Source of the DNA: a virus
Direction: 5' to 3' (one strand)
Virus record (IMG/VR): IMGVR_UViG_3300037010_000793
Span: 1 to 64,000 of that record
Length of the DNA stretch: 64,000 nt
Below are positions 1-64,000 of this stretch, piece by piece. The first letter of the stretch is position 1; each line of letters opens with the position of its first letter. The notes under the pieces were generated by a model, which did not search any database, was not told the origin of the DNA, and was given only the letters and a program-made list of their open reading frames with translations. The translations under genes and the position numbers were made by a program.

Positions 1-239
1 TTAGATAACGTTTTAATTGGATTTGCTGTTGGAATATCAAAAGCAATTTCATTTTTTATGTTATAAATGAATTGATCTGAGATATTATCTAAATCTAAAC
101 GTGAAATAACGTCAGATGCAGAAGTACTCTTGATAAACAAGATATACTGCCTGAATAGCTCAGTAAATTCTGGATACTGAGCTACTATCGAATCAGGTAT
201 GAAACGATCCAACGATGATATTTGATTCAAATAATTCAC
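1..239 (-). CDS. gp7: Baseplate wedge initiator gp7-like, N-terminal part (runs off window)
   Basis: GTG at 239 opens MNYLNQISSLDRFIPDSIVAQYPEFTELFRQYILF..., resembling the gp7 N-terminus of far-T4 phages; directly follows gp6. Confidence 0.6.
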   Translation of the reverse strand, partial: MNYLNQISSLDRFIPDSIVAQYPEFTELFRQYILFIKSTSASDVISRLDLDNISDQFIYNIKNEIAFDIPTANPIKTLS

Positions 240-249
240 TATTTTCTAC

Positions 250-1989
250 CTAGTTAACAGGAGTTTCGATCCAGCTGTACGTATCAGAGTCAATTAATAG
301 TAACTCATTATTGGTTTTAATAAACGGGCTTACAGTTGTAAACGTTAACGATATAACTCCATTATTTAATGGATACGAAATAATGCTATAGGTAACAGTA
401 CCTCTTAAACAATCAATAACACAAAAATCATTACCGTAAACAGTAGAACCGCAGGTAACTATATCACCGACAACTGTTTTGGTTACGGTTCCGCAATTAG
501 AAGAAAACACAATACTGTTAGCATTTATTTGATTACCAATATTAACAATCTTCGATAACGGATCACCTAAGTATTGTGTATCCATAGTTACGCTAAATAC
601 TACACTACTACTTACAATACTACGATCACTGCTATCTACTGTTGACTGAATTCTTGAAATAGGAAGATACGTATTGAACCGAATAATTTCAGAGTCATAA
701 AGCGCTTTAATATTAGCAACTATGTTAGACTTGATAACCCCCATATCGCTATCTAGTTTATCTTTATCATAAAAAATAGTTATGTTATGATTAACTTTCA
801 AATAAATAGGATCAAGCAGCACAGGTCTAATACCGCCGACAATGTAATTTATAGAAATACTTTTTAGAATTTGGTTTTTGACGTCTTGTTGCAGATACGG
901 CGATGTTCTATACTCTCTTGGTTGGACACACATATATACATGACCAAGCCGTGTAAAGTCAAACGACGCGTCATCATTCAAATCCCATGAATTTGCGTGC
1001 AATACAGTATTATAGAATATTGATTCAAGAATATACGCGTAATCTTTAACAGTTGTTGCTCTTTTCTGGGTAACTGTATTGTATAAAGTATTCTTTCTAA
1101 TATCTTCTATTGATTCGCGATTAGCACCACCTGATGGAGTAGATACAACATTGATTGAAATATACTTAGTATAGTTAATGTTATTACTAATGAATGTTGA
1201 ACTATACGAGATATTGACAGGAGCTACACCTGCATTAGCGTTAGGTCCAATCGATTCGAGATATGTAATACTGACCGTTGCATTGTTATTAGGACGGGCT
1301 GATACTACACCATCGCCAAAATAAATTTCAAACAATCCATTTGAATTTTCACGTAGATAGTAAACTTTAGATTCAGCCGCGTGCAGAATACCGTCAATAG
1401 CATATTCCCAAGAGATGCCGTCAATACTGACGCGTATCGTTTTTGTATCACAGTTTAACGGCATAACAATGGCGCTTTGCTCATTAAATGGTATATTAAG
1501 CTCTCGTTGAACACCTTCGTACAATACGATGTTTGATAACGATAAATCTCCAAACGAGTTATAAATCGTGTAGCTTTTTAAAGTGCTAAACGTCATTAGT
1601 TTGTCCAGCAATTTAACAGAGAAAATTGAATTAATTGGAACGGTTACTTGCTCAGGTAATGCTAATCCATCAGCTATAATAGAAGCTGTATCTAACGTAA
1701 TACCGATAGTCATAGTAGCTGACGTTCTAGATGAAGGAATATAACCTTTTGACTTAGCGTTAGCAACTACGTTTTCTCTTAGCGTTGCTGTATCTAAGAA
1801 TGATTCATTCAACGCAAACGAATTATATACATTTGTGAAGTAAGCAGAGTACGCTAACATATCAACCAAATACGATATGTTACTACCACCAAAGTTAATA
1901 TCTGAGAACCGAGGATTACTTGAAATAAAGTCAATCAGGTTTTGCTTAATACCATCATATGATATAAGGGATAAGTCTTGTTGCAACAT
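250..1989 (-). CDS. gp6: Baseplate wedge subunit gp6
   Basis: FSDINFGGSNISYLVDMLAY, ESFLDTATLRENVV, FEIYFGDGV, GGANRESIEDIR, QKRATTVKDY motifs; follows gp25. Confidence 0.93.
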   Translation of the reverse strand: MLQQDLSLISYDGIKQNLIDFISSNPRFSDINFGGSNISYLVDMLAYSAYFTNVYNSFALNESFLDTATLRENVVANAKSKGYIPSSRTSATMTIGITLDTASIIADGLALPEQVTVPINSIFSVKLLDKLMTFSTLKSYTIYNSFGDLSLSNIVLYEGVQRELNIPFNEQSAIVMPLNCDTKTIRVSIDGISWEYAIDGILHAAESKVYYLRENSNGLFEIYFGDGVVSARPNNNATVSITYLESIGPNANAGVAPVNISYSSTFISNNINYTKYISINVVSTPSGGANRESIEDIRKNTLYNTVTQKRATTVKDYAYILESIFYNTVLHANSWDLNDDASFDFTRLGHVYMCVQPREYRTSPYLQQDVKNQILKSISINYIVGGIRPVLLDPIYLKVNHNITIFYDKDKLDSDMGVIKSNIVANIKALYDSEIIRFNTYLPISRIQSTVDSSDRSIVSSSVVFSVTMDTQYLGDPLSKIVNIGNQINANSIVFSSNCGTVTKTVVGDIVTCGSTVYGNDFCVIDCLRGTVTYSIISYPLNNGVISLTFTTVSPFIKTNNELLLIDSDTYSWIETPVN

Positions 1990-2008
1990 TTATCAGTAAT
2001 CCTTTATT

Positions 2009-2392
2009 TTATCTATTTAGTGCGATAGCCATAGTAAAACCGCCAGCTGTGTTAGACTGCTTAATGACATATTCTATTTTAATTTTAATTTCATTAGAAT
2101 CGTAACTGCCAATAACGTCAACAGACGCCAATATAACTCTAGGTTCGTATTTATTAATGCAATATTCAACTTGGTCTTGAATTTGACTTACTAAAATCGG
2201 AGTATACAATTCACCGATCAAATCTTTAATAATAGTTCCCTTATCTCTTGCAAATGGAATTGAACCATCCTTCGTTAGAATTAAATTACGAATAGCATTA
2301 TTAATTGCAGCGCTATCAATTAAACGAGAAATGTCTTTTGTTACTGGATGTAGCACAGTAATATCAAAATTTGGATCAGTGTAAACAGCCAT
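2009..2392 (-). CDS. gp25: Baseplate wedge subunit gp25
   Basis: HPVTKDI, AINNAIRNLILT, INKYEPRV motifs; size and synteny. Confidence 0.93.
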   Translation of the reverse strand: MAVYTDPNFDITVLHPVTKDISRLIDSAAINNAIRNLILTKDGSIPFARDKGTIIKDLIGELYTPILVSQIQDQVEYCINKYEPRVILASVDVIGSYDSNEIKIKIEYVIKQSNTAGGFTMAIALNR

Positions 2393-2402
2393 AATTACTC
2401 TT

Positions 2403-3233
2403 TTAATTAAGTTGAATTGCAGAAGCAGTTATTTTAGTAGCACCGCTAGACGTTAGATTATTGGCGCTTGAATTTGTAGTAATATTACCGCCAACAGTTA
2501 ACGTACAATTTCCTGTAATATTTATATTCATGTCTGCACCAATTGTTATTGTTTGTGATCCACCAACAACATGTTTACCCTCACCAGTAACATGATTATA
2601 ATTTGATCCGCTAGTTCTATGTACAATGTCTCCGCTAGCTTGCATTTCGGTATATGTACCTGATTTATGCCAAACCATAATACGCTCATGACCTGGTGTA
2701 TCATCTAATTCAATAACGTGCCCTGATAACGTTTCTGTTACTTGATTATAAGGATATACAGCAGCATAAGAACTAGCGGGGAACCCGTTTGAAGTATCTT
2801 TATTAGCGTTAATAGTGCTTCCTAGATTTGCGCCTCTACCGAGCCGGTTTGTGTCAGGCTCACTCATTCTGCTTTTTATTGGTAGTTTACCAGTCTTGTC
2901 TTTAAATGTGTTAGGGTAGTTGCTGATTTGATCTGAGCTGATACCCTGAATAACTCCAGTGACTAATGGTATTTGTTGATCAACACCGTCAAGAAACGAT
3001 ACGGTTACAATAGATGAATTTTTCAATCCATGAATTGTTGTACCAATGCCAGTCACCCCGGCGCTTGTACATGGCATTTGCACCAAAGCCCATATTAAAT
3101 CATCATTTGATAGCTCGGTAGCATTTGATTCGTTAAAGCCGAATAATCTAACTTTAACTCTATTAGCCTTTAGCGGGTCATTAATATCTACAACGGTGCC
3201 CATGTATATTGAAAAGTCATTTGGTGTTATCAT
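2403..3233 (-). CDS. gp5: Baseplate hub/needle gp5, short form without lysozyme domain
   Basis: OB-fold GTVVDINDPLKANRVKVRLFG; YPYNQVTETLSGHVIELDDTPGHERI; C-terminal beta-helix repeats. Confidence 0.9.
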   Translation of the reverse strand: MITPNDFSIYMGTVVDINDPLKANRVKVRLFGFNESNATELSNDDLIWALVQMPCTSAGVTGIGTTIHGLKNSSIVTVSFLDGVDQQIPLVTGVIQGISSDQISNYPNTFKDKTGKLPIKSRMSEPDTNRLGRGANLGSTINANKDTSNGFPASSYAAVYPYNQVTETLSGHVIELDDTPGHERIMVWHKSGTYTEMQASGDIVHRTSGSNYNHVTGEGKHVVGGSQTITIGADMNINITGNCTLTVGGNITTNSSANNLTSSGATKITASAIQLN

Positions 3234-4393
3234 TTATGTAACCTCTTCAAGTACAATCTCTGGAAAAAAGTATCACCTAACATATGAATACACTTTGAAA
3301 TAACGTATCTACCATCTAAGAACGGTTCGTCTTCTTTTTTACCATCTTTATTAACCTTAACAGAAAGAGTCTTGAGTGTTACACACTTTCCAATAACGTT
3401 TGCATTATTACCTGGCACTTTTATCGATATTACTAAATCGTTAAATGTCTTATCAATAATATATCTTCCTTGGATTATATCGTCAAGGTGGGTATTATCA
3501 AATCCAGGAACAGCATTACCGTACGAGTACCTAAACAACCTTGTTGTGTTTGGCGTAATATTTTCATTCACTGTCTGTCTACCTGTATCATTAGTCTTTA
3601 CTTGGCCTGGAATGTATTTCTTACTAAACGGGTCAAACATACTAAGCTTGGAAGAATAACCTAAATTGTTCATCTCAATAAAATCACCGTTACTCTCGAT
3701 CTTAAATTCATCATACATGATATGACTTAACGAAAATTGATCTGTGTCAGTCTTAGCGATAAACGTCATGACCTCTTTTTCTTTTAAAGTATCAACAATG
3801 TTTGACAATACATACTTGAAAGGAGTTTTGTAAAATCTATAGCCAACACCATCTGATTTTTTAGATATCGCTCGCGAGCATAGAAAATCAACAATGTTGT
3901 TGCCTGACCAACTATTAAAGACAAAATTCATATTCCATTTAGTTTCATCTAATTCTATAGGTAGCTTAGACTTTATATGGTTTGAAACAAAACTCTTTAA
4001 TTGATCGGTGATAGTACCATTTGAACCTAGACTATAGTACGCGATCATTTTGGGATAGTCAATATCAACCAAATCAAGCTGATAGTATCTTGCACCACTA
4101 TTATCGCTGCTTGTCTCTTTGATAACTGAAACAATCATTTGGTGATTATAAGCTAGTTTTGAATCACCTACTTGATATGTAACATCAATCTGCTCCCCTC
4201 CTCTTATTTGATACTTAGCGAAGAAGTCGTATCGGTCTAAAATGTTAATCGCAGCAATAGGAGTAACACGTTCAATATCATAGTCTATAGTCATGCCATG
4301 AAACATTTCAGTGATTATATACTTGACTTTGTTAATAACCATGCTTATTTCTGTGAGACTATAACCGCCTCTTGATTTAATTAACTCTGCCAT
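3230..4393 (-). CDS. Baseplate hub protein, gp27-like
   Basis: 387 aa between gp53 and gp5; C-terminal VPGN..IGK..GRYVISKCIH pattern typical of hub proteins. Confidence 0.6.
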   Translation of the reverse strand: MAELIKSRGGYSLTEISMVINKVKYIITEMFHGMTIDYDIERVTPIAAINILDRYDFFAKYQIRGGEQIDVTYQVGDSKLAYNHQMIVSVIKETSSDNSGARYYQLDLVDIDYPKMIAYYSLGSNGTITDQLKSFVSNHIKSKLPIELDETKWNMNFVFNSWSGNNIVDFLCSRAISKKSDGVGYRFYKTPFKYVLSNIVDTLKEKEVMTFIAKTDTDQFSLSHIMYDEFKIESNGDFIEMNNLGYSSKLSMFDPFSKKYIPGQVKTNDTGRQTVNENITPNTTRLFRYSYGNAVPGFDNTHLDDIIQGRYIIDKTFNDLVISIKVPGNNANVIGKCVTLKTLSVKVNKDGKKEDEPFLDGRYVISKCIHMLGDTFFQRLYLKRLHK

Positions 4394-5196
4394 TATAACC
4401 CGCTATCTTCTAAATATTTTCTAACAACTTCCATTGCATCATTTTTATACTCTGGCGATATCATGTTGATGAATCGTTTACTATCATTAACAGCAGCTTC
4501 GTACTGATAAAACGTATATGAAATGACTCTATCTATAGGAGCAAATGCTGGATTTTGGAAATAAACTGCACCATTGTATACATAGTGTCTAATCGAATCA
4601 CCATACTTAATATTATCAAACTCTTGATCCGGTATAATATCACTAACTGGTTCAACATACCCAGCTTCGAAGTATCCTTCAGTTACATACACATTTTTAG
4701 ACGCTTTACTAGATACCGGCACATAAGAATCAACTAGCTTATAATAAAGACTGGGTTTATCAACCCATCTTGATAAAATCACTTGTTTTCTAGTATAATC
4801 GATTTCAGTTATAGGAACAATTTCACCTGTGCTAATATCAGTTGCAATTAGCTCAATAGAAGGTTCATCTGGGAATAGCTTAAACGAGGAGCTTAACTTC
4901 AAACATGATACACCGTATGTAGCTTCTACGTATTCCAACAATGATTGAGCAGATCTAGGTTCATTGAATACGAGACCAGGGTTAACCAAATAAATCAACC
5001 AATACAAGCGATCATCATCGTATAGTTTATACGCAATATCGTTTACAGTCTCAGACTCATTAATGTAATATGATGACAGATATTTTGACATATCATTAGT
5101 TACTTTAATAGTCGTCGATATATCTACCAGCTTTAAACCATTTACTTCTGCAGTTTTGAATAAATCAAAATAATCATACATATTTTTGTTGTCCAA
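4393..5196 (-). CDS. gp53: Baseplate wedge subunit gp53 (LysM-like)
   Basis: IAYKLYDDDRLYWLIYLVN and YEAAVNDSKRFI motifs. Confidence 0.88.
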   Translation of the reverse strand: MDNKNMYDYFDLFKTAEVNGLKLVDISTTIKVTNDMSKYLSSYYINESETVNDIAYKLYDDDRLYWLIYLVNPGLVFNEPRSAQSLLEYVEATYGVSCLKLSSSFKLFPDEPSIELIATDISTGEIVPITEIDYTRKQVILSRWVDKPSLYYKLVDSYVPVSSKASKNVYVTEGYFEAGYVEPVSDIIPDQEFDNIKYGDSIRHYVYNGAVYFQNPAFAPIDRVISYTFYQYEAAVNDSKRFINMISPEYKNDAMEVVRKYLEDSGL

Positions 5197-6066
5197 TTAT
5201 ATCGGGAAATTTACGCCAGGTGTGTCATTGGAATTATCAACGTTAGCACCCGCAGCTGCTGAATCTTTAGCTGAAGGTGGATTAACTACATCGTTATTAT
5301 CGCTTGAGAATAATTTACCAACAGCCTTTAATCTTTCAAACCCACCAATTCGCTTGCTTTGCGCCGATAACGACTTGGTCATCTCTCTCATAGATAACGT
5401 AATAGTGACCATGGTGGGTTCACCATTTAGAAAACTTGACCAAGTTGATCCACCGTTGTACGTTACTGACATGTTTTCACAAACCCAATTAGCTTCTGTA
5501 GCTGGCTTGAGATAATCAAATGTATCAGAATTGCTTGGTGTTGTAAACTTAAGACCGAACGCATCCGGAAATGATAACGCTTGTGATTTTTCAAAACCTT
5601 GACGACTAGGTAAAATGCTAGATCTTAGGGTTGAGATAATTTCTGAAACAGTATCTGAATCTTTTTGACTTCGGGGCATCAAATCCCATGTTAACGTTAA
5701 TACTCGGAGATTCACGCCTTTGAATAACGGTGTAACGTTAGGATCAATAATAGTGCCTGTTGACAAAGATGCCATATCATATGAATAAGCAGATTCTAAC
5801 GCAACTTTTCCAGCGTGTTGCACCAAACCAGCGTAGTTCAAATCGACCGAAGTCGTTCGAACTTCACTAAAATTTAACATATAATTTTCGCCAAGACCTG
5901 AATTAGGCGGAGGTAAAACTATTGAACCATTTTGTTTATAATCAGGTCTAAAGTCATCACGAGTAGACGACTTAGTTAAATCTGTTAGCGATTTACCGCC
6001 TATTTTAAAAATGTTAATGGTAAAAAACGTAGAGCCTTTATAACCAACCGGGTATCTTAATTGCAT
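5197..6066 (-). CDS. gp48: Baseplate tail-tube cap gp48
   Basis: LRYP, DPNVTPLFKGVNLR..TWDLMPRSQKDS, ITLSMREM motifs. Confidence 0.85.
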   Translation of the reverse strand: MQLRYPVGYKGSTFFTINIFKIGGKSLTDLTKSSTRDDFRPDYKQNGSIVLPPPNSGLGENYMLNFSEVRTTSVDLNYAGLVQHAGKVALESAYSYDMASLSTGTIIDPNVTPLFKGVNLRVLTLTWDLMPRSQKDSDTVSEIISTLRSSILPSRQGFEKSQALSFPDAFGLKFTTPSNSDTFDYLKPATEANWVCENMSVTYNGGSTWSSFLNGEPTMVTITLSMREMTKSLSAQSKRIGGFERLKAVGKLFSSDNNDVVNPPSAKDSAAAGANVDNSNDTPGVNFPI

Positions 6067-6072
6067 GTGTTA

Positions 6073-7734
6073 TTATCTCATCGGCTTATTATTTTGTTGT
6101 GTATTGAATATGCTAATATTCGAACTATTGCTTGAACCACCAATATTAAGATTATTATTGCTTTGGTTGGATTGCTGTGTATTTAGTTGCGATTGTTTAG
6201 TATCTGCAAGGCGTCTAGATTCAGTAGTAACCGCAGTATCTAAACTTTCAACAGGCGATATTTGTTTAAAATCATATAAGTTGCTTTCGGGAACATCGTC
6301 AAGCTCAATTCTGCCAATATTATTAAGGTTTTTCTCTAATAGCTGTCTATTTGTTTGAATCTCTGTTTGACTATTACTAGTTTGACTATTACCAGATTGA
6401 CCATTACCTGTTAAATAATTGATCCATTTTTGAATCATAGTATTCTGTTCAGACTGTTGATCAGTACTACCTAAACCACTAACTTTATTTCTATCAAACT
6501 CTTCCTTAGTAACAAATGTCAGGTTTTCACCGTCTGAAACTAGTTTTTTAGCACCAGGTAAATTGCCAGCTGTGTTATTCCATAAGTCTGCAACACCATC
6601 TATAAGGAACTTCTTACCGTCCTTAATAACTTCTGATATTTTATCCATGTGATCAAATATATAATCAAATGCGTCGAATAATAGAAGTCCAATCGCAGCA
6701 ATACGACCAATCGGGGTTAGCTTCATTATCATCTTGCCAAGATTTTTAATCCAACCAAAAATCTTATCTTTAAGCATTACAACAGCACCTATTAAACCGA
6801 GCTCAATAGCGCTTAACAGTAAACCAACATTGGATAGTAAAGATGATGTGTACGGGTTAATTATTTTAGACGCCTCACCAACTATGAACGAAGTCTCTGG
6901 CTTTTTATCTTTTATAGCTGATACTTCACCTCTATCAACTGCTTCTTTATTATCCATAAGCTGTTCGTATGCTATATCTGCCATATTTTCTAGTACTTGG
7001 AATTGGCCTTCAATTGGTTCTCTAATACTCTCGATAGCCTTTAATTCACGCTCTACTAAATCAGTGTGTATAACTTCACCGGTATATATTTTTTCTAGTA
7101 CTTGGAATTGACCTTCAATTGGTTCTCTAATACCTTCAATGGTCTTTAGTTCTTTTGAATCTTTTGAACCTTCAATGGTCTTTAGTTCTTTTGAATCTTT
7201 TGAACCTTCAATGGTCTTTAGTTCTTTTGAACCTTCAATGGTCTTTAGTTCTTTTGAACCTTCAATGGTCTTTAGTTCTTTTGAATCTTTTGAACCTTCA
7301 ATGGTCTTTAGTTCGGTGCTATCACGTTTAGATTGATTTGAACATTTTAAATCTTCAACAGCCTTTAATAAGGCTGGCATCAGTTCAAGCGTTTTTAATT
7401 CATCAGCAATATCAAAACCGACCGCTTTTATTGTTGAATTGATATCACTAAGCGTTGTTTCTTGATGGGTTTGTTTTCCTTCTTTGCTTTCTTCTTTTGA
7501 CTTTTTCATGTTCTTGAAGTAGGCGCGAACATCGCTAAAAGCTGACACAAGTAAACGTCCAGCTGGGATTTCTTGAATTATTGAATCTTTAGCAGCATCA
7601 AGCATAGTAGATACTGTTTTTGGAATAAAGTTCTTTGCTTTATCTGCTCCACTTGCAGCTCGGGTACTGATATTAGCTTTTAGATCATATCTAATCTGTT
7701 TCAGCGTATCATTTATCTCAGTAAAAGTTGACAT
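6073..7734 (-). CDS. Tape measure / gp29-like baseplate hub protein with internal tandem repeats
   Basis: 553 aa, helical, with hydrophobic segments; position between gp51 and gp48 matches T4 gp29. Confidence 0.6.
   Translation of the reverse strand: MSTFTEINDTLKQIRYDLKANISTRAASGADKAKNFIPKTVSTMLDAAKDSIIQEIPAGRLLVSAFSDVRAYFKNMKKSKEESKEGKQTHQETTLSDINSTIKAVGFDIADELKTLELMPALLKAVEDLKCSNQSKRDSTELKTIEGSKDSKELKTIEGSKELKTIEGSKELKTIEGSKDSKELKTIEGSKDSKELKTIEGIREPIEGQFQVLEKIYTGEVIHTDLVERELKAIESIREPIEGQFQVLENMADIAYEQLMDNKEAVDRGEVSAIKDKKPETSFIVGEASKIINPYTSSLLSNVGLLLSAIELGLIGAVVMLKDKIFGWIKNLGKMIMKLTPIGRIAAIGLLLFDAFDYIFDHMDKISEVIKDGKKFLIDGVADLWNNTAGNLPGAKKLVSDGENLTFVTKEEFDRNKVSGLGSTDQQSEQNTMIQKWINYLTGNGQSGNSQTSNSQTEIQTNRQLLEKNLNNIGRIELDDVPESNLYDFKQISPVESLDTAVTTESRRLADTKQSQLNTQQSNQSNNNLNIGGSSNSSNISIFNTQQNNKPMR
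7132..7314 (-). repeat. In-frame tandem repeat with 27/36-bp units, six copies of ELKTIEG(SK)(DSK)
   Basis: accttcaatggtctttagttcttttga(atcttttga) units start at 7132, 7168, 7204, 7231, 7258 and 7294. Confidence 0.97.
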
Positions 7735-7741
7735 TATCGAC

Positions 7742-8578
7742 TCACTTATTCTTTATTCTTGATTCTTCTTCTTTGATATACCCCAGAACTTCATTGATGT
7801 ATATCTTATATTCGAATGGCTTCATCTGTTCTATATCTGCGATGGATAAACCAAAATCTTTTGCTAATCTAAAACTGGTTTTATAAAACGTTGCTACATT
7901 AATATGAAACGTTGTTATTTTAAAAACATCAGCAATTCCTGATAAACTGATACTGTTCTTAGCATAGCAATGCGGACATATCCACTGCTTAGTTAATTGA
8001 TATTTATTATTACTATATAACCAATCCATAATATATTCAACATCACTGGAAACAAGAGACTCAATAAATTCGACAAGCTCATTAGATGAAACGTTGCTAA
8101 TATCAAATTCAACATCACCTGTTTTAATAATGTTGACAACGTATCTGATGTCAGTAATATCATTTTTAGCTTTAACTAAGTCAGATAAACTAATATGCTT
8201 TAACACGATACTAGTTTCTTCATCTACATTAACGATATTACTGACATTATTTTTTGTTAATTCAAAATCATCAAGACTTATTTTAAACGGAATATCAGTT
8301 TTGCATTCACGACACCCAACGCTAAGCTCGATAATAGAGCCACAACTAATGCGACATATCTGAACAAATACCCATTGGAATTCATCAACGCTAAGAGTAT
8401 CTGGATCTAATGTACTATAACTAGATATTACTTGACGCATCATTTCGATACAATCTTCTACCTTCGCTTGTTTATCAGACAACGCCATCCACTTGTATTC
8501 CTTCATGCTAAAGGGCGATACAAAAAAACTCCTACCGGAGATAGGAGTTTTTAGTGATGTTCTGAGCTCAACGCTCAT
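7742..8578 (-). CDS. gp51: Baseplate hub assembly catalyst gp51 (gp26 paralog)
   Basis: gp26-like N-terminal domain with CxxC pairs, plus a C-terminal FYKTSFRL..IADIEQMKPFEYKIYI gp51 signature. Confidence 0.8.
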   Translation of the reverse strand: MSVELRTSLKTPISGRSFFVSPFSMKEYKWMALSDKQAKVEDCIEMMRQVISSYSTLDPDTLSVDEFQWVFVQICRISCGSIIELSVGCRECKTDIPFKISLDDFELTKNNVSNIVNVDEETSIVLKHISLSDLVKAKNDITDIRYVVNIIKTGDVEFDISNVSSNELVEFIESLVSSDVEYIMDWLYSNNKYQLTKQWICPHCYAKNSISLSGIADVFKITTFHINVATFYKTSFRLAKDFGLSIADIEQMKPFEYKIYINEVLGYIKEEESRIKNK

Positions 8579-9246
8579 TAAGATACAAATTCCTTAATAC
8601 CATCTGCTGTAATTTCATTAACGTGACCGCATGAGTGGCAATTCCAGCTATGGGTTGCTGTGATGCTACCAGTATTCTTTACCCATGCTAATATAAGATT
8701 TAACTTATCTGATTCTAAAGAATCCATAAATTCAGATAGATCAGAATCACTGACGTCATTAGGTTTGTACACATCCACATCATCATAGATATAATCAATA
8801 ACACTTCTGAATAATGCAAGCTCATCAGTAAAGTTTAGAGTCATAACATCATTAATGTTTGGTGTCTTTAAGTATACACCGATATTATCAGTAAGCTCAA
8901 TTTGTGGATTCATCTTTTCTGGCGCAGTCACTTCAAATCGATTCAAATCGATTGTTGTTTCAGACGTTGAACCACAATTACTGCATTTAGCAGCTACTTT
9001 AACGTCGTATCCTAAAGATAAGCCACGGATTTGCAAGAATAACCAGCTAATCTCAATAACATTCAACTTTGAAACATCAGCGTCTGTGCATGACTCGATG
9101 ATCTTTACGATGACATTAAGCATATTATCATTATTGATTTCTTTCATCAACTTCTGATCTTTCAGCGTTATTTTAGACACGTTAACATCAATATTAGTAA
9201 TCGGTGTTTTGAATTTTGTATATTGTTTTTTAATTTTTGGTAGCAT
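8578..9246 (-). CDS. gp26: Baseplate hub assembly chaperone gp26
   Basis: MLPKI, WLFLQIRGLSLG, CSNC...CHSCG, GIKEFVS. Confidence 0.88.
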   Translation of the reverse strand: MLPKIKKQYTKFKTPITNIDVNVSKITLKDQKLMKEINNDNMLNVIVKIIESCTDADVSKLNVIEISWLFLQIRGLSLGYDVKVAAKCSNCGSTSETTIDLNRFEVTAPEKMNPQIELTDNIGVYLKTPNINDVMTLNFTDELALFRSVIDYIYDDVDVYKPNDVSDSDLSEFMDSLESDKLNLILAWVKNTGSITATHSWNCHSCGHVNEITADGIKEFVS

Positions 9247-9255
9247 GTTTGTTCC

Positions 9256-10524
9256 TTAAAACGGTTTGACGGGTTTAATTGGTTTTGATGGCACGTTACC
9301 AATTAGCGTTTGTAGCTCTTTAATTGCAACGCTCTTTGCGTATGCTGATGTTGCATTGGGCATGCCAAGAATGATATTTTGTGATTGTCTATTTAATACT
9401 TTACTTAGCGCTGGGTCTTGCGTTAAACCGCCAATTACAGATCCAATAGCAGGCGCTGCTGCCTTCCTTAATTCCCCGCCAGCATCGAATTTAGTACCAT
9501 TGATTTTAGCAGCAACAAATTTAGTTGCCATGGTCTTAGCAACATCCATTACTCTAGAATCCAGTACTTCATTAGCTCCACCTAGGAATCCAGAAACACT
9601 ATCTTTAGCAGATAAGTACCCTTGTTTTAACTCGCCTAACCAATCTCTAGGAGCTTCACCTTCACCAGGTGTTGTACCAAAACCACTAACGCTTAAATCA
9701 CCGAATGAATCCTTTAACCCTTCTGGTAAATATCCGCTAATGTTTGAACCAATACCGGTAACTGATGTTACTATATCTGTCATAAACGGGTTTGAAGAGC
9801 TTCCAGATATCATATCGATTAAATCACCATGACCGTCATGAGCAGCATTAGCAACCATATCTGTCGCATCGAAAGTTACTGTTACGCCAAGCATTGCACT
9901 AACGTTACTATAGCTTAATTCATCATGTGAAATTGCAGTTGGGTATGCACCTATGATAGTCCATGTATTAATAATAGTACCATCGTCGCTAATTAGATCA
10001 ACTTCAATATCTTTGGTATATTGATCAGCATAATTTGCATAGTTCTCAGAATTACCGTCTGGTTTATTGTATACAACTGAGTGTTTAAGCGTTCCTGCCA
10101 TCCATTCATCGAAAAAAACTAGATTATCATTGAGCTGAAGTTTGCTATCATATGACGTATAGAATTGAATAGTTAATTGAGCAATATCAGTGGCGTACGC
10201 AGTTTTCAATGTACGACCAACGACGTAATTATCATCATTTCTTGTTTGGATTGTTCTGCTAGGTAAACCAACTGTATGAGCTAGGATATAATCGGTGCCG
10301 CCAATGCGAACCATATATCGGCTAGGCTTAACTAACGAGGATGCATCTGATAGTAATTTATCAATACCATAGTTAACACCTTCAGTTACGTTGACTGTAA
10401 AAGGCTGACTGCTTAACCCGCTCATTAATCCAGACGTGAGTTTACCTGCCTTGGACAGAATAGATGGTAGCATATCTTCTTGTAATACTACACCGTCCAC
10501 ATCAAAATTATCCCATTCGCTCAT
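9256..10524 (-). CDS. gp54: Baseplate tail-tube initiator gp54 (tail-tube fold) with C-terminal extension
   Basis: KPSRY, LPSRTI, FDEWM, GAYPTAISHDELSY, VTVTF tube-fold motifs. Confidence 0.75.
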   Translation of the reverse strand: MSEWDNFDVDGVVLQEDMLPSILSKAGKLTSGLMSGLSSQPFTVNVTEGVNYGIDKLLSDASSLVKPSRYMVRIGGTDYILAHTVGLPSRTIQTRNDDNYVVGRTLKTAYATDIAQLTIQFYTSYDSKLQLNDNLVFFDEWMAGTLKHSVVYNKPDGNSENYANYADQYTKDIEVDLISDDGTIINTWTIIGAYPTAISHDELSYSNVSAMLGVTVTFDATDMVANAAHDGHGDLIDMISGSSSNPFMTDIVTSVTGIGSNISGYLPEGLKDSFGDLSVSGFGTTPGEGEAPRDWLGELKQGYLSAKDSVSGFLGGANEVLDSRVMDVAKTMATKFVAAKINGTKFDAGGELRKAAAPAIGSVIGGLTQDPALSKVLNRQSQNIILGMPNATSAYAKSVAIKELQTLIGNVPSKPIKPVKPF

Positions 10525-10548
10525 AATATACCCACTAGCATCTTTCTA

Positions 10549-11025
10549 CTATTTAGTTGTCTTTTTCGGTAATATGTCATGTTCTGTCAACACGATAAAC
10601 TTTACCCCTTTCATTTTTGCATACTCGCTCGCAGCTTTCCATTTAGCTTGATTCTTTTCGTACGTTTGCATCTGAGTAACGAATCGATCAACTGCTTTCT
10701 TTGTTTTTGTTTTTGGCATCTTTGGCGGTATTGTTTCAGCATACGGTTTAACTTCAATCAAACAAATCTCATCTGGTTGATCTTTTCGATGAAAGCATAC
10801 AATAAAATCCACAAAGTATCTATGGTGCTTCTTATCTAATTCAAGATAGTACGGAATAATCATGCCTTCAGAGTTCCACCATTTAATTGTTGGATTCTGA
10901 TCAAAGAAAATCATACATCTTCGTTCCCATGAACTTCGATAGAATATCTCACGAATATCAGTTTTGCAAAGATATTTTTGCGGATTTATAGGAATATATC
11001 TACCTTGCTTAAATCTAACTGCCAT
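10549..11025 (-). CDS. gp4: Head completion nuclease gp4
   Basis: GRYIPINPQKY, YRSSWE, HRYFVDF, IEVKP, NQAKWKAA, FIVLTE. Confidence 0.95.
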   Translation of the reverse strand: MAVRFKQGRYIPINPQKYLCKTDIREIFYRSSWERRCMIFFDQNPTIKWWNSEGMIIPYYLELDKKHHRYFVDFIVCFHRKDQPDEICLIEVKPYAETIPPKMPKTKTKKAVDRFVTQMQTYEKNQAKWKAASEYAKMKGVKFIVLTEHDILPKKTTK

Positions 11026-11136
11026 AAGTATCCCAAGTTAATTATACGATGCCCGAAGTTCACAGGTTTAATCCAAAAAGAAAAGATATATATTTTATCA
11101 TCTAACTTGATTATAATTAAACCTGAGTGATTCTGT

Positions 11137-11715
11137 CTAGTTCTTATGCATTTCTGCAATAGGTAAGAATAACATTGACTCCCACAACTCAGGAGGGACA
11201 ATAGTCACATGCGATCTCATTTGTGTCCATAAGTATCGTTTTACCATGGAACCAATTATTTTATCGTTAGCAAGATTCACGCTAATTTCATAGTCTAATT
11301 TCAAACGCTTGATATCATTTTTACTATTGCGAACTGCTGATCTTAAAAACGCAATAAAAATCTTCTGTCTAATTACAGGTGGAACATGGTGCAAGTTTAA
11401 CCCAAGAAACCCGTTGTCATAGATGTTCAAAACAAATATTAATGGAAACGCATCCCATACTGGTAATGTGTCTTTATATTTTGGATCATAATGAAACAGG
11501 TACATTTGACCTGGCTTCAGTTTATATACTTTCTTAAGAGTACCGTTTAATAATTTGTTTCTTGTTGCAGTTACACGGTCTTTACCAATCCTAGTAACAA
11601 ATTGACGTAAAAAAGTTAAGCTTTCTGATTTTGACTTGAAGTCGTGTTTGAGTACTGCAGTTTCAATACGTTTAAGTACTGCAGGCATATTCTCTGGTTT
11701 TACTGAAATATCCAT
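11137..11715 (-). CDS. gp2: DNA end protector gp2
   Basis: PGQMYLFHYDPKYKDTLPVWDAFPLI, FLGLNLHH, VKRYL. Confidence 0.95.
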   Translation of the reverse strand: MDISVKPENMPAVLKRIETAVLKHDFKSKSESLTFLRQFVTRIGKDRVTATRNKLLNGTLKKVYKLKPGQMYLFHYDPKYKDTLPVWDAFPLIFVLNIYDNGFLGLNLHHVPPVIRQKIFIAFLRSAVRNSKNDIKRLKLDYEISVNLANDKIIGSMVKRYLWTQMRSHVTIVPPELWESMLFLPIAEMHKN

Positions 11716-11726
11716 TTAAATCCTCC

Positions 11727-11761
11727 AAAAACAAAAAAGGTGAAGCAATGGCTTCACCTTT
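11727..11761 (-). terminator. Rho-independent terminator after gp32
   Basis: 11-bp stem aaaggtgaagc/gcttcaccttt with a U-tract on the minus strand. Confidence 0.8.
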
Positions 11762-11858
11762 AAGGATCTGTCGATTTTAATAAACCTCCTACTAAAATCA
11801 ACAACATTGCCAAACAGGAACAACGCTTGACTTGTTATTTTGTCGTCCTCGATTCTAT

Positions 11859-12794
11859 TTATACACCAAGAGCAGCTAGAATATCGTCAATAGAATCATC
11901 ACCAGAGCTTGTTGCTTTCACCTTCGGTGTGCTTGCTTTAGTAGGTACAACTGCCTCGTCTTCCCATGGTGGTACATCATCTTGATGTGTAGGTTGAGCT
12001 GGTTTTGCTTTGGTTGAAGGTGCAATAGTTTTTCCAGTAGCTTGCAACCACTTGTTAAAGTGAGGATCAGCGCCAAACACTTGAATCATAGCCTTAAGCT
12101 TTTCGTCATATGACTTGTTTTTACTAGGATCAACAAACATCGCGTTCAAATCTACAGCATGACTAAAGATTTCTTCAGTTTCTTCATCTGTCTTACCTAC
12201 GCTAGTAATCTTTTCTTCGAATACTGAATCATCATAGTTACGGTAACCTGCTAGGTTCTTAATTTTCATTCGGAAGTTTTTACCTTCGAATAAATCGAAC
12301 ACGTTATACGATTCGTCTTCAGCATACTCAGGGATTAACTGTGCTTTGATCTTATCTTGAATCTTAGTACCGTACTTAAGGATGAATACTTTACCTTCAT
12401 TTTCAGCATTGCCTGGATCGCGGACAACGTAGCAGTTAGCGTACATTGATGTATTTTGCTTCAGCTTTTGTTCTTTAGCTACATCTTCATTACCGTTTTT
12501 CCATAACCAGTTGATGTACTCCGCCATTGGATCTTCACGGCTACCAAAAGTACGAGCAGCTAGCTCTGAGTAAACTTTACCAGTAACTGGGTGTGTGAAA
12601 TAGTAGCTATATGTAGTTACATGAGGTAATTGGTTTAGATCTGGTTGAGGCAAGAATCGTAAAATTGCACTACCATTACCAGCTGAATCGACTGTTGCTT
12701 TCCAGAAATTACCACCAGAACGGGTTTCTTGTGTATTAGCCGCAGTTGTCATGTTGTTTAGAAGAGATTTCATTTGTTCACGAAGTTTTGACAT
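11859..12794 (-). CDS. gp32: Single-stranded DNA-binding protein gp32
   Basis: FWKATVDSAGNGSAILRFLP, YANCYVVRDPGNAENEGKVF, GYRNYDDSVF, acidic tail; start moved to ATG 12794 (SD AAGGA). Confidence 0.96.
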   Translation of the reverse strand: MSKLREQMKSLLNNMTTAANTQETRSGGNFWKATVDSAGNGSAILRFLPQPDLNQLPHVTTYSYYFTHPVTGKVYSELAARTFGSREDPMAEYINWLWKNGNEDVAKEQKLKQNTSMYANCYVVRDPGNAENEGKVFILKYGTKIQDKIKAQLIPEYAEDESYNVFDLFEGKNFRMKIKNLAGYRNYDDSVFEEKITSVGKTDEETEEIFSHAVDLNAMFVDPSKNKSYDEKLKAMIQVFGADPHFNKWLQATGKTIAPSTKAKPAQPTHQDDVPPWEDEAVVPTKASTPKVKATSSGDDSIDDILAALGV

Positions 12795-12904
12795 TTCATT
12801 TTCCTTTAATTTGCATTTTAATAGCATGTTTTTAACATAAATTGAATGATTAATAACCCAAATCAAACAAAGGGATTATGTGGGAAGAGCTATCTTCCCT
12901 ACTT

Positions 12905-12912
12905 TATTTATA
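12905..12912 (-). promoter_or_regulatory. T4-type late promoter TATAAATA upstream of the gp32 leader
   Basis: Exact TATAAATA on the minus strand in the intergenic gap. Confidence 0.7.
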
Positions 12913-12916
12913 GAGA

Positions 12917-13138
12917 TCAAATACGCTCAATGGTATTTTTCTTGATCATTGTCACCGCTGAGTTAGTCTCTGCAAAGTATTTGCCTTTGCTAGGACCTGA
13001 TGTGATTTCAAATTTAACTAATGTACCAACATCGTTAACATCACCAATGGCTGAACGATCAACGTCCATCTCTTTAGCAATTGAATCAATTAATTTTGCA
13101 ATATATGATTCATTTATAAACTCTTTAAATGTTTTCAA
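12917..13138 (-). CDS. Putative internally initiated 73-aa protein MKTFKEFINE... (capsid-targeting signal)
   Basis: GAGGT Shine-Dalgarno, 7-nt spacer, then TTG at 13138, in frame with the larger ORF. Confidence 0.6.
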   Translation of the reverse strand: MKTFKEFINESYIAKLIDSIAKEMDVDRSAIGDVNDVGTLVKFEITSGPSKGKYFAETNSAVTMIKKNTIERI

Positions 13139-13648
13139 TTTATTTACCTCTGTAGTTATCATACTGCTAACAATACCAGCATTGACTAATTTATTATATT
13201 CAAGACTTATCAAACTAGATAATTCGCTAACTAGTAACAAGTCGTTAGATTCGATTAAATTAAATGTTTTATTATAGCTGTAAATCAGTATTACATTTGC
13301 GCAAGATTTACACCAGATTTTATCAATATCAATTACTTCTGTTTTTGTTTTAACATCAAAAGCTTTTGCATAACCCGAAATTAAAAATCTTTTCCATACT
13401 GATATTGACACAGCAGTTTGTTCATTATCTGAAATAAGATACCCATGATTGATATTAATAGCAATATCACGATAAAACTCTTCTGTTAATCTACCTTCTT
13501 TAGTTGCGGGTGATTTGATTAACTCTGTAGTTTCATATAATCTTGTTTTATTCTCCCTTAACAACCTAGTAGCGATTATTGGGATACCATCTTGTATTAG
13601 ATATGCAAATATCTCTTTAGTCGGTTTGAACGGAGAATCAATATACAC
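12917..13648 (-). CDS. Degenerate GNAT-like protein fused in frame to a small internal-head-protein-like ORF
   Basis: FYRDIAININHGYLISDNEQTAVSISVWKRF aligns with LYELLVTREKLNLISDVEQYFGARKLWSKL of 29369..30013. Confidence 0.5.
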   Translation of the reverse strand: MYIDSPFKPTKEIFAYLIQDGIPIIATRLLRENKTRLYETTELIKSPATKEGRLTEEFYRDIAININHGYLISDNEQTAVSISVWKRFLISGYAKAFDVKTKTEVIDIDKIWCKSCANVILIYSYNKTFNLIESNDLLLVSELSSLISLEYNKLVNAGIVSSMITTEVNKLKTFKEFINESYIAKLIDSIAKEMDVDRSAIGDVNDVGTLVKFEITSGPSKGKYFAETNSAVTMIKKNTIERI

Positions 13649-13743
13649 TAACCTAGAATTAGGTACACTTACTTTTCATACGCATAGTCAAGATACAACT
13701 TTAATAGTGAATTCCAACTTGCAATAACTAAGTGTTTATTGCA

Positions 13744-13766
13744 GTCACCTAAATTAATTAGGTGAC
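13744..13766. terminator. Hairpin downstream of the acidic protein gene
   Basis: gtcacctaa/ttaggtgac perfect 9-bp inverted repeat; no clear U-tract. Confidence 0.45.
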
Positions 13767-13781
13767 ATACACAGTATATTG

Positions 13782-14036
13782 CTAATCGTCGTAATCTTCA
13801 TCAGTGTCTATTAGATCATACTCGTCTTCATCATACTCATACTCGTCGCGATTGCTTTCCTGATTATACAAAGCGTCAACCAAATCTTGGTCAAGGTCAA
13901 TACCTAAATCATTAGCGCAAAAGTCAATAAGATCATCGACTGTAGCAAAATCGGTATAAACATCACCCGTATTAGTAGACACCACATACGTATTATTTTT
14001 ATCATCAAAAAAGATGCTAATTTCTAAATCGTCCAT
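13782..14036 (-). CDS. Small, extremely acidic protein
   Basis: About 30 of 84 residues are D/E and only 2 are K/R; SD AAGGA; CATAAATA upstream. Confidence 0.75.
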   Translation of the reverse strand: MDDLEISIFFDDKNNTYVVSTNTGDVYTDFATVDDLIDFCANDLGIDLDQDLVDALYNQESNRDEYEYDEDEYDLIDTDEDYDD

Positions 14037-14069
14037 TTTACTTCCTTGTGTATTTTTGTTATTTATGAA

Positions 14070-14618
14070 TTAAAAAAGCGTTGCACTAGGAGATACACCT
14101 TTAATCATTCGTTTGTTAGCCAATTCAGCCATCAAACGCTCTTTCATAGTTGGTGTAATTAATTCAGCAATGTCATACTCATCCATGTCTGTCGCAGTTT
14201 CAAGGTATGCTAATATTTTATCAAAGTTGGATAGCTCGATTGAGTCTGATACAGCATCTAAAATTGTTGATTCAAGATTAGCGCTGATGACGCTCTGTTG
14301 ATTTTTAATAGTAGCATATTTAATATCAAATGTATCATATACTTTCCAAACAGTTGCACGATCAATAACTTTAGAACCGATTCTAAATGGATTATCAATA
14401 GTGATGTCAAGATATTCAAACATCAATCCAATAACAACTTTATAATACAACTCAGTAATCATGTTTCGATTAACGACAATTAATGACGTGTCTGAAGGTC
14501 CAATAAACGATAAAGGGATACCGTCGATAACAACTTCATATTGCTTTGGATTGGTGCATGCATATACGTCGCCATTTACACCGTAGTTAGCTTTAATTAA
14601 GAATTCTAATGTAATCAT
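14070..14618 (-). CDS. gp33: Late transcription coactivator gp33-like, with N-terminal extension
   Basis: C-terminal IAELITPTMKERLMAELANKRMIKG..ATLF resembles gp33; located between rnh/FmdB and gp32. Confidence 0.65.
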   Translation of the reverse strand: MITLEFLIKANYGVNGDVYACTNPKQYEVVIDGIPLSFIGPSDTSLIVVNRNMITELYYKVVIGLMFEYLDITIDNPFRIGSKVIDRATVWKVYDTFDIKYATIKNQQSVISANLESTILDAVSDSIELSNFDKILAYLETATDMDEYDIAELITPTMKERLMAELANKRMIKGVSPSATLF

Positions 14619-14884
14619 GATATGTCGCTCTGTACCTTTAAACCTAGGTCTTTATTTAAGTTATTAATTTTATCTTTATACCAGCTAGGTACTTGCATAC
14701 CAGAAGTGCTTGATTTGCCTCCTGTTGTACTGAACCCAGTACCGGCAGAGATAATTTGCTGAATACAGTGATCAGCAGAACACGACGGGCACGGTAATGC
14801 TTCAGGCGCCTTCCTTTCTGAAACTGAATGGCTTTCATCCCAAGTATGATTACATTCTTTGCAATTATATGTGTATAGCGGCAT
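14615..14884 (-). CDS. FmdB-family zinc-ribbon regulatory protein
   Basis: MPLYTYNCKECNH...CPSC. Confidence 0.88.
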   Translation of the reverse strand: MPLYTYNCKECNHTWDESHSVSERKAPEALPCPSCSADHCIQQIISAGTGFSTTGGKSSTSGMQVPSWYKDKINNLNKDLGLKVQSDIS

Positions 14885-14892
14885 AACTCTCC

Positions 14893-15798
14893 TTAAATCT
14901 CAGCGATAGAATCTAACAACATTCTCAAACGATTCTTAGCAAAATACTGTTGTAGTTTCATGATAGACGTTGGCTTCTGCGAATCATATTGTTCGATGCA
15001 TTTATCTTGCAACTCAACTGGGATCATGGTAAAATCTACTAGCATTTTATTACGTTCGTATCTTGCTAATGTTTCGTCATTAGGACAGAATAACTTTGGA
15101 TTAAACCCTGTATTCATAGCCTCAGTGAAGAATTTAGATGTAACAGATTTTTGCTTTTCTTTAATACCATCAGTTCGGCGTTTAAAGAATTCATCATCAG
15201 AGAAAATATTAGGGATAGCATCACCTGAATCACCTCCGATAATCTTATGTTGCAAATCAATTAACGGACTGTCTTTTGGTTTAACTAACTTCTTGGTGAT
15301 TGGTGAATACTGTTCCACATTGGGGTAGCGTTGTAGTTGAACTAAATCTCCATCAGTAGAGATAATCCGTACCTTTCCATATGAAGCTGCTCGAGGCGCA
15401 AGGATACCGATAACATCATCAGCCTCAAGACTTTTGACACGAATTACTTTCCATGGGAATACTTCGTCAATTTCGTCAATAAGCTCTTCTAAGATTGGAA
15501 ATAACGACTTATAGTCAATATCTGACTCTTCACGACCTGATTTTCGTGTACCTTTATAGAATGGTAAAATATCACGGCGCCAGTATGGTGCAGAATCAAC
15601 TGCGATGATGCATTCTGATGGTTTGGTCTTCATGTTTTTGTAATAAAGAATAGAACCAATCATAGCGCTTTTGAATTTAACTGGTTCAATTGTCCGTTTA
15701 CCTGATTCAGTAACACTCCAATCACCTTTATTAAACAATCCATGAAGCGTTGCGTGAAAAATACCAGAGAGGTCAATTATAACTGTTGTTTTATTCAT
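14893..15798 (-). CDS. rnh: RNase H (T4-type 5'-3' exonuclease)
   Basis: YWRRDILPFYKGTR, EADDVIG, STDGDLVQLQ, GDSGDAIPN. Confidence 0.96.
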   Translation of the reverse strand: MNKTTVIIDLSGIFHATLHGLFNKGDWSVTESGKRTIEPVKFKSAMIGSILYYKNMKTKPSECIIAVDSAPYWRRDILPFYKGTRKSGREESDIDYKSLFPILEELIDEIDEVFPWKVIRVKSLEADDVIGILAPRAASYGKVRIISTDGDLVQLQRYPNVEQYSPITKKLVKPKDSPLIDLQHKIIGGDSGDAIPNIFSDDEFFKRRTDGIKEKQKSVTSKFFTEAMNTGFNPKLFCPNDETLARYERNKMLVDFTMIPVELQDKCIEQYDSQKPTSIMKLQQYFAKNRLRMLLDSIAEI

Positions 15799-15904
15799 GT
15801 AACTCCGATGTTAATTAGTTGATAAAATATGAATTTTAAGGGTGATATTTTCGAGTAAGAACTACTCTAAGAGAATACTAGATTTTTAGATGATTTGCAT
15901 TATA

Positions 15905-16978
15905 TTATTTCCAAATATAACCCATTAGCAGCTCACTTCTTTCTGAAACACGCTTAGCCATTGCTGTTGACATTTTAACACTGAATAAGAATGATGAACT
16001 CGTTCTAATACGCAACATATTTTTAGAAGAATCGACTGCAAGATATGTTAGTTGCGGAATTGTATAGTTCTTCTCGTTAGGAAGTGTTATAGTTGGGTTT
16101 TCCCAGACTGAGTATTCAACGCTAGGTGATAACTGAATGTATTCAGGTAGACCTTTTTCTAGTGGAAGAGATAAAATACCACCAGACCGGTCACCAATAC
16201 CACTTATAATATTAGCATTAATTAATACGTTAACCAGATGCTTAATATCATTTGGGTGAATAACCACATTAACATTGTATGACATTACAACATCATCTAA
16301 TCCTAATGGGTCAACCTTAATATTGCTTACTGATATTTTCGCGTACTCTTTAAAGAGTTCATTAAATTTTTGTACAGCGTTATACTGGTTAATCACAATG
16401 CTTTTAGCTGTTTGTTGTTGCATATTGACAACTGAAACAGAATTAGCTAAGTACTTTCCTCGTTGTTCTTTAATCCATCCATCTATTTCTGTAATCTGTC
16501 TATTATATACTGAAACATCATCTTTGTAAACATTTATTTGTTGAGTTGCTAATTTATCTTGAATCAGCTTCAACGATGATATCTGAGATGCAATATTATC
16601 ATTTTGGTATATTAAAGCCTCAATATGTTTCTGCTGATCTTCATCATAACTAGCAATAACTGACACAAAATACAGAACATCGCCATTCGATTCGTAAACC
16701 TTATACTTAGATGTTACTTTATAATCCATCAACGCCGAGGTGATAACTGATGTAGCTGTTCTTGACGACGTATTAGATTCAGTTCTAATTAAATCCTTAT
16801 CAACACTAACTAACACCTTACTAGATTCAGCCGCGTTAGCAAGAGCAAGACTAGTTGCGATTTTATATCCAGTAACATCGTCTTCAGTACTAGCAGCATA
16901 TTGAGCTTCACCAGTTGATTTGATAACAGCACCATAAGATGAAAAACTCAATAACAAAATCAAGAACATCAGTTTCAT
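15905..16978 (-). CDS. Secreted protein with LPP20/FlgT-N-like N-terminal domain
   Basis: Signal peptide; GEAQ...ATSLALANAAE..V pattern; adjacent to the LPP20 lipoprotein gene. Confidence 0.45.
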   Translation of the reverse strand: MKLMFLILLLSFSSYGAVIKSTGEAQYAASTEDDVTGYKIATSLALANAAESSKVLVSVDKDLIRTESNTSSRTATSVITSALMDYKVTSKYKVYESNGDVLYFVSVIASYDEDQQKHIEALIYQNDNIASQISSLKLIQDKLATQQINVYKDDVSVYNRQITEIDGWIKEQRGKYLANSVSVVNMQQQTAKSIVINQYNAVQKFNELFKEYAKISVSNIKVDPLGLDDVVMSYNVNVVIHPNDIKHLVNVLINANIISGIGDRSGGILSLPLEKGLPEYIQLSPSVEYSVWENPTITLPNEKNYTIPQLTYLAVDSSKNMLRIRTSSSFLFSVKMSTAMAKRVSERSELLMGYIWK

Positions 16979-16984
16979 GACTTT

Positions 16985-17572
16985 TTACTCAGCTAACGGA
17001 ACGAACTTAGGCTCGATTTCTTTAGCAACACGCTCAACCAATTTAGCATGATCAGTCGTTAACGTACCGGTATTTGCTTCATTATTCCGTGAAAACGGTA
17101 AAAATACCATAACATATGCACGGACAAACTTACCGTCTTGTTTTACTTCACGTTTAACAATTCGATACCCTGCCATGTTTTGACGTGCAGTAAACTCATC
17201 GGTTACTAATGAAGAGCTTTTATTTGTAGTACCATCAAGGCCTTTCTTTTGCATCAATGCTTTTTGTTGAGACATAAGATTGTTAGATTTGCTAGCTAAC
17301 TCAGACAACGCAATTGTTCGCGCATCATCTAGCGCAATCTGTATATCGTCTGCAAAGCTTGTACCAACAGCATACATACCATTATCATCTGATTGATTAT
17401 AATCTAAGAACCAATCTGGTACATTTTCCAGTTGTTTTTGTACATTCTTAGTTTGCTTAATTTCAATCTGCTCTTGTTGCTTTGCAATTCGTTCTTGTAC
17501 TGTTGGACTTGAACAACCGCTTAACACTAGAGCTACTGTAGCAGCTAAAATTAGTTTCTTCATTTCAAACAT
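16985..17572 (-). CDS. LPP20-family outer-membrane lipoprotein
   Basis: Lipobox LSGC; VPDWF, YAVG, ARTIALSELA, RAYVMV. Confidence 0.75.
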   Translation of the reverse strand: MFEMKKLILAATVALVLSGCSSPTVQERIAKQQEQIEIKQTKNVQKQLENVPDWFLDYNQSDDNGMYAVGTSFADDIQIALDDARTIALSELASKSNNLMSQQKALMQKKGLDGTTNKSSSLVTDEFTARQNMAGYRIVKREVKQDGKFVRAYVMVFLPFSRNNEANTGTLTTDHAKLVERVAKEIEPKFVPLAE

Positions 17573-17607
17573 CCTATTTCAATTAGTGTAAACCACACTG
17601 TAGACAC

Positions 17608-17638
17608 ATTATATACTAACACTGTGCAAAAGTAAACA
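17608..17638 (-). promoter_or_regulatory. Early promoter (GTTTAC...TATAAT)
   Basis: Sigma70-type T4-like early consensus upstream of the lipoprotein. Confidence 0.75.
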
Positions 17639-17648
17639 TGTTTTTCAA

Positions 17649-17903
17649 TTAATACCAAATAAATTTGCTACTGTTAATCGGCTGGTTGTTATTTCGAGCT
17701 CGGCTAGCATGCGCCATTGGAGAATCATATCCACATTTACTTAATGTACGAAGCATATCATGAATAGCCGGCTGAATTTCCTGGCTAGAGTTAACACGAA
17801 CTTCTATGATAGGCTTTCGTGTTTTTAAAGAAATAATACGGCAACCAAACAAGTTGTTTCCTAAAGCTGTTACATTTGTATCTAACGTTTCTACTGGTTT
17901 CAT
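17649..17903 (-). CDS. Hypothetical protein (start reassigned to MKPVETL)
   Basis: SD AAGGA before the ATG; the longer ORF-track start overlaps the promoter. Confidence 0.6.
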   Translation of the reverse strand: MKPVETLDTNVTALGNNLFGCRIISLKTRKPIIEVRVNSSQEIQPAIHDMLRTLSKCGYDSPMAHASRARNNNQPINSSKFIWY

Positions 17904-17937
17904 TTCAATATCCTTTGTTAATTTATCTGTCATGATT

Positions 17938-17967
17938 ATTATAATACGTGTAATTCCAAATGTAAAC
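17938..17967 (-). promoter_or_regulatory. Early promoter
   Basis: GTTTACA-N17-TATAAT. Confidence 0.75.
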
Positions 17968-17982
17968 AACTTTAGATAAATT

Positions 17983-19218
17983 TTACCAACCTTTTATTAC
18001 TCTGCTTGAAAAATTGTAATGCGAGAAGCTCAAACGATCAACGAGCTTTACTGTATTCGACGACAACTTATCAACTACAACAACGCCTTCACTACCAGTG
18101 ACTTGAAACCCATCAGCTGTTTTAATGAATGTTTTCATATTACTAATTTTATCAAAATGATTAATAATCATAACTTTAGCGTTAACCAAAGCAATCTGTA
18201 GGTCAAACAGCATGCTAAGGTTATCAATATTTGACTCATCGAAGAATTTTAATATCTCAGATCTCTTATCATATTGGGTTTGTTTTCCGCGAGCAGTAAC
18301 TCTTTTTTCAGCTTCAGCTTCATATCTGTTATGAATCCAATCGATTAAACCTAATACATGTTTCTTAGAGTCTGTAATAAACATACCTTGTCTAATATGC
18401 GAATTGTTGTATATTTCAATTAACTTAGTAAGCTCTTTATTTTCTGATAGTACCAACAAAGTATTGCTTGCAATTTTATTAAAAATCTTACGAACTGTAT
18501 TGATAAGATCTGTGAGGTCTTGAGTCTCGCCTTTGGTCAATGTAACCGTACCCGCAAAGTTATGAATCTCTGCGCTTGATACCCACACATTATCGTTATA
18601 CTCAAAATCTTTTGACGTTACATCTGAACTTGCGACCAAACTAGATAGCGTGCTACCAGTATATTTTGTGTGAAATACGACACCTATGTTAGTCTTCACT
18701 ATGTACTCGCCAAATTCTGAATCTTGAGGTACCGCGTAAACAATAGTGTTAGGATGCATTAACCAATATGATTTACCGTCAATCACGTCAGATTCTATAT
18801 CTGTTCTAATATGTAGCAAGTCGCCTTGATAGATGCCTGACTTTACTACTAATGGTAGCCAGCGTAATGCGGCAATAAAACGTTCCTGGAGAGCTGGAGG
18901 TAAGTTAGATGATAATACACCTTGTTCAGACGTATAATATTGCGGATCTGTATTGAATAACGACTTTTTAGCAACAAAAAACTCATTAGTTTCAGGATGA
19001 TAACCGCAGATGATACTAGGATTTCCATCAATCTTCATAGTAGTATTGATATGCGCTTTAGTGCTGCCTGCTAATTCGTCTCTAACGTCTGATAGAATGC
19101 TAATAGCATTTTGTATTTGAATTACGCCTTGGTACGTCAACTCTTCAATATGAGGTAGATGCAATAGTTTAGATGCATTTGTTTGATTTTGTAATTTATT
19201 AAACTCGCTAAATTTCAT
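17983..19218 (-). CDS. Conserved far-T4 protein (DUF6267-like) with ligase-type KxDG motif
   Basis: HLPHIEE, TMKIDGNPSIICG, FFVAKKSLFN, YQGDLL, HPNTIVY, GVVFHTKY, EGVV, VKLVDRLSFS. Confidence 0.7.
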   Translation of the reverse strand: MKFSEFNKLQNQTNASKLLHLPHIEELTYQGVIQIQNAISILSDVRDELAGSTKAHINTTMKIDGNPSIICGYHPETNEFFVAKKSLFNTDPQYYTSEQGVLSSNLPPALQERFIAALRWLPLVVKSGIYQGDLLHIRTDIESDVIDGKSYWLMHPNTIVYAVPQDSEFGEYIVKTNIGVVFHTKYTGSTLSSLVASSDVTSKDFEYNDNVWVSSAEIHNFAGTVTLTKGETQDLTDLINTVRKIFNKIASNTLLVLSENKELTKLIEIYNNSHIRQGMFITDSKKHVLGLIDWIHNRYEAEAEKRVTARGKQTQYDKRSEILKFFDESNIDNLSMLFDLQIALVNAKVMIINHFDKISNMKTFIKTADGFQVTGSEGVVVVDKLSSNTVKLVDRLSFSHYNFSSRVIKGW

Positions 19219-19220
19219 TT

Positions 19221-20468
19221 TTATTCTCCAATCTTTAAAAACACTGAGCTATTATCAGATGCACTAATAGCATATCTAACCATTTTGTCTACGATCATAT
19301 TCTGATTTTCATCACTTTCTAACACGCTAATTAACTCTAACCCTTTAAACTTACCTAGCATGTATGAATCACTCACGTCTCCACTCATTACTTTATGTAT
19401 AAATTCATCAAATGACGTATCCACTTTTTCATATAGTGAAGACGCTAAGTCATAAAATTTGCCTAAATGACTAACACATCTATTACTTCTATTGACATCC
19501 AGCGACGGGGTTAGACGATTATCAAAGAATTTAGATATTTTCTTTTCACCTATTTTTCCGTGATTAGCTTCATGTCCTTTAACTTCACCTTGCCAATTAG
19601 AGTTGACGTTAAACGGTCTAAACTGGATTCTGCCTGGCTTTCCATTGATAACATAATGAACATATACGTCAATCGAGTCATTTAAGAATGTTGATTTTGT
19701 TATATTAAACCCGCTGTACTCTATATCAAGAGTCATATTAGGTGTATTGTATTCAGTTATTTTGCAGAATTTAGACACTTTTTTGAGACTAACACCAATT
19801 AAATTCCCAGCTTTATAACTATCGTGCATGTGACTGTTTAATTCTTGAAGCGTTTCAGCTCTACTTAGAATAGTGTTAACATCCCATTCCTTATTAATCA
19901 TCCAGATGTCTGATGGGTTCCATTTGTTAATATTGCTAAACGGATCATCAAGTTTTTTGTTAAGCTCGCTAAACTTGGATGCAATTGATTTTACAGTGTA
20001 TGATCCTTTATGATGAATATAATCATGCGGATGTTCAATATGATTCGCTAGCATGCTTGCAATAATAATAGCAGATTTATGCCATGTATCACAAACATTT
20101 TTATGAATATCATCGACTGGTAAATCTATATCATACCCATGGTTATCAATAGTGTTTGCATTGTAATAACACTGTAGACATTCGACTTTACCAGTCAACT
20201 CAGATCCAGCTCCGCTAGCCAGTTTACCACCAAATTCATCTGTCTTGGAAAACTGTGCTAGCGTTCTTACTGAACCGTCACCCATGATAAACGGAGCATA
20301 TCCCAAGTTGTTCCGGATGTTCTGTAATGATGTGAGATTATGTTGTATATTACTAACTAATAATAATTCACCTGATTCCATCTGGAACAATGATTCAGAT
20401 TTAATTTTCTTACTAAAAATCTCTATCCTATCATACTTACGAATTGTAGCAGGTGATAAGCAGCCCAT
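19221..20468 (-). CDS. Putative PD-(D/E)xK-fold nuclease
   Basis: KWNPSDIW ... LIGVSLKK pattern. Confidence 0.5.
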   Translation of the reverse strand: MGCLSPATIRKYDRIEIFSKKIKSESLFQMESGELLLVSNIQHNLTSLQNIRNNLGYAPFIMGDGSVRTLAQFSKTDEFGGKLASGAGSELTGKVECLQCYYNANTIDNHGYDIDLPVDDIHKNVCDTWHKSAIIIASMLANHIEHPHDYIHHKGSYTVKSIASKFSELNKKLDDPFSNINKWNPSDIWMINKEWDVNTILSRAETLQELNSHMHDSYKAGNLIGVSLKKVSKFCKITEYNTPNMTLDIEYSGFNITKSTFLNDSIDVYVHYVINGKPGRIQFRPFNVNSNWQGEVKGHEANHGKIGEKKISKFFDNRLTPSLDVNRSNRCVSHLGKFYDLASSLYEKVDTSFDEFIHKVMSGDVSDSYMLGKFKGLELISVLESDENQNMIVDKMVRYAISASDNSSVFLKIGE

Positions 20469-21224
20469 TTATCCAAGAATCATCATTGCAGGCATCTGCC
20501 ATTTACTTTCTATCTCATCACGTAGCTCATCAATTTTAGCTTGCGCTTCGCCTTGCATACCTGCTCCATCGATAACTACACCACCAGGTAAAGCCACGTT
20601 ACCAAATTTACCTAATACTCTACCCCAGATCAGTTTTGATTGTTGTACCGCCATTTCTCTGAACCAAGTATCATTGAACACTTCAGGATCTTCTTCTGGG
20701 TCAACTTCTTTGGTGCATTCAATGATGACATAATCGCCGACTACCATTTTACTCCAATCAGTAACAATGTTAAGTTTGTACTTTACTCTTGAAAAGTTCC
20801 AAACAACTTTATTGTTAAACACAGAGCGAAGATCTCCTAATTGCTGTTCAAGACTCATATAACTCATTACTGAATATCTAGAATCAGAACTAGCGCCAGA
20901 TGCTGTCATGAACGAATCCCAAAATGAAACAGCGGTAATACCGTGCCAACCAAGCATGCTGCCGTTAGCGCTAATACTAACTTCTCTAATACCATTAATT
21001 GTTTTATCGAGTGTTAAGTATTTGTTATCAATATCAGTTTGACTGATTTGGTATGACACAATAGATCTTTCAGATCCGTTGTAGTGGTACATTCTGTAGT
21101 ATCTTAGTGTGTTATCGATCGCAGATAAGAATTGATCTGTTGTTAGGTTAACCCGAATAATAGGAGCACCTAATTGTAGCCTTATATATGATATTAAATC
21201 ATCATAGTATAGAATTTCGTTCAT
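20469..21224 (-). CDS. gp13: Neck protein gp13
   Basis: QLGAPIIRVNLTTDQ, YHYNG, FNDTWFR, WGRVLGKF..VALPGGVVIDG. Confidence 0.93.
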   Translation of the reverse strand: MNEILYYDDLISYIRLQLGAPIIRVNLTTDQFLSAIDNTLRYYRMYHYNGSERSIVSYQISQTDIDNKYLTLDKTINGIREVSISANGSMLGWHGITAVSFWDSFMTASGASSDSRYSVMSYMSLEQQLGDLRSVFNNKVVWNFSRVKYKLNIVTDWSKMVVGDYVIIECTKEVDPEEDPEVFNDTWFREMAVQQSKLIWGRVLGKFGNVALPGGVVIDGAGMQGEAQAKIDELRDEIESKWQMPAMMILG

Positions 21225-21250
21225 AGGATTACCTCAGAATTAACAAACAT

Positions 21251-21811
21251 TTATTGCCTATTTATCATTACTTTAGATAGAGCATGGTATAATTCTTCGC
21301 TGTAATCGATACCGTCATATAACTTAACAAAGCCGTCTAAATCGTTGTCAATAACCAGTTGCCTAGCTTTAGTTGAGGATACTGAGCTAACATCCGTTGC
21401 ATCTTGGTTTCTTTCACCGCTAGATATGATGCTGATAGACTCAAATGAATAAAACCCATGTTTAGCTTCTACACCATTGTACTTCGGTATCTGTCTATTA
21501 TGCTCAACTATTCTATCTGCACCAACTACCAAAGTGATATGTGTATATCCTTTAATGTATAGATAAACCAATGAGTCAAACATGTTATTAATAGCAATGT
21601 CTTCCACAATATTATTTTGGTATTCATTGAACATCAAACACATGAATTTTAGCTTATCATGATACGGTAATGGGTTTTTTGCGTTTTGTGTTGAGCTTGT
21701 GAATATTAACAAGTCTGAAGACGGTTCTGTGCTTGACATAAAATCAAACAAATGTAGATGTCCTTTGGTAGGTGGATTAAATCTACCAAAGGTGAATATT
21801 GCTTTATTCAT
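21251..21811 (-). CDS. Cytidylyltransferase-like (HIGH-family) nucleotidyltransferase
   Basis: FTFGRFNPPTKGH, KNPL, VVGADR, SSGER, SSTKAR. Confidence 0.88.
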   Translation of the reverse strand: MNKAIFTFGRFNPPTKGHLHLFDFMSSTEPSSDLLIFTSSTQNAKNPLPYHDKLKFMCLMFNEYQNNIVEDIAINNMFDSLVYLYIKGYTHITLVVGADRIVEHNRQIPKYNGVEAKHGFYSFESISIISSGERNQDATDVSSVSSTKARQLVIDNDLDGFVKLYDGIDYSEELYHALSKVMINRQ

Positions 21812-22040
21812 TAACCGCGTTAACCGCGTTAACTACATTTTTGTATTGTTTAATATGTTTAAGCATAAACTTGCGAGAAACAAACAACGCAATAATACTA
21901 ACACCAACAATCCAACTAGTTTCATATGAAATTACAACTATTGATCCGATAAAAACTAAAAGACCAAGTACACTTAATGATAAAAACGTTAATACAGATT
22001 TTTGTTGTTCATCTGTTAATTCTTCAATATCTACATGCAT
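21804..22040 (-). CDS. Small membrane protein
   Basis: Two hydrophobic segments; tightly packed with neighbours. Confidence 0.6.
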   Translation of the reverse strand: MHVDIEELTDEQQKSVLTFLSLSVLGLLVFIGSIVVISYETSWIVGVSIIALFVSRKFMLKHIKQYKNVVNAVNAVNE

Positions 22041-22235
22041 TTAAAAGAACCCCATAATAACGCCAAGAGGAAATATAAAAACGCCAATTGCGCGAGCGAC
22101 AACTTCGCCTGTAAGCGCTTCAGCTCCAAATAAAGTAACAATGTTTGACACATATCCAAGCACGATCAATAATGCAATAGCCAAACCAATTACGGTAAAC
22201 GTAAACGGATTATAATTGCGTTGTTTCTTAAACAT
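22041..22235 (-). CDS. Small membrane protein
   Basis: Hydrophobic; ARAIGVFIFPLGVIMGFF end typical of phage membrane proteins. Confidence 0.65.
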   Translation of the reverse strand: MFKKQRNYNPFTFTVIGLAIALLIVLGYVSNIVTLFGAEALTGEVVARAIGVFIFPLGVIMGFF

Positions 22236-22377
22236 CTAACGTCTCCTTAAAGAATGTTTTATCTTTATGTTTAGCACCCTTAAACTTTTTAGGTGTTTCA
22301 ACTTTATGTTTAAATCTGCATGAATGAAAGAATTGTTTTTGAGCTAATTCGCATTCAATGCTTTTCTTCTTTTTCAT
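22228..22377 (-). CDS. Small basic protein (weakly ArfA-like)
   Basis: SD AAGGAG plus ATG at 22377; RFKHKVETPKKFKGAKHK. Confidence 0.55.
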   Translation of the reverse strand: MKKKKSIECELAQKQFFHSCRFKHKVETPKKFKGAKHKDKTFFKETLDV

Positions 22378-22391
22378 AATCAACTCCTTAG

Positions 22392-22814
22392 TTAGAGTTG
22401 ATCGACTCCAACTGTAATACAAACGAAATAATACGAAATAAACAAGTACATGGTATAATGTGCTAACTGATCTACGCCAATAGCTATCCAAAATTTATTA
22501 TCAGAGACAGCCAAACTGTTACTCTTGTTATAATTCATCTTAATATAATCAATGATATAATGCAAAACTGTATCAATTAACGCAAAAATACCAGCAACAA
22601 GCAACACAGTATTCACGTTTGGATTATGTAGCGCAAATACAGATACACCAATTAAAACTGCATAAGTAAACACACCATGATCTAGCGAGTGTTCAATACC
22701 ATCAGAGTTAAACAAAATACCTTTTCCTTTAACCATTGCATCAGTCTGAATCACCCAATCGCAGTACATATGCTTAACAAATAATGCAAACAACGTGATA
22801 ACTAAAATACCCAT
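22392..22814 (-). CDS. DUF3307-family membrane protein
   Basis: KHMYCDWVIQ, HSLDHG, HYIIDYIK, IGVDQLAH. Confidence 0.8.
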   Translation of the reverse strand: MGILVITLFALFVKHMYCDWVIQTDAMVKGKGILFNSDGIEHSLDHGVFTYAVLIGVSVFALHNPNVNTVLLVAGIFALIDTVLHYIIDYIKMNYNKSNSLAVSDNKFWIAIGVDQLAHYTMYLFISYYFVCITVGVDQL

Positions 22815-22825
22815 ATAACCTCTAT

Positions 22826-23305
22826 TTACTTAATACTAGTCAAAGCAATAGCTGCTTTTTCATAAGCTGCGACTTTAGACTCGAGCGCTTTAATTCGAAC
22901 GGAATGCTTTGATATACGCTCAGCACAATGGTCTTCAATAATCATACGGTAGAAGGCGCCTAACCCAATCATTTTATTCACTTTAGGTGATGCAAAAGCG
23001 CAATCAGTAAAGGTAATAACATTGGTTGTGTGCATAATATCGATATAGACATAATTTAATGAATAAACGATATCGTAATTAACACCAACTTCGCGACGGA
23101 TACTAAATGAACATTTGTATCCTTGTATATCTGCTTGAAAATATACCAAACAGTCACCCATCGGTCTGCCTTTAAAGACATTTTTTACCGAAATTAAGTC
23201 TAGGTAGAAAGACTTTGCTGCTTGTTCCATTTCAAATAACCTCTTTTCATTTAATACGTGATTATTATATACTGTTTGGACGCAATTGTAAACTGTTTTC
23301 GTCAT
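22826..23305 (-). CDS. Hypothetical protein
   Basis: ORF fills the gap. Confidence 0.6.
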   Translation of the reverse strand: MTKTVYNCVQTVYNNHVLNEKRLFEMEQAAKSFYLDLISVKNVFKGRPMGDCLVYFQADIQGYKCSFSIRREVGVNYDIVYSLNYVYIDIMHTTNVITFTDCAFASPKVNKMIGLGAFYRMIIEDHCAERISKHSVRIKALESKVAAYEKAAIALTSIK

Positions 23306-23311
23306 ATTTTT

Positions 23312-23341
23312 AAAAGGAAAGGAAGCATTGCTTCCTTTCCT
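23312..23341 (-). terminator. Rho-independent terminator
   Basis: aggaaaggaagc/gcttcctttcct stem plus U-tract. Confidence 0.8.
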
Positions 23342-23375
23342 AACACGACTTTAGTTTTATAAAAAGTACTGCATA

Positions 23376-25064
23376 TCAGATCACGCTGTCGATCCTAGCT
23401 CGGATCTCATCAAATGTGCTGATGTTATAGAATAATCCATCTTCATACACTTTGACAAGAAGGCCTTGTTCTTCTTGTTCCGCGGATTGCTCATCAAAAA
23501 GAACAAGTTCATTGTCAACGCACTCAACACGAACAAGCCCTTTGGCTGATTTTTTAGTCCCATCATCAGTTTTAGGGTCTTTATTTAAGTTAATAGGTGC
23601 ACCATCTACGATTGCGTATGTAGCCTTAAGTGCCATACCCAATGTATCACGTGTGCTATAATTGTAAGTAAAGCTACCTGCAGCTACTATAACGTTGGTA
23701 CTTGCAAAGCCTTTTGCTTTTAGTCTATTGGTGATATCTAGTGCGCGCTTAACTGTGATGCTATCTCCATAAATCATGCCAATGTGACTGTCTAGTAAGC
23801 GATATCCTTTTTCTGTGATAGTACCGCCAAACGTTTCCCATAAGCATTCTACTGTACCTTTCATTTCCGGTGTAACTAACTCATCCTGAATAGGAGCAGA
23901 TAGAATACCTTCATCGGTAACAGTACATACCATATAGCTATTGGTATAAACCTCTAACTCTACGGTAGTGTTAACAAACACAAATGTGTTAACACTGGGG
24001 TTATTTTTAAACCAGCGCTCTACATCAGTTAGTGTTTTAACTGGAATAGCGATACCACAAATGATTTGAACAGGATCACCTGAATCTGGCCGAATGACTA
24101 CCTTTGACATTCCTAACGAATCGGGTGCTCGATTAAGAATATCTTCTTTTAGTCGAGGTACGATGTCAGTAATAACATTCCAGTAATCATAAGAATCACA
24201 TACCCGAGCAACAACACCTGAAGGGTAAACCTCGGTGATCAACCGCTTCATTTGAATATATTCTGCTTCATTCAATGAAATGTTGTTACGCTTAGCGATA
24301 GTTTGAATTGCTAAAGTCTCTGTCATATGCTCTGACGCATTAACAGATCCTGCGATGAATGACCCAAACGGTGCATTATAATAATCAACCACCATCGCAG
24401 TTGAACCGATAGCATCACTACCGTAAAAACACGTTAGATGGCACATACCTTGTCGAGCTGCATCAGCGCTACCAGACATACCTCGCGCACTAAAGTCATG
24501 GCATTGCCACTTTACAAAGCCAGTATTACCTACCGTTTCTATAGCAGCTGCAGTCAATAACCTGCGATAGGCTAGCGCGATGGTGGCATTGTTTACTGAT
24601 TTCCAGGTTTCATTTGAAATAACAGTCTCAAGGTAACCGGTAACCCAAGCAAAGTCTTTATGTGTGTTAATCATAGTCAAACCAGGGATCTTTGCCTTCA
24701 TAAGCGAACCCTCTTTTAGCGACTTAACTCTAATAGGAAGGTAACCTAGTTTGTGCAATGATACAATATGGCTATCATCGTATGATCCACCCGAAAAGTA
24801 GCAAACTTGTGAACGAAAGTTCTTCAACGCTGTTTCTACATCAACTTTAAAGAATTCACGTTCAAATGCATCATGAATCATTTTCATGGTAGCTTGAACA
24901 CCAAACCAAACCGCGTGATCATCTGTTAAGTTACGTGTTTCTTTTGGCAAGTGCTTAAAGCTACGTGGAGTGAATGTTTCATAGATATACTCAGTACCTG
25001 GAAACATCTGAGCTTTATGTGAAATTTTATATGAGTCGGCACTCATTAAAACATTATTAATCAT
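23376..25064 (-). CDS. nadV: Nicotinamide phosphoribosyltransferase-like protein (NadV/Namat)
   Basis: ADSYKISH, HDFSARG, ASEH, VCDSYD, IRPDSGDP, IYGDSIT, STRDTLG, KDPKTDDGTKKSAKG. Confidence 0.95.
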   Translation of the reverse strand: MINNVLMSADSYKISHKAQMFPGTEYIYETFTPRSFKHLPKETRNLTDDHAVWFGVQATMKMIHDAFEREFFKVDVETALKNFRSQVCYFSGGSYDDSHIVSLHKLGYLPIRVKSLKEGSLMKAKIPGLTMINTHKDFAWVTGYLETVISNETWKSVNNATIALAYRRLLTAAAIETVGNTGFVKWQCHDFSARGMSGSADAARQGMCHLTCFYGSDAIGSTAMVVDYYNAPFGSFIAGSVNASEHMTETLAIQTIAKRNNISLNEAEYIQMKRLITEVYPSGVVARVCDSYDYWNVITDIVPRLKEDILNRAPDSLGMSKVVIRPDSGDPVQIICGIAIPVKTLTDVERWFKNNPSVNTFVFVNTTVELEVYTNSYMVCTVTDEGILSAPIQDELVTPEMKGTVECLWETFGGTITEKGYRLLDSHIGMIYGDSITVKRALDITNRLKAKGFASTNVIVAAGSFTYNYSTRDTLGMALKATYAIVDGAPINLNKDPKTDDGTKKSAKGLVRVECVDNELVLFDEQSAEQEEQGLLVKVYEDGLFYNISTFDEIRARIDSVI

Positions 25065-25175
25065 ATTTTATTTCCTTTGTGCACATTGTGGCTGCACGGT
25101 TAGTTTAAAAGTTAGATTGCATTTTGGTCAATCTGATTAATCGATTTTGATTGGATCGATTAAACCAATTTCAGG

Positions 25176-25979
25176 TTATCTAACCCAAATATCTTTATCA
25201 GGTACCATAGATACTAACATGTTATAAACATCATCACTTAGTTCGTCTACGCTCATTATTGGTTTATTAACTTGTTTTATTTTAACATAGTTTAGCTCTT
25301 TTTGATTGAAAACAATAAACATGGTACCATCCATATATTTTCTAATATCTGTCACCCCTTTTAAAATGTTCCGCATCTGGTACGCAACAAGATTATAGGT
25401 ATCAATTAAAATATTATCATCAACTACACGGCTACGAAGACTATTCTGTTTGATAGCAGTTGCTAAATCGTTCAGAACCCAAACAACATGAATATTTTCT
25501 TTAGGGTATCCTAGTTTATTGGCCAGCTGAGATACTTTTATTAGCGATGAAGATGATTTCATAGTAATATCGAATATCAAGTTCGGTCTACGATCATTGT
25601 TGCTAACAAGAATAGATTTAACCAATGCCTCTAGCTTACGATCGCTAATACCAAGATCCTCAATCACTGTATGGATAATCGACGTATGATCTGGATTTCT
25701 TAGATCTAACGCACTAACATCTAAATCGTATTCACTTTTTATTCTATCTTTTATTAAGCTTGACTTTAACGCCAGCTCTTTTAAACGATCAACGTCAAAA
25801 GTAAAACCTTGTATATTAAGCAAATTAGACTTTACGTATCCCTTGCCGCTACCAGCTCCACCGGCTAAGATTACTATCTGGTTAAAATTGCTAGTATTGT
25901 TATTATTAAAGTTAATTAGCGCTTCATCTAAGTATTGTTGATCAAAAGCGTTCTCTTTTAAAAAGTCAATAAATGTCAT
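25176..25979 (-). CDS. P-loop kinase-like protein with capsid-targeting-like N-terminus
   Basis: ILAGGAGSGKG Walker A, LIFDIT, AIKQNSLRSR lid; starts MTFIDFLKE. Confidence 0.75.
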   Translation of the reverse strand: MTFIDFLKENAFDQQYLDEALINFNNNNTSNFNQIVILAGGAGSGKGYVKSNLLNIQGFTFDVDRLKELALKSSLIKDRIKSEYDLDVSALDLRNPDHTSIIHTVIEDLGISDRKLEALVKSILVSNNDRRPNLIFDITMKSSSSLIKVSQLANKLGYPKENIHVVWVLNDLATAIKQNSLRSRVVDDNILIDTYNLVAYQMRNILKGVTDIRKYMDGTMFIVFNQKELNYVKIKQVNKPIMSVDELSDDVYNMLVSMVPDKDIWVR

Positions 25980-25981
25980 TT

Positions 25982-26428
25982 TTATTTTCCTAAATCATCA
26001 TAAATCAAAAAGATATTTAAATCTGCTTTAAATTCATCTGGCAGTTTATCCCAAACCTTATTAATCCTGTTATACCGCTTTATATCCTTTATTTGCGACT
26101 TACTCATATCTCTAATTAAGTAGTGGTATCTTACCAAGTTCTTTGTATAATCGCTTACAAACCACCAATTTTTAATTATTTGAAATGACATTTCCTCATG
26201 ATTCTTGAAGCTATACGTATCGTTTAATACATCGTCATCCTTAGATTGATCTGCTGTAAATGGCTTGCCAAAGTCATGAAGTAGCCCAGCAGCTATCATT
26301 TTATAATTGCCTGATCGGATTAGATGATACGTTACCTTTATAGTGTGAATCAGAACAGAGTGTTTATGTCACTTATTCTGTTTCACAAATAAACTTCTTA
26401 AAAACGGTAAACTTAATACTTTGTTCAT
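25982..26428 (-). pseudogene. HD-domain phosphohydrolase interrupted by an in-frame TGA (26369-26371)
   Basis: ATG 26428: MNKVLSLPFLRSLFVKQNK*HKHSVLIHT...LLHDFGKP...HEEMS...VRYHY...DDLGK. Confidence 0.7.
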
Positions 26429-26460
26429 CACAATAATCCAAATATCTTTAACTTGTAATT

Positions 26461-26491
26461 ATTATAACATGTTCAAAAGCTAAAAGTAAAC
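26461..26491 (-). promoter_or_regulatory. Early promoter
   Basis: GTTTAC...TGTTATAAT upstream of the HD gene. Confidence 0.75.
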
Positions 26492-26661
26492 TGTTTTGTT
26501 ACTTATTTGTCGCGTCATGTTCAAGATATGCGCCAATACAAACTGCACCAGCGACAAAAACAGTAGCAACCAGACCAAACAAAATCAATGAAACTAACCC
26601 CAACAAAGATAGGATTAATATGTTTTGCAATGTGCTAACAATCTTCATGATAAACCTTTAA

Positions 26662-26889
26662 TTACTCAGTATCTGTAGTCTTTGTATGCTTTTTATTACT
26701 GCGTTTCGCCATCTCGTTAGCAACACGTGCAGATAACATCATACGTTGAGAACGCTTTTGACCTGCGCGATCACCTACATGATTCAATGCAGCTAAGCAC
26801 TTATCATTCTTGGTTAGCGTTACACCAATCACCTGAGCAATTTTATTGCGAGGTGTTGTTGCCACGTCGCGAGTTTTCTTATGTTCCAT
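26662..26889 (-). CDS. Small basic hypothetical protein
   Basis: SD AGGAG. Confidence 0.6.
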   Translation of the reverse strand: MEHKKTRDVATTPRNKIAQVIGVTLTKNDKCLAALNHVGDRAGQKRSQRMMLSARVANEMAKRSNKKHTKTTDTE

Positions 26890-26913
26890 TTCATCTCTCC
26901 TAGTTTTAAAAAA

Positions 26914-27366
26914 TCAATACATTTTTGAAAATTTACATTCACCATTCGCTACAGTCATGGTGTAGAACTTACTTAAATCCCCTGCCATTCGCGAATAATC
27001 TCTTCCACCGTCAATCATCATATTGCCAAGTGTTACACAGTCATGTCGATAAGCACTATAATAGAATACACCGTCTTCTACAAACCCATCAATAGCCATG
27101 GATTCGATAGATATACCATTTGTTATCACAAGTTTGTCTTTATTATATCCAATAGCGTAATAATTAGAACCTCTTGGGTGGGGTGTTTCGTTGTAAAAAA
27201 TGTGATACGGTTGATACGTAAACTCACCGCTAAGATCTTTAATTTGACTTTTGCAAATATATCTACCTCCATACGCTTCAATTGCTTTATGGATTAAGTC
27301 TTCCTCTTCAGGTCGTATCATAACCTTTATTAAACCCAATTCTATCATATCAAATCCTTTCATCAC
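26914..27366 (-). CDS. Hypothetical phage protein
   Basis: YSAYRHD...MIDGGRDY pattern. Confidence 0.65.
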   Translation of the reverse strand: MMKGFDMIELGLIKVMIRPEEEDLIHKAIEAYGGRYICKSQIKDLSGEFTYQPYHIFYNETPHPRGSNYYAIGYNKDKLVITNGISIESMAIDGFVEDGVFYYSAYRHDCVTLGNMMIDGGRDYSRMAGDLSKFYTMTVANGECKFSKMY

Positions 27367-27432
27367 GAGGTTTAAATTAAAAAGATGTACATTGCATTAG
27401 CTTTTTGATTTGAACCTCGTATACACAGTTTA
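27365..27432. repeat. Inverted-repeat element, copy 1 (20-bp stem, 16-nt loop)
   Basis: acgaggtttaaattaaaaag / ctttttgatttgaacctcgt; homologous to 39465..39531. Confidence 0.85.
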
Positions 27433-27434
27433 AA

Positions 27435-27839
27435 TTAGTCGTTAACAACCAAGATCGGTTCATTACTTAAGTAAACTTGATTTACTCCATCTTTAACGTA
27501 GTAGTTCTTATAGCCTTTAATCTTCTGCGTCGTCGTGCATTGTTTATGCTTTTCTGTATTACCGGTATTAGCTCCAATTATACCGCCGGTTGCACCGCCT
27601 GCTAATGTGCCTAAGCTACTACCTGTTTTTCCAAATAATAGCTTACCAATAATATGACCGGCAGCTGCACCAGCAACACCACCAACTACAGCTCCTGTTG
27701 TGTTTGGCTGATTCGATTCATTAGTAACATCAGTACAGTCTTTAACATCGTAGTATACAGGTTCTGATGATACTACAGGATATTGCGCGCTAAACGCTGT
27801 GTTAGACAACAGCAGCAAAATAACTGGAATTAGTTTCAT
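27435..27839 (-). CDS. Glycine-zipper 2TM domain secreted protein
   Basis: Signal peptide; GAVVGGVAGAAAGHIIG ... GGATGGIIG. Confidence 0.8.
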   Translation of the reverse strand: MKLIPVILLLLSNTAFSAQYPVVSSEPVYYDVKDCTDVTNESNQPNTTGAVVGGVAGAAAGHIIGKLLFGKTGSSLGTLAGGATGGIIGANTGNTEKHKQCTTTQKIKGYKNYYVKDGVNQVYLSNEPILVVND

Positions 27840-29296
27840 AACGACTCCGTTAATAATTGTTGTAAGCTGAGTTCTGTGCTAGCTGCTTCAATTTCTAAGC
27901 ATTCTTCAAGTGTATTTGCTGAAGTTTTGTCGCTTCGAATCAAGTGGAATCGTGGATGCATAGTTGAATGAATATCAGCGCCTCTAGCTAAAGTAATGCC
28001 ACAACATTCAATGGTGCAAACAGAACCGATATACTTATCAGCGTTATTTGTAAACTCATCCATCATATCTTCTTTTAATCCACCAGCAATAGTCTTTAAC
28101 CGACCACAAGCTGATTCAACGTTGATTGTAGAGTACACATTCTCGTTTTTAGTACCCTTAGTTCCATAGTTAAAGCCGGTAATAATCAAATCTAATTCAA
28201 TCAACTCCTTGAACTTAATTTGATGAACACCTTTACCATCAGACCATAGAGCGTCAAGCGACTTAAGGATGGTACCCTCTTCACCTTTACCTCGCATCTC
28301 GATAAAGTGCATTTTAGCATCTTTAATATTTTCAACTAGTACATAATCAACAATCTTTACAATCTTGCTAAATTTTTCATTTTTGCTGATATTATCTATT
28401 AACCAGTTGAATCGTGTAACATACTTATCAGACTTAACTTTACCGTATGACTTGTACGTATCTAGACTGATAATATCCCAAACGATGTACTGTAACCGTG
28501 TGTGAGCAGTGTCAAAGGTGATTCCAAACTTGTTATACTCTTTGTTGAATTTATCAATATCTTTCTTAATCTTTGTATCAATTAAGCCATCATTATCACG
28601 AATCTTTTCATTGATTGAACAGAACGATGATACAACACCATTTGATTCATAACGGGTAACCCCTGATAATACAATCTCACCATTCAAAACACAATCAGAA
28701 CCATACAAGTCACGAATATCTACGAGATCGTCAAAAGCACCGTTAACTACAGTTTCCAACCCTTGACGTGATTCCATGTAGACTGTATCCGTAATGATAG
28801 TATTAGCATATCGACCATCTGCTTTTACTTGTGAAATACAAGATCCGCTAGCAAGTAGCTTTGCAACAGCTTTTTCGCTATACGACTTAGCACCCATATA
28901 AGGAGCTTCTTTAATGAAGTTAGCGCCAAACACTTTATTAATAATTGAAACATTAATACCAGCTTTAGCTGATCCGCCAATCATTAATTTTACAATTTCG
29001 CCTAATTGATCATCTGAATTTTCAAGAATTTCAATCAAAACTTGTTTGGCAGCATTGCCAGTAGCTTCACGTGTAATTAGCTTGTTAATCTTTACTAAAA
29101 CATCGCCAAAATCAAGTGTTGGATTTGGATTTACAGTGTAATCAGGAATTTGCTTAATACCAAACTTAATCAACGGTGAATAACACATTTCCAAAAACAA
29201 TCGTAACGGTAGAAAGTCTTTGTGATTGGTAAGAACTTCAATTTTATGGTTTTTACCATTATCACTTCGAAGTTCATTGATAATTGAATATAGCAT
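27836..29296 (-). CDS. gp30: ATP-dependent DNA ligase gp30
   Basis: KADGRY, LNGEI, WDII, EGTILK, KFKE, PRF..RSDK. Confidence 0.96.
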   Translation of the reverse strand: MLYSIINELRSDNGKNHKIEVLTNHKDFLPLRLFLEMCYSPLIKFGIKQIPDYTVNPNPTLDFGDVLVKINKLITREATGNAAKQVLIEILENSDDQLGEIVKLMIGGSAKAGINVSIINKVFGANFIKEAPYMGAKSYSEKAVAKLLASGSCISQVKADGRYANTIITDTVYMESRQGLETVVNGAFDDLVDIRDLYGSDCVLNGEIVLSGVTRYESNGVVSSFCSINEKIRDNDGLIDTKIKKDIDKFNKEYNKFGITFDTAHTRLQYIVWDIISLDTYKSYGKVKSDKYVTRFNWLIDNISKNEKFSKIVKIVDYVLVENIKDAKMHFIEMRGKGEEGTILKSLDALWSDGKGVHQIKFKELIELDLIITGFNYGTKGTKNENVYSTINVESACGRLKTIAGGLKEDMMDEFTNNADKYIGSVCTIECCGITLARGADIHSTMHPRFHLIRSDKTSANTLEECLEIEAASTELSLQQLLTESL

Positions 29297-29322
29297 GGTT
29301 TGTTCCTTTATTAGATGGTCTT

Positions 29323-29352
29323 ATTATAACACCAACACATGAAAATGTAAAC
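29323..29352 (-). promoter_or_regulatory. Early promoter
   Basis: GTTTACA-N17-TATAAT. Confidence 0.75.
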
Positions 29353-29368
29353 TGCTAAAATTAATAAT

Positions 29369-30013
29369 TTAATCAATATGTTTTAGAATCATTCTAAGAT
29401 GAGATTTATCGTCATTATAAGAATCAATTCGCTCATCAAGCCATTTACTTTCATGAGGCCCATGCTTAATTTTAACATCATGAAACGTTATAAGACAAGC
29501 TTTAGTATCAATGATGTCTACAGTTAGTGTAGCATCATAACTTAGTTTACTCCAAAGCTTACGTGCACCAAAGTATTGTTCAACATCAGAGATTAAGTTT
29601 AGTTTCTCACGGGTTACAAGTAATTCATAAAGCTTAGTTGAAATTCCTAACCCACGATACTCTTCAGCAACTCTAGCAAGATAAACAGCTTTATAGTTTT
29701 TACCGCAAATATGTTCATCACTGAGTTTAATTTCAGCAACCCTGGTGAACACGTATTCAGCATCAATAGTTTCCCAATAACCTACAATATAAACTCTGCC
29801 TGATTCGAGTTTGCGTAATTCTAACTTAGATACCATAGGCGATTTCTTAGTTAGAATCACGTCGCAGCAGTATTTCCATTGGATATTAGTTACTGTCTCA
29901 GCCGTGTATATACCAACTGTAAGATCTAACCCGAAATTACCATAACGAGCGATAGCTTGCTCTGTAAGCTCCTCACCATCAGCATCTTTTAGAAATTGTT
30001 TAAACGATTTCAT
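29369..30013 (-). CDS. GNAT-fold acetyltransferase with capsid-targeting-like N-terminus
   Basis: Motif A RVAEEYRGLGISTKLY; GARKLW; starts MKSFKQFLKD. Confidence 0.75.
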   Translation of the reverse strand: MKSFKQFLKDADGEELTEQAIARYGNFGLDLTVGIYTAETVTNIQWKYCCDVILTKKSPMVSKLELRKLESGRVYIVGYWETIDAEYVFTRVAEIKLSDEHICGKNYKAVYLARVAEEYRGLGISTKLYELLVTREKLNLISDVEQYFGARKLWSKLSYDATLTVDIIDTKACLITFHDVKIKHGPHESKWLDERIDSYNDDKSHLRMILKHID

Positions 30014-30081
30014 TTTTGATTACCTTTATGCTTTATACGGTCTATTATATACTAGCTAGTAGTAAAAGTACATAATTACAT

Positions 30082-30273
30082 TTAATATTTTTCATCGCTC
30101 AATCCATCTAATACAACTTTTGCTAACTCTATTGTATCATCAATACCTGATAATGTTAAAGCACAATCAATAGGATTACTAACCACTTTACTCACTGTTG
30201 AATCAGCAACCTTTAAAACGTTTGTTGGTAGTTCAATAACAGTGTCAACAATTGAATTAATTAATCCGAACAT
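30082..30273 (-). CDS. Small hypothetical protein
   Basis: SD AAGGA. Confidence 0.55.
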   Translation of the reverse strand: MFGLINSIVDTVIELPTNVLKVADSTVSKVVSNPIDCALTLSGIDDTIELAKVVLDGLSDEKY

Positions 30274-30287
30274 ATCTTTTCCTTATT

Positions 30288-30308
30288 AAAAAGGAGACCG
30301 AAGTCTCC
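30288..30308 (-). terminator. T4-style UUCG terminator
   Basis: GGAGAC-TTCG-GTCTCC-TTTTT on the minus strand. Confidence 0.88.
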
Positions 30309-30314
30309 ATTAAA

Positions 30315-30989
30315 TTACATATAGAACTGAACTACTTGATTAGGGTCTTTAACATCGCCTTTACCAACTGGGATAAACTCAAAACCTGCAGCACCAAATA
30401 CAATATCACCAATATGTACACAGGTCTTACCGCTATGGTCTGTTGTTAGGTTAAAATGAGCCAGCTCTTCATCAGTATCGTCATTCACAACTTTAACATA
30501 CGCATTTTTAATCATACCTAAATGATGTTGACGTTCCATTGCCTTATGAACAAAGCAATAAACTGCTACTGTCTTATCACCTGGTTGACGCTTATCATAG
30601 TCAACAATACCGAATTCGTCTTCACCAGTACCATCATCTTCACCAGTTTGATTATCTTTTGGAATTGCAATAGTAGAAGAGCGTAGAAGTTCTTCTTTCT
30701 GTTCTTCAGTCATCGCTTTTAAATCTGCTTTTGTTACTGACTTTGGATAGTATTGATTGTTAAAAAATACTACTTTATTAGGTGCAATGACTTTACCTGC
30801 GTTATTGAGCACGAACATGAATAAGTCTAAATCAAAACCTTTTGTCTTATCTGCTGAAAATACTGGATGCATCTCCCAGTTAGTGATTAAACGTAAACGA
30901 GTTAGAGCTGGAAACTCTTTAGCCAAGTCTAATACAAAACCAACTTCATGTTGCTTTTCTAAATCTAGCATAAAAATTCCTTGTGACAT
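30315..30989 (-). CDS. terD: TerD-family stress protein
   Basis: FDLDL, VFFNN, DNQTGEDDGTGEDE, NAYVKVVN, FEFIPVG. Confidence 0.85.
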   Translation of the reverse strand: MSQGIFMLDLEKQHEVGFVLDLAKEFPALTRLRLITNWEMHPVFSADKTKGFDLDLFMFVLNNAGKVIAPNKVVFFNNQYYPKSVTKADLKAMTEEQKEELLRSSTIAIPKDNQTGEDDGTGEDEFGIVDYDKRQPGDKTVAVYCFVHKAMERQHHLGMIKNAYVKVVNDDTDEELAHFNLTTDHSGKTCVHIGDIVFGAAGFEFIPVGKGDVKDPNQVVQFYM

Positions 30990-31075
30990 GTTAATTGTTC
31001 CTTAAATTGTTAAAACTTTATTGAATATCTTGTAATGTTAATTAATACAGAATAAACACTTATTTCATTTGATTA

Positions 31076-32107
31076 TCAATTAGTAGATTCTTCTTGACGA
31101 TTGTCGAACGCTGAGTGAATAACACTAGCAATAATAATACTAACAGAAGTCAATGCGATCATATAGTCAGGGATTTCTAAGAACGGTTCCATCATAATCG
31201 ATGCCGATAGGAATCCAATAGACCAGAATGCGCCAGTTTCAAGGTATTGATACGTTTTGAGTGTACCAGTTGCATCTAACATAACTGTCATAGATCGAAC
31301 AAACATTGCGCCAATACCTAATCCAGCAGCAATAACGAATACGTTAGACGAGATAGCGAAGGAAGCTAATACACCATCAGCAGAGAATGCGGAATCTAAG
31401 ATTTCAATATAGATGAATGTTCCAAGACCTGCTTTTGCTACAGTTCCAGCCGTATTTGCAGTTGCTTCATCAGTTGCACCTTCTAACAAGTGCTTAATAA
31501 TCTCAATAACGACAAAGGCAATCATACCAGCTAATGCCGCCATAAAGAATTCATGCCCACCATGTTCCATATTCAGCGATACTAAGTATGATAATGAGCC
31601 GACAATCATAGCTTGTACCATATCAAGTGATCCAATAGCAGCTAATGGTTTTTCGATTGGTACAAGCCAGAACTCATCACGTTCTTTATCCATGAAGAAG
31701 CTCAAGAACACCATTGATAAGAACGCGCCACCAAAACCAGCTACCATAGAATGCGAACTAATTAATGTATGTTCAAACTGGGTAGGGTTTGTTAACGCCC
31801 AATCAAGAGCAGTTGACATCGATACATCACCGACAATTGATACAATTCCAATAGGAAACAGTACTCGCATACCGATTACTGCAATAAAGATACCAACGTA
31901 TAAGAACATTTTCTTCCAGAAGATGCTCATTTTACTTAGCTGTGCTGCGTTAACCACCGCGTTGTCAAACGAAAGGGCAATTTCAATAACCGCCAATGTT
32001 AACACCGTGCCTAATAAAAGCAGGCTGCCTGTCTCAATATACACTGCGCTAAGCGCTACAATTGCAAAGATAATTGATCCGCTAAAATACTTAATTAAAG
32101 TATTCAT
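31076..32107 (-). CDS. DUF475 / TerC-like membrane protein
   Basis: EIALSFDNAVVNA, GMRVLFP, EILDSAFSADGV, GLGIGAMFVRS, YLETGA. Confidence 0.9.
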   Translation of the reverse strand: MNTLIKYFSGSIIFAIVALSAVYIETGSLLLLGTVLTLAVIEIALSFDNAVVNAAQLSKMSIFWKKMFLYVGIFIAVIGMRVLFPIGIVSIVGDVSMSTALDWALTNPTQFEHTLISSHSMVAGFGGAFLSMVFLSFFMDKERDEFWLVPIEKPLAAIGSLDMVQAMIVGSLSYLVSLNMEHGGHEFFMAALAGMIAFVVIEIIKHLLEGATDEATANTAGTVAKAGLGTFIYIEILDSAFSADGVLASFAISSNVFVIAAGLGIGAMFVRSMTVMLDATGTLKTYQYLETGAFWSIGFLSASIMMEPFLEIPDYMIALTSVSIIIASVIHSAFDNRQEESTN

Positions 32108-32307
32108 TTTTATTTCCTATTTGTTTAAATGTTTATGAAAGAATTACTTTTACATCTTCGTGAGAATAAAGTTAGGTGTAAATTAAGTCATGATAGATTT
32201 TGTCAATGTTATGTTCATTACCGTCATTTAATGACTTAATCTTCATTTCCTTCATGCTCGCTAAATATATAATACACTATATCCTAACTAGCTTAGAATG
32301 TAAACAG

Positions 32308-32994
32308 TTATTTCTTTGTCCAAGTCAAAAACTTAGAAGAAGCTAAATCATCGTAGAATGTATCAGGTAAAACGTTCATTGGGTTTTTGTAGTGAATAAA
32401 ACCAACGTTGCTATACTCATCAGCTAAACCGTTTAAGAAACGGGTATTAACATCGTTACCGATACCAATAAATTGCACAAACGTGTCTTTATTAGCACGT
32501 GTTAAGAACTCATTAACAATAAGTTGATCATGTTGAGGCGTATCACCGTCTGTGATAATGACTAATAGCGCTCCAGTGCTAACAGATACTTCCTTCTTAC
32601 CGAATAAACTTCCAAATAATGATTTCTTCGGTTTAGCTAAACCATACATATTTTCAAAGATTGGATAGAATAGCGTGCCACCATCAGCTAAATTACCATA
32701 TTGTTTCATATATTTGCCAAAATCTTTTGATGTTGCACTCGACGCTTCTTTAAATGAAGTATTGAAGAAACCAACATCAATAGAGCCGTTATCATCAAAC
32801 TTCATACCAGACACGATCATCATATCTACGATATATTCAACGAAACCAGATGAAAATTCGTCACGCATTGATCCTGATCGATCGATTGCAATGCGAACTT
32901 CTAATTTTGGTAATTGAGAAAGATCAAATCCGCTTTTTTCTAAGCTAAGTGAAAACGTCTCTTCAGTTTTACCGAGATCCAGTGTGAATGACAT
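32308..32994 (-). CDS. Ter-associated vWA domain protein
   Basis: MIDAS DRSGSM, FDDNG, GGT, IITDG, FVQFIGIG. Confidence 0.85.
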   Translation of the reverse strand: MSFTLDLGKTEETFSLSLEKSGFDLSQLPKLEVRIAIDRSGSMRDEFSSGFVEYIVDMMIVSGMKFDDNGSIDVGFFNTSFKEASSATSKDFGKYMKQYGNLADGGTLFYPIFENMYGLAKPKKSLFGSLFGKKEVSVSTGALLVIITDGDTPQHDQLIVNEFLTRANKDTFVQFIGIGNDVNTRFLNGLADEYSNVGFIHYKNPMNVLPDTFYDDLASSKFLTWTKK

Positions 32995-33015
32995 ATTTGT
33001 GTTCCTTTTAATAAG

Positions 33016-34188
33016 TTAAAGTGTTAAACCCGTTGCAGTAGAGCGTGCACCTGTTGCAGTTGATTTATTTTGTAATTGGTTCAAGTATTCAATTTGTGAC
33101 GATTGCATCATAATAGCATCCTGTTCACGTTGCAATTTTGCATTAGCTTCAGTTGTCTGAACACCTGAAATAGTATCAAGCATTGCGCTTCGAATGTGAC
33201 TAAGCGTATCGTTGCTGATGACACTAGTATTCAAGCTGGCAGCTGCAGTTAGCGCGCTGTTTTTCGCATTCGTAGCTCCTGTTTGAATTGTCTGATTAAT
33301 AATATCTTTAACGCTGTTATTGAACATATTAGACTCATCAGAATCTAAAGAGTGCATATACATAACAAATTGCAATTTCAAATCGGGAATAACTGCAATT
33401 ACTTCGCGCATAGCCGAAACAGTAGCGAGTGATGTCTGCTGCTTAGAACGAATCAGAGGAGCGTTATTCTCAGTAACAATTTTACGTCGTTCTAAGTTGT
33501 CAAGTTTAATCTCGATGCTATTCAACCTGACTTCCATATCACGCAGGTATTGTGCTTTAATCATAGACTGCGGATCTGCTGGATCGATCGGCGGAATATT
33601 AGCAATAAAATCAATTTGGTATTGCTTCCATTCTTTTACTTTTTCGATTAGCTCATGAATATACAGATGATTCGCATAATTTTCTTTATACAGATTCTCT
33701 AAATCCTGAATCCAGATATTATGTTTTGTCATATGTGTTTGAATATCGCTAGCAACACCGTCAAAAACAGTATCAGCGTCTTTCAATCGCTTAGTTAGCT
33801 CGGTTTTAACATCAACAACAGTTCTATTAAACCAGTTGATAATTTTACCTAATCCCTTTGGTTGTAAATCATTTGCAATATTAGCAGGATCTAACCGACC
33901 ATGTACTGCACTCATGCGAGACATAATTTCACCAAGCTCATTAAATTTCTGCATTGATACAGCTGAGATAATCTTCTCAGTTGTCGCAGATACGCGAGAA
34001 TTTGCGTCTGCTCCTAAGCTTTCAATATCTTGCTCTGTAATAAGCTCGCTTTGAATCAGAGGAGTGTGATCTTTAGCAACAATAACTTTTGTTAAATTAT
34101 TTGTTGCAGCGCTTACTGTCAGACTAGGCTTATCATGAGTTGCGATAACAACCTCGTTTGAAGATAACCAGTCAAATTCATCAGCCAT
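33016..34188 (-). CDS. TelA-like toxic anion resistance protein
   Basis: Coiled-coil; PKGLGKIINWF, LENLYKEN, APLIR; Ter-cluster context. Confidence 0.75.
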   Translation of the reverse strand: MADEFDWLSSNEVVIATHDKPSLTVSAATNNLTKVIVAKDHTPLIQSELITEQDIESLGADANSRVSATTEKIISAVSMQKFNELGEIMSRMSAVHGRLDPANIANDLQPKGLGKIINWFNRTVVDVKTELTKRLKDADTVFDGVASDIQTHMTKHNIWIQDLENLYKENYANHLYIHELIEKVKEWKQYQIDFIANIPPIDPADPQSMIKAQYLRDMEVRLNSIEIKLDNLERRKIVTENNAPLIRSKQQTSLATVSAMREVIAVIPDLKLQFVMYMHSLDSDESNMFNNSVKDIINQTIQTGATNAKNSALTAAASLNTSVISNDTLSHIRSAMLDTISGVQTTEANAKLQREQDAIMMQSSQIEYLNQLQNKSTATGARSTATGLTL

Positions 34189-34210
34189 GATACTATTTCC
34201 TTTTATTAAA

Positions 34211-34606
34211 TTAAAACCAGTCTAGATCGACTGCTCCCAGTGTATAACCTACAAAATTTGGGTGATTAATCATTTGACCAAATGCACCAGCATATTGAAC
34301 AATTTCACCGTTTACTAGCTCATACATAACAATATTGTCAGCGTACAATAAACTAGAAATACGTCCAGGTGTTTCATCGTCATGTAATCTAACTAATTGT
34401 GATGGTAACCACAATCGAAACTGTGCATCTGACATCCAATTTGGTTCAAGATCAATATACCGCATTAAGCCAACAGGTCTACGTCTTTCTATCTTGAATC
34501 CATTTTCATAAGCCAATATTAAATTCATGTTGCCATGTATACTTTTCATCGGATTAATTACTTTTGAATTGTCGAATACAATAGCAAACTTTTCGCTTTC
34601 AGTCAT
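34211..34606 (-). CDS. Hypothetical protein
   Basis: SD AGGTG; early promoter upstream. Confidence 0.6.
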   Translation of the reverse strand: MTESEKFAIVFDNSKVINPMKSIHGNMNLILAYENGFKIERRRPVGLMRYIDLEPNWMSDAQFRLWLPSQLVRLHDDETPGRISSLLYADNIVMYELVNGEIVQYAGAFGQMINHPNFVGYTLGAVDLDWF

Positions 34607-34630
34607 ACATCACCTATTTCATTTTATTGT

Positions 34631-34662
34631 ATTATAACATAACCAGTATTAATAAGTAAACA
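34631..34662 (-). promoter_or_regulatory. Early promoter
   Basis: GTTTAC...TGTTATAAT. Confidence 0.75.
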
Positions 34663-34671
34663 AAAATGTTA

Positions 34672-35079
34672 TTACTTAATGACGTTTTGTAAATAAAATG
34701 GCTGAGTATATCCACGTGATGCAGTATTCCGGCCAAATCCTTCAGCATTTGTCATGTACTTGTCAAATCTAAACTTAGCATCATGTATCTGCAAACCAAT
34801 AACATCTGCGATAATCTCTAAACTACCAACAAAATGTGATAATTCAAACAATTGACAATTATCGGCATTATTTTTTAAATAATCAATTTGCTTCATCAAA
34901 TAAATCCAACTAATCTTGGTTTTTAGAGAATCATCCATATTATTAACTAAATCGCTTAGCTCTGTAATATATTGCACATACGCTAGCTTAATACCAGTAT
35001 CTGTGTCATTAGAATATCGATTTGTTTGCGACTCAGCTAACAAGCATGGTCCGCCTAAGAAGTTTATACTTTTACACAT
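34672..35079 (-). CDS. Hypothetical protein
   Basis: Overlaps the frd stop codon. Confidence 0.55.
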   Translation of the reverse strand: MCKSINFLGGPCLLAESQTNRYSNDTDTGIKLAYVQYITELSDLVNNMDDSLKTKISWIYLMKQIDYLKNNADNCQLFELSHFVGSLEIIADVIGLQIHDAKFRFDKYMTNAEGFGRNTASRGYTQPFYLQNVIK

Positions 35080-35707
35080 TTAACACACCTAATTGATAAG
35101 CGTACGATGGAGATTTCTGAGAAAAGAATTCAAATGGCTTCACTGTTTGCGTTTGTGTATCCATGCAGATGAAGTCATTTGTGCTGACTTTGCGGGAAAA
35201 CTTGTAAATCACCCCGTCAAGCACAGAACCGTTAGACTCTTCCTCACTAATTAAACATAATGTTTCGCGATTAAACTCACGAAACAATGTTGCTATAAAC
35301 TCAATTGATAGTTTAACATTGCCATTATCACAATACGAATCGAAACGTGTTAAGTATACATTTTTAGCGTAATGGATACCATCTTCAAACATGTACTTAC
35401 CGCCAATAATGTATACAGTTTCAAATATATCATGAGCTTTAACAACCATTAGCGCTTCTTTGATGCTACGGTATACTTCGTGGCCTCTAACGTCTTCGCG
35501 TTTTGCTGTAGAACTGATAATAATCATTCGACGATTATGTAGATCATTTGGTAAAGATTTAAAGGTATTCAAACCCATTAACACAGTTTTACCATTGGTC
35601 ATATTCTTAAAATGATTCAAATCAATACGTGACTTAACGCATAAATCATTTGAACCAGTGCCGATATACCCATCATTATCAACGGATAATATTAAATTCA
35701 CTTGCAT
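35072..35707 (-). CDS. frd: Dihydrofolate reductase
   Basis: DLNHFKNMT, VLMGLNTFKSLP..LHNR, YIIGG, YLTR. Confidence 0.92.
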   Translation of the reverse strand: MQVNLILSVDNDGYIGTGSNDLCVKSRIDLNHFKNMTNGKTVLMGLNTFKSLPNDLHNRRMIIISSTAKREDVRGHEVYRSIKEALMVVKAHDIFETVYIIGGKYMFEDGIHYAKNVYLTRFDSYCDNGNVKLSIEFIATLFREFNRETLCLISEEESNGSVLDGVIYKFSRKVSTNDFICMDTQTQTVKPFEFFSQKSPSYAYQLGVLNV

Positions 35708-35716
35708 GGTAATCTC

Positions 35717-36616
35717 CTAAACTGCCATCTTAATGTTTTCAGCGCCTAAAGTAGGACCCTTAACACAATTTGAAACTACAATGTCTGACCACTGTGTAGA
35801 CAGCACATCTTGTAGAGTTTTTATCTCTTTATCTTCCTTAACATCGCATATAGGCTCGTTAAGATATGCAGCTGCACCGCGACAATGATAGTCTAATAAC
35901 TCATCGACAATTGGCTGCTGGTTTTCATAGTAGTGTGCATTTGCTACATTAAGACGAATATTGCCCATTTTATAACCAAGCGCTCGACTAAACAACAACA
36001 ACCAAAAGAAGCTAAAAGCTAAATTATAAGGCGCTCCGTACGGGTAGTCGTTTGATCTAGATGTAACATCCAAATTCAATACCCCGTTAATATACACAAA
36101 GTTATATGCATAAAAACAAGGTTCAAGAGCCATATCATTTTTATCGTTTGGATTCCAGATAGAAATTACATATCGGCGTGAGGTTGGATTATCGCGAAGA
36201 CCTTCAAACACTTCCTTTACTTGGTCAGTTACACCGCCAAATGATCTAAACTGGTAACCATAAGCTCGACCAATGTTATTTTCAGGTGTATCAAGCATTC
36301 CCCTTGAGTCAAGAAACTCTCTAGTTGAATTACCGTCCCAGATATGAATATTCTTTTCCTGAAGTTCAGTAACGTCAGTTGAACCTCGAAGCATCCACAT
36401 CAACTCTTCAAACGCAATACGTGGTGCAAATGAACGGCATTGAATAAACGGAGCATACTTATTTTGTGTATGAAAGCGAGTTGTAAGACCAAACATTTGC
36501 TTGCTTCTACCTACTGACGTTCTATCGCTTTGCCATTCGCCCATGGTGTTAATAACATGTAAATTCAATAAGTAGACATGTTCAACCACATTGTTGTTTG
36601 CGTAATATGCCAGCAT
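35717..36616 (-). CDS. td: Thymidylate synthase
   Basis: EELMWMLRG, IHIWD, GRAYGYQFR, SRR, MALEPC, RSND..G.PYN, NAHYYEN. Confidence 0.93.
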   Translation of the reverse strand: MLAYYANNNVVEHVYLLNLHVINTMGEWQSDRTSVGRSKQMFGLTTRFHTQNKYAPFIQCRSFAPRIAFEELMWMLRGSTDVTELQEKNIHIWDGNSTREFLDSRGMLDTPENNIGRAYGYQFRSFGGVTDQVKEVFEGLRDNPTSRRYVISIWNPNDKNDMALEPCFYAYNFVYINGVLNLDVTSRSNDYPYGAPYNLAFSFFWLLLFSRALGYKMGNIRLNVANAHYYENQQPIVDELLDYHCRGAAAYLNEPICDVKEDKEIKTLQDVLSTQWSDIVVSNCVKGPTLGAENIKMAV

Positions 36617-37470
36617 TATGAGCTCATTTCGTTATAACATAAAACATCATCATACATGCTAAGAGCTTCTATACCCTTAGAGTAGATACCATGCGTTGTC
36701 CATAGAATAGTGCGATCACCTGGTTTTAATTGATGTTTAAACGCGTCATGTAAAGCAATAAAAGTACCACCGCCATCGCAAATGTCATCAACAACCAAAA
36801 CAGTCTTTGCTAAATCACTTGAAAAATCAGGAACGATAATCGATTCAATCTTACCTGTTATATAATCACGTCGTTTAACAGCTTGAATTAATGTAACATC
36901 ATAATTGTGACTGACTAGAACATTTGCAATCTTCTCAGTTTTCTTAGATGCACCATTGTCTGGTGAAATTAGTACAACTCGTTTTTCAGTTAAGCTCAGT
37001 TTGTTATAATAAAACGAATGATCAAACGCTCGCTCTTGGCTTAGTACGTTTAGAACACCTACCTTAAACATTCCAGCTAGTACATCGCTATGAGGATCTG
37101 CTACTGTAATTGTTTTAAAACCAATGTTATTAATCAAATTAGCATACACTAATAAACCATAAGACTCGCCGCTAATTTCTGTTCGGTCTTGACGAGCAGC
37201 AGGGAAATAAGGCATATTAAGATGGATATCAACTTTGGGTTGCACTCGTTTAATAGCATCATAAATTAATGATAAACTTGTGATATCGTCAGACCCGCTG
37301 AATTTACAGTATACATCAACATAATCAAATAATTCAAACGATGGGTTTCCGCTTAACCAATTAGGCACAGTTACTTTAACCTGTAATTCACCTGCAGGGA
37401 ACTTAATTAGTTCAAATGGCATGGAATGTATAGTGGACCCTTCATACATAATATAGATTGCTTTAATCAT
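36616..37470 (-). CDS. Ribose-phosphate pyrophosphokinase-like protein (Prs / Adps)
   Basis: KFPAGE, MPYFPAARQDR, DPHSDV, SPDNGA, VVDDICDGGGTF, THGIYSKG. Confidence 0.92.
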   Translation of the reverse strand: MIKAIYIMYEGSTIHSMPFELIKFPAGELQVKVTVPNWLSGNPSFELFDYVDVYCKFSGSDDITSLSLIYDAIKRVQPKVDIHLNMPYFPAARQDRTEISGESYGLLVYANLINNIGFKTITVADPHSDVLAGMFKVGVLNVLSQERAFDHSFYYNKLSLTEKRVVLISPDNGASKKTEKIANVLVSHNYDVTLIQAVKRRDYITGKIESIIVPDFSSDLAKTVLVVDDICDGGGTFIALHDAFKHQLKPGDRTILWTTHGIYSKGIEALSMYDDVLCYNEMSS

Positions 37471-37526
37471 AACTTACCTTTATAAGCAACATGGTTTAAA
37501 AATTGAATTAACGAGGCATACTTGTT

Positions 37527-37715
37527 CTAATAATCAAAATAATGACTGATTTTAACACCGCGCTGAGGTTTTGTATTGCGCTTAACGTCATGTTCAGCGC
37601 CAGACTTTCGTTTAACATTTTTTAGTTTATGTCGAGCTCGGTCTTTAACGTCAGACGAATCGACAAAACGGTCAAAAGAGTCAAAGCTATCTGAATAATC
37701 TAATTGTGTTTCCAC
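37527..37715 (-). CDS. Small hypothetical early protein
   Basis: GTG start with AGGA; promoter upstream. Confidence 0.55.
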   Translation of the reverse strand: METQLDYSDSFDSFDRFVDSSDVKDRARHKLKNVKRKSGAEHDVKRNTKPQRGVKISHYFDY

Positions 37716-37759
37716 TTTATACTTCCTACGTTATGTTAATATAGATTTAATATAGATTT

Positions 37760-37789
37760 ATTATAATACATGTATGCTCATAAGTAAAC
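37760..37789 (-). promoter_or_regulatory. Early promoter
   Basis: GTTTAC...TATAAT. Confidence 0.75.
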
Positions 37790-37805
37790 ATATTTTGTAA
37801 CTGAA

Positions 37806-38570
37806 TTAAAATGGATCGGATTTATCTATCATATCAGCAATCCTTACACTAGTAACATCAACAATCTTACATGTTACCATCTCAACTGTGATGGTGTTAA
37901 TGGTTTCTGTTGAAATATCAACAATACTAATTTTACCAGTTCTATAAAATCCAGTGTCTAAGAATATTTGCTTGCCCATCTTTTTAGGCTCTTTGACAAT
38001 AGTATGACCAGTGAATAAGTAATCAATTCCTATAACATCAACTTCAATCTTAGCAGAATGAACCAAACGACCCCAAATAAAACCTTGTGCGCAGAATGTA
38101 TCTCTTGCGTCGTAAGCGCTGGTAATCTCATCCCAATATTCAATATTAGCAGGTAGCTCAGCGTGAACGATGCCATATTTGCGATTATTAAATTCAATAT
38201 CGATTGCGCTAGGTAATTCGTTGATGATTGATTGAAGGTGTCTAACAACTTTAACCTTGTGCGGTAATCCGCTGGTAAGCATGTCATATACCCACTTGTT
38301 ACCATTACCTACATTACCAAAGTATTCATTAAGGATCATCAGCTCGTGATTGCCAATCACTGTCTTAAACCAGGGGCATTTATATAAACTAATTGATAGG
38401 ACATTATCAGTTCCTCGATCGACAACATCACCTACACAGAATAGACGGTCTTTTTCATAATCAAATTTAATATGATCTAGCGCAGCTATCAGTTCCTCAT
38501 AGCAACCGTGAATATCACCACAAACATAATCTTTACCGTCTACATTTTCATAGTAAGATTCTAATTTCAT
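37806..38570 (-). CDS. Ser/Thr protein phosphatase (PphA/NinI-like metallophosphoesterase)
   Basis: GDIHG, VGDVVDRG, GNHE, VHA, GHT, LDTG. Confidence 0.93.
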   Translation of the reverse strand: MKLESYYENVDGKDYVCGDIHGCYEELIAALDHIKFDYEKDRLFCVGDVVDRGTDNVLSISLYKCPWFKTVIGNHELMILNEYFGNVGNGNKWVYDMLTSGLPHKVKVVRHLQSIINELPSAIDIEFNNRKYGIVHAELPANIEYWDEITSAYDARDTFCAQGFIWGRLVHSAKIEVDVIGIDYLFTGHTIVKEPKKMGKQIFLDTGFYRTGKISIVDISTETINTITVEMVTCKIVDVTSVRIADMIDKSDPF

Positions 38571-38582
38571 GTTAATCCTTAT

Positions 38583-39407
38583 CTAAGCAACTAAGTGCGA
38601 TAATTGACTTCGCAACTTCTTTACAACTGTTCTAAAAATTTCATCAACCCGCTGATGGCTAACGCCTAGCTCAATAGCAATCTCTTTTAGAGTCATTTTA
38701 TCTTCATCAATTAAACGTTTTTGAATTACAAACCGCTCCCGCTCATTGAATTTATCTAACGCGCCGTGAACTTTGTTGAGAATATTAAGTTCATTGTCTT
38801 CTGTTATCGCAATTGATTCAGGGTTAGAGTCAAAATCAGGAACCTCAACTACCGTTTCTTCATTGTCATATAGTTGATATGTTGATTCAATTTTAGCGCT
38901 TAATCTAATATCCATCTCAATTACATCTTCTACTTTTACGTTCAATTGAGCAGCAATCTTATTAGCGTCTTCAATCGTAATTGGAAGATTGCTTTTCTTT
39001 AGCGATTTTAGATTGAAGAAAAGCTTTTGTTGTGATTTAGTAGTAGCGATCTTCATAATATGAACATTGTTCAAAATATAATCATACAGTTCAGCTTTAA
39101 CGTAGTAACCAGCAAAGGTCATTAACCGGACACCTTGCATTGGGTTAAACTTCCTAACTGCTTTCATTAAGCCAATTGAACCTTCTTGAATTAGATCAAT
39201 AAGCGGTAAGTTATACCCTTTAAAGAGCGATGCAATTGTGATAATATTCTTGAGATTATGAATTACTAGCTTCTCTGCAGCAAATAAATCATTATTTGTG
39301 ATATAACGATTAGCTAACGAATATTCTTCATCTTTAGATAGATCAGGGAAGGATTTGATATGTGCAATATACTGATTATTTTCAGATTGAATGGTTATTG
39401 AGCTCAT
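38583..39407 (-). CDS. rpoH: RNA polymerase sigma-32 (RpoH)-like sigma factor
   Basis: GYNLPLIDLIQEGSIGLMKAVRKFNP..GVRL.TFA; RpoH box IATTKSQQKLFFNL; region 4 HTH TLKEIAIELGVS. Confidence 0.9.
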   Translation of the reverse strand: MSSITIQSENNQYIAHIKSFPDLSKDEEYSLANRYITNNDLFAAEKLVIHNLKNIITIASLFKGYNLPLIDLIQEGSIGLMKAVRKFNPMQGVRLMTFAGYYVKAELYDYILNNVHIMKIATTKSQQKLFFNLKSLKKSNLPITIEDANKIAAQLNVKVEDVIEMDIRLSAKIESTYQLYDNEETVVEVPDFDSNPESIAITEDNELNILNKVHGALDKFNERERFVIQKRLIDEDKMTLKEIAIELGVSHQRVDEIFRTVVKKLRSQLSHLVA

Positions 39408-39464
39408 TTTGCTTTCCTATTACTTGCTTATCTTTAATTATAACCTATCAAATCTTGTCTCTAT

Positions 39465-39531
39465 GAGGTTCAATTCAAAAATATGTATATTCTATTAGCT
39501 TTTTGAATTGAACAACGCGATGACAGTTTAA
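39465..39531. repeat. Inverted-repeat element, copy 2 (14-bp perfect stem)
   Basis: gttcaattcaaaaa / tttttgaattgaac; loop and trailing acagtttaa are shared with copy 1. Confidence 0.85.
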
Positions 39532-39805
39532 TGAGTTTAAACACACTGCCTGTTTTAACGAATAACAGACCATTATCACGACGTTCAATATCTTTATAAT
39601 ATGACCCTGTCAGCTTCATCCATGATTTACTAGCCGGGAATATAAAGAAGCTTCATGCTCGACAAGAGTTTCTACACGTAATGAGTTTGTATTCAGTTTA
39701 ACCCCTGTATTGTTTCCTATCAGATGTAAACTTAAAATTACTAAACCGATCCTCTGTTAACTTTACACTGCTTCGTAATGCTTCTTTAACTTCTTGCTTT
39801 GTCAC
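39530..39805 (-). pseudogene. Probable frameshifted small early gene
   Basis: GTG 39805 with SD AGGT and promoter; a protein-like reading (..QYRVKLNTNSLRVE..SWMKLTGSYYKDI..) needs two frameshifts at G/C runs; end approximate. Confidence 0.4.
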
Positions 39806-39882
39806 GTTGCGTTACCTATGTATTAGTTTGTTGTAAACATTATAACATAAAATAAAGCAAAGATAAACTATTTTTAATAAAA

Positions 39883-40518
39883 TTATTCACATTCGTCTAA
39901 CGTAACATCAACTTCATAGTCTGCTAGTTCTGAGTTCTTATTAATAACGTCCAACTTTTTAGATAAAGAGTCTAACATTTCGAGAGCTTGGGCCAGTTTT
40001 ACGTTCGACGCTTGTAATATGTTACCTGCATCGTTAAAGTGATTTGCTATAGTCTCAAGCTCGCTGACACTAATATCAGTAATAGAAAGAGTCTTAGCTA
40101 AACGATGAAACGCATACACCTTCGTAAACATATTCAGCGCAGAAGGTATTCTTTCATCTATATTATCCACGGTTAATATAGATACGACCCAGGCTGAATC
40201 AGGGTCGTGAACCCACCAATAGTTAGCGTGTTTACTTACATAGGTCTTACCAAGCATTGTATAAAGCTTTGACGTGATCGGGTATAGTTTTGAAGTTTCA
40301 TCGATGAGATGAGGCATCAGCGAGTCTTTGATAGCGTTTACGGTTGACTGGTTGTTTATTAAGTCAATCGCCACTTCTTCATACTGTGTCTCGATTGAAT
40401 TGTATTTTTCATGTGATGCTTTATTCGTCTGCTGTTCAAGCTTGAGCGCAATATTGGCTACATCTAAGCGTTGCATTATAATGCGACTATATTCGCTTAG
40501 CTTAATTTTAACTACCAT
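39883..40518 (-). CDS. Hypothetical coiled-coil protein
   Basis: SD AAGGA. Confidence 0.65.
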   Translation of the reverse strand: MVVKIKLSEYSRIIMQRLDVANIALKLEQQTNKASHEKYNSIETQYEEVAIDLINNQSTVNAIKDSLMPHLIDETSKLYPITSKLYTMLGKTYVSKHANYWWVHDPDSAWVVSILTVDNIDERIPSALNMFTKVYAFHRLAKTLSITDISVSELETIANHFNDAGNILQASNVKLAQALEMLDSLSKKLDVINKNSELADYEVDVTLDECE

Positions 40519-40908
40519 TGCTCTGTTCCTTTTATTTGACTAATCTTATTAATGATGTATATACTTCCCCGGCTTCGTTCAGTAGAATAATGTTAACCTT
40601 TAACTTGGTTACATTACAATTCTGCATTTTAATTATAACAAATGTCTAAGAATTTTTAAACTTATATAAAACTATTAAGTTGTATTACGTGATTTTTAAG
40701 AAGTGGTTTTATAAACTGGTGCTCGCCAAGAATTGACGGTTAGAAAACAATAAGTATATTAATCTTTTCTGAGATAATTAAGCCAGACAATTCTGGGTAT
40801 GTGTCTGTGTCAATTCGTTATACGCATTAAAAAGGTAAGGCTGATTTATATTCTTAAACAATATCCAATCTAACGTGTTCACTCTGATTCAGTTAATAGC
40901 ATTGTAAA

Positions 40909-41379
40909 TTATAATAATTCAATTTCTTTTGGCGCTATTTTAATATTCTTCTTAACTAGCACTTCCTCTTCTTTTAAAGCTGAGTCAACAGAACGTGGAT
41001 CTAAACCAACGCCACCAGTAAACAACGCATAATTATAAATGTCTAGTATGCTTTGTGTCTTAGATATATTCTTTGTTATAAGAACAGGTACTAAATCTTT
41101 TTTCTTTGCTGTGGTATATTTGGTATCTTTTGTAAATTTAATGGCCATTGTTTTAGATTTTGACCATGATGTATACTTATCAAATACCATTCTACCTTCA
41201 GCTGCGAGCTCAATAAACTCAGGTGTGACCAACATACCACGATACAATTTACCGGTAAATCTGAAATGATCTGGTACGTTAATAGCTTTCGCTAACTGAT
41301 CTGCATACTTCTGATCATTATCAGAAAGCCATTTATCCAAAGTATCGGTGAATTCTTTTGAGAAACATTGTAGTGCCAT
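40909..41379 (-). CDS. ADP-ribosyltransferase (R-S-E clade)
   Basis: LYRG, YTSWS, EEEVLV catalytic triad pattern. Confidence 0.75.
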   Translation of the reverse strand: MALQCFSKEFTDTLDKWLSDNDQKYADQLAKAINVPDHFRFTGKLYRGMLVTPEFIELAAEGRMVFDKYTSWSKSKTMAIKFTKDTKYTTAKKKDLVPVLITKNISKTQSILDIYNYALFTGGVGLDPRSVDSALKEEEVLVKKNIKIAPKEIELL

Positions 41380-41432
41380 TAAACTATACCAAATTATATA
41401 ATTAACTTATTTATCACTACAGTTAATAGATA

Positions 41433-41687
41433 TCACTTGATATTTGTTAATGCAGTACCTTTTTCTGAGATAATATTAATTTCATTTTTATTCATGATTG
41501 CCGACCTTGCTTTACGAATCTTTTGAATTGCAGATTCAACACCGCCATTAAAGAATACCTGCGCTTCTGTTAACATTACCTGATCTTCTGGTAATTTAAT
41601 TTTTAACGACGTGATCTCTGTAATTAGCTCAGATAATAATGCTTCATCTGTACTTGATTCATGATTACAACTTAAGATATGTTTCAT
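41433..41687 (-). CDS. Hypothetical protein
   Basis: ATGA-coupled. Confidence 0.55.
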   Translation of the reverse strand: MKHILSCNHESSTDEALLSELITEITSLKIKLPEDQVMLTEAQVFFNGGVESAIQKIRKARSAIMNKNEINIISEKGTALTNIK

Positions 41688-41983
41688 TTTGGCTCCGTTG
41701 TTGACTTAACAGCCTTAACCCGGCGTTGTGTTTTATTTCTCTTTATTGAAACTATAACATTCTTCATAAACGTCAATTCTTTACCAATTAACGCAGACTT
41801 ATCTAGTTGTTTAATAGCATCATTACATACTAATCTGATAAGATAATTCTTTAACTCACCTGTTAATTCAGCGTTATTAATTTGATTACATTTACATGCG
41901 CATAACGATGTTACCGACTCAACATAGGCAAGACGTTTTGGTTTGCCGGCTAGTATAACTTTCAGGGTTTCTAAATTATTCAT
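41684..41983 (-). CDS. Hypothetical protein
   Basis: ATGA-coupled. Confidence 0.55.
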   Translation of the reverse strand: MNNLETLKVILAGKPKRLAYVESVTSLCACKCNQINNAELTGELKNYLIRLVCNDAIKQLDKSALIGKELTFMKNVIVSIKRNKTQRRVKAVKSTTEPK

Positions 41984-42417
41984 TTCAGTCCTTTGAGCAG
42001 CAAGTTGTACGACGTAGTCTTTAACGATACGACTTTAGTTGAAGAATGAATAATTCTATAAGCTAACATATCAGCTGTGATCAGCATTGCGTTAGGAACC
42101 TCATCAAAGAATACATAATCGTAAGATGATTTGCCACGCCAGATATCTTTGTTATCCATGAATTTGCCGTTACCATCGTAAGAGACATAATCGCACGGTA
42201 AACAATGTTTACAATCTTTAGCACGGGCAACATAAAGAATTTTACGATCCGCTAATAACCCGCTTGAAATAATCTCTTCGATTGTGGTAGTCTTTCCATA
42301 ACGTCTAGGAAGATTTAACTCAAGGAAATTCAATTCAAAGAAAAAACAAACAGGGTCTCTGTCACCAAATAATAAAAATTGTTTGATCATATCTGTCAAT
42401 AACTTGTTTGTATTCAT
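41980..42417 (-). CDS. Small P-loop NTPase (terminase/helicase-like Walker A/B)
   Basis: LPRRYGKTT and YVFFDE; start reassigned to MNTNK (SD AGGAG). Confidence 0.6.
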   Translation of the reverse strand: MNTNKLLTDMIKQFLLFGDRDPVCFFFELNFLELNLPRRYGKTTTIEEIISSGLLADRKILYVARAKDCKHCLPCDYVSYDGNGKFMDNKDIWRGKSSYDYVFFDEVPNAMLITADMLAYRIIHSSTKVVSLKTTSYNLLLKGLK

Positions 42418-42457
42418 AATTACTCCTAGTGAAATATTTGAAGTTGATGGATGCAAC

Positions 42458-42709
42458 TCACTTTGCGAATTTAATAATTTGATAAGATGTTACTTCACAG
42501 CTATCAAAAAACGGCTTAAGCGTACTATAAGTTCTACCTTGTTCTGCAGTAACACCGTGATATTTTGTGTCAACTCTAATTACATCGTGTGCATCAAACC
42601 AAATATCATCGCAATAAGGGACAAACCCAACTCGAATTGTTGGCTCTGCATGTTCTTTCACAACATCGCTCATAACAACAGAGAATAGCTTAAAAATATA
42701 GTAAAGCAT
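42458..42709 (-). CDS. Hypothetical protein
   Basis: ORF packing. Confidence 0.5.
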   Translation of the reverse strand: MLYYIFKLFSVVMSDVVKEHAEPTIRVGFVPYCDDIWFDAHDVIRVDTKYHGVTAEQGRTYSTLKPFFDSCEVTSYQIIKFAK

Positions 42710-42714
42710 TTACA

Positions 42715-43107
42715 TTAATCCAAAATAATCTGATAAACTTCATCACTTAATCCTTCTCTATTAAGAGAATGTATTTTTGAGTCTAGAATTGTACTTACAT
42801 ACCAGGAATGGTTACCAGGAACAAAACGTCGACTGATTACAACGATAACATTCTTATACCTAAGCTCAATAGTACAGTACCGTCCTTGAACCATTGCAAA
42901 AATAAGCTCGCATAGCTTATGCCTATATGTTTTATTGAGTGCATCAAAGCAATAATCGACAGATAAACGACGTTGCTTAGCACGACTTAATATATGATCA
43001 CGTGCTAATCCAAAATCAATACTAACTGAATTTAATAACGATTTATACTTATTGCAAACAATGTTAAATGAGTTAATATAAACATCGTCAATAGTTTTAG
43101 CTGCCAT
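42715..43107 (-). CDS. Hypothetical protein
   Basis: SD AGGT. Confidence 0.6.
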   Translation of the reverse strand: MAAKTIDDVYINSFNIVCNKYKSLLNSVSIDFGLARDHILSRAKQRRLSVDYCFDALNKTYRHKLCELIFAMVQGRYCTIELRYKNVIVVISRRFVPGNHSWYVSTILDSKIHSLNREGLSDEVYQIILD

Positions 43108-43184
43108 ATTATTACCTTTTATTATGTTTCAAAAACTAAGCAAGTAAGTTATTGTTTATCCAAAATGTCTAACAAAATTAACAT

Positions 43185-43487
43185 CTAGATATCTTGATAA
43201 TCCCATGCGTTAGGAGTATGGTGTTTAACGAAATGTTTATAAGCTAGTTGAGAGGTTGCAACAACTCTTTCTTCAAAATCGCCTTTAACTACTCCATGTT
43301 CTGGATGAACTGCGTTAAAACGGTTAACCCATTTAAAGTAATCCTCCGACACTTTACCTGTAATTGTCCAACCAGAATCATTCTCACCTAAGTGCTCAGG
43401 ATCTAATGTGCAAGCTGAATAAAAATGAAATTGAGCTTTTAAGTCATCTTCAGTTAAGTCAACAACCCATTGCTTGTTATTCTTCAC
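43185..43487 (-). CDS. Hypothetical protein (start reassigned to GTG 43487)
   Basis: SD GGAGG within the upstream gene. Confidence 0.6.
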   Translation of the reverse strand: MKNNKQWVVDLTEDDLKAQFHFYSACTLDPEHLGENDSGWTITGKVSEDYFKWVNRFNAVHPEHGVVKGDFEERVVATSQLAYKHFVKHHTPNAWDYQDI

Positions 43488-43851
43488 AGCAATCCTCCCA
43501 ACCTTCATAGCTAAACTCGTTGTAATGAACAGGGAATTTAGCAAAGTTGTTAAGGTAAATTGTCATCTTGTTTGATGGGTAAAATTCACCGTTATCTTCA
43601 ACAAAGATATAGGTTACTGCAAATCTGATCATTTTTTGTAATTCATTCAGACCTGAATCAGCATGAAGCATACGACGAAAATAGTAGATTGCATCAAGTT
43701 TACTATTTGCAACCATTGACTTATAATGATCTTTAATATTATTGTTTCGATAATCAATAGATAAACACAATTTAGCGTATTGATTTACAGTTAAATTATC
43801 TTTTGCTACATTTTCATCTAGATATAACATTGAAATTGAGCAGATATACAT
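43477..43851 (-). CDS. Hypothetical protein
   Basis: SD AGGA. Confidence 0.55.
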   Translation of the reverse strand: MYICSISMLYLDENVAKDNLTVNQYAKLCLSIDYRNNNIKDHYKSMVANSKLDAIYYFRRMLHADSGLNELQKMIRFAVTYIFVEDNGEFYPSNKMTIYLNNFAKFPVHYNEFSYEGWEDCCEE

Positions 43852-43888
43852 TTTATTTCTTCCTATTGTCTTGTTTGGGCTAAAGCTA

Positions 43889-44278
43889 TTACAAGCCTAA
43901 TGCTTTACGTTCTTCTTCAGATAATTTAGCAATTGCCTGCTTCTTAATTTCGTTTAATCGAATCTCTTGCTCTAGTCGAATCTTTGCAGATTCTAGCCAG
44001 CCTTCAACGGCCTCAATAGCGTCCAGTTCCGAGCTATTCAATATTGTTGATGGCATATCAAACAAAAGAGGGTACTTATCGCCTGAAGTGGTTATAATTT
44101 GACATGCTTGCGGCACATTTTCGTGATTATTAATTAACCCAGTAATGAATGCATCTGCTGAAATAGATGAGGCAATCGCTTTTACCACTCGCATATACCA
44201 TTCTTTCTGGATAAGCTCAAGTTGTGCAGCTTGTTGGATTTCGTATGCGGTTCGAGCTGCCTGTTTTTTGGTTGTCAT
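43889..44278 (-). CDS. Hypothetical early protein
   Basis: C-terminal AIAKLSEEERKALGL motif common in phage proteins. Confidence 0.65.
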   Translation of the reverse strand: MTTKKQAARTAYEIQQAAQLELIQKEWYMRVVKAIASSISADAFITGLINNHENVPQACQIITTSGDKYPLLFDMPSTILNSSELDAIEAVEGWLESAKIRLEQEIRLNEIKKQAIAKLSEEERKALGL

Positions 44279-44302
44279 TTTGATTTCCTGTTCTCTGTTT
44301 GC

Positions 44303-44345
44303 TTAACTTATGGATATTATAACATAGCTCTATGCAAAAGTATAC
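44303..44345 (-). promoter_or_regulatory. Early promoter cassette, type A
   Basis: ttaacttatggatattataacatagctc..aaaagtatac, shared with 46421, 59230, 59644 and 63400. Confidence 0.8.
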
Positions 44346-44419
44346 GGTTTACCAGTATAAAACACAAATAAATTGCAATTCTTCAATGAACTCAATATTC
44401 CAAGCTAATTCGTACATGT

Positions 44420-44731
44420 TCATGCGCCACATTCAAACGAATAAATTGCATGATTCAGCGTGATGTACGCTTTCCAAATTTTAACGACGTCTAACGGGAG
44501 TTCCGCTAATACGTTATCAAACCTATCGTCATCAGAAACGCTGGTTGTGATATACCCAACACCAGTTTTATTATCGATACGAATCAACGAACCAATTTTG
44601 TATCTATTGTCTGGGTGAATATTGCATTCTCTCAGTCGCTCTAAAATAATCTTATCAACAATAGCCGACAAGAGTTCTTGCGAATCAATCTCGACATCAA
44701 CAGCCTGTTTTGCTTTGGTTTTGATAATCAT
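44420..44731 (-). CDS. Hypothetical protein
   Basis: SD GAGG. Confidence 0.55.
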   Translation of the reverse strand: MIIKTKAKQAVDVEIDSQELLSAIVDKIILERLRECNIHPDNRYKIGSLIRIDNKTGVGYITTSVSDDDRFDNVLAELPLDVVKIWKAYITLNHAIYSFECGA

Positions 44732-44875
44732 TTACCATTCCTCTTATACGGTTTAATACTCAATGTCTTACTCGAAAAGTATTTGAGTTCCAGAAAAGCG
44801 CCAAAAGGCTTTTCTGTCCAAACTTTAGTTTCTCTAAACAGACACTTCACATGAAACAACATCCCGTCTAAATAC

Positions 44876-45334
44876 TTAGGCTCTTTCGTTCGAATACACA
44901 ACCTCTATCCCTTTCGAACAACACACGCTGTCGAAAATCAACGAAGCATCATAGTCTACATATTCATTCTCAACATCGTATTCTACAGTATGTAATATGT
45001 CTCCAATAGGACTTTTGATTTCCGCGATATGTCTGTATGTAGATCCATATAGGCTAACAGAAGTTATATCCAACGATATACGAATACCAGACCCAATACA
45101 ATGGGAATATTCATCAGTGTTGATATACGCAGACTCAACACCATAAATAACAGCAATTGCAAATAACAACTTACTATCTTCATTACCATCCCATTCACCG
45201 CCACCAAAGTGACCATCATGTTCGAATGTGTGAGTGATGGCATCATAGGCTATGGTGAATGATGACATATCGCACCATCCGCAATCTTCACAATCAAACC
45301 CATCGTGTTTTGTATGGATTTCAATCTTGTTCAT
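44876..45334 (-). CDS. Hypothetical acidic protein with CxxC
   Basis: DCEDCG; overlaps the upstream stop codon. Confidence 0.6.
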   Translation of the reverse strand: MNKIEIHTKHDGFDCEDCGWCDMSSFTIAYDAITHTFEHDGHFGGGEWDGNEDSKLLFAIAVIYGVESAYINTDEYSHCIGSGIRISLDITSVSLYGSTYRHIAEIKSPIGDILHTVEYDVENEYVDYDASLIFDSVCCSKGIEVVYSNERA

Positions 45335-46016
45335 TTAGTGTACCATCATCTATAATAAAATTGGATAGCGTGCGTCTAATTCGCCCCATAATATACGAGT
45401 TGTTTTCTTTATATGCAATCAGATAAAATGCACCAAGAATTGCTTTAGCTGTTTTCTTCAATACAATACTGATATTCATATCAAATTGACAGATTTTAGA
45501 GTAGTTTGAGAAGTCTTGTTCGGTCAAGACTATACCTGTAGCACAAATCTGTTTACCCCAATATTCTACATCGTATAATGTATCATCTGGGTCGAACTCG
45601 TCTGGATTCGGTAGGGTGACTTGATTGTCGTACCTACCATAAAATTTAGCATGTTCTTCATCCCACAACATCTCACCGAGTTTCTTTGGATCGAACTCGT
45701 GACCAACCCTAGTATATAGATCGGATAGGTGGTTGTACCTAGTGGCAATATTCTCTTCGATTCTATCATCGTTACCGTAATCGTCGTTGGAAAAATCTCG
45801 TAAGTATTCTATTGTTGTGTTCTCTGAGTAGAATATATGAAACGGGATACTTCTACCATATGAAACTCTAACCACGAAGTTACCTTCTTTGATCGAATAC
45901 TCGTACCCATTACCAATAACAAACAATAGATGCCGCATCACATGGATTGGGTACTGGTTAGTGCTGGGGTAGGTAGTCTGCGATTCTCTAATAAACTGCG
46001 CTAACCAATTGTCCAT
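45321..46016 (-). CDS. Hypothetical protein, intact copy of a duplicated gene
   Basis: Closely similar to 61565..62247. Confidence 0.75.
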   Translation of the reverse strand: MDNWLAQFIRESQTTYPSTNQYPIHVMRHLLFVIGNGYEYSIKEGNFVVRVSYGRSIPFHIFYSENTTIEYLRDFSNDDYGNDDRIEENIATRYNHLSDLYTRVGHEFDPKKLGEMLWDEEHAKFYGRYDNQVTLPNPDEFDPDDTLYDVEYWGKQICATGIVLTEQDFSNYSKICQFDMNISIVLKKTAKAILGAFYLIAYKENNSYIMGRIRRTLSNFIIDDGTLNEQD

Positions 46017-46055
46017 TTTATTACCTTTACTTGTTACAATGTTATTAATAGAATA

Positions 46056-46397
46056 CTATGATCCAAGCCAAACAACATCATTACCAGTGTATTGATATAA
46101 GATGTCTTCTAGACACTCTAAGAATGAATCACCAAATCCAACAATACCATATCCGTTTGCATATCCAGGGATACCCATAAGTATGAGTTCACCTTTGAAT
46201 GTATCTTGATTTTCTTTGAACCAGATATAGATGGTATTGATGTGCCTAATGCCTTTGCCATTATCATAATCCTTGGTTAAAGAGAATGTATCAACGATTG
46301 GGAGTACTAAGCCATTTGAGTCAGGCTCTTCTGTTGGATTTGGGTTATCAAAAATAAACACCCGATTGCCATCGATAAGATAGTATGTATTTTTCAT
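46056..46397 (-). CDS. Hypothetical early protein
   Basis: Directly behind a promoter cassette. Confidence 0.6.
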   Translation of the reverse strand: MKNTYYLIDGNRVFIFDNPNPTEEPDSNGLVLPIVDTFSLTKDYDNGKGIRHINTIYIWFKENQDTFKGELILMGIPGYANGYGIVGFGDSFLECLEDILYQYTGNDVVWLGS

Positions 46398-46420
46398 GAA
46401 TGATATATTCCTATGTTCTG

Positions 46421-46465
46421 TTTAACTTATGAGTATTATAACATAAACAATGTTTAATGTAAACA
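46421..46465 (-). promoter_or_regulatory. Early promoter cassette, type A
   Basis: tttaacttatgagtattataacataa...gtaaaca. Confidence 0.8.
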
Positions 46466-46876
46466 TCATTTTCTCCCACAGAAAACTGAAAACACTTCAT
46501 CGTAGTACGCATCCATATCATAATCGAACAAATCTGGACCAGTGATATATTGTGGAGCTTTGTATCTAGCTCGTGTGTACGTCTTAATTTTATCAAGTTC
46601 CTTCGATCGAACCCAATCATCATACGTCTTCAGCCATTCAGTTGTATATACGAATCGTCTCCATCCAGGTTGGGTTACATCATGAACAATCCAACCATCA
46701 ATATCTTCATGTAATCGTTGAATCTTTATGGTTTCCTCTGAAGATAATAAGTCGTTTCCCGTTTCTAGAGACTGCCAAATTAAAAAATCGACTCCAATAT
46801 ACCAACTAGCGGACCAGGTACACTCAGAAACTTCACTCATCAAATCCGCTAATTTTTGTTGCTTTTCAGTCAACAT
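46466..46876 (-). CDS. Hypothetical protein
   Basis: LMSEVSECTWSASW, DGWIV. Confidence 0.6.
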   Translation of the reverse strand: MLTEKQQKLADLMSEVSECTWSASWYIGVDFLIWQSLETGNDLLSSEETIKIQRLHEDIDGWIVHDVTQPGWRRFVYTTEWLKTYDDWVRSKELDKIKTYTRARYKAPQYITGPDLFDYDMDAYYDEVFSVFCGRK

Positions 46877-46911
46877 ATCAATACCTGCCTGTTACCGTAA
46901 AATGATCCGCA

Positions 46912-47310
46912 TCATTCATCACATTCTTCATCATAGTTGGTAGGATCTGAATAATAGAACATATCAATGTTAGGAATGTTTTGAGTATATTCACCATTCT
47001 TTCTAACAATGTGTTCGACCACTGCAGCAATAGAACCTGCTAGAATGGTTTTAATTTCTTCAGTCAATTTACCAGAATACCCACGATTTACAAATGCTTT
47101 AAGTTTTTCAAATTCTGGGTAAATGCCCAGCATACCAAATTCTTGCACCAGAAAGTTGTATGGGCCTGATGTATTGTTACTGAATCCGTTGTTATACCCG
47201 TCGTAGTTAATCTTATTGACGGCTCGTAAATATTCTCCATCTAGTGTAGTACAATTGCCTTGATTAGATACTAACGCATTATATAGACTTTCAAAAACTT
47301 CTTTGCTCAT
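46912..47310 (-). CDS. Hypothetical protein
   Basis: GEYLRAVNKINYDGYNNG pattern. Confidence 0.65.
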   Translation of the reverse strand: MSKEVFESLYNALVSNQGNCTTLDGEYLRAVNKINYDGYNNGFSNNTSGPYNFLVQEFGMLGIYPEFEKLKAFVNRGYSGKLTEEIKTILAGSIAAVVEHIVRKNGEYTQNIPNIDMFYYSDPTNYDEECDE

Positions 47311-47349
47311 TTACATTTCCTAGTTGGTTGTTATTGTATATACATGTTG

Positions 47350-47622
47350 CTAAAACTTTTTACCCATTCTTTGTTGCCGGCTCAACATTTGTTCACATTC
47401 TTTTAACCAATCCCACAACTTCTTGTTCTCTCGAACCAAAGCAGAAACATCAAGAGGTTCAGGTGATTTGATGTATAGCGGAGTTACTTCCGAAATAGAA
47501 ACCAAATTCTCGTCAGGCTTTTCTTTGGTTACCTGATATCGAATATCACCCCGATCATCGACATATTTGAAGCGTTAGAAAGCGGGTTCATCTCTTTTAG
47601 CTGGCTCTGGGGTGTTAATCAT
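47350..47622 (-). pseudogene. Small gene with an in-frame TAA at 47575-47577
   Basis: MINTPEPAKRDEPAF*RFKYVDDRGD...KKF; the frame stays open about 74 codons past the stop and fills the gap. Confidence 0.55.
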
Positions 47623-47626
47623 TGTC

Positions 47627-47989
47627 TTACTCACCTCCTATAACATGAACAAGAAAATGGTTTAATCCATGGGCGCGGCGTTCAACCAGATTATAGTTTT
47701 GATTGTAATCAGTACCATGGCGAATAAATTTCAATAACCATCTATGTTTAACAGGAATGAGCAGTGGTTCGAATGCATATAAGCTTTTAACATAATTATT
47801 AAATTCAATAAATGATACGTTAGACGATCGCACATAAGGTACATGCATAATTACTGGTATTTTAACCATTGTTAGTCCTTTAATACCATCTGTAGTCGAA
47901 ATACCAGGTACCGTAGTTAATACAACTACCAGTAAACAACGGTCATCAAATACTGACTTATACAGTTTGCGTAATTTTTGTAACATCAT
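47627..47989 (-). CDS. Hypothetical protein
   Basis: SD AAGGA. Confidence 0.5.
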   Translation of the reverse strand: MMLQKLRKLYKSVFDDRCLLVVVLTTVPGISTTDGIKGLTMVKIPVIMHVPYVRSSNVSFIEFNNYVKSLYAFEPLLIPVKHRWLLKFIRHGTDYNQNYNLVERRAHGLNHFLVHVIGGE

Positions 47990-48158
47990 AATATTCCTTA
48001 GTGGTGCAATAAAGCTTTAAAAATCTCGGCTATTACCGATGGTAATACTTCAAAAATAAATTCAAAAACAGGCCCGATAATAGAACTGTTATCCGACGAG
48101 TTTTGGTTCCGTACGTCGTCGACCCCGTCTTGACGAAATAATTTAAACACATAAGCCA

Positions 48159-48623
48159 TTAATAATATTCGTCTAATCTAACAAACCATCTTTTAAACGA
48201 TTCCATATCGCCAAACACTGGGATATCATATCGCTCACACACAATATCTACGTTACCCTTTCGGTAAAACCCAGCAGGACAAACAACAAAAATGCTCTTA
48301 TCTTTAAACAGTCCAAACTCTAATAAACTAATTGGTGATTTAGAATTTGGGGCAAAATACATCAAGATGTGATCGCATTTCTCAAGGTGATCAAGCTCCC
48401 AAAGAACTCGTTCTCGGAAAGGTCCATCGTCCTTTCCTTGCTTCCATGAATTATTCCAATCTAACCATCGAGGATTGTAAACGTCTATACCTTGATTAGT
48501 AAAATAATCAGTAATATCACGCCGCCAATCATCGCCAGGGACCATATCAATACTACCAGCTAAGAATACAGATCTGTTTTTGCTTGATGTTCTCTCAAGT
48601 GAATAATATCTTCTACCGCTCAT
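48159..48623 (-). CDS. Nucleoside 2-deoxyribosyltransferase-like protein
   Basis: VFLAGSID, YNPR, WELDHLEKCD, SPISLLEFG, FYRKGNV. Confidence 0.85.
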   Translation of the reverse strand: MSGRRYYSLERTSSKNRSVFLAGSIDMVPGDDWRRDITDYFTNQGIDVYNPRWLDWNNSWKQGKDDGPFRERVLWELDHLEKCDHILMYFAPNSKSPISLLEFGLFKDKSIFVVCPAGFYRKGNVDIVCERYDIPVFGDMESFKRWFVRLDEYY

Positions 48624-48633
48624 TTAGTACTCC

Positions 48634-49299
48634 TTACATTCCAACAAATAGCGCTGTTAATTTCAAATCTTCTTTGTTTTCAAAATAACCATTAGCTGGA
48701 TTTGAAATAAGAACAAAATAATCAGGAGCAAGCTCAGTAGAAATGCTATAGTTATCACCATTACATCTAGACGATGTCTCTTTATCCCACTTATCATAAG
48801 CGCGCTTCGCAAATTCTTTATCGGTGAACACAGCTAGTACTTCGCCGTTACCTTTTGATTGACCAAAAGAGTTACTGGTTGAATATTGAATCCAAAGAAC
48901 GTATACAACAGCGCCATCTTTGATTTCAGCTTCGGAATAAACAGGAAATGAATCCCAACCATATTCGTTTGTTTTATCATCAATAGATGCGTTATCTACT
49001 GTAAAAAACCAGTCTTCAACCCACTCGCCCCACTGTTCACCAGAATGATATGAACTAGTAATGTGATGGTTAGAATAAATCCATACTTTCTTGAAGGCTG
49101 GTCTGAACAGTTTATCATACTGTCCAGACAAATCATCGAACCCATAATCTTGGCATAGATAAGTAAGACTAGTATAAGTGCTCTGCTTACGTTTGGAGGC
49201 TGGACGAATATGCCATTTATCACAATCAGCAGTGATTTCGTAATTAATGCCGTTATGTTTAACCTTAATTAAATTCTTTTCGATTTTTAAAATTTTCAT
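48634..49299 (-). CDS. Hypothetical protein
   Basis: YSTSNSFG, GYFE motifs. Confidence 0.6.
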   Translation of the reverse strand: MKILKIEKNLIKVKHNGINYEITADCDKWHIRPASKRKQSTYTSLTYLCQDYGFDDLSGQYDKLFRPAFKKVWIYSNHHITSSYHSGEQWGEWVEDWFFTVDNASIDDKTNEYGWDSFPVYSEAEIKDGAVVYVLWIQYSTSNSFGQSKGNGEVLAVFTDKEFAKRAYDKWDKETSSRCNGDNYSISTELAPDYFVLISNPANGYFENKEDLKLTALFVGM

Positions 49300-49360
49300 T
49301 TTCGTTTCCTAAGTAGGATTTAACAAGATCAGTTACTTCACTAACAGTATACTTTAACAA

Positions 49361-49390
49361 ATTATAATACACAACAAATGAATAGTAAAC
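49361..49390 (-). promoter_or_regulatory. Early promoter
   Basis: GTTTAC...TATAAT. Confidence 0.7.
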
Positions 49391-49404
49391 AACTTCAGAA
49401 AATA

Positions 49405-49608
49405 TTACTGATTGTTTTTACAAAGCACACTGTCTGCAAATTCGTTAATTGAAATGCCGCTGGCATTTGTAAGCACTACGTTAGTTTTATCAAAATCAAC
49501 TTTGCCCGTATCAAGGTCGACTCTTACCTGAAAAGGCGTACCAGCAGCAGATATAAACAAAGGCGACCAGCTAGAATAATTAACTGGGTTATCATTTTTA
49601 GTAGACAT
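49405..49608 (-). CDS. Small hypothetical protein
   Basis: SD GGAG. Confidence 0.5.
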   Translation of the reverse strand: MSTKNDNPVNYSSWSPLFISAAGTPFQVRVDLDTGKVDFDKTNVVLTNASGISINEFADSVLCKNNQ

Positions 49609-49692
49609 GTTATCTCCGTCTAGTTGATTTAGTTATACAATTAGTAAGTTGAACGGTAACAGCGAATTTAATGTACGTGTTACCTAGAAGAT

Positions 49693-49917
49693 TCAATCCC
49701 CGCACGGTGAACCACTAGATGAACAGCATGATGAACCAGATCCGCAAGACCATGAGCTGTCAAGATAGCTATCATGATTAACCTGATGGCTGGAATCATA
49801 AGATTTGTTTCGTGTATTGATCTTCTTATAATTCTGTTTAATTGAATAAGCAAGCCAACCCAATACCAAAGCAATCCCGATAAACCCAAGTATTGTTAAA
49901 ATATATCCTTCTACCAT
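49693..49917 (-). CDS. Small membrane protein with Ser/Gly/Cys-rich tail
   Basis: N-terminal TM; DSSWSCGSGSSCCSSSGSPCGD. Confidence 0.6.
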   Translation of the reverse strand: MVEGYILTILGFIGIALVLGWLAYSIKQNYKKINTRNKSYDSSHQVNHDSYLDSSWSCGSGSSCCSSSGSPCGD

Positions 49918-49918
49918 T

Positions 49919-50287
49919 TCATTTTCCTATAATACATTGTTGATTTGCATCATATGTTGCAGAGCATGGTGAGTCCATAAAATAATTAATGCTAAATTCA
50001 CTTATTTGATTTTCAACGATTTTAATCTTATCGTTAACGTCAGAGATGTCTTTCAAAATAAGCTTTTGTTTAACATCATATTGATAAAGATTTGTCAACC
50101 ACTCAGCATCAGCTTCGTGACATGCTCGAATATTGACATACTTCACACCTAAATCAAACATATCGATCCCAATCACCAACCCATCCGAAACGTATCGAGT
50201 TGAACCAATTTCGCTCTTAGCTTCGGCTTCTGGATACATAGATAGAATTTTGCGAAAGTAATCATCATTGACTTGTGTTGTGAACAT
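49919..50287 (-). CDS. Hypothetical protein
   Basis: SD GGAG. Confidence 0.55.
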   Translation of the reverse strand: MFTTQVNDDYFRKILSMYPEAEAKSEIGSTRYVSDGLVIGIDMFDLGVKYVNIRACHEADAEWLTNLYQYDVKQKLILKDISDVNDKIKIVENQISEFSINYFMDSPCSATYDANQQCIIGK

Positions 50288-50930
50288 CTTTTATCTCCAA
50301 ACTAACCGATACACCTTCTTCGAATCTAACAAGATTGACTAACGAGTTCTTTGGTTTGGTTTGCTTTCGAATGCGGGTACGAACCTCTGGTGAAACTTCG
50401 ACATTAATCGGACCATTCCAATCTCCTTCATACTCGCATTCTATGTCAGCTTCCCACAACTTTGTCCTAGGATTCCAAGTCGGCTTACTATGAAATGCAA
50501 AAACGTCATAATCAACACGGTAACTAGCTCTAGGAAAAACTCCATCAATAGCGATATAATTATACCCATTAGGAACTTTGACAATTTCACCCCAAAAGTA
50601 AAAACTACTAATGTCAGCATGTTCTGGATTCGACTGACATTGATCTTGGTCTTGAATTGTTGGTATTTTTGAGTTCATGGCTAATTTTTCCATTAATTGT
50701 TGGTGTCGAACACTGTAAACTTCTGATGCTAATTTCTCACTGAGAACATTGAACATATCGACAGGAATATTATATTCTTGCGAATATTGGTCTACAACAG
50801 CATAAAATGGGTCAACTTCGTATAGGAAGCACCCGTCATCGTTTAACCCAGTTTCATACGCATCGATGATTTGTTCGAGTTGGTCGCTAGTGAATTGGCT
50901 GGCGATTAGATATTGTCGAATGTTCATCAT
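50265..50930 (-). CDS. Hypothetical early protein
   Basis: SD GAGG; promoter at 50989..51018. Confidence 0.6.
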   Translation of the reverse strand: MMNIRQYLIASQFTSDQLEQIIDAYETGLNDDGCFLYEVDPFYAVVDQYSQEYNIPVDMFNVLSEKLASEVYSVRHQQLMEKLAMNSKIPTIQDQDQCQSNPEHADISSFYFWGEIVKVPNGYNYIAIDGVFPRASYRVDYDVFAFHSKPTWNPRTKLWEADIECEYEGDWNGPINVEVSPEVRTRIRKQTKPKNSLVNLVRFEEGVSVSLEIKDVHNTSQ

Positions 50931-51022
50931 TTTGGTTTCCTCATCAGGATTTAGTAGTTAAATTTAAGGTTTCCATCAACTTGTAATTATTATAACCTAA
51001 GTCATGAGAAAAGTAAATAGAT

Positions 51023-51479
51023 TTAATGGTTATCGTTGTCAATAATCACAGTGGTTCCTGTATTGAATACGAAAGTTGATGATGCTTTCGTCAGAATAAA
51101 AAATTTCATCAGTGATTCCAACCGATGCATGGTCAACATAAGATGAGGGGTATGTTCCCACCCACAACACATTGTATCCTAAGTATTCAGAAATAACATA
51201 ATTGAGTTTATCGAAAATGCTTTCATCATTAGAATCAGTTTCATCAATGTATGCTGCTTGTGCATATAGATAACTGAGACGGTCTTCCCAATTGGTTAAT
51301 GTTTCTATGCCCCAACCAAACGCACCGCCAACAACCAAAATTGTATCGGACTCTTTGTCGTATAAAATTGATGTTTCTACTTCAACAGGTTTTCGTAATT
51401 TCGAAGGGTCAGTTCCTAACGTGAATGAGTGAGAAGAACTTGAGTTGGTCTCAAACGTAGAATTGCGGATTTGTTTCAT
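51023..51479 (-). pseudogene. 'RxxxFETNSSSxHS' family protein with a frameshift near its C-terminus
   Basis: MKQIRNSTFETNSSSSHS, FGW, YVDHAS; removing one base at about 51072 restores ..IINFVFNTGTTVIIDNDNH*. Confidence 0.65.
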
Positions 51480-52352
51480 TGTACTTTTACCTTTTCAAAA
51501 ATTTCACGGATTGTTAGATTATCTAAGCTGTGTCGAATTGGAGAAGTTGAGCTAACAGCAAATTCACCTTTCTCCGCATCGATATACATAGTGTGTGACC
51601 CGTCAGTACCCATATAATATGTATCATAATCCGACCAATTAGCCAATACACGCTTTGGGTTCAATTGTTCAATTGCTAAATTGTCAAAAGATAATTTAGC
51701 TTCATGTACAGCATTGAATAATTTTCGATACCAAGTCATAATGCATGCTTGAACCTGTTTCTCTCTAGTTTCGATGTAACGAGAACCTCGACGGAAGTTC
51801 TTGTATCCTAATAGCAACACCTTACCTGAATTTTTACTGACGATGTTGGATAATTCTCCGTAAGGAGTCACCCCAACAATAACATGATTGACCGCATGTT
51901 CATAATCCCAAACAAGCGGAGTCTTAGTGTAAGAATAACCACCCCCTTTAGATGACCATTAGAAATCAATCGTTCTAGACGTTTACGTTCATCTGCGAAA
52001 TGGAATTCATTCACAGTAACATTACAAATTTTACCTTGATTTGATAGTTCCTCAACAAACTCATCGAACCCAGCATGAGCTAGTGGATTACCGCCACCAA
52101 TGGCGATTTCAACACCGGCCGGTAATTGCGAATATAGGTCGATGATTTTAGATAAATCTGGGACTTCATTCCCTTCGTTGTCGAGTTCTCGTGACACCAA
52201 GCACAACCAGCATCACACCAACCATTGATCTTTACATCCATAGATTCTGGGAATTCTACGTAAGGTGTTAAGACATCTGTCATTCTGATCTTGGTTCCAT
52301 CTTTGTGGATTTCTACTGACCACGAACCATTGGAATATTCATGTAGTTTCAT
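51476..52352 (-). pseudogene. Radical SAM enzyme split by two single-base frameshifts
   Basis: PESMDVKI..WCDAGCAWCHE (CxxxCxxC), EIAIGGGNPL, NVTVN, LLLGYK, YMGTDG..TMYIDA; shifts at G-runs near 52172 and 51942. Confidence 0.85.
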
Positions 52353-52729
52353 TTTCTATCCTCCACAAGATAGATGATATGTCTAATTCTATCACGAGTT
52401 ATATCATGATCGACGTCCGCTCTACCAGAAAGAAGATCTTGTAAGAGAACATACATAGCTGGGGCGCTTTTGATCAATCTTGTATTAGCTTCTTGCATTT
52501 TAATATCAGAAAAACCGCACGATTGAATAGTCATTTCACCCCAAAATAGAGTTGGATTTAAATCTTCAATGTCATGCCTGCCACAAAATGTGAATATCTG
52601 CATATTTCTCGGGTCTTTAAAAACGACATGTACACTGCGATCCTCTATAAGAACTATTGTACCCCATCCGCAGAGTATAGACCAAACACGATCACCTATT
52701 TGTGCATTTTCAAATGTATTCATTGACAA
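52349..52729 (-). CDS. TFExAxxGDxV..GWG family protein, copy 1
   Basis: NTFENAQIGDRVWSILCGWG ... PTLFW. Confidence 0.7.
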   Translation of the reverse strand: MSMNTFENAQIGDRVWSILCGWGTIVLIEDRSVHVVFKDPRNMQIFTFCGRHDIEDLNPTLFWGEMTIQSCGFSDIKMQEANTRLIKSAPAMYVLLQDLLSGRADVDHDITRDRIRHIIYLVEDRK

Positions 52730-52752
52730 ATTCCTTTTATTGTTTTGTAATA

Positions 52753-53055
52753 TTATCCAATGAAACTGTTCTTCAATTTCAAAAACTTAGCTTTACGGTA
52801 ACGCTTAGCATTACGCAATCCATAAGCCTGACAGCGACCATTTTCCACAGGAAAAAACGTGTAATCATTAGTAGAACTATCAGAACACAGCACTGCCATA
52901 ACAGGGATGTCTCCATAGTCGCGGTGAAACATGCGGCGCAAACGCTTCTTGGTACTAGGGTGAGTGTTATAGTTGCTAGCAACCAAACAAGTACCTTTGG
53001 TCTCGATGATATGGCGAGAGTTATTTAGAAAGTGAGAAGATTTAGTACCGCTCAT
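52753..53055 (-). CDS. Small basic hypothetical protein
   Basis: Behind a promoter cassette. Confidence 0.5.
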   Translation of the reverse strand: MSGTKSSHFLNNSRHIIETKGTCLVASNYNTHPSTKKRLRRMFHRDYGDIPVMAVLCSDSSTNDYTFFPVENGRCQAYGLRNAKRYRKAKFLKLKNSFIG

Positions 53056-53080
53056 ATTATGTTATCCATATCGTTTAGTG

Positions 53081-53131
53081 TTTGTTCATTTGTTAGATAT
53101 ATTATAACAAGAACATGAGCGAATGTAAATA
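53081..53131 (-). promoter_or_regulatory. Early promoter cassette, type B
   Basis: tttgttcatttgttagatatattataaca...gtaaa, shared with 53734, 56901, 60550 and 61445. Confidence 0.8.
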
Positions 53132-53195
53132 GCAAAATGTAAAAATAATTGAATTATTTTATTCAATACAAACATGATGGTAAAATCTTAATTAC

Positions 53196-53708
53196 TTAGC
53201 AGTTATTATCATTTTGAGTGTATGGTGACTGAGCTTTAATAGTCTCAATACAGCTAGCAATCAATAATTTATGATTTTTCCACCATTTTAACGCGTATGG
53301 GTGCATCTTCTGAATCTTTTTGTCTGAGAAGTTTAGCCACTCTTCATGACTGTAATGAAGATTACCAACGCGAACACTATCTGTATAGATATACGTCTCC
53401 CAACCTTGAAGATTAATGATAATAAGAGCAACGCCACGGAGGTCTGCGTTGTGAAGGTTTACACAACGGAGGTCTGCTCCTCGGACGTCTGCTTTGCGAA
53501 GGTCTGCTCCTCGAAGATTTACTCCTTCGAGGTCTACATTACGAAGATCTACATTACGAAGATCAGCTCCGCCGAGGTCTACGTAGCGAAGGTCTAGACC
53601 TCGAAGATCCGCTTTACGAAGGTTCGCACGAACACCACCTTCTTTACCTTCTAACCATAGCTTATGTAATTTAATGATTTCATTTAACTGTTGTTGAGTT
53701 AATTTCAT
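53196..53708 (-). CDS. Pentapeptide-repeat protein
   Basis: A/V-D/N-L-R-x repeats; HKLWLEG..GVRANL N-terminus. Confidence 0.92.
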   Translation of the reverse strand: MKLTQQQLNEIIKLHKLWLEGKEGGVRANLRKADLRGLDLRYVDLGGADLRNVDLRNVDLEGVNLRGADLRKADVRGADLRCVNLHNADLRGVALIIINLQGWETYIYTDSVRVGNLHYSHEEWLNFSDKKIQKMHPYALKWWKNHKLLIASCIETIKAQSPYTQNDNNC

Positions 53709-53733
53709 ATTCTGTTCTCCGCGTTGTTTAGCA

Positions 53734-53784
53734 TTTGTTCATTTGTTAGATATATTATAACATGTTGGTTGTGACTTGTAAATA
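53734..53784 (-). promoter_or_regulatory. Early promoter cassette, type B
   Basis: 29 bp identical to the cassette at 53081. Confidence 0.8.
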
Positions 53785-54050
53785 GTTATTTTCTACATAA
53801 TACACATTAATTTCCAACATTGTTACTGCATTACATATGCTCTGTACATAATCACAAATTAAATATATTTCAGCGTTAGAAATGAATCCAGAATGGTTAG
53901 GTTCACTTGCGGTTATGTTCCATAAAAATTGGCTATAAGACATTAATGGAAAATATGACAGATGTTTCATTAAGATTGGTTGATACATCGAGAGACAATC
54001 AAAATTTAGACTTGATTACTGTTTTAGATAAATCATTACCATTTGTATTT

Positions 54051-54278
54051 TTATCCTGAATATGGAGAAACTAATGACAATGTTACATCAGTTATGGTTA
54101 CACGGTCTAAGTTATCTAGCAATTCGTCAGACAAAGATTCTTCATAATTAATGAGGATTGTCTGCCCGTAGATTTCAAGGTAATCTTCATAAGGTTTTAT
54201 AGTGATTGCATCTACTACTTCATGTGTAATAGATGTATCTTTCCAATAAATTTCAAGAGTGACTTTGTAATGGTGCAT
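54051..54278 (-). CDS. Hypothetical protein
   Basis: SD AGGT. Confidence 0.5.
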   Translation of the reverse strand: MHHYKVTLEIYWKDTSITHEVVDAITIKPYEDYLEIYGQTILINYEESLSDELLDNLDRVTITDVTLSLVSPYSG

Positions 54279-54312
54279 AAAGTATACCTAAATATTGATT
54301 ACTATGAGTGTT

Positions 54313-54651
54313 TTACACGTTCACCGCAACGAAATGTTCATCGAGATAAGCATCAACCAATTCTTGAACTTCTTCAAGCTCGAATTTCTTCCCTAGAAGA
54401 TCCAATTCTTGAATTCTAGCAATCTTCAATGTATTCTCTAAGAATGGTGTAATATTATTGAGTCTTTCATCTACACTGCATTTATAGATAACTTCAGCTT
54501 GAGAAGACAATAATCCTAAACGGAATGCATCGGTTCCTATTAGCAAACGAGCCTTTTCCATACAAATATTGAAGAAAATCGTTTGCCAAAGCGTAATGAT
54601 ATCCGGTTCGAATCTCTCGCCAGTTACTTTAGTGTAAAAACATTTCTTCAC
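54313..54651 (-). CDS. Hypothetical protein
   Basis: SD AAGGA, GTG start. Confidence 0.55.
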   Translation of the reverse strand: MKKCFYTKVTGERFEPDIITLWQTIFFNICMEKARLLIGTDAFRLGLLSSQAEVIYKCSVDERLNNITPFLENTLKIARIQELDLLGKKFELEEVQELVDAYLDEHFVAVNV

Positions 54652-54847
54652 AATAAATTCCTTTTTATAAATATCTAATTGAAATAAAATGATCGTTCTT
54701 ATGATCTTCAGACCATCTTAACATAGCATTGTATACTATGTTAGCAGCTATACGACATTTCCTAACATTACCAAAAGAAAATTCTCTATATAGAATTTCA
54801 AATTCGATGTTAGTAGAATTAGTATTATTCATGATAGCACCTCGCTG

Positions 54848-55432
54848 TTAGTAGTACCAAGAACGGTAATGAGTTGCGGTTTCTGGATTTTGAATTTTCG
54901 TAGCACGCTTAAATGAGGAGAATTTAATAGAGTCTCCAATTAAACGGAATTTTTCAGGTTCTCCAATGAACGTATCTTTAACTGGACGACAATATTCAGA
55001 AGCCCAACCATGTACTTTAACAGTTTCCCGAGCGATTTCTCTAACGATCACGCTATTAGTTGTAGGTTTATCAATAACTTGATAGTAATCACATTGCGTT
55101 TGCTCATACCCCCAATCAGCGTGTAAAATATCACCTACTTGAATCACATTAGCATCTTCTTTTTCTTTAACTTTACGTTCGGCTTTATTTTTAATATCCA
55201 GTTCAATATTACTAGTGATATTGTTTAATTGAGTTTGAAGATTTTCGATAAGAGACTCTACTGTTTTAAAACGGTAGCCATAAATCATTTTCTCTTTTTT
55301 CAAACGAGCTTTTGGAGTAGGTTTATAGATCGCGCCAGCGATAGTAGGTGTTACACTATATTCTAGACGGTAGCCGATTTTAGCAAACCCTGAAGAGATA
55401 GTTTCTAAAGTTTTGATTTGATTTGAATTCAT
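54848..55432 (-). CDS. Hypothetical early protein
   Basis: VGDILHADWGYEQTQCDYYQV motif; SD AGGAG; promoter at 55491..55520. Confidence 0.7.
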   Translation of the reverse strand: MNSNQIKTLETISSGFAKIGYRLEYSVTPTIAGAIYKPTPKARLKKEKMIYGYRFKTVESLIENLQTQLNNITSNIELDIKNKAERKVKEKEDANVIQVGDILHADWGYEQTQCDYYQVIDKPTTNSVIVREIARETVKVHGWASEYCRPVKDTFIGEPEKFRLIGDSIKFSSFKRATKIQNPETATHYRSWYY

Positions 55433-55612
55433 AATATAGACTCCTAAGAGATTTCAATTTTTAGTTGATAACCTAACCAACTTAGGAGTAATTATAACAT
55501 AACTAATCAGTAAAGTAAATAGTTTAGCGAATATTTCTTATATTTTTCTTAACCTTATCCGGTAACTGGTTAAAGGTCATTTCAATGTATTTCACCATTT
55601 CGATAAATGTTT

Positions 55613-56317
55613 TCATTTCTTTACAAATAAATTCTTCATAATTAATATTACCCGAATATACGGATTACTATCCATACGAATAGTATCAATATTGAATTTA
55701 ATTTCCCCATTAGCAATGACAATATAGATATATCCTTGAGCTAATCCTACTGTTAGATAAAAATGGCTATCATAATTATTATATTGTCTAGATATATCGA
55801 ATTCCAGAGATCCTAAATTGAAGTCTTCCTTAAGATTCTTTTTGAGTAAAGATAGATTTAATATGCTGAAAACGTCGCAGAGCTCTGGAAAAGGCTTGGT
55901 AAAATCTTGAGAACATTCCATCAAATTGATACTATCAAAAATTAGTTCGAAAATGGAGAATACGTTTAAATGAATGAAGTTAGCTAACTTGCTTCTACCA
56001 ATTTTACGAATCTCGGTATATCCATGACCATTGTTACTCGTTTCTATTACAAGTTTCTTAGTACCTCGAACACGAATATAAAATGGTTCCGTACCAAACT
56101 TATTATTATAGCAAAGATAATAATGTACTGTAGGATCCGTCGTATTAAGCACCTTTAGAAATTTCATAGATTTAGGGTAGATGTAATTTTTGAATAAATC
56201 TACAGCTGGGATTTTGAATAAATCGGTGCCAATAGGAAGTCTAAGTTTTGCTTTCATTTTTGTCTCGCAGTTCATGTGATTAGTTTTATATTGGCATCTT
56301 ATAGAGATCCATTCCAT
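55613..56317 (-). CDS. Hypothetical protein (true start probably MKAKLRL)
   Basis: Long ORF whose listed start lies inside a hairpin at 56301..56331. Confidence 0.55.
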   Translation of the reverse strand: MEWISIRCQYKTNHMNCETKMKAKLRLPIGTDLFKIPAVDLFKNYIYPKSMKFLKVLNTTDPTVHYYLCYNNKFGTEPFYIRVRGTKKLVIETSNNGHGYTEIRKIGRSKLANFIHLNVFSIFELIFDSINLMECSQDFTKPFPELCDVFSILNLSLLKKNLKEDFNLGSLEFDISRQYNNYDSHFYLTVGLAQGYIYIVIANGEIKFNIDTIRMDSNPYIRVILIMKNLFVKK

Positions 56318-56414
56318 TAGCGGATCTCTATTTCAGTGATGACATTTTTAAGAAAATGTTGCACCGCTGATGTCTACAGCGCCGGACCATGATGGTAAAA
56401 TGTTTTGTTCTTCA

Positions 56415-56876
56415 TCAATGCTTTAGCATTGCTTTGATATGAAGTATAGCTGCCTCACGACCTAAATTATTACAGGGATAACACAAATTATTCTCAGACA
56501 AAAATTTACACCAAGTGCCATCATTGTATATCATTAATTTATGTAAACTTGTACAATCTACAGATGGGTGATAGAAATGTTCACCTGAAGTCGGTTTAAA
56601 CGAGATATTAGGGACTTCAATCCCATTAATCAATTTAACACCTACTGGTTTTACAGGAGCATTAATCTGACATTCATCCCAAAACAAAGACTGGGTTTGT
56701 ATTGTATGCATACAATACCCTTCCACGGTAAAGAAAATAGTTTGATCAACTAAATTTATGAAACGAACGTAAATAGCATATGTTTTACCTGCTTCTACAC
56801 GATCAATTTCACCCCAGCCAAATGTATGGGAAAAGACGCGATCACCGACTTTAGCGGTTTCAAATGTAGTCGTCAT
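56415..56876 (-). CDS. TFExAxxGDxV..GWG family protein, copy 2
   Basis: TTFETAKVGDRVFSHTFGWG ... QSLFWD ... LINGIEVPNISFKP. Confidence 0.75.
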   Translation of the reverse strand: MTTTFETAKVGDRVFSHTFGWGEIDRVEAGKTYAIYVRFINLVDQTIFFTVEGYCMHTIQTQSLFWDECQINAPVKPVGVKLINGIEVPNISFKPTSGEHFYHPSVDCTSLHKLMIYNDGTWCKFLSENNLCYPCNNLGREAAILHIKAMLKH

Positions 56877-56900
56877 GTCTAAATTCCTTTATGGTTAATA

Positions 56901-56950
56901 TTTGTTCAATGTTAGATATATTATAACACGTCTGAAGTAAAAAGTAAACA
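56901..56950 (-). promoter_or_regulatory. Early promoter cassette, type B
   Basis: tttgttcaatgttagatatattataaca...gtaaaca. Confidence 0.78.
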
Positions 56951-56966
56951 GTTTATTGCAATTCTA

Positions 56967-57359
56967 CTAACTATTTTCCCAACATGTACTGTGGTCATAC
57001 ACGGCCGAACTATCTGCAGGATTGTAAGGCATAATTCGAGTAATTACCTCACGATCGCTGGATACATCAACACGAAAACAACTAGCTAGAGTAGGGTGTT
57101 CTGAAACCAACCAAACTAAAGAGTCATGGTTCATTTTACTAATCTGTTCAATAACAAACGACCTAATGTCTTCAAGTGGTACAGTTGGTTCCTGAACAAT
57201 TCGAATTACAGTATTCATATTAAGATCACCTTTACGATTATCTAAATTATGTTTTAGCTCATCAATCGTGATGTCTTTAAATGTAACAACAGCCTCATTA
57301 TCCTGGTGTTTACCTCTACCCTCAACGAATTCGTATACAATACTATATGTGTTTTTCAT
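56967..57359 (-). CDS. Hypothetical protein
   Basis: SD GGTG. Confidence 0.55.
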   Translation of the reverse strand: MKNTYSIVYEFVEGRGKHQDNEAVVTFKDITIDELKHNLDNRKGDLNMNTVIRIVQEPTVPLEDIRSFVIEQISKMNHDSLVWLVSEHPTLASCFRVDVSSDREVITRIMPYNPADSSAVYDHSTCWENS

Positions 57360-57377
57360 TTTGTCACCAATTAATGT

Positions 57378-57746
57378 TTATTGAATTTTAACAGCTTTAA
57401 CAGCTTTTTCAACACAAGCAAAATCATTTTCAGATAAATCAGCATGGTATTTCAATTCAAACTGAAGAAAAGTATCACCTGAGTCATAAACGCGAATACT
57501 ATCCCAATTAGAGCAGCTGATTCCGTCTGCTAGTTGACAATCAACGTCATTAACTAAAGTTGTGTCTAATTCGATTGACTCAACATTAATAAACGTGATG
57601 ATAATAGTTTGTGTATCCACTTGCTTCCATTCTACAGAAGATGGATGTTGATTGGTTGAGACCCACTGTGATTGTTCACCTTCAGCGATACTCTGAATAT
57701 AAACAATCTCATGTTTTACACCAGTGTTTGGATCAATTACATACAT
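57378..57746 (-). CDS. Hypothetical protein
   Basis: SD GGAG. Confidence 0.55.
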   Translation of the reverse strand: MYVIDPNTGVKHEIVYIQSIAEGEQSQWVSTNQHPSSVEWKQVDTQTIIITFINVESIELDTTLVNDVDCQLADGISCSNWDSIRVYDSGDTFLQFELKYHADLSENDFACVEKAVKAVKIQ

Positions 57747-57881
57747 TAAAATAAAACTCCATTAAAATAAATTTAAGCACTACAGCGACACCAAAATGAT
57801 GCTAGCTATAGTTACCCAATCATTAATAATTAGATAATTAAGCAGGGACAATCTGGTGTAATCCTATTACAGTTTAATGAC

Positions 57882-58646
57882 CTACTTATTCAAAGCAAGT
57901 AGCTGTTTATTTTTCCAGTTATCATCTACTTTCTTCATATCAGCCTTGTAGAATACATGATCTCCAATAACAGTTCTCGTTTTCTTATCCATATAAGGAA
58001 TCCAGCTAGTCTGTCGCTCTACCTTAAGAGTGCAATAATGGTCAAACTTATGTTTTAATTTGCCTGCCTTATACTTCTTGATAGTCTCGTTAGCAATAAT
58101 ATTAGCGTTATTCCAAGCAACCATAGATTTAGTATCAGAACCGATGACCCGATTATCAATACCTTCACAGTACCATGAAAAGTGGCATTTGTTTAATACT
58201 AGTTGTTTTTTATCAGGTGATGTATAAGCGTGTTTAACAACTTGACATATATTATTATCACCGAACATACCAACTCTGCTAACTGTAGTTTCGGCTTGGG
58301 TGATTTGACCTGAGTTTAATTGATTAGCGGCTTCAAAGAAAATGTTAACAGCAAGACATGTTTGATCATCTTCGAGCTTTAGATATTTTTTATCAATTTT
58401 GCTATACACTGTTGGAATGTTTATGTAACGATTATCTTTGTTAGTTGAATCAATAAAGTCTGGGTCATTACCATCAATGGATATTTGCGGTTTATTAATG
58501 GTTAAAACTTCAGCGTTATTAGCAGGTGTTACTAGCTGAACTTCTACTGTGCCTGGTTGTCTTAAGTGTAGGTATTGAAGATACCCCATAATAATCACAG
58601 TTACCGCGAAAATAGCTGAGTATTTGTACTTCGAGGCTACTAACAT
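57882..58646 (-). CDS. SleB-like cell wall hydrolase (Hydrolase_2) with N-terminal anchor
   Basis: CLAVNIFFEA, ICQVV, CHFSWYC, IGDHVFY. Confidence 0.88.
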   Translation of the reverse strand: MLVASKYKYSAIFAVTVIIMGYLQYLHLRQPGTVEVQLVTPANNAEVLTINKPQISIDGNDPDFIDSTNKDNRYINIPTVYSKIDKKYLKLEDDQTCLAVNIFFEAANQLNSGQITQAETTVSRVGMFGDNNICQVVKHAYTSPDKKQLVLNKCHFSWYCEGIDNRVIGSDTKSMVAWNNANIIANETIKKYKAGKLKHKFDHYCTLKVERQTSWIPYMDKKTRTVIGDHVFYKADMKKVDDNWKNKQLLALNK

Positions 58647-58711
58647 AAAAAGAATCCTATTTCAATCAAATAAATGTAATTATATCACACGTATTGAATA
58701 ATGTAAATCGT

Positions 58712-59203
58712 TTATTGTGATAAAATATCAGCAATGATTGCTTTTTGTGTATTACTAAGGTTACGTTTTTGTCCTAGTGAACTACAAGTTTCAATAATCT
58801 CTGCTTTACGCTTTTCGCTTGGCTGATCTGATACGTTGTAAAGAAAGTCAATTAGCTTTAATGTCAAAGCCCATGAACTCATTCCAAGCATCTTTTTCAA
58901 TTGATATGCACCCTTACCAATCAATTCAACCATTGTCTTATCGTTAGACAACTCTAACACAAGCGAGGCAACCAATGGGGTAGTTTGCTCTGCTAATTCA
59001 TGGAATGTAATATCGCAATCTTCAAGAACATCATGCAAAATCATAGCAGAAATGAGTTCATCAGCACGATGAGAATTCGGTTTGTACTTAGCTAGCAGAT
59101 ACGAACAACCGATAGGATGTGCAATGTATTCATGACCGTTACCTTTGCGGACTTGACCTTTGTGTAATTCATCTGCTAAGCGCATAGATTTTACTACTAA
59201 CAT
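58712..59203 (-). CDS. Small alarmone hydrolase-like HD protein (SpoT/Mesh1 HD domain)
   Basis: HKGQVRK..YIAHP, ILHDVLED, VLELS, KLIDFLYN. Confidence 0.85.
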   Translation of the reverse strand: MLVVKSMRLADELHKGQVRKGNGHEYIAHPIGCSYLLAKYKPNSHRADELISAMILHDVLEDCDITFHELAEQTTPLVASLVLELSNDKTMVELIGKGAYQLKKMLGMSSWALTLKLIDFLYNVSDQPSEKRKAEIIETCSSLGQKRNLSNTQKAIIADILSQ

Positions 59204-59229
59204 AATACTGTACCTCGGTGTGAATTAAT

Positions 59230-59280
59230 TTAACTTATAGATATTATAACATAGCACATACAAAAAGTACACTGTTTTGT
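59230..59280 (-). promoter_or_regulatory. Early promoter cassette, type A
   Basis: ttaacttatagatattataacatagc..aaaagtacactgttttg. Confidence 0.8.
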
Positions 59281-59308
59281 TAGTTATTTTATCATTTAAG
59301 CTTTACTT

Positions 59309-59620
59309 CTAATGACCATAGTTACACCCAAATTCAAAAACAATGTCTTCAATAGAATCAATTGTTACCATCCTATCAGTGTGACCGCAGCAGGTGATCA
59401 GTTTTCCGTATTCTTCTTCGTTATTATAAACTTCATCGCCGCAAGAAACAATACGAATACGAAAAGAATCTTGATAATTATCTTGATCAAATTCGTCAAC
59501 AAATCCCTGAAATTTAGTTAAAATATCAGTTGCTGATTGCGGTGTAAAAGCATTATGTAAGTTAGCAATACCTTCAGCAGATGCCAAGTCGAAAACTGTA
59601 ATTAATTCAGGCGATGTCAT
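59309..59620 (-). CDS. Hypothetical protein
   Basis: CCG...GCNYGH C-terminus. Confidence 0.6.
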   Translation of the reverse strand: MTSPELITVFDLASAEGIANLHNAFTPQSATDILTKFQGFVDEFDQDNYQDSFRIRIVSCGDEVYNNEEEYGKLITCCGHTDRMVTIDSIEDIVFEFGCNYGH

Positions 59621-59643
59621 TTGATTTTCATATCTCTATTTGT

Positions 59644-59693
59644 TTAACTTATGAGTATTATAACATAACTCCAGACAAAAGTATACTGTTTTG
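59644..59693 (-). promoter_or_regulatory. Early promoter cassette, type A
   Basis: ttaacttatgagtattataacataactc..aaaagtatactgttttg. Confidence 0.8.
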
Positions 59694-59700
59694 ATGAGTT

Positions 59701-60138
59701 TTATTTGTTATTGGTAGTAATATTATCTAGTTTGTGAGACACTAACTCTAGTTTTTTCTTAAGCAACTCACGTTCATCAATCAGCAGTTGACGCTTATTC
59801 TCCTGCGCTTGATTAAGACGTTTAGTCATGTCTTCAACTGTTTCCATCACAAAAAGATCGTATACAAGCGTTGTACAACAGTATGGATCAGTATCAATCC
59901 AACTAAACTCTAAAATCCATCCAACAGATGATGCCATTTCCTGCATGTTAGCTAATAGAAAAGTATACTCTTTTACATCCGTTACGACAGAGGCATCACC
60001 GTCCATAATAAGTTGAATACGGCTCCAATAACTAAGAAATGTAGAATATGCAGGACATTCACAACTGAGTTCTACACCAGTTTTATAAACATCTGCGTTA
60101 TGTCTTGACGATGATAATAAAATCTTTCTAGGTTGCAT
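59701..60138 (-). CDS. Hypothetical protein with C-terminal coiled coil
   Basis: SD AGGAG. Confidence 0.6.
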   Translation of the reverse strand: MQPRKILLSSSRHNADVYKTGVELSCECPAYSTFLSYWSRIQLIMDGDASVVTDVKEYTFLLANMQEMASSVGWILEFSWIDTDPYCCTTLVYDLFVMETVEDMTKRLNQAQENKRQLLIDERELLKKKLELVSHKLDNITTNNK

Positions 60139-60178
60139 ATATTAGTTACTCTCCTTTGTGCTAATTTCTAAATTCAGT

Positions 60179-60530
60179 TTACATCTCTAAATGCAATGGA
60201 TATCTCACATCCATAATATCAGGGTGTTGATAACGAGTACCAGCTTCTGTAGGATGAAAGCTGATGTCTGGTACCTCTACACCGCTGTCAACTGTTCTTC
60301 TGGTTTCTTAGGCTTTCAATTTATACCTTATCCCAAAATAAAGACTGGGTTGGTTTATCCATATCGTGATAGCCTTCTAATGTAAAATATTCATATTCAT
60401 TATTGCGGGAGAATCTTACATAGAGAGGATGATTAGCATGCTCATGTATAACAAGAATTTCACCCCAACCAAATATAGGTGAATAGACCTTGTCACCTTC
60501 TTTAGCATATTCAAATGTTTTAGTTAACAT
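60179..60530 (-). pseudogene. TFExAxxGDxV..GWG family, copy 3 (truncated)
   Basis: KTFEYAKEGDKVYSPIFGWG..QSLFWDKV*; a shifted frame downstream still reads GVEVPDISFHP. Confidence 0.7.
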
Positions 60531-60549
60531 ATTTTTGTTCTCCGTGTTG

Positions 60550-60600
60550 TTTGTTCATTTGATGGATACATTATATCAAGAACGTTAGGCAATGTAAACA
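60550..60600 (-). promoter_or_regulatory. Early promoter cassette, type B
   Basis: tttgttcatttgatggatacattata..gtaaaca. Confidence 0.72.
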
Positions 60601-60774
60601 GTTTTGTGAAAATATTTCAATTATTTTCAGTAGGTCCTATAATCGCCTCTACAACACCAAAATCTATACAATGGTAAAATACCTATCAGTCTAGCCGTTA
60701 GAGTTCAACCTGGGGACTTTATGGAGGTTTGATGGTGTATAAAGAAAAAGGCTGTATATTAAACATATTCAATA

Positions 60775-61074
60775 TTATTTTGTGTCCAGACTGTTAAACC
60801 GATTATTAGTCCAGCGGTTAATATTTTCCGGAATAGAATCAAATATAGAGATGACGTTGTATTTGTTAAGCAATATAGGACTCAAAAAATTGGACTTTAG
60901 TTCCATATTGTTTCTATCTTGATATACCGATGCCATATATAATTCTGCATTCGGTGCGCCAATAGAAAATCGAACATTATCAATATTCTTATTGATCCAT
61001 TTCATAGTAATATCGGGATGAAATTCATCCCTAGTTGTTAGAAAACAACACGATGGGCATTTTGTATTAACCAC
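60775..61074 (-). CDS. Hypothetical protein
   Basis: ORF only; start uncertain. Confidence 0.35.
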   Translation of the reverse strand: MVNTKCPSCCFLTTRDEFHPDITMKWINKNIDNVRFSIGAPNAELYMASVYQDRNNMELKSNFLSPILLNKYNVISIFDSIPENINRWTNNRFNSLDTK

Positions 61075-61170
61075 ATTGAGACCATAAATTTTACTGTTTC
61101 GTCTATCAATGTACCATTTAAATCAATAACTATGCATTTCGGTTTTGACAGATTTGGTACATATTGGTAA

Positions 61171-61422
61171 CTAACGTTGTAATCCATAATATTGTCTGAT
61201 TGCATATAAACCTGCTAAAATATCTTTAATTTGTTTTTCATGATCTGCTGGATAACCAAGATTTTCGGTAATTTGTTTAGTCTCCGGATCAAAATGTACC
61301 AATGTACCGTTTTTAATGTATATATTTTCTGGTACACATCCGCCTTCAATCTGATTGAGCGCATCAGCTAAATCAATAGTAACACTGGTTGATGCACGTA
61401 CAATTAATGTTTTCATAGGCAT
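61171..61422 (-). CDS. Hypothetical early protein
   Basis: SD GGAG; cassette at 61445..61495. Confidence 0.6.
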   Translation of the reverse strand: MPMKTLIVRASTSVTIDLADALNQIEGGCVPENIYIKNGTLVHFDPETKQITENLGYPADHEKQIKDILAGLYAIRQYYGLQR

Positions 61423-61564
61423 GAAGTCTCCGTACTCTTTGGTATTTGTTTATTTGATTGATATATTATAACAAGAACAATGGGTAACGTAAACAGCAAA
61501 AATGCAATTTTATGATAATATGATGGTGTATTTCTTTAATATGTAGTATTACCACTTCATTCAA

Positions 61565-62247
61565 CTGCAATAAAAATTAGACAGTGCGCATCTAATTCGA
61601 CTCATAATATATATATATATATATATGTTGATCTCTTTATAAAGCAATAAGATAAAATGCGCCAAGAATTGCTCGAGCTGTTTTCTTCAATACGATATCA
61701 GTATTCATATCAAATTGACTGATTTTATAGTAGTTTGAAAAGTCACGAGCAGCCAAGACTATACCTGTATCATTAATCTGTTTGACCCAATATTCTACAT
61801 TATATAATGTATCAACTGTGGTAAACTCGTCTGGATTGGGTAATATGACTTGCTTATCGTACCTACCGTAAAATTTAGCATGTTCTTCATCCCACAACAT
61901 CTCGCCGAGTTGCTTTGGATCGAACTCATGACCATTCCTAGCGTATAGACTGGATAGGCGGTTGTACCTAGTGGCAATATTCTCTTCGATAGTAGAATCG
62001 TTACCATAATCGTCGTTGGAAAAATCTCGTAAGTATTCTATTATAGTATTCTCCGAGTAGAATGTGTGGAACACCATACTTCTACCGTATGAAATTGGAA
62101 CCATGAAGTTACCTGTTTCAGATGAATACTCATACCCATTGCCAATAACAAACAATAGATGATACATCACATGTATTGGATATTGGTTAGTGCTTGGGCA
62201 GGTAGTCTGAGTTTCTCGAATGAACTGAGCCAACCAATTATCCCCAT
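61565..62247 (-). pseudogene. Degraded second copy of 45321..46016
   Basis: Frameshift just after the ATG (G-run), +1 T near 61640, (AT)10 expansion; homology continues past the stop. Confidence 0.75.
61607..61626. repeat. (AT)10 microsatellite
   Basis: Seen directly. Confidence 0.95.
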
Positions 62248-62461
62248 CAGTAAATTCCTGCTAATTATTACCATCACTGTTCTGAGATGTATCAGCCGTT
62301 GCAGACTCTTGCTCAATCATTTGTGTAGTGTTAAAAATATCTTTATTAAACTCTTCTGATACACAGTACTTACTAGCTAGTTCTTCCCATACATCGAATG
62401 ATTTTCTTGTTAGATCATTTGACAGCTGGCACGTTGTCATTTAGCAAATCTCCTAGCTAAG

Positions 62462-62931
62462 TTAACGAATACCGGGCATTGCTTTGGTATGAAGTATCGA
62501 TGCTTGTTTGCCTTCTTCTGTAAATGGATAGTATACAACATTGGTGCTTAGACGTTTATTTGTTGCATCTGGTAAGTAATATACATGACGATATAACTCT
62601 GAATAACTTAGTAAAGGGGCGTAACAGTCGATGTACGAATTAGGCTTAAAAGAAATATCTGGAATATCAACCCCATTAATTAGTTTCATACGAACTGGTT
62701 GTTCAGTTGCTTCGATTTTAATCTCTGTCCAGAACAACGTTCGATTTTGGTTATGAGTTTCTATACCTTGAAATGTATAGCTACGTGTATTATCATCGGA
62801 AAATTTAACCACGACAGGAAAAATACTAAAGCTTTGTGGTGATAGTCGTATTCCTACCACTTTACCCAACCGTAAACGATGGAAAAAACGTTATCGCCTG
62901 ATTGTGCGTTTTCAAATGTAGTTGTTTTCAT
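62462..62931 (-). pseudogene. TFExAxxGDxV..GWG family, copy 4 (one frameshift)
   Basis: ATG 62931 MKTTTFENAQSGDNVFSIVYGW; one G missing at about 62866, then GKVVG..RTLFW..LINGVDIPDISFKP. Confidence 0.75.
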
Positions 62932-62958
62932 ATACTATCACCTATTATTGGTTGTTAA

Positions 62959-63378
62959 TTATGATGCTTTTAACACGTTTGATACAAATTCTTCTAAATC
63001 ATCAAACTCACTGACAAGCCCATCATAACTGTAGGTGTTACTATAAGCCTTTGAGTACAAAATATCAAACACAGCGTCAGAAAGGTGTTTGTTTTCATCG
63101 CGCAATGCTTCTCTGAATAACTTCAATGCAGTATCTGATACTTTACGCTTAATTTCTTTGATATTAGCTACAAGATTAACTGAAGATACTGTAGCTGTTT
63201 TATCAACTAGAATAGAGAAAGCGGCTGCATCTTCATAGTTGCTAAATTCACGAACTTCACCGTTTTTGTAAGCATGATATACAAAATCTAACTTAACGGG
63301 TGTATTGGATTTGTAATCAGAATAAGAAACTTGGTTTTAAGTACAAGCGATCTTAACATATTCTTCAAATTTTTTCAT
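62959..63378 (-). pseudogene. 139-codon gene with an in-frame TAA at codon 14 (63337-63339)
   Basis: SD and promoter cassette present; MKKFEEYVKIACT*NQVS...SNVLKAS; frame otherwise open. Confidence 0.65.
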
Positions 63379-63399
63379 TTTGTTTCTTCCTACGTTCGT

Positions 63400-63450
63400 T
63401 TAACTTATGGATATTATAACATAGCTCAAGTCAAAAGTATACTGTTTTGT
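63400..63450 (-). promoter_or_regulatory. Early promoter cassette, type A
   Basis: 28 bp identical to the cassette at 44303. Confidence 0.8.
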
Positions 63451-63827
63451 TTAAAATTTTAGTAAACCATTAGTAGTATTCTGCTTGTTATAAAAGCTGA
63501 GCGATAACCTTCTTGAAAATCTAACTTAATACATGAGCAAAAGTATTTGGTAATTTGATGTCAACACTAAACCATTTTACGCGAGGTTCATTTCATTATC
63601 TCTCATTTATATACATTATAACCTATAGTAGCTACAGTTATTATCCATGTAAGTACCAGTGATAACATTGTAACTATCACTATCCAATACTGCTTCTACA
63701 CTACTTGAGTATACTTATGATATGATTAGATTAGCCTCATAGTCTGACATCTTCTGTGTTAGCCGGTATGTGCTAGGAACAGCAATGTCTTGCGACAATA
63801 TATAACCTATCAACTCTTTTATGTTTT

Positions 63828-64000
63828 TCATGTCTTGATACCTGCACCTGTATAGAAGTAGAAACCATCATGGTATTTCATAAAACCTGCATGGTATTTC
63901 ACAAAACCTGCCTTTAACCACTTAGGTAGTTCATCACACAATATGGGGTACTTTAACCCGTCCACTGGTACGGTAGGGTGGAATTCGTGGACGATTTCGA
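63828..64000 (-). CDS. C-terminal end of a hypothetical protein entering from the window edge
   Basis: Open frame ..PILCDELPKWLKAGFVKYHAGFMKYHDGFYFYTGAGIKT*, containing a 21-bp tandem duplication at 63870..63911. Confidence 0.45.
   Translation of the reverse strand, partial: EIVHEFHPTVPVDGLKYPILCDELPKWLKAGFVKYHAGFMKYHDGFYFYTGAGIKT

Follow-up and report, generated by a model that had tools for sequence, protein, structure and literature searches.

Why should a T4-like phage carry a sigma factor of the heat-shock type, and what would such a protein do during infection? The T4 programme uses sigma-70 for early, MotA/AsiA for middle and gp55/gp33/gp45 for late transcription, and the phage sigmas studied so far are, to our knowledge, highly reduced (T4 gp55), ECF-like, or of the SPO1 and phiEco32 types. 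The stretch of viral DNA analysed here (64,000 nucleotides, hereafter the window) is the first 64 kb of an IMG/VR record of 76,844 bp. An earlier note, made from the sequence alone, had described in it a full-length RpoH (sigma-32) homologue with altered promoter-recognition residues, followed after 12 nt by a Ser/Thr phosphatase, and had proposed that this sigma induces host chaperones, serves as a new middle-mode sigma or acts as a decoy.

The phage and its genome

Every gene of the record is located on the minus strand. The window encodes a gp6-like baseplate wedge protein, 25–30% identical to its counterparts in T4-type phages and cyanomyoviruses, together with a tail tube, tail proteins, a DNA ligase, a NAMPT-type enzyme and a Prs-like enzyme. 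The half of the genome that the contig lacks is reached through another IMG/VR record, G001 (81,961 bp), which shares 936 bases with the start of the contig (91.6% identity) and extends beyond it. G001 carries virion genes (tail fibres, terminase, portal, major head protein, sheath), a gp55-like late sigma gene beside gp47/46, and genes for PhoH, RNA ligases, RNR, six tRNAs, gp45 and gp44. Further along, on a third record (G002), come gp62, the gp43 DNA polymerase and topoisomerase II, and the gp45-44-62-43 synteny is present in the relatives' half of the genome. T4 core genes, synteny and the late promoter TATAAATA all point to a T4-like myovirus, as had been supposed. Judged by this gene content, the contig is half of the genome of a distant member of that group, the other half being read from relatives that are 86–92% identical and not the same strain.

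About 165 kb of DNA from this lineage was examined in all, with the genome circle not closed and 10–20% of it unsampled. In these 165 kb the RpoH-like sigma is the only protein with a Sigma70_r2 domain, and neither AsiA nor the MotA activation domain was found. DNA of this uncultured phage turns up in metagenomes of microbial mats and sediments, four studies in all.

An RpoH-like sigma factor

Both Pfam Sigma70_r2 (PF04542) and Sigma70_r4 (PF04545) are matched by the 274-aa product of the sigma gene (Table 1). The sigma-2/sigma-4 fold of regions 2 and 4 is found by Pfam as well as in an AlphaFold model (pLDDT 80.9), whose top fold match is E. coli RpoH (8hkc_E, E 3e-16). The same chain is the closest PDB sequence (1.2e-51), RpoS reaching only 5e-22. 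The protein scores 253 bits with the sigma-32 subfamily model NF005143, above its cut-off of 241, and 252.7 bits with the equivalog TIGR02392, below the cut-off of 323.1; the RpoS and RpoD NCBIfam models stay far behind (111 bits or less). A link with the Mza defence sigma was dropped, NF041931 giving only 82 bits against a cut-off of 800 and the Mza context being absent.

For all quoted comparisons the reference was the actual E. coli K-12 RpoH protein (L003), and the E. coli strings given in the earlier note are correct, its three quoted differences being exact. In the alignment the RpoH box reads TTKSQQKLFFNL in the phage sigma and TTKAQRKLFFNL in E. coli. It is recognized by the pattern Q(R/K)(K/R)LFFNLR as QQKLFFNLK, with the departures R133Q and R140K at two positions that are 99–100% conserved in cellular RpoH. 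In region 2.4 the phage sigma has FAGYYVKAELYDY where E. coli has FAVHWIKAEIHEY, and in the helix of region 4.2 VSHQRVDEI where E. coli has VSAERVRQL. The description of the gene as a full-length RpoH homologue with an RpoH box is thus confirmed by Pfam, NF005143, the alignment and the 8HKC match.

The close relatives of the phage sigma are three metagenomic proteins (P0002–P0004; 88, 86 and 64% identity), all on tiny contigs; with the phage sigma they make up the four lineage members referred to below. The next matches are cellular RpoH proteins of beta- and gamma-proteobacteria, at about 36–45% identity. In a quick IQ-TREE phylogeny of 66 rows, of the kind that the earlier note had called for, the phage sigma falls inside the RpoH clade (SH-aLRT 94 against RpoS, RpoD and FliA). 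The four lineage members form one clade (support 100) on a long stem (1.24), placed outside the cohesive cellular beta/gamma RpoH group, and this tree names no donor. A metagenome scan returned just distant RpoH proteins (43% identity at most) with no other window genes alongside, and megablast of the phage collection gave no match. The best tblastn matches bearing phage names were rejected as phage relatives, their contigs being bacterial; the IMG/VR relatives of P0169 were likewise set aside as other sigma types.

Phage RpoH-like genes are already annotated in public records, namely gp39 of Salicola phage SCTP-2 ("RNAP sigma-32 factor-like") and about ten IMG/VR entries (L001, L088–L096). 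They share with the present sigma the RpoH branch and large myovirus-type genomes, but they are just 31–42% identical to it, have no neighbouring genes in common with it, and all those compared lack a phosphatase partner. Most of them keep the cellular ERVRQ; only L001 and a few unplaced representatives share E265Q/R268x. A literature search found no paper on phage-encoded RpoH or its function.

The two-gene unit and its upstream region

The gene that follows the sigma gene matches PHROG 246 (NinI-like; 183 bits, 1.4e-53), PF00149 Metallophos (1.1e-12, 49 bits) and, more distantly, the NCBIfam PrpA/PrpB models (1e-28, equivalog cut-offs not reached). Its metal-binding motifs are intact: GDIHG (for GDxHG), GDVVDRG (for GDxxDRG) and GNHE. 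The ORFs, both family matches and these motifs agree with the earlier identification of a Ser/Thr phosphatase at this distance. The junction between the two genes is bridged by contigs from four independent runs, and the pair is conserved, since contigs from diverged strains also span it. With an even GC content around the locus (0.33–0.38), this coverage leads us to reject a chimeric contig, a caveat raised at the outset. In a partial list of strain differences, synonymous and non-synonymous changes number 6 and 7 in the sigma gene and 20 and 6 in the phosphatase gene.

Upstream of the sigma gene, the earlier note had seen a TATAAT without the GTTTAC -35 box and with a hairpin element in its place. 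The first part stands for this strain: GTTTAC was not found 17–18 nt before the TATAAT, and the hairpin lies upstream. The second part does not extend to the relatives. Contigs from three runs of other studies (X1, X3 and X4) skip 417 bp, position 39,421 being joined to 39,839 with 23 other bases instead, and the hairpin is absent from them. On the gene strand, these related strains read GTTTAT-N18-TATAAT, then a common early leader, a ribosome-binding site and the ATG of the sigma gene; the leader is the same as that found after many early promoters of the phage. The sigma gene is therefore an early gene, because related strains place it directly behind an early promoter of the sigma-70 type. 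The stem-loop itself belongs to a dispersed hairpin family with other copies. By strain comparison the 417-bp stretch is PeSL-like: it behaves like the promoter–stem-loop–ORFan cassettes described for T4-type phages (PMC2839356), which also combine an early promoter, a stem-loop and an ORFan and vary in presence between close strains; the stems of the present phage, however, are A/T-rich and not of the GGGG...CCCC kind.

Table 1. Features of the sigma–phosphatase locus (window coordinates).
Feature	Position	Strand	Basis or remark
Early-type promoter GTTTAT-N18-TATAAT	39839..39868	-	Promoter of the operon, immediately before it in related strains; strain comparison
Strain-specific 417-bp cassette: leader, 49-aa ORFan (39470-39619), stem-loop, -10	39422..39838	-	Strain comparison
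Stem-loop, 14-bp stem, 18-nt loop	39465..39531	-	Fold -14 kcal/mol, z -2.6
TATAAT -10 hexamer without GTTTAC -35	39437..39442	-	Inside the strain-specific insert
RpoH-like (sigma-32 branch) sigma factor gene	38583..39407	-	ORF; Pfam r2 and r4; NF005143; PDB match; AlphaFold model; tree; residue table
Sigma–phosphatase spacer, 12 nt	38571..38582	-	Carries AAGGA ribosome-binding site; too short for a promoter or terminator
Ser/Thr PPP-family phosphatase, lambda-PP/NinI/PrpA type, 254 aa	37806..38570	-	Metallophos; PrpA/PrpB NCBIfam; phrog_246
Next early-type promoter GTTTAC-N18-TATAAT, just past the phosphatase	37760..37789	-	Marks the end of the two-gene unit

Promoter-recognition residues

The structure 8HKC assigns contacts to individual residues of E. 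coli RpoH (PMC10216364): D77, E81, I84 and M87 touch the beta' clamp helices, L253, E265, R266 and R268 the -35 box, and T128 and K130 the spacer and extended -10; H107 is the wedge at -12/-11, and N94, V97, F104 and W108 line the A-11 pocket. Alanine at any of three -35-contacting residues, E265 and R268 among them, cripples E. coli sigma-32 (PMC10216364). We aligned 81 cellular RpoH proteins from beta- and gamma-proteobacteria with the four lineage members. D77, E81, I84, M87, L253, R266, T128, K130 and F104 are unchanged in all four, as are L47 and A50 of region 2.1.

The recognition helix is different. Five of eight consecutive residues are replaced in every lineage member: A264 by H or F, E265 by Q, R268 by D, Q269 by E, and E271 by F or Y. 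The -35 readers 265/266/268 are accordingly Q/R/D in 4/4 lineage members, against E/R/R in 100% of the 81 cellular proteins. Among the residues that open the -10 region, H107 is replaced by Y, H114 by Y or C and E115 by D or Q in all four members, and W108 by Y in three; the wedge pair is Y-Y (Y-W in P0004), against H107-W108 in cells. Further replacements common to the four are W121 by V, R122 by H or Q and R133 by Q or E, with W244 by L and L245 by I on the flap-tip side. Each of the replaced positions listed is 95–100% invariant among the 81 cellular RpoH.

The cellular motif ER[IV]RQ is near-universal in 120 near matches and 80 metagenome loci, and about 10 of 150 representatives depart from it, including L001, a 214-kb viral contig whose sigma has SQQRVMEI. 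All three relatives, at 88, 86 and 64% identity, have the new helix Q-R-V-D-E-I unaltered. It is thus maintained and not decaying, and its presence even in the most divergent of these relatives argues for selection on the new residues. Overall, the lineage departs from cellular RpoH at 30 of 88 near-invariant columns and at 3–4 of the 8 such columns that are contact residues. Statistically the changes do not cluster at DNA-contact residues, so general divergence accounts for part of the pattern; many of the 30 changed columns are conservative swaps, but those in the recognition helix are not. On the evidence of these alignments, the re-tuning of promoter-recognition residues pointed out earlier is real and fixed in the lineage.

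Promoter classes in the phage DNA

Early genes of the contig record and of G001 are preceded by GT(T/A)TAC-N17/18-(TGT)TATAAT, and the virion genes of G001 by the late promoter. An early-type promoter precedes the gp55-like gene, and another lies upstream of the 45-44-62-43 block.

The canonical heat-shock promoter is CTTGAA-N13-15-CCCCATnT. CCCCAT occurs three times on the coding strand of the contig, at no place that could be assigned as a promoter, and CTTGAA is absent from the intergenic DNA of the contig record (G000) and of G001 (0 found, 3–5 expected). A search with CCCCAT, CCCATnT, CTTGAA and dyads revealed no enrichment. Enumeration of k-mers and dyads in intergenic DNA recovered the early promoters, together with their leaders, and the late ones, but no third class; once the early promoters were masked, de novo k-mers and 5-mer dyads gave A/T-rich noise alone. 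The earlier note had advised a motif search upstream of genes lacking early and late promoters, and reading by eye of 49 upstream regions without TATAAT or ATAAATA disclosed no motif. A generic sigma-70 and terminator scan gave matches no commoner than in shuffled sequence. In the approximately 165 kb of lineage DNA there is neither a sigma-32-type promoter nor a third promoter class, and a cascade from host sigma through the RpoH-like sigma to gp55 is not visible in this promoter survey.

Discussion

The phage protein resembles cellular RpoH (E. coli RpoH, PDB 8HKC; NF005143) in domain order, in the RpoH box, in its 37–44% identity to beta/gamma RpoH and in its conserved core-docking and extended -10 residues. 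It differs in being phage-encoded behind an early sigma-70-type promoter, and in its -35 helix (HQRVDE against AERVRQ) and wedge (YY against HW). It also scores below the TIGR02392 cut-off and branches from a long stem, apart from the cohesive cellular clade. These data are best explained, with a probability that we put at roughly 55%, by an alternative sigma of changed specificity that is made early. A bacterial RpoH would have given rise to a phage-adapted, working descendant, transcribed early by the host sigma-70 polymerase along with the Ser/Thr phosphatase. This descendant would retain the basic DNA-opening apparatus and its docking surfaces for host core RNA polymerase, which we infer it binds. 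The side chains reading the -35 box and the -12/-11 junction have been swapped for others that the lineage has since kept. We infer that specificity was changed rather than lost, so that the phage sigma probably steers the host enzyme to promoters other than the heat-shock type. It may have few targets, or its targets may sit in the host or in the 10–20% of the phage genome beyond the DNA examined; the phage's own GTwTAC/TGTTATAAT promoters are another candidate. Several points count against a changed specificity: k-mer and dyad enumeration yielded no target promoter, general divergence explains some of the residue changes, half of the genome is read from relatives, and early-type promoters already serve gp55 and the replication genes, which leaves no obvious job for another sigma.

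The phage's own promoters are at the centre of a related proposal, which we hold as tentative and rather unlikely, in which the captured heat-shock sigma was rebuilt as a general sigma reading GTwTAC-N17/18-TGTTATAAT. It agrees with R268D and E265Q because every strong phage promoter has T:A where CTTGAA and TTGACA have a G:C pair, the pair that the cellular Arg and Glu presumably read (an assignment that we take from sigma-70 R588), and it would explain the absence of a separate promoter class. A role in host chaperone induction, as the earlier note had it, seems unlikely. The sigma would then read host sigma-32 promoters and raise GroEL/ES, DnaK/J and proteases early, aiding the folding of phage proteins, while the PrpA-like phosphatase would adjust the response to misfolding in parallel. 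Membership of the RpoH family (NF005143, tree), the retention of the extended -10 readers T128 and K130 and of the backbone contact R266, and the lack of promoters of the sigma's own in the phage DNA are in its favour, as is the dependence of T4-type phages on host chaperones. So are two published cases: the J-protein Rki of the T4-type phage RB43 stabilises host sigma-32 (PMC3486835), and cellular PrpA/PphA acts in a protein-misfolding (Cpx/htrA) pathway (PMC6610125). Rki, too, is a gene of a T4-type phage directed at the sigma-32 circuit, but it acts on the host protein through DnaK, whereas here the phage carries the sigma-32 homologue (PMC3486835 for Rki). Induction of a simple kind is nevertheless weakened by the replacement of the -35 and -10 reading residues: E265 and R268, on which E. 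coli sigma-32 depends for -35 binding and activity and where alanine is crippling, are Q and D, and the wedge residue H107 and H114/E115 are changed too. As these five residues are invariant in cellular RpoH, the sigma-32 promoters of any host should need them.

The phage follows the T4 programme in its GTTTAC-type early and TATAAATA late promoters, its gp55-like gene by gp47/46 and its 45-44-62-43 synteny, and departs from it in having no detectable AsiA or MotA and in possessing an extra full-length sigma-70-family sigma. A middle sigma with a private promoter class, standing in for MotA/AsiA, would suit that absence and the early promoter context of the gene, and studied phage sigmas mostly read phage promoters. 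We nevertheless regard this role, also advanced in the earlier note, as quite improbable, because no third class exists in about 165 kb that include gp55, gp45-44-62-43, gp46/47, RNR and the virion genes, and these genes show early-type or late promoters. Least probable in our view is a protein acting by binding alone, which would soak up DnaK/DnaJ/GroEL/FtsH and so stabilise host sigma-32, or would occupy core polymerase and reduce sigma-70 transcription. In keeping with a decoy, the phage DNA shows no target promoters, and the protein has kept its core-docking residues, the LFFNL core of the RpoH box and the control residues of region 2.1 (L47, A50, and at the I54 position V, which most RpoH proteins have there). 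A pure decoy would have no need, however, of the residues of the 4.2 helix and region 2.4 that are conserved down to 64% identity, and the segment matching the E. coli DnaK site, which we take to be at about 197–201, is altered, with P197 lost and L201 replaced by V or I.

What is new here, beside the phage RpoH-like genes already on record, is that the -35 reading head has been replaced and the replacement fixed, that strain comparison reveals an early promoter in front of the gene, that the pairing of sigma and phosphatase is conserved, and that the absence of a matching promoter class is documented. Were the sigma to read the phage's own promoters, transcription of early and replication genes would no longer depend on host sigma-70, for instance when hosts in mats and sediments are starved or dormant. 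Were host stress genes still its targets, the phage would have a direct route to setting the proteostasis state of its host. A full-length RpoH taken over by a T4-like phage, with its DNA-reading head changed and then fixed, is a natural experiment in rewriting sigma specificity; if a new motif is read, it is traceable to four or five residue swaps on a solved scaffold (8HKC).

RpoH-like proteins related to the phage sigma factor

The replacement of E265 by glutamine together with that of R268 by a non-basic residue (E. coli sigma-32 numbering; these residues read the -35 element) is also found in further RpoH-like proteins, for example in the form SQQRVMEI, and at least one of these proteins is phage-borne. 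An RpoH-like domain with 37–41% identity to the phage sigma also occupies the C-terminal half of proteins of 650–900 aa, and these proteins probably correspond to the sigma that Mza-type defence systems carry in fused form (NF041931). In the phage, the NAD-salvage, Prs-like and sigma genes lie in an accessory region shared with genes for a membrane protein (phrog_30252) and a tellurite-resistance-like protein (phrog_5890), both at window 31076-34188.

Possibly interrupted or split genes in the relative

In the related phage G001, the RNR large subunit is made up of two ORFs (540 and 371 aa) with a 319-aa ORF between them, an arrangement that may reflect either a split gene or the insertion of a mobile element, for example a homing endonuclease. 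Adjacent ORFs of 163 and 702 aa, 121 bp apart, both match the terminase large subunit, whose gene may likewise be split or interrupted.

Repeated elements and the region upstream of the RpoH-like gene

ATTTAC-N18-TATAAT and a common transcribed leader form a cassette of roughly 100 bp, repeated within and between the two related phages in copies that are 91–93% identical. Long A/T-rich hairpins, with arms like AGGTTTAAT...ATTAAACCT, constitute a dispersed family in both phages, and the best copy has a folding energy of -25.5 kcal/mol (z -4.5). The RpoH-like gene has one of the copies upstream of it, and in the relative the gp55-like gene has an early promoter with another copy upstream of it.

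Coordinates and members of the features described
Feature	Sequence	Positions or proteins
RNR large subunit ORFs	G001	71680-75415 (L186:11680-15415)
Terminase large-subunit ORFs	G001	20801-23522 (L184:801-3522)
Promoter-plus-leader cassette	window	50927-51025
Promoter-plus-leader cassette	G001	51644-51743
Promoter-plus-leader cassette	G001	53666-53763
A/T-rich hairpin	window	11055-11132
A/T-rich hairpin	window	27365-27432
A/T-rich hairpin	window	39465-39531
A/T-rich hairpin	G000 (full record)	75462-75536
A/T-rich hairpins (two)	G001	33176-33253, 35675-35752 (L184:13170-13260, 15670-15760)
E265Q/R268-non-basic	IMGVR_UViG_3300025012_000028 (214.5 kb)	L001:5242-6003
E265Q/R268-non-basic	library proteins	P0169, P0202, P0205, P0228, P0232, P0241, P0250
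650–900 aa, C-terminal RpoH-like domain	library proteins	P0159, P0162, P0163, P0171, P0199, P0200, P0215, P0260, P0262, P0266

Upstream of the RpoH-like gene, this strain carries a 417-bp stretch (window 39422-39838) containing a 49-aa ORFan, a stem-loop and a -10 hexamer, and three other runs yielded related strains in which a 23-nt early-promoter leader takes its place. This difference between strains is an insertion or deletion resembling a promoter-stem-loop cassette (PeSL) of T4-type phages plus an ORFan.
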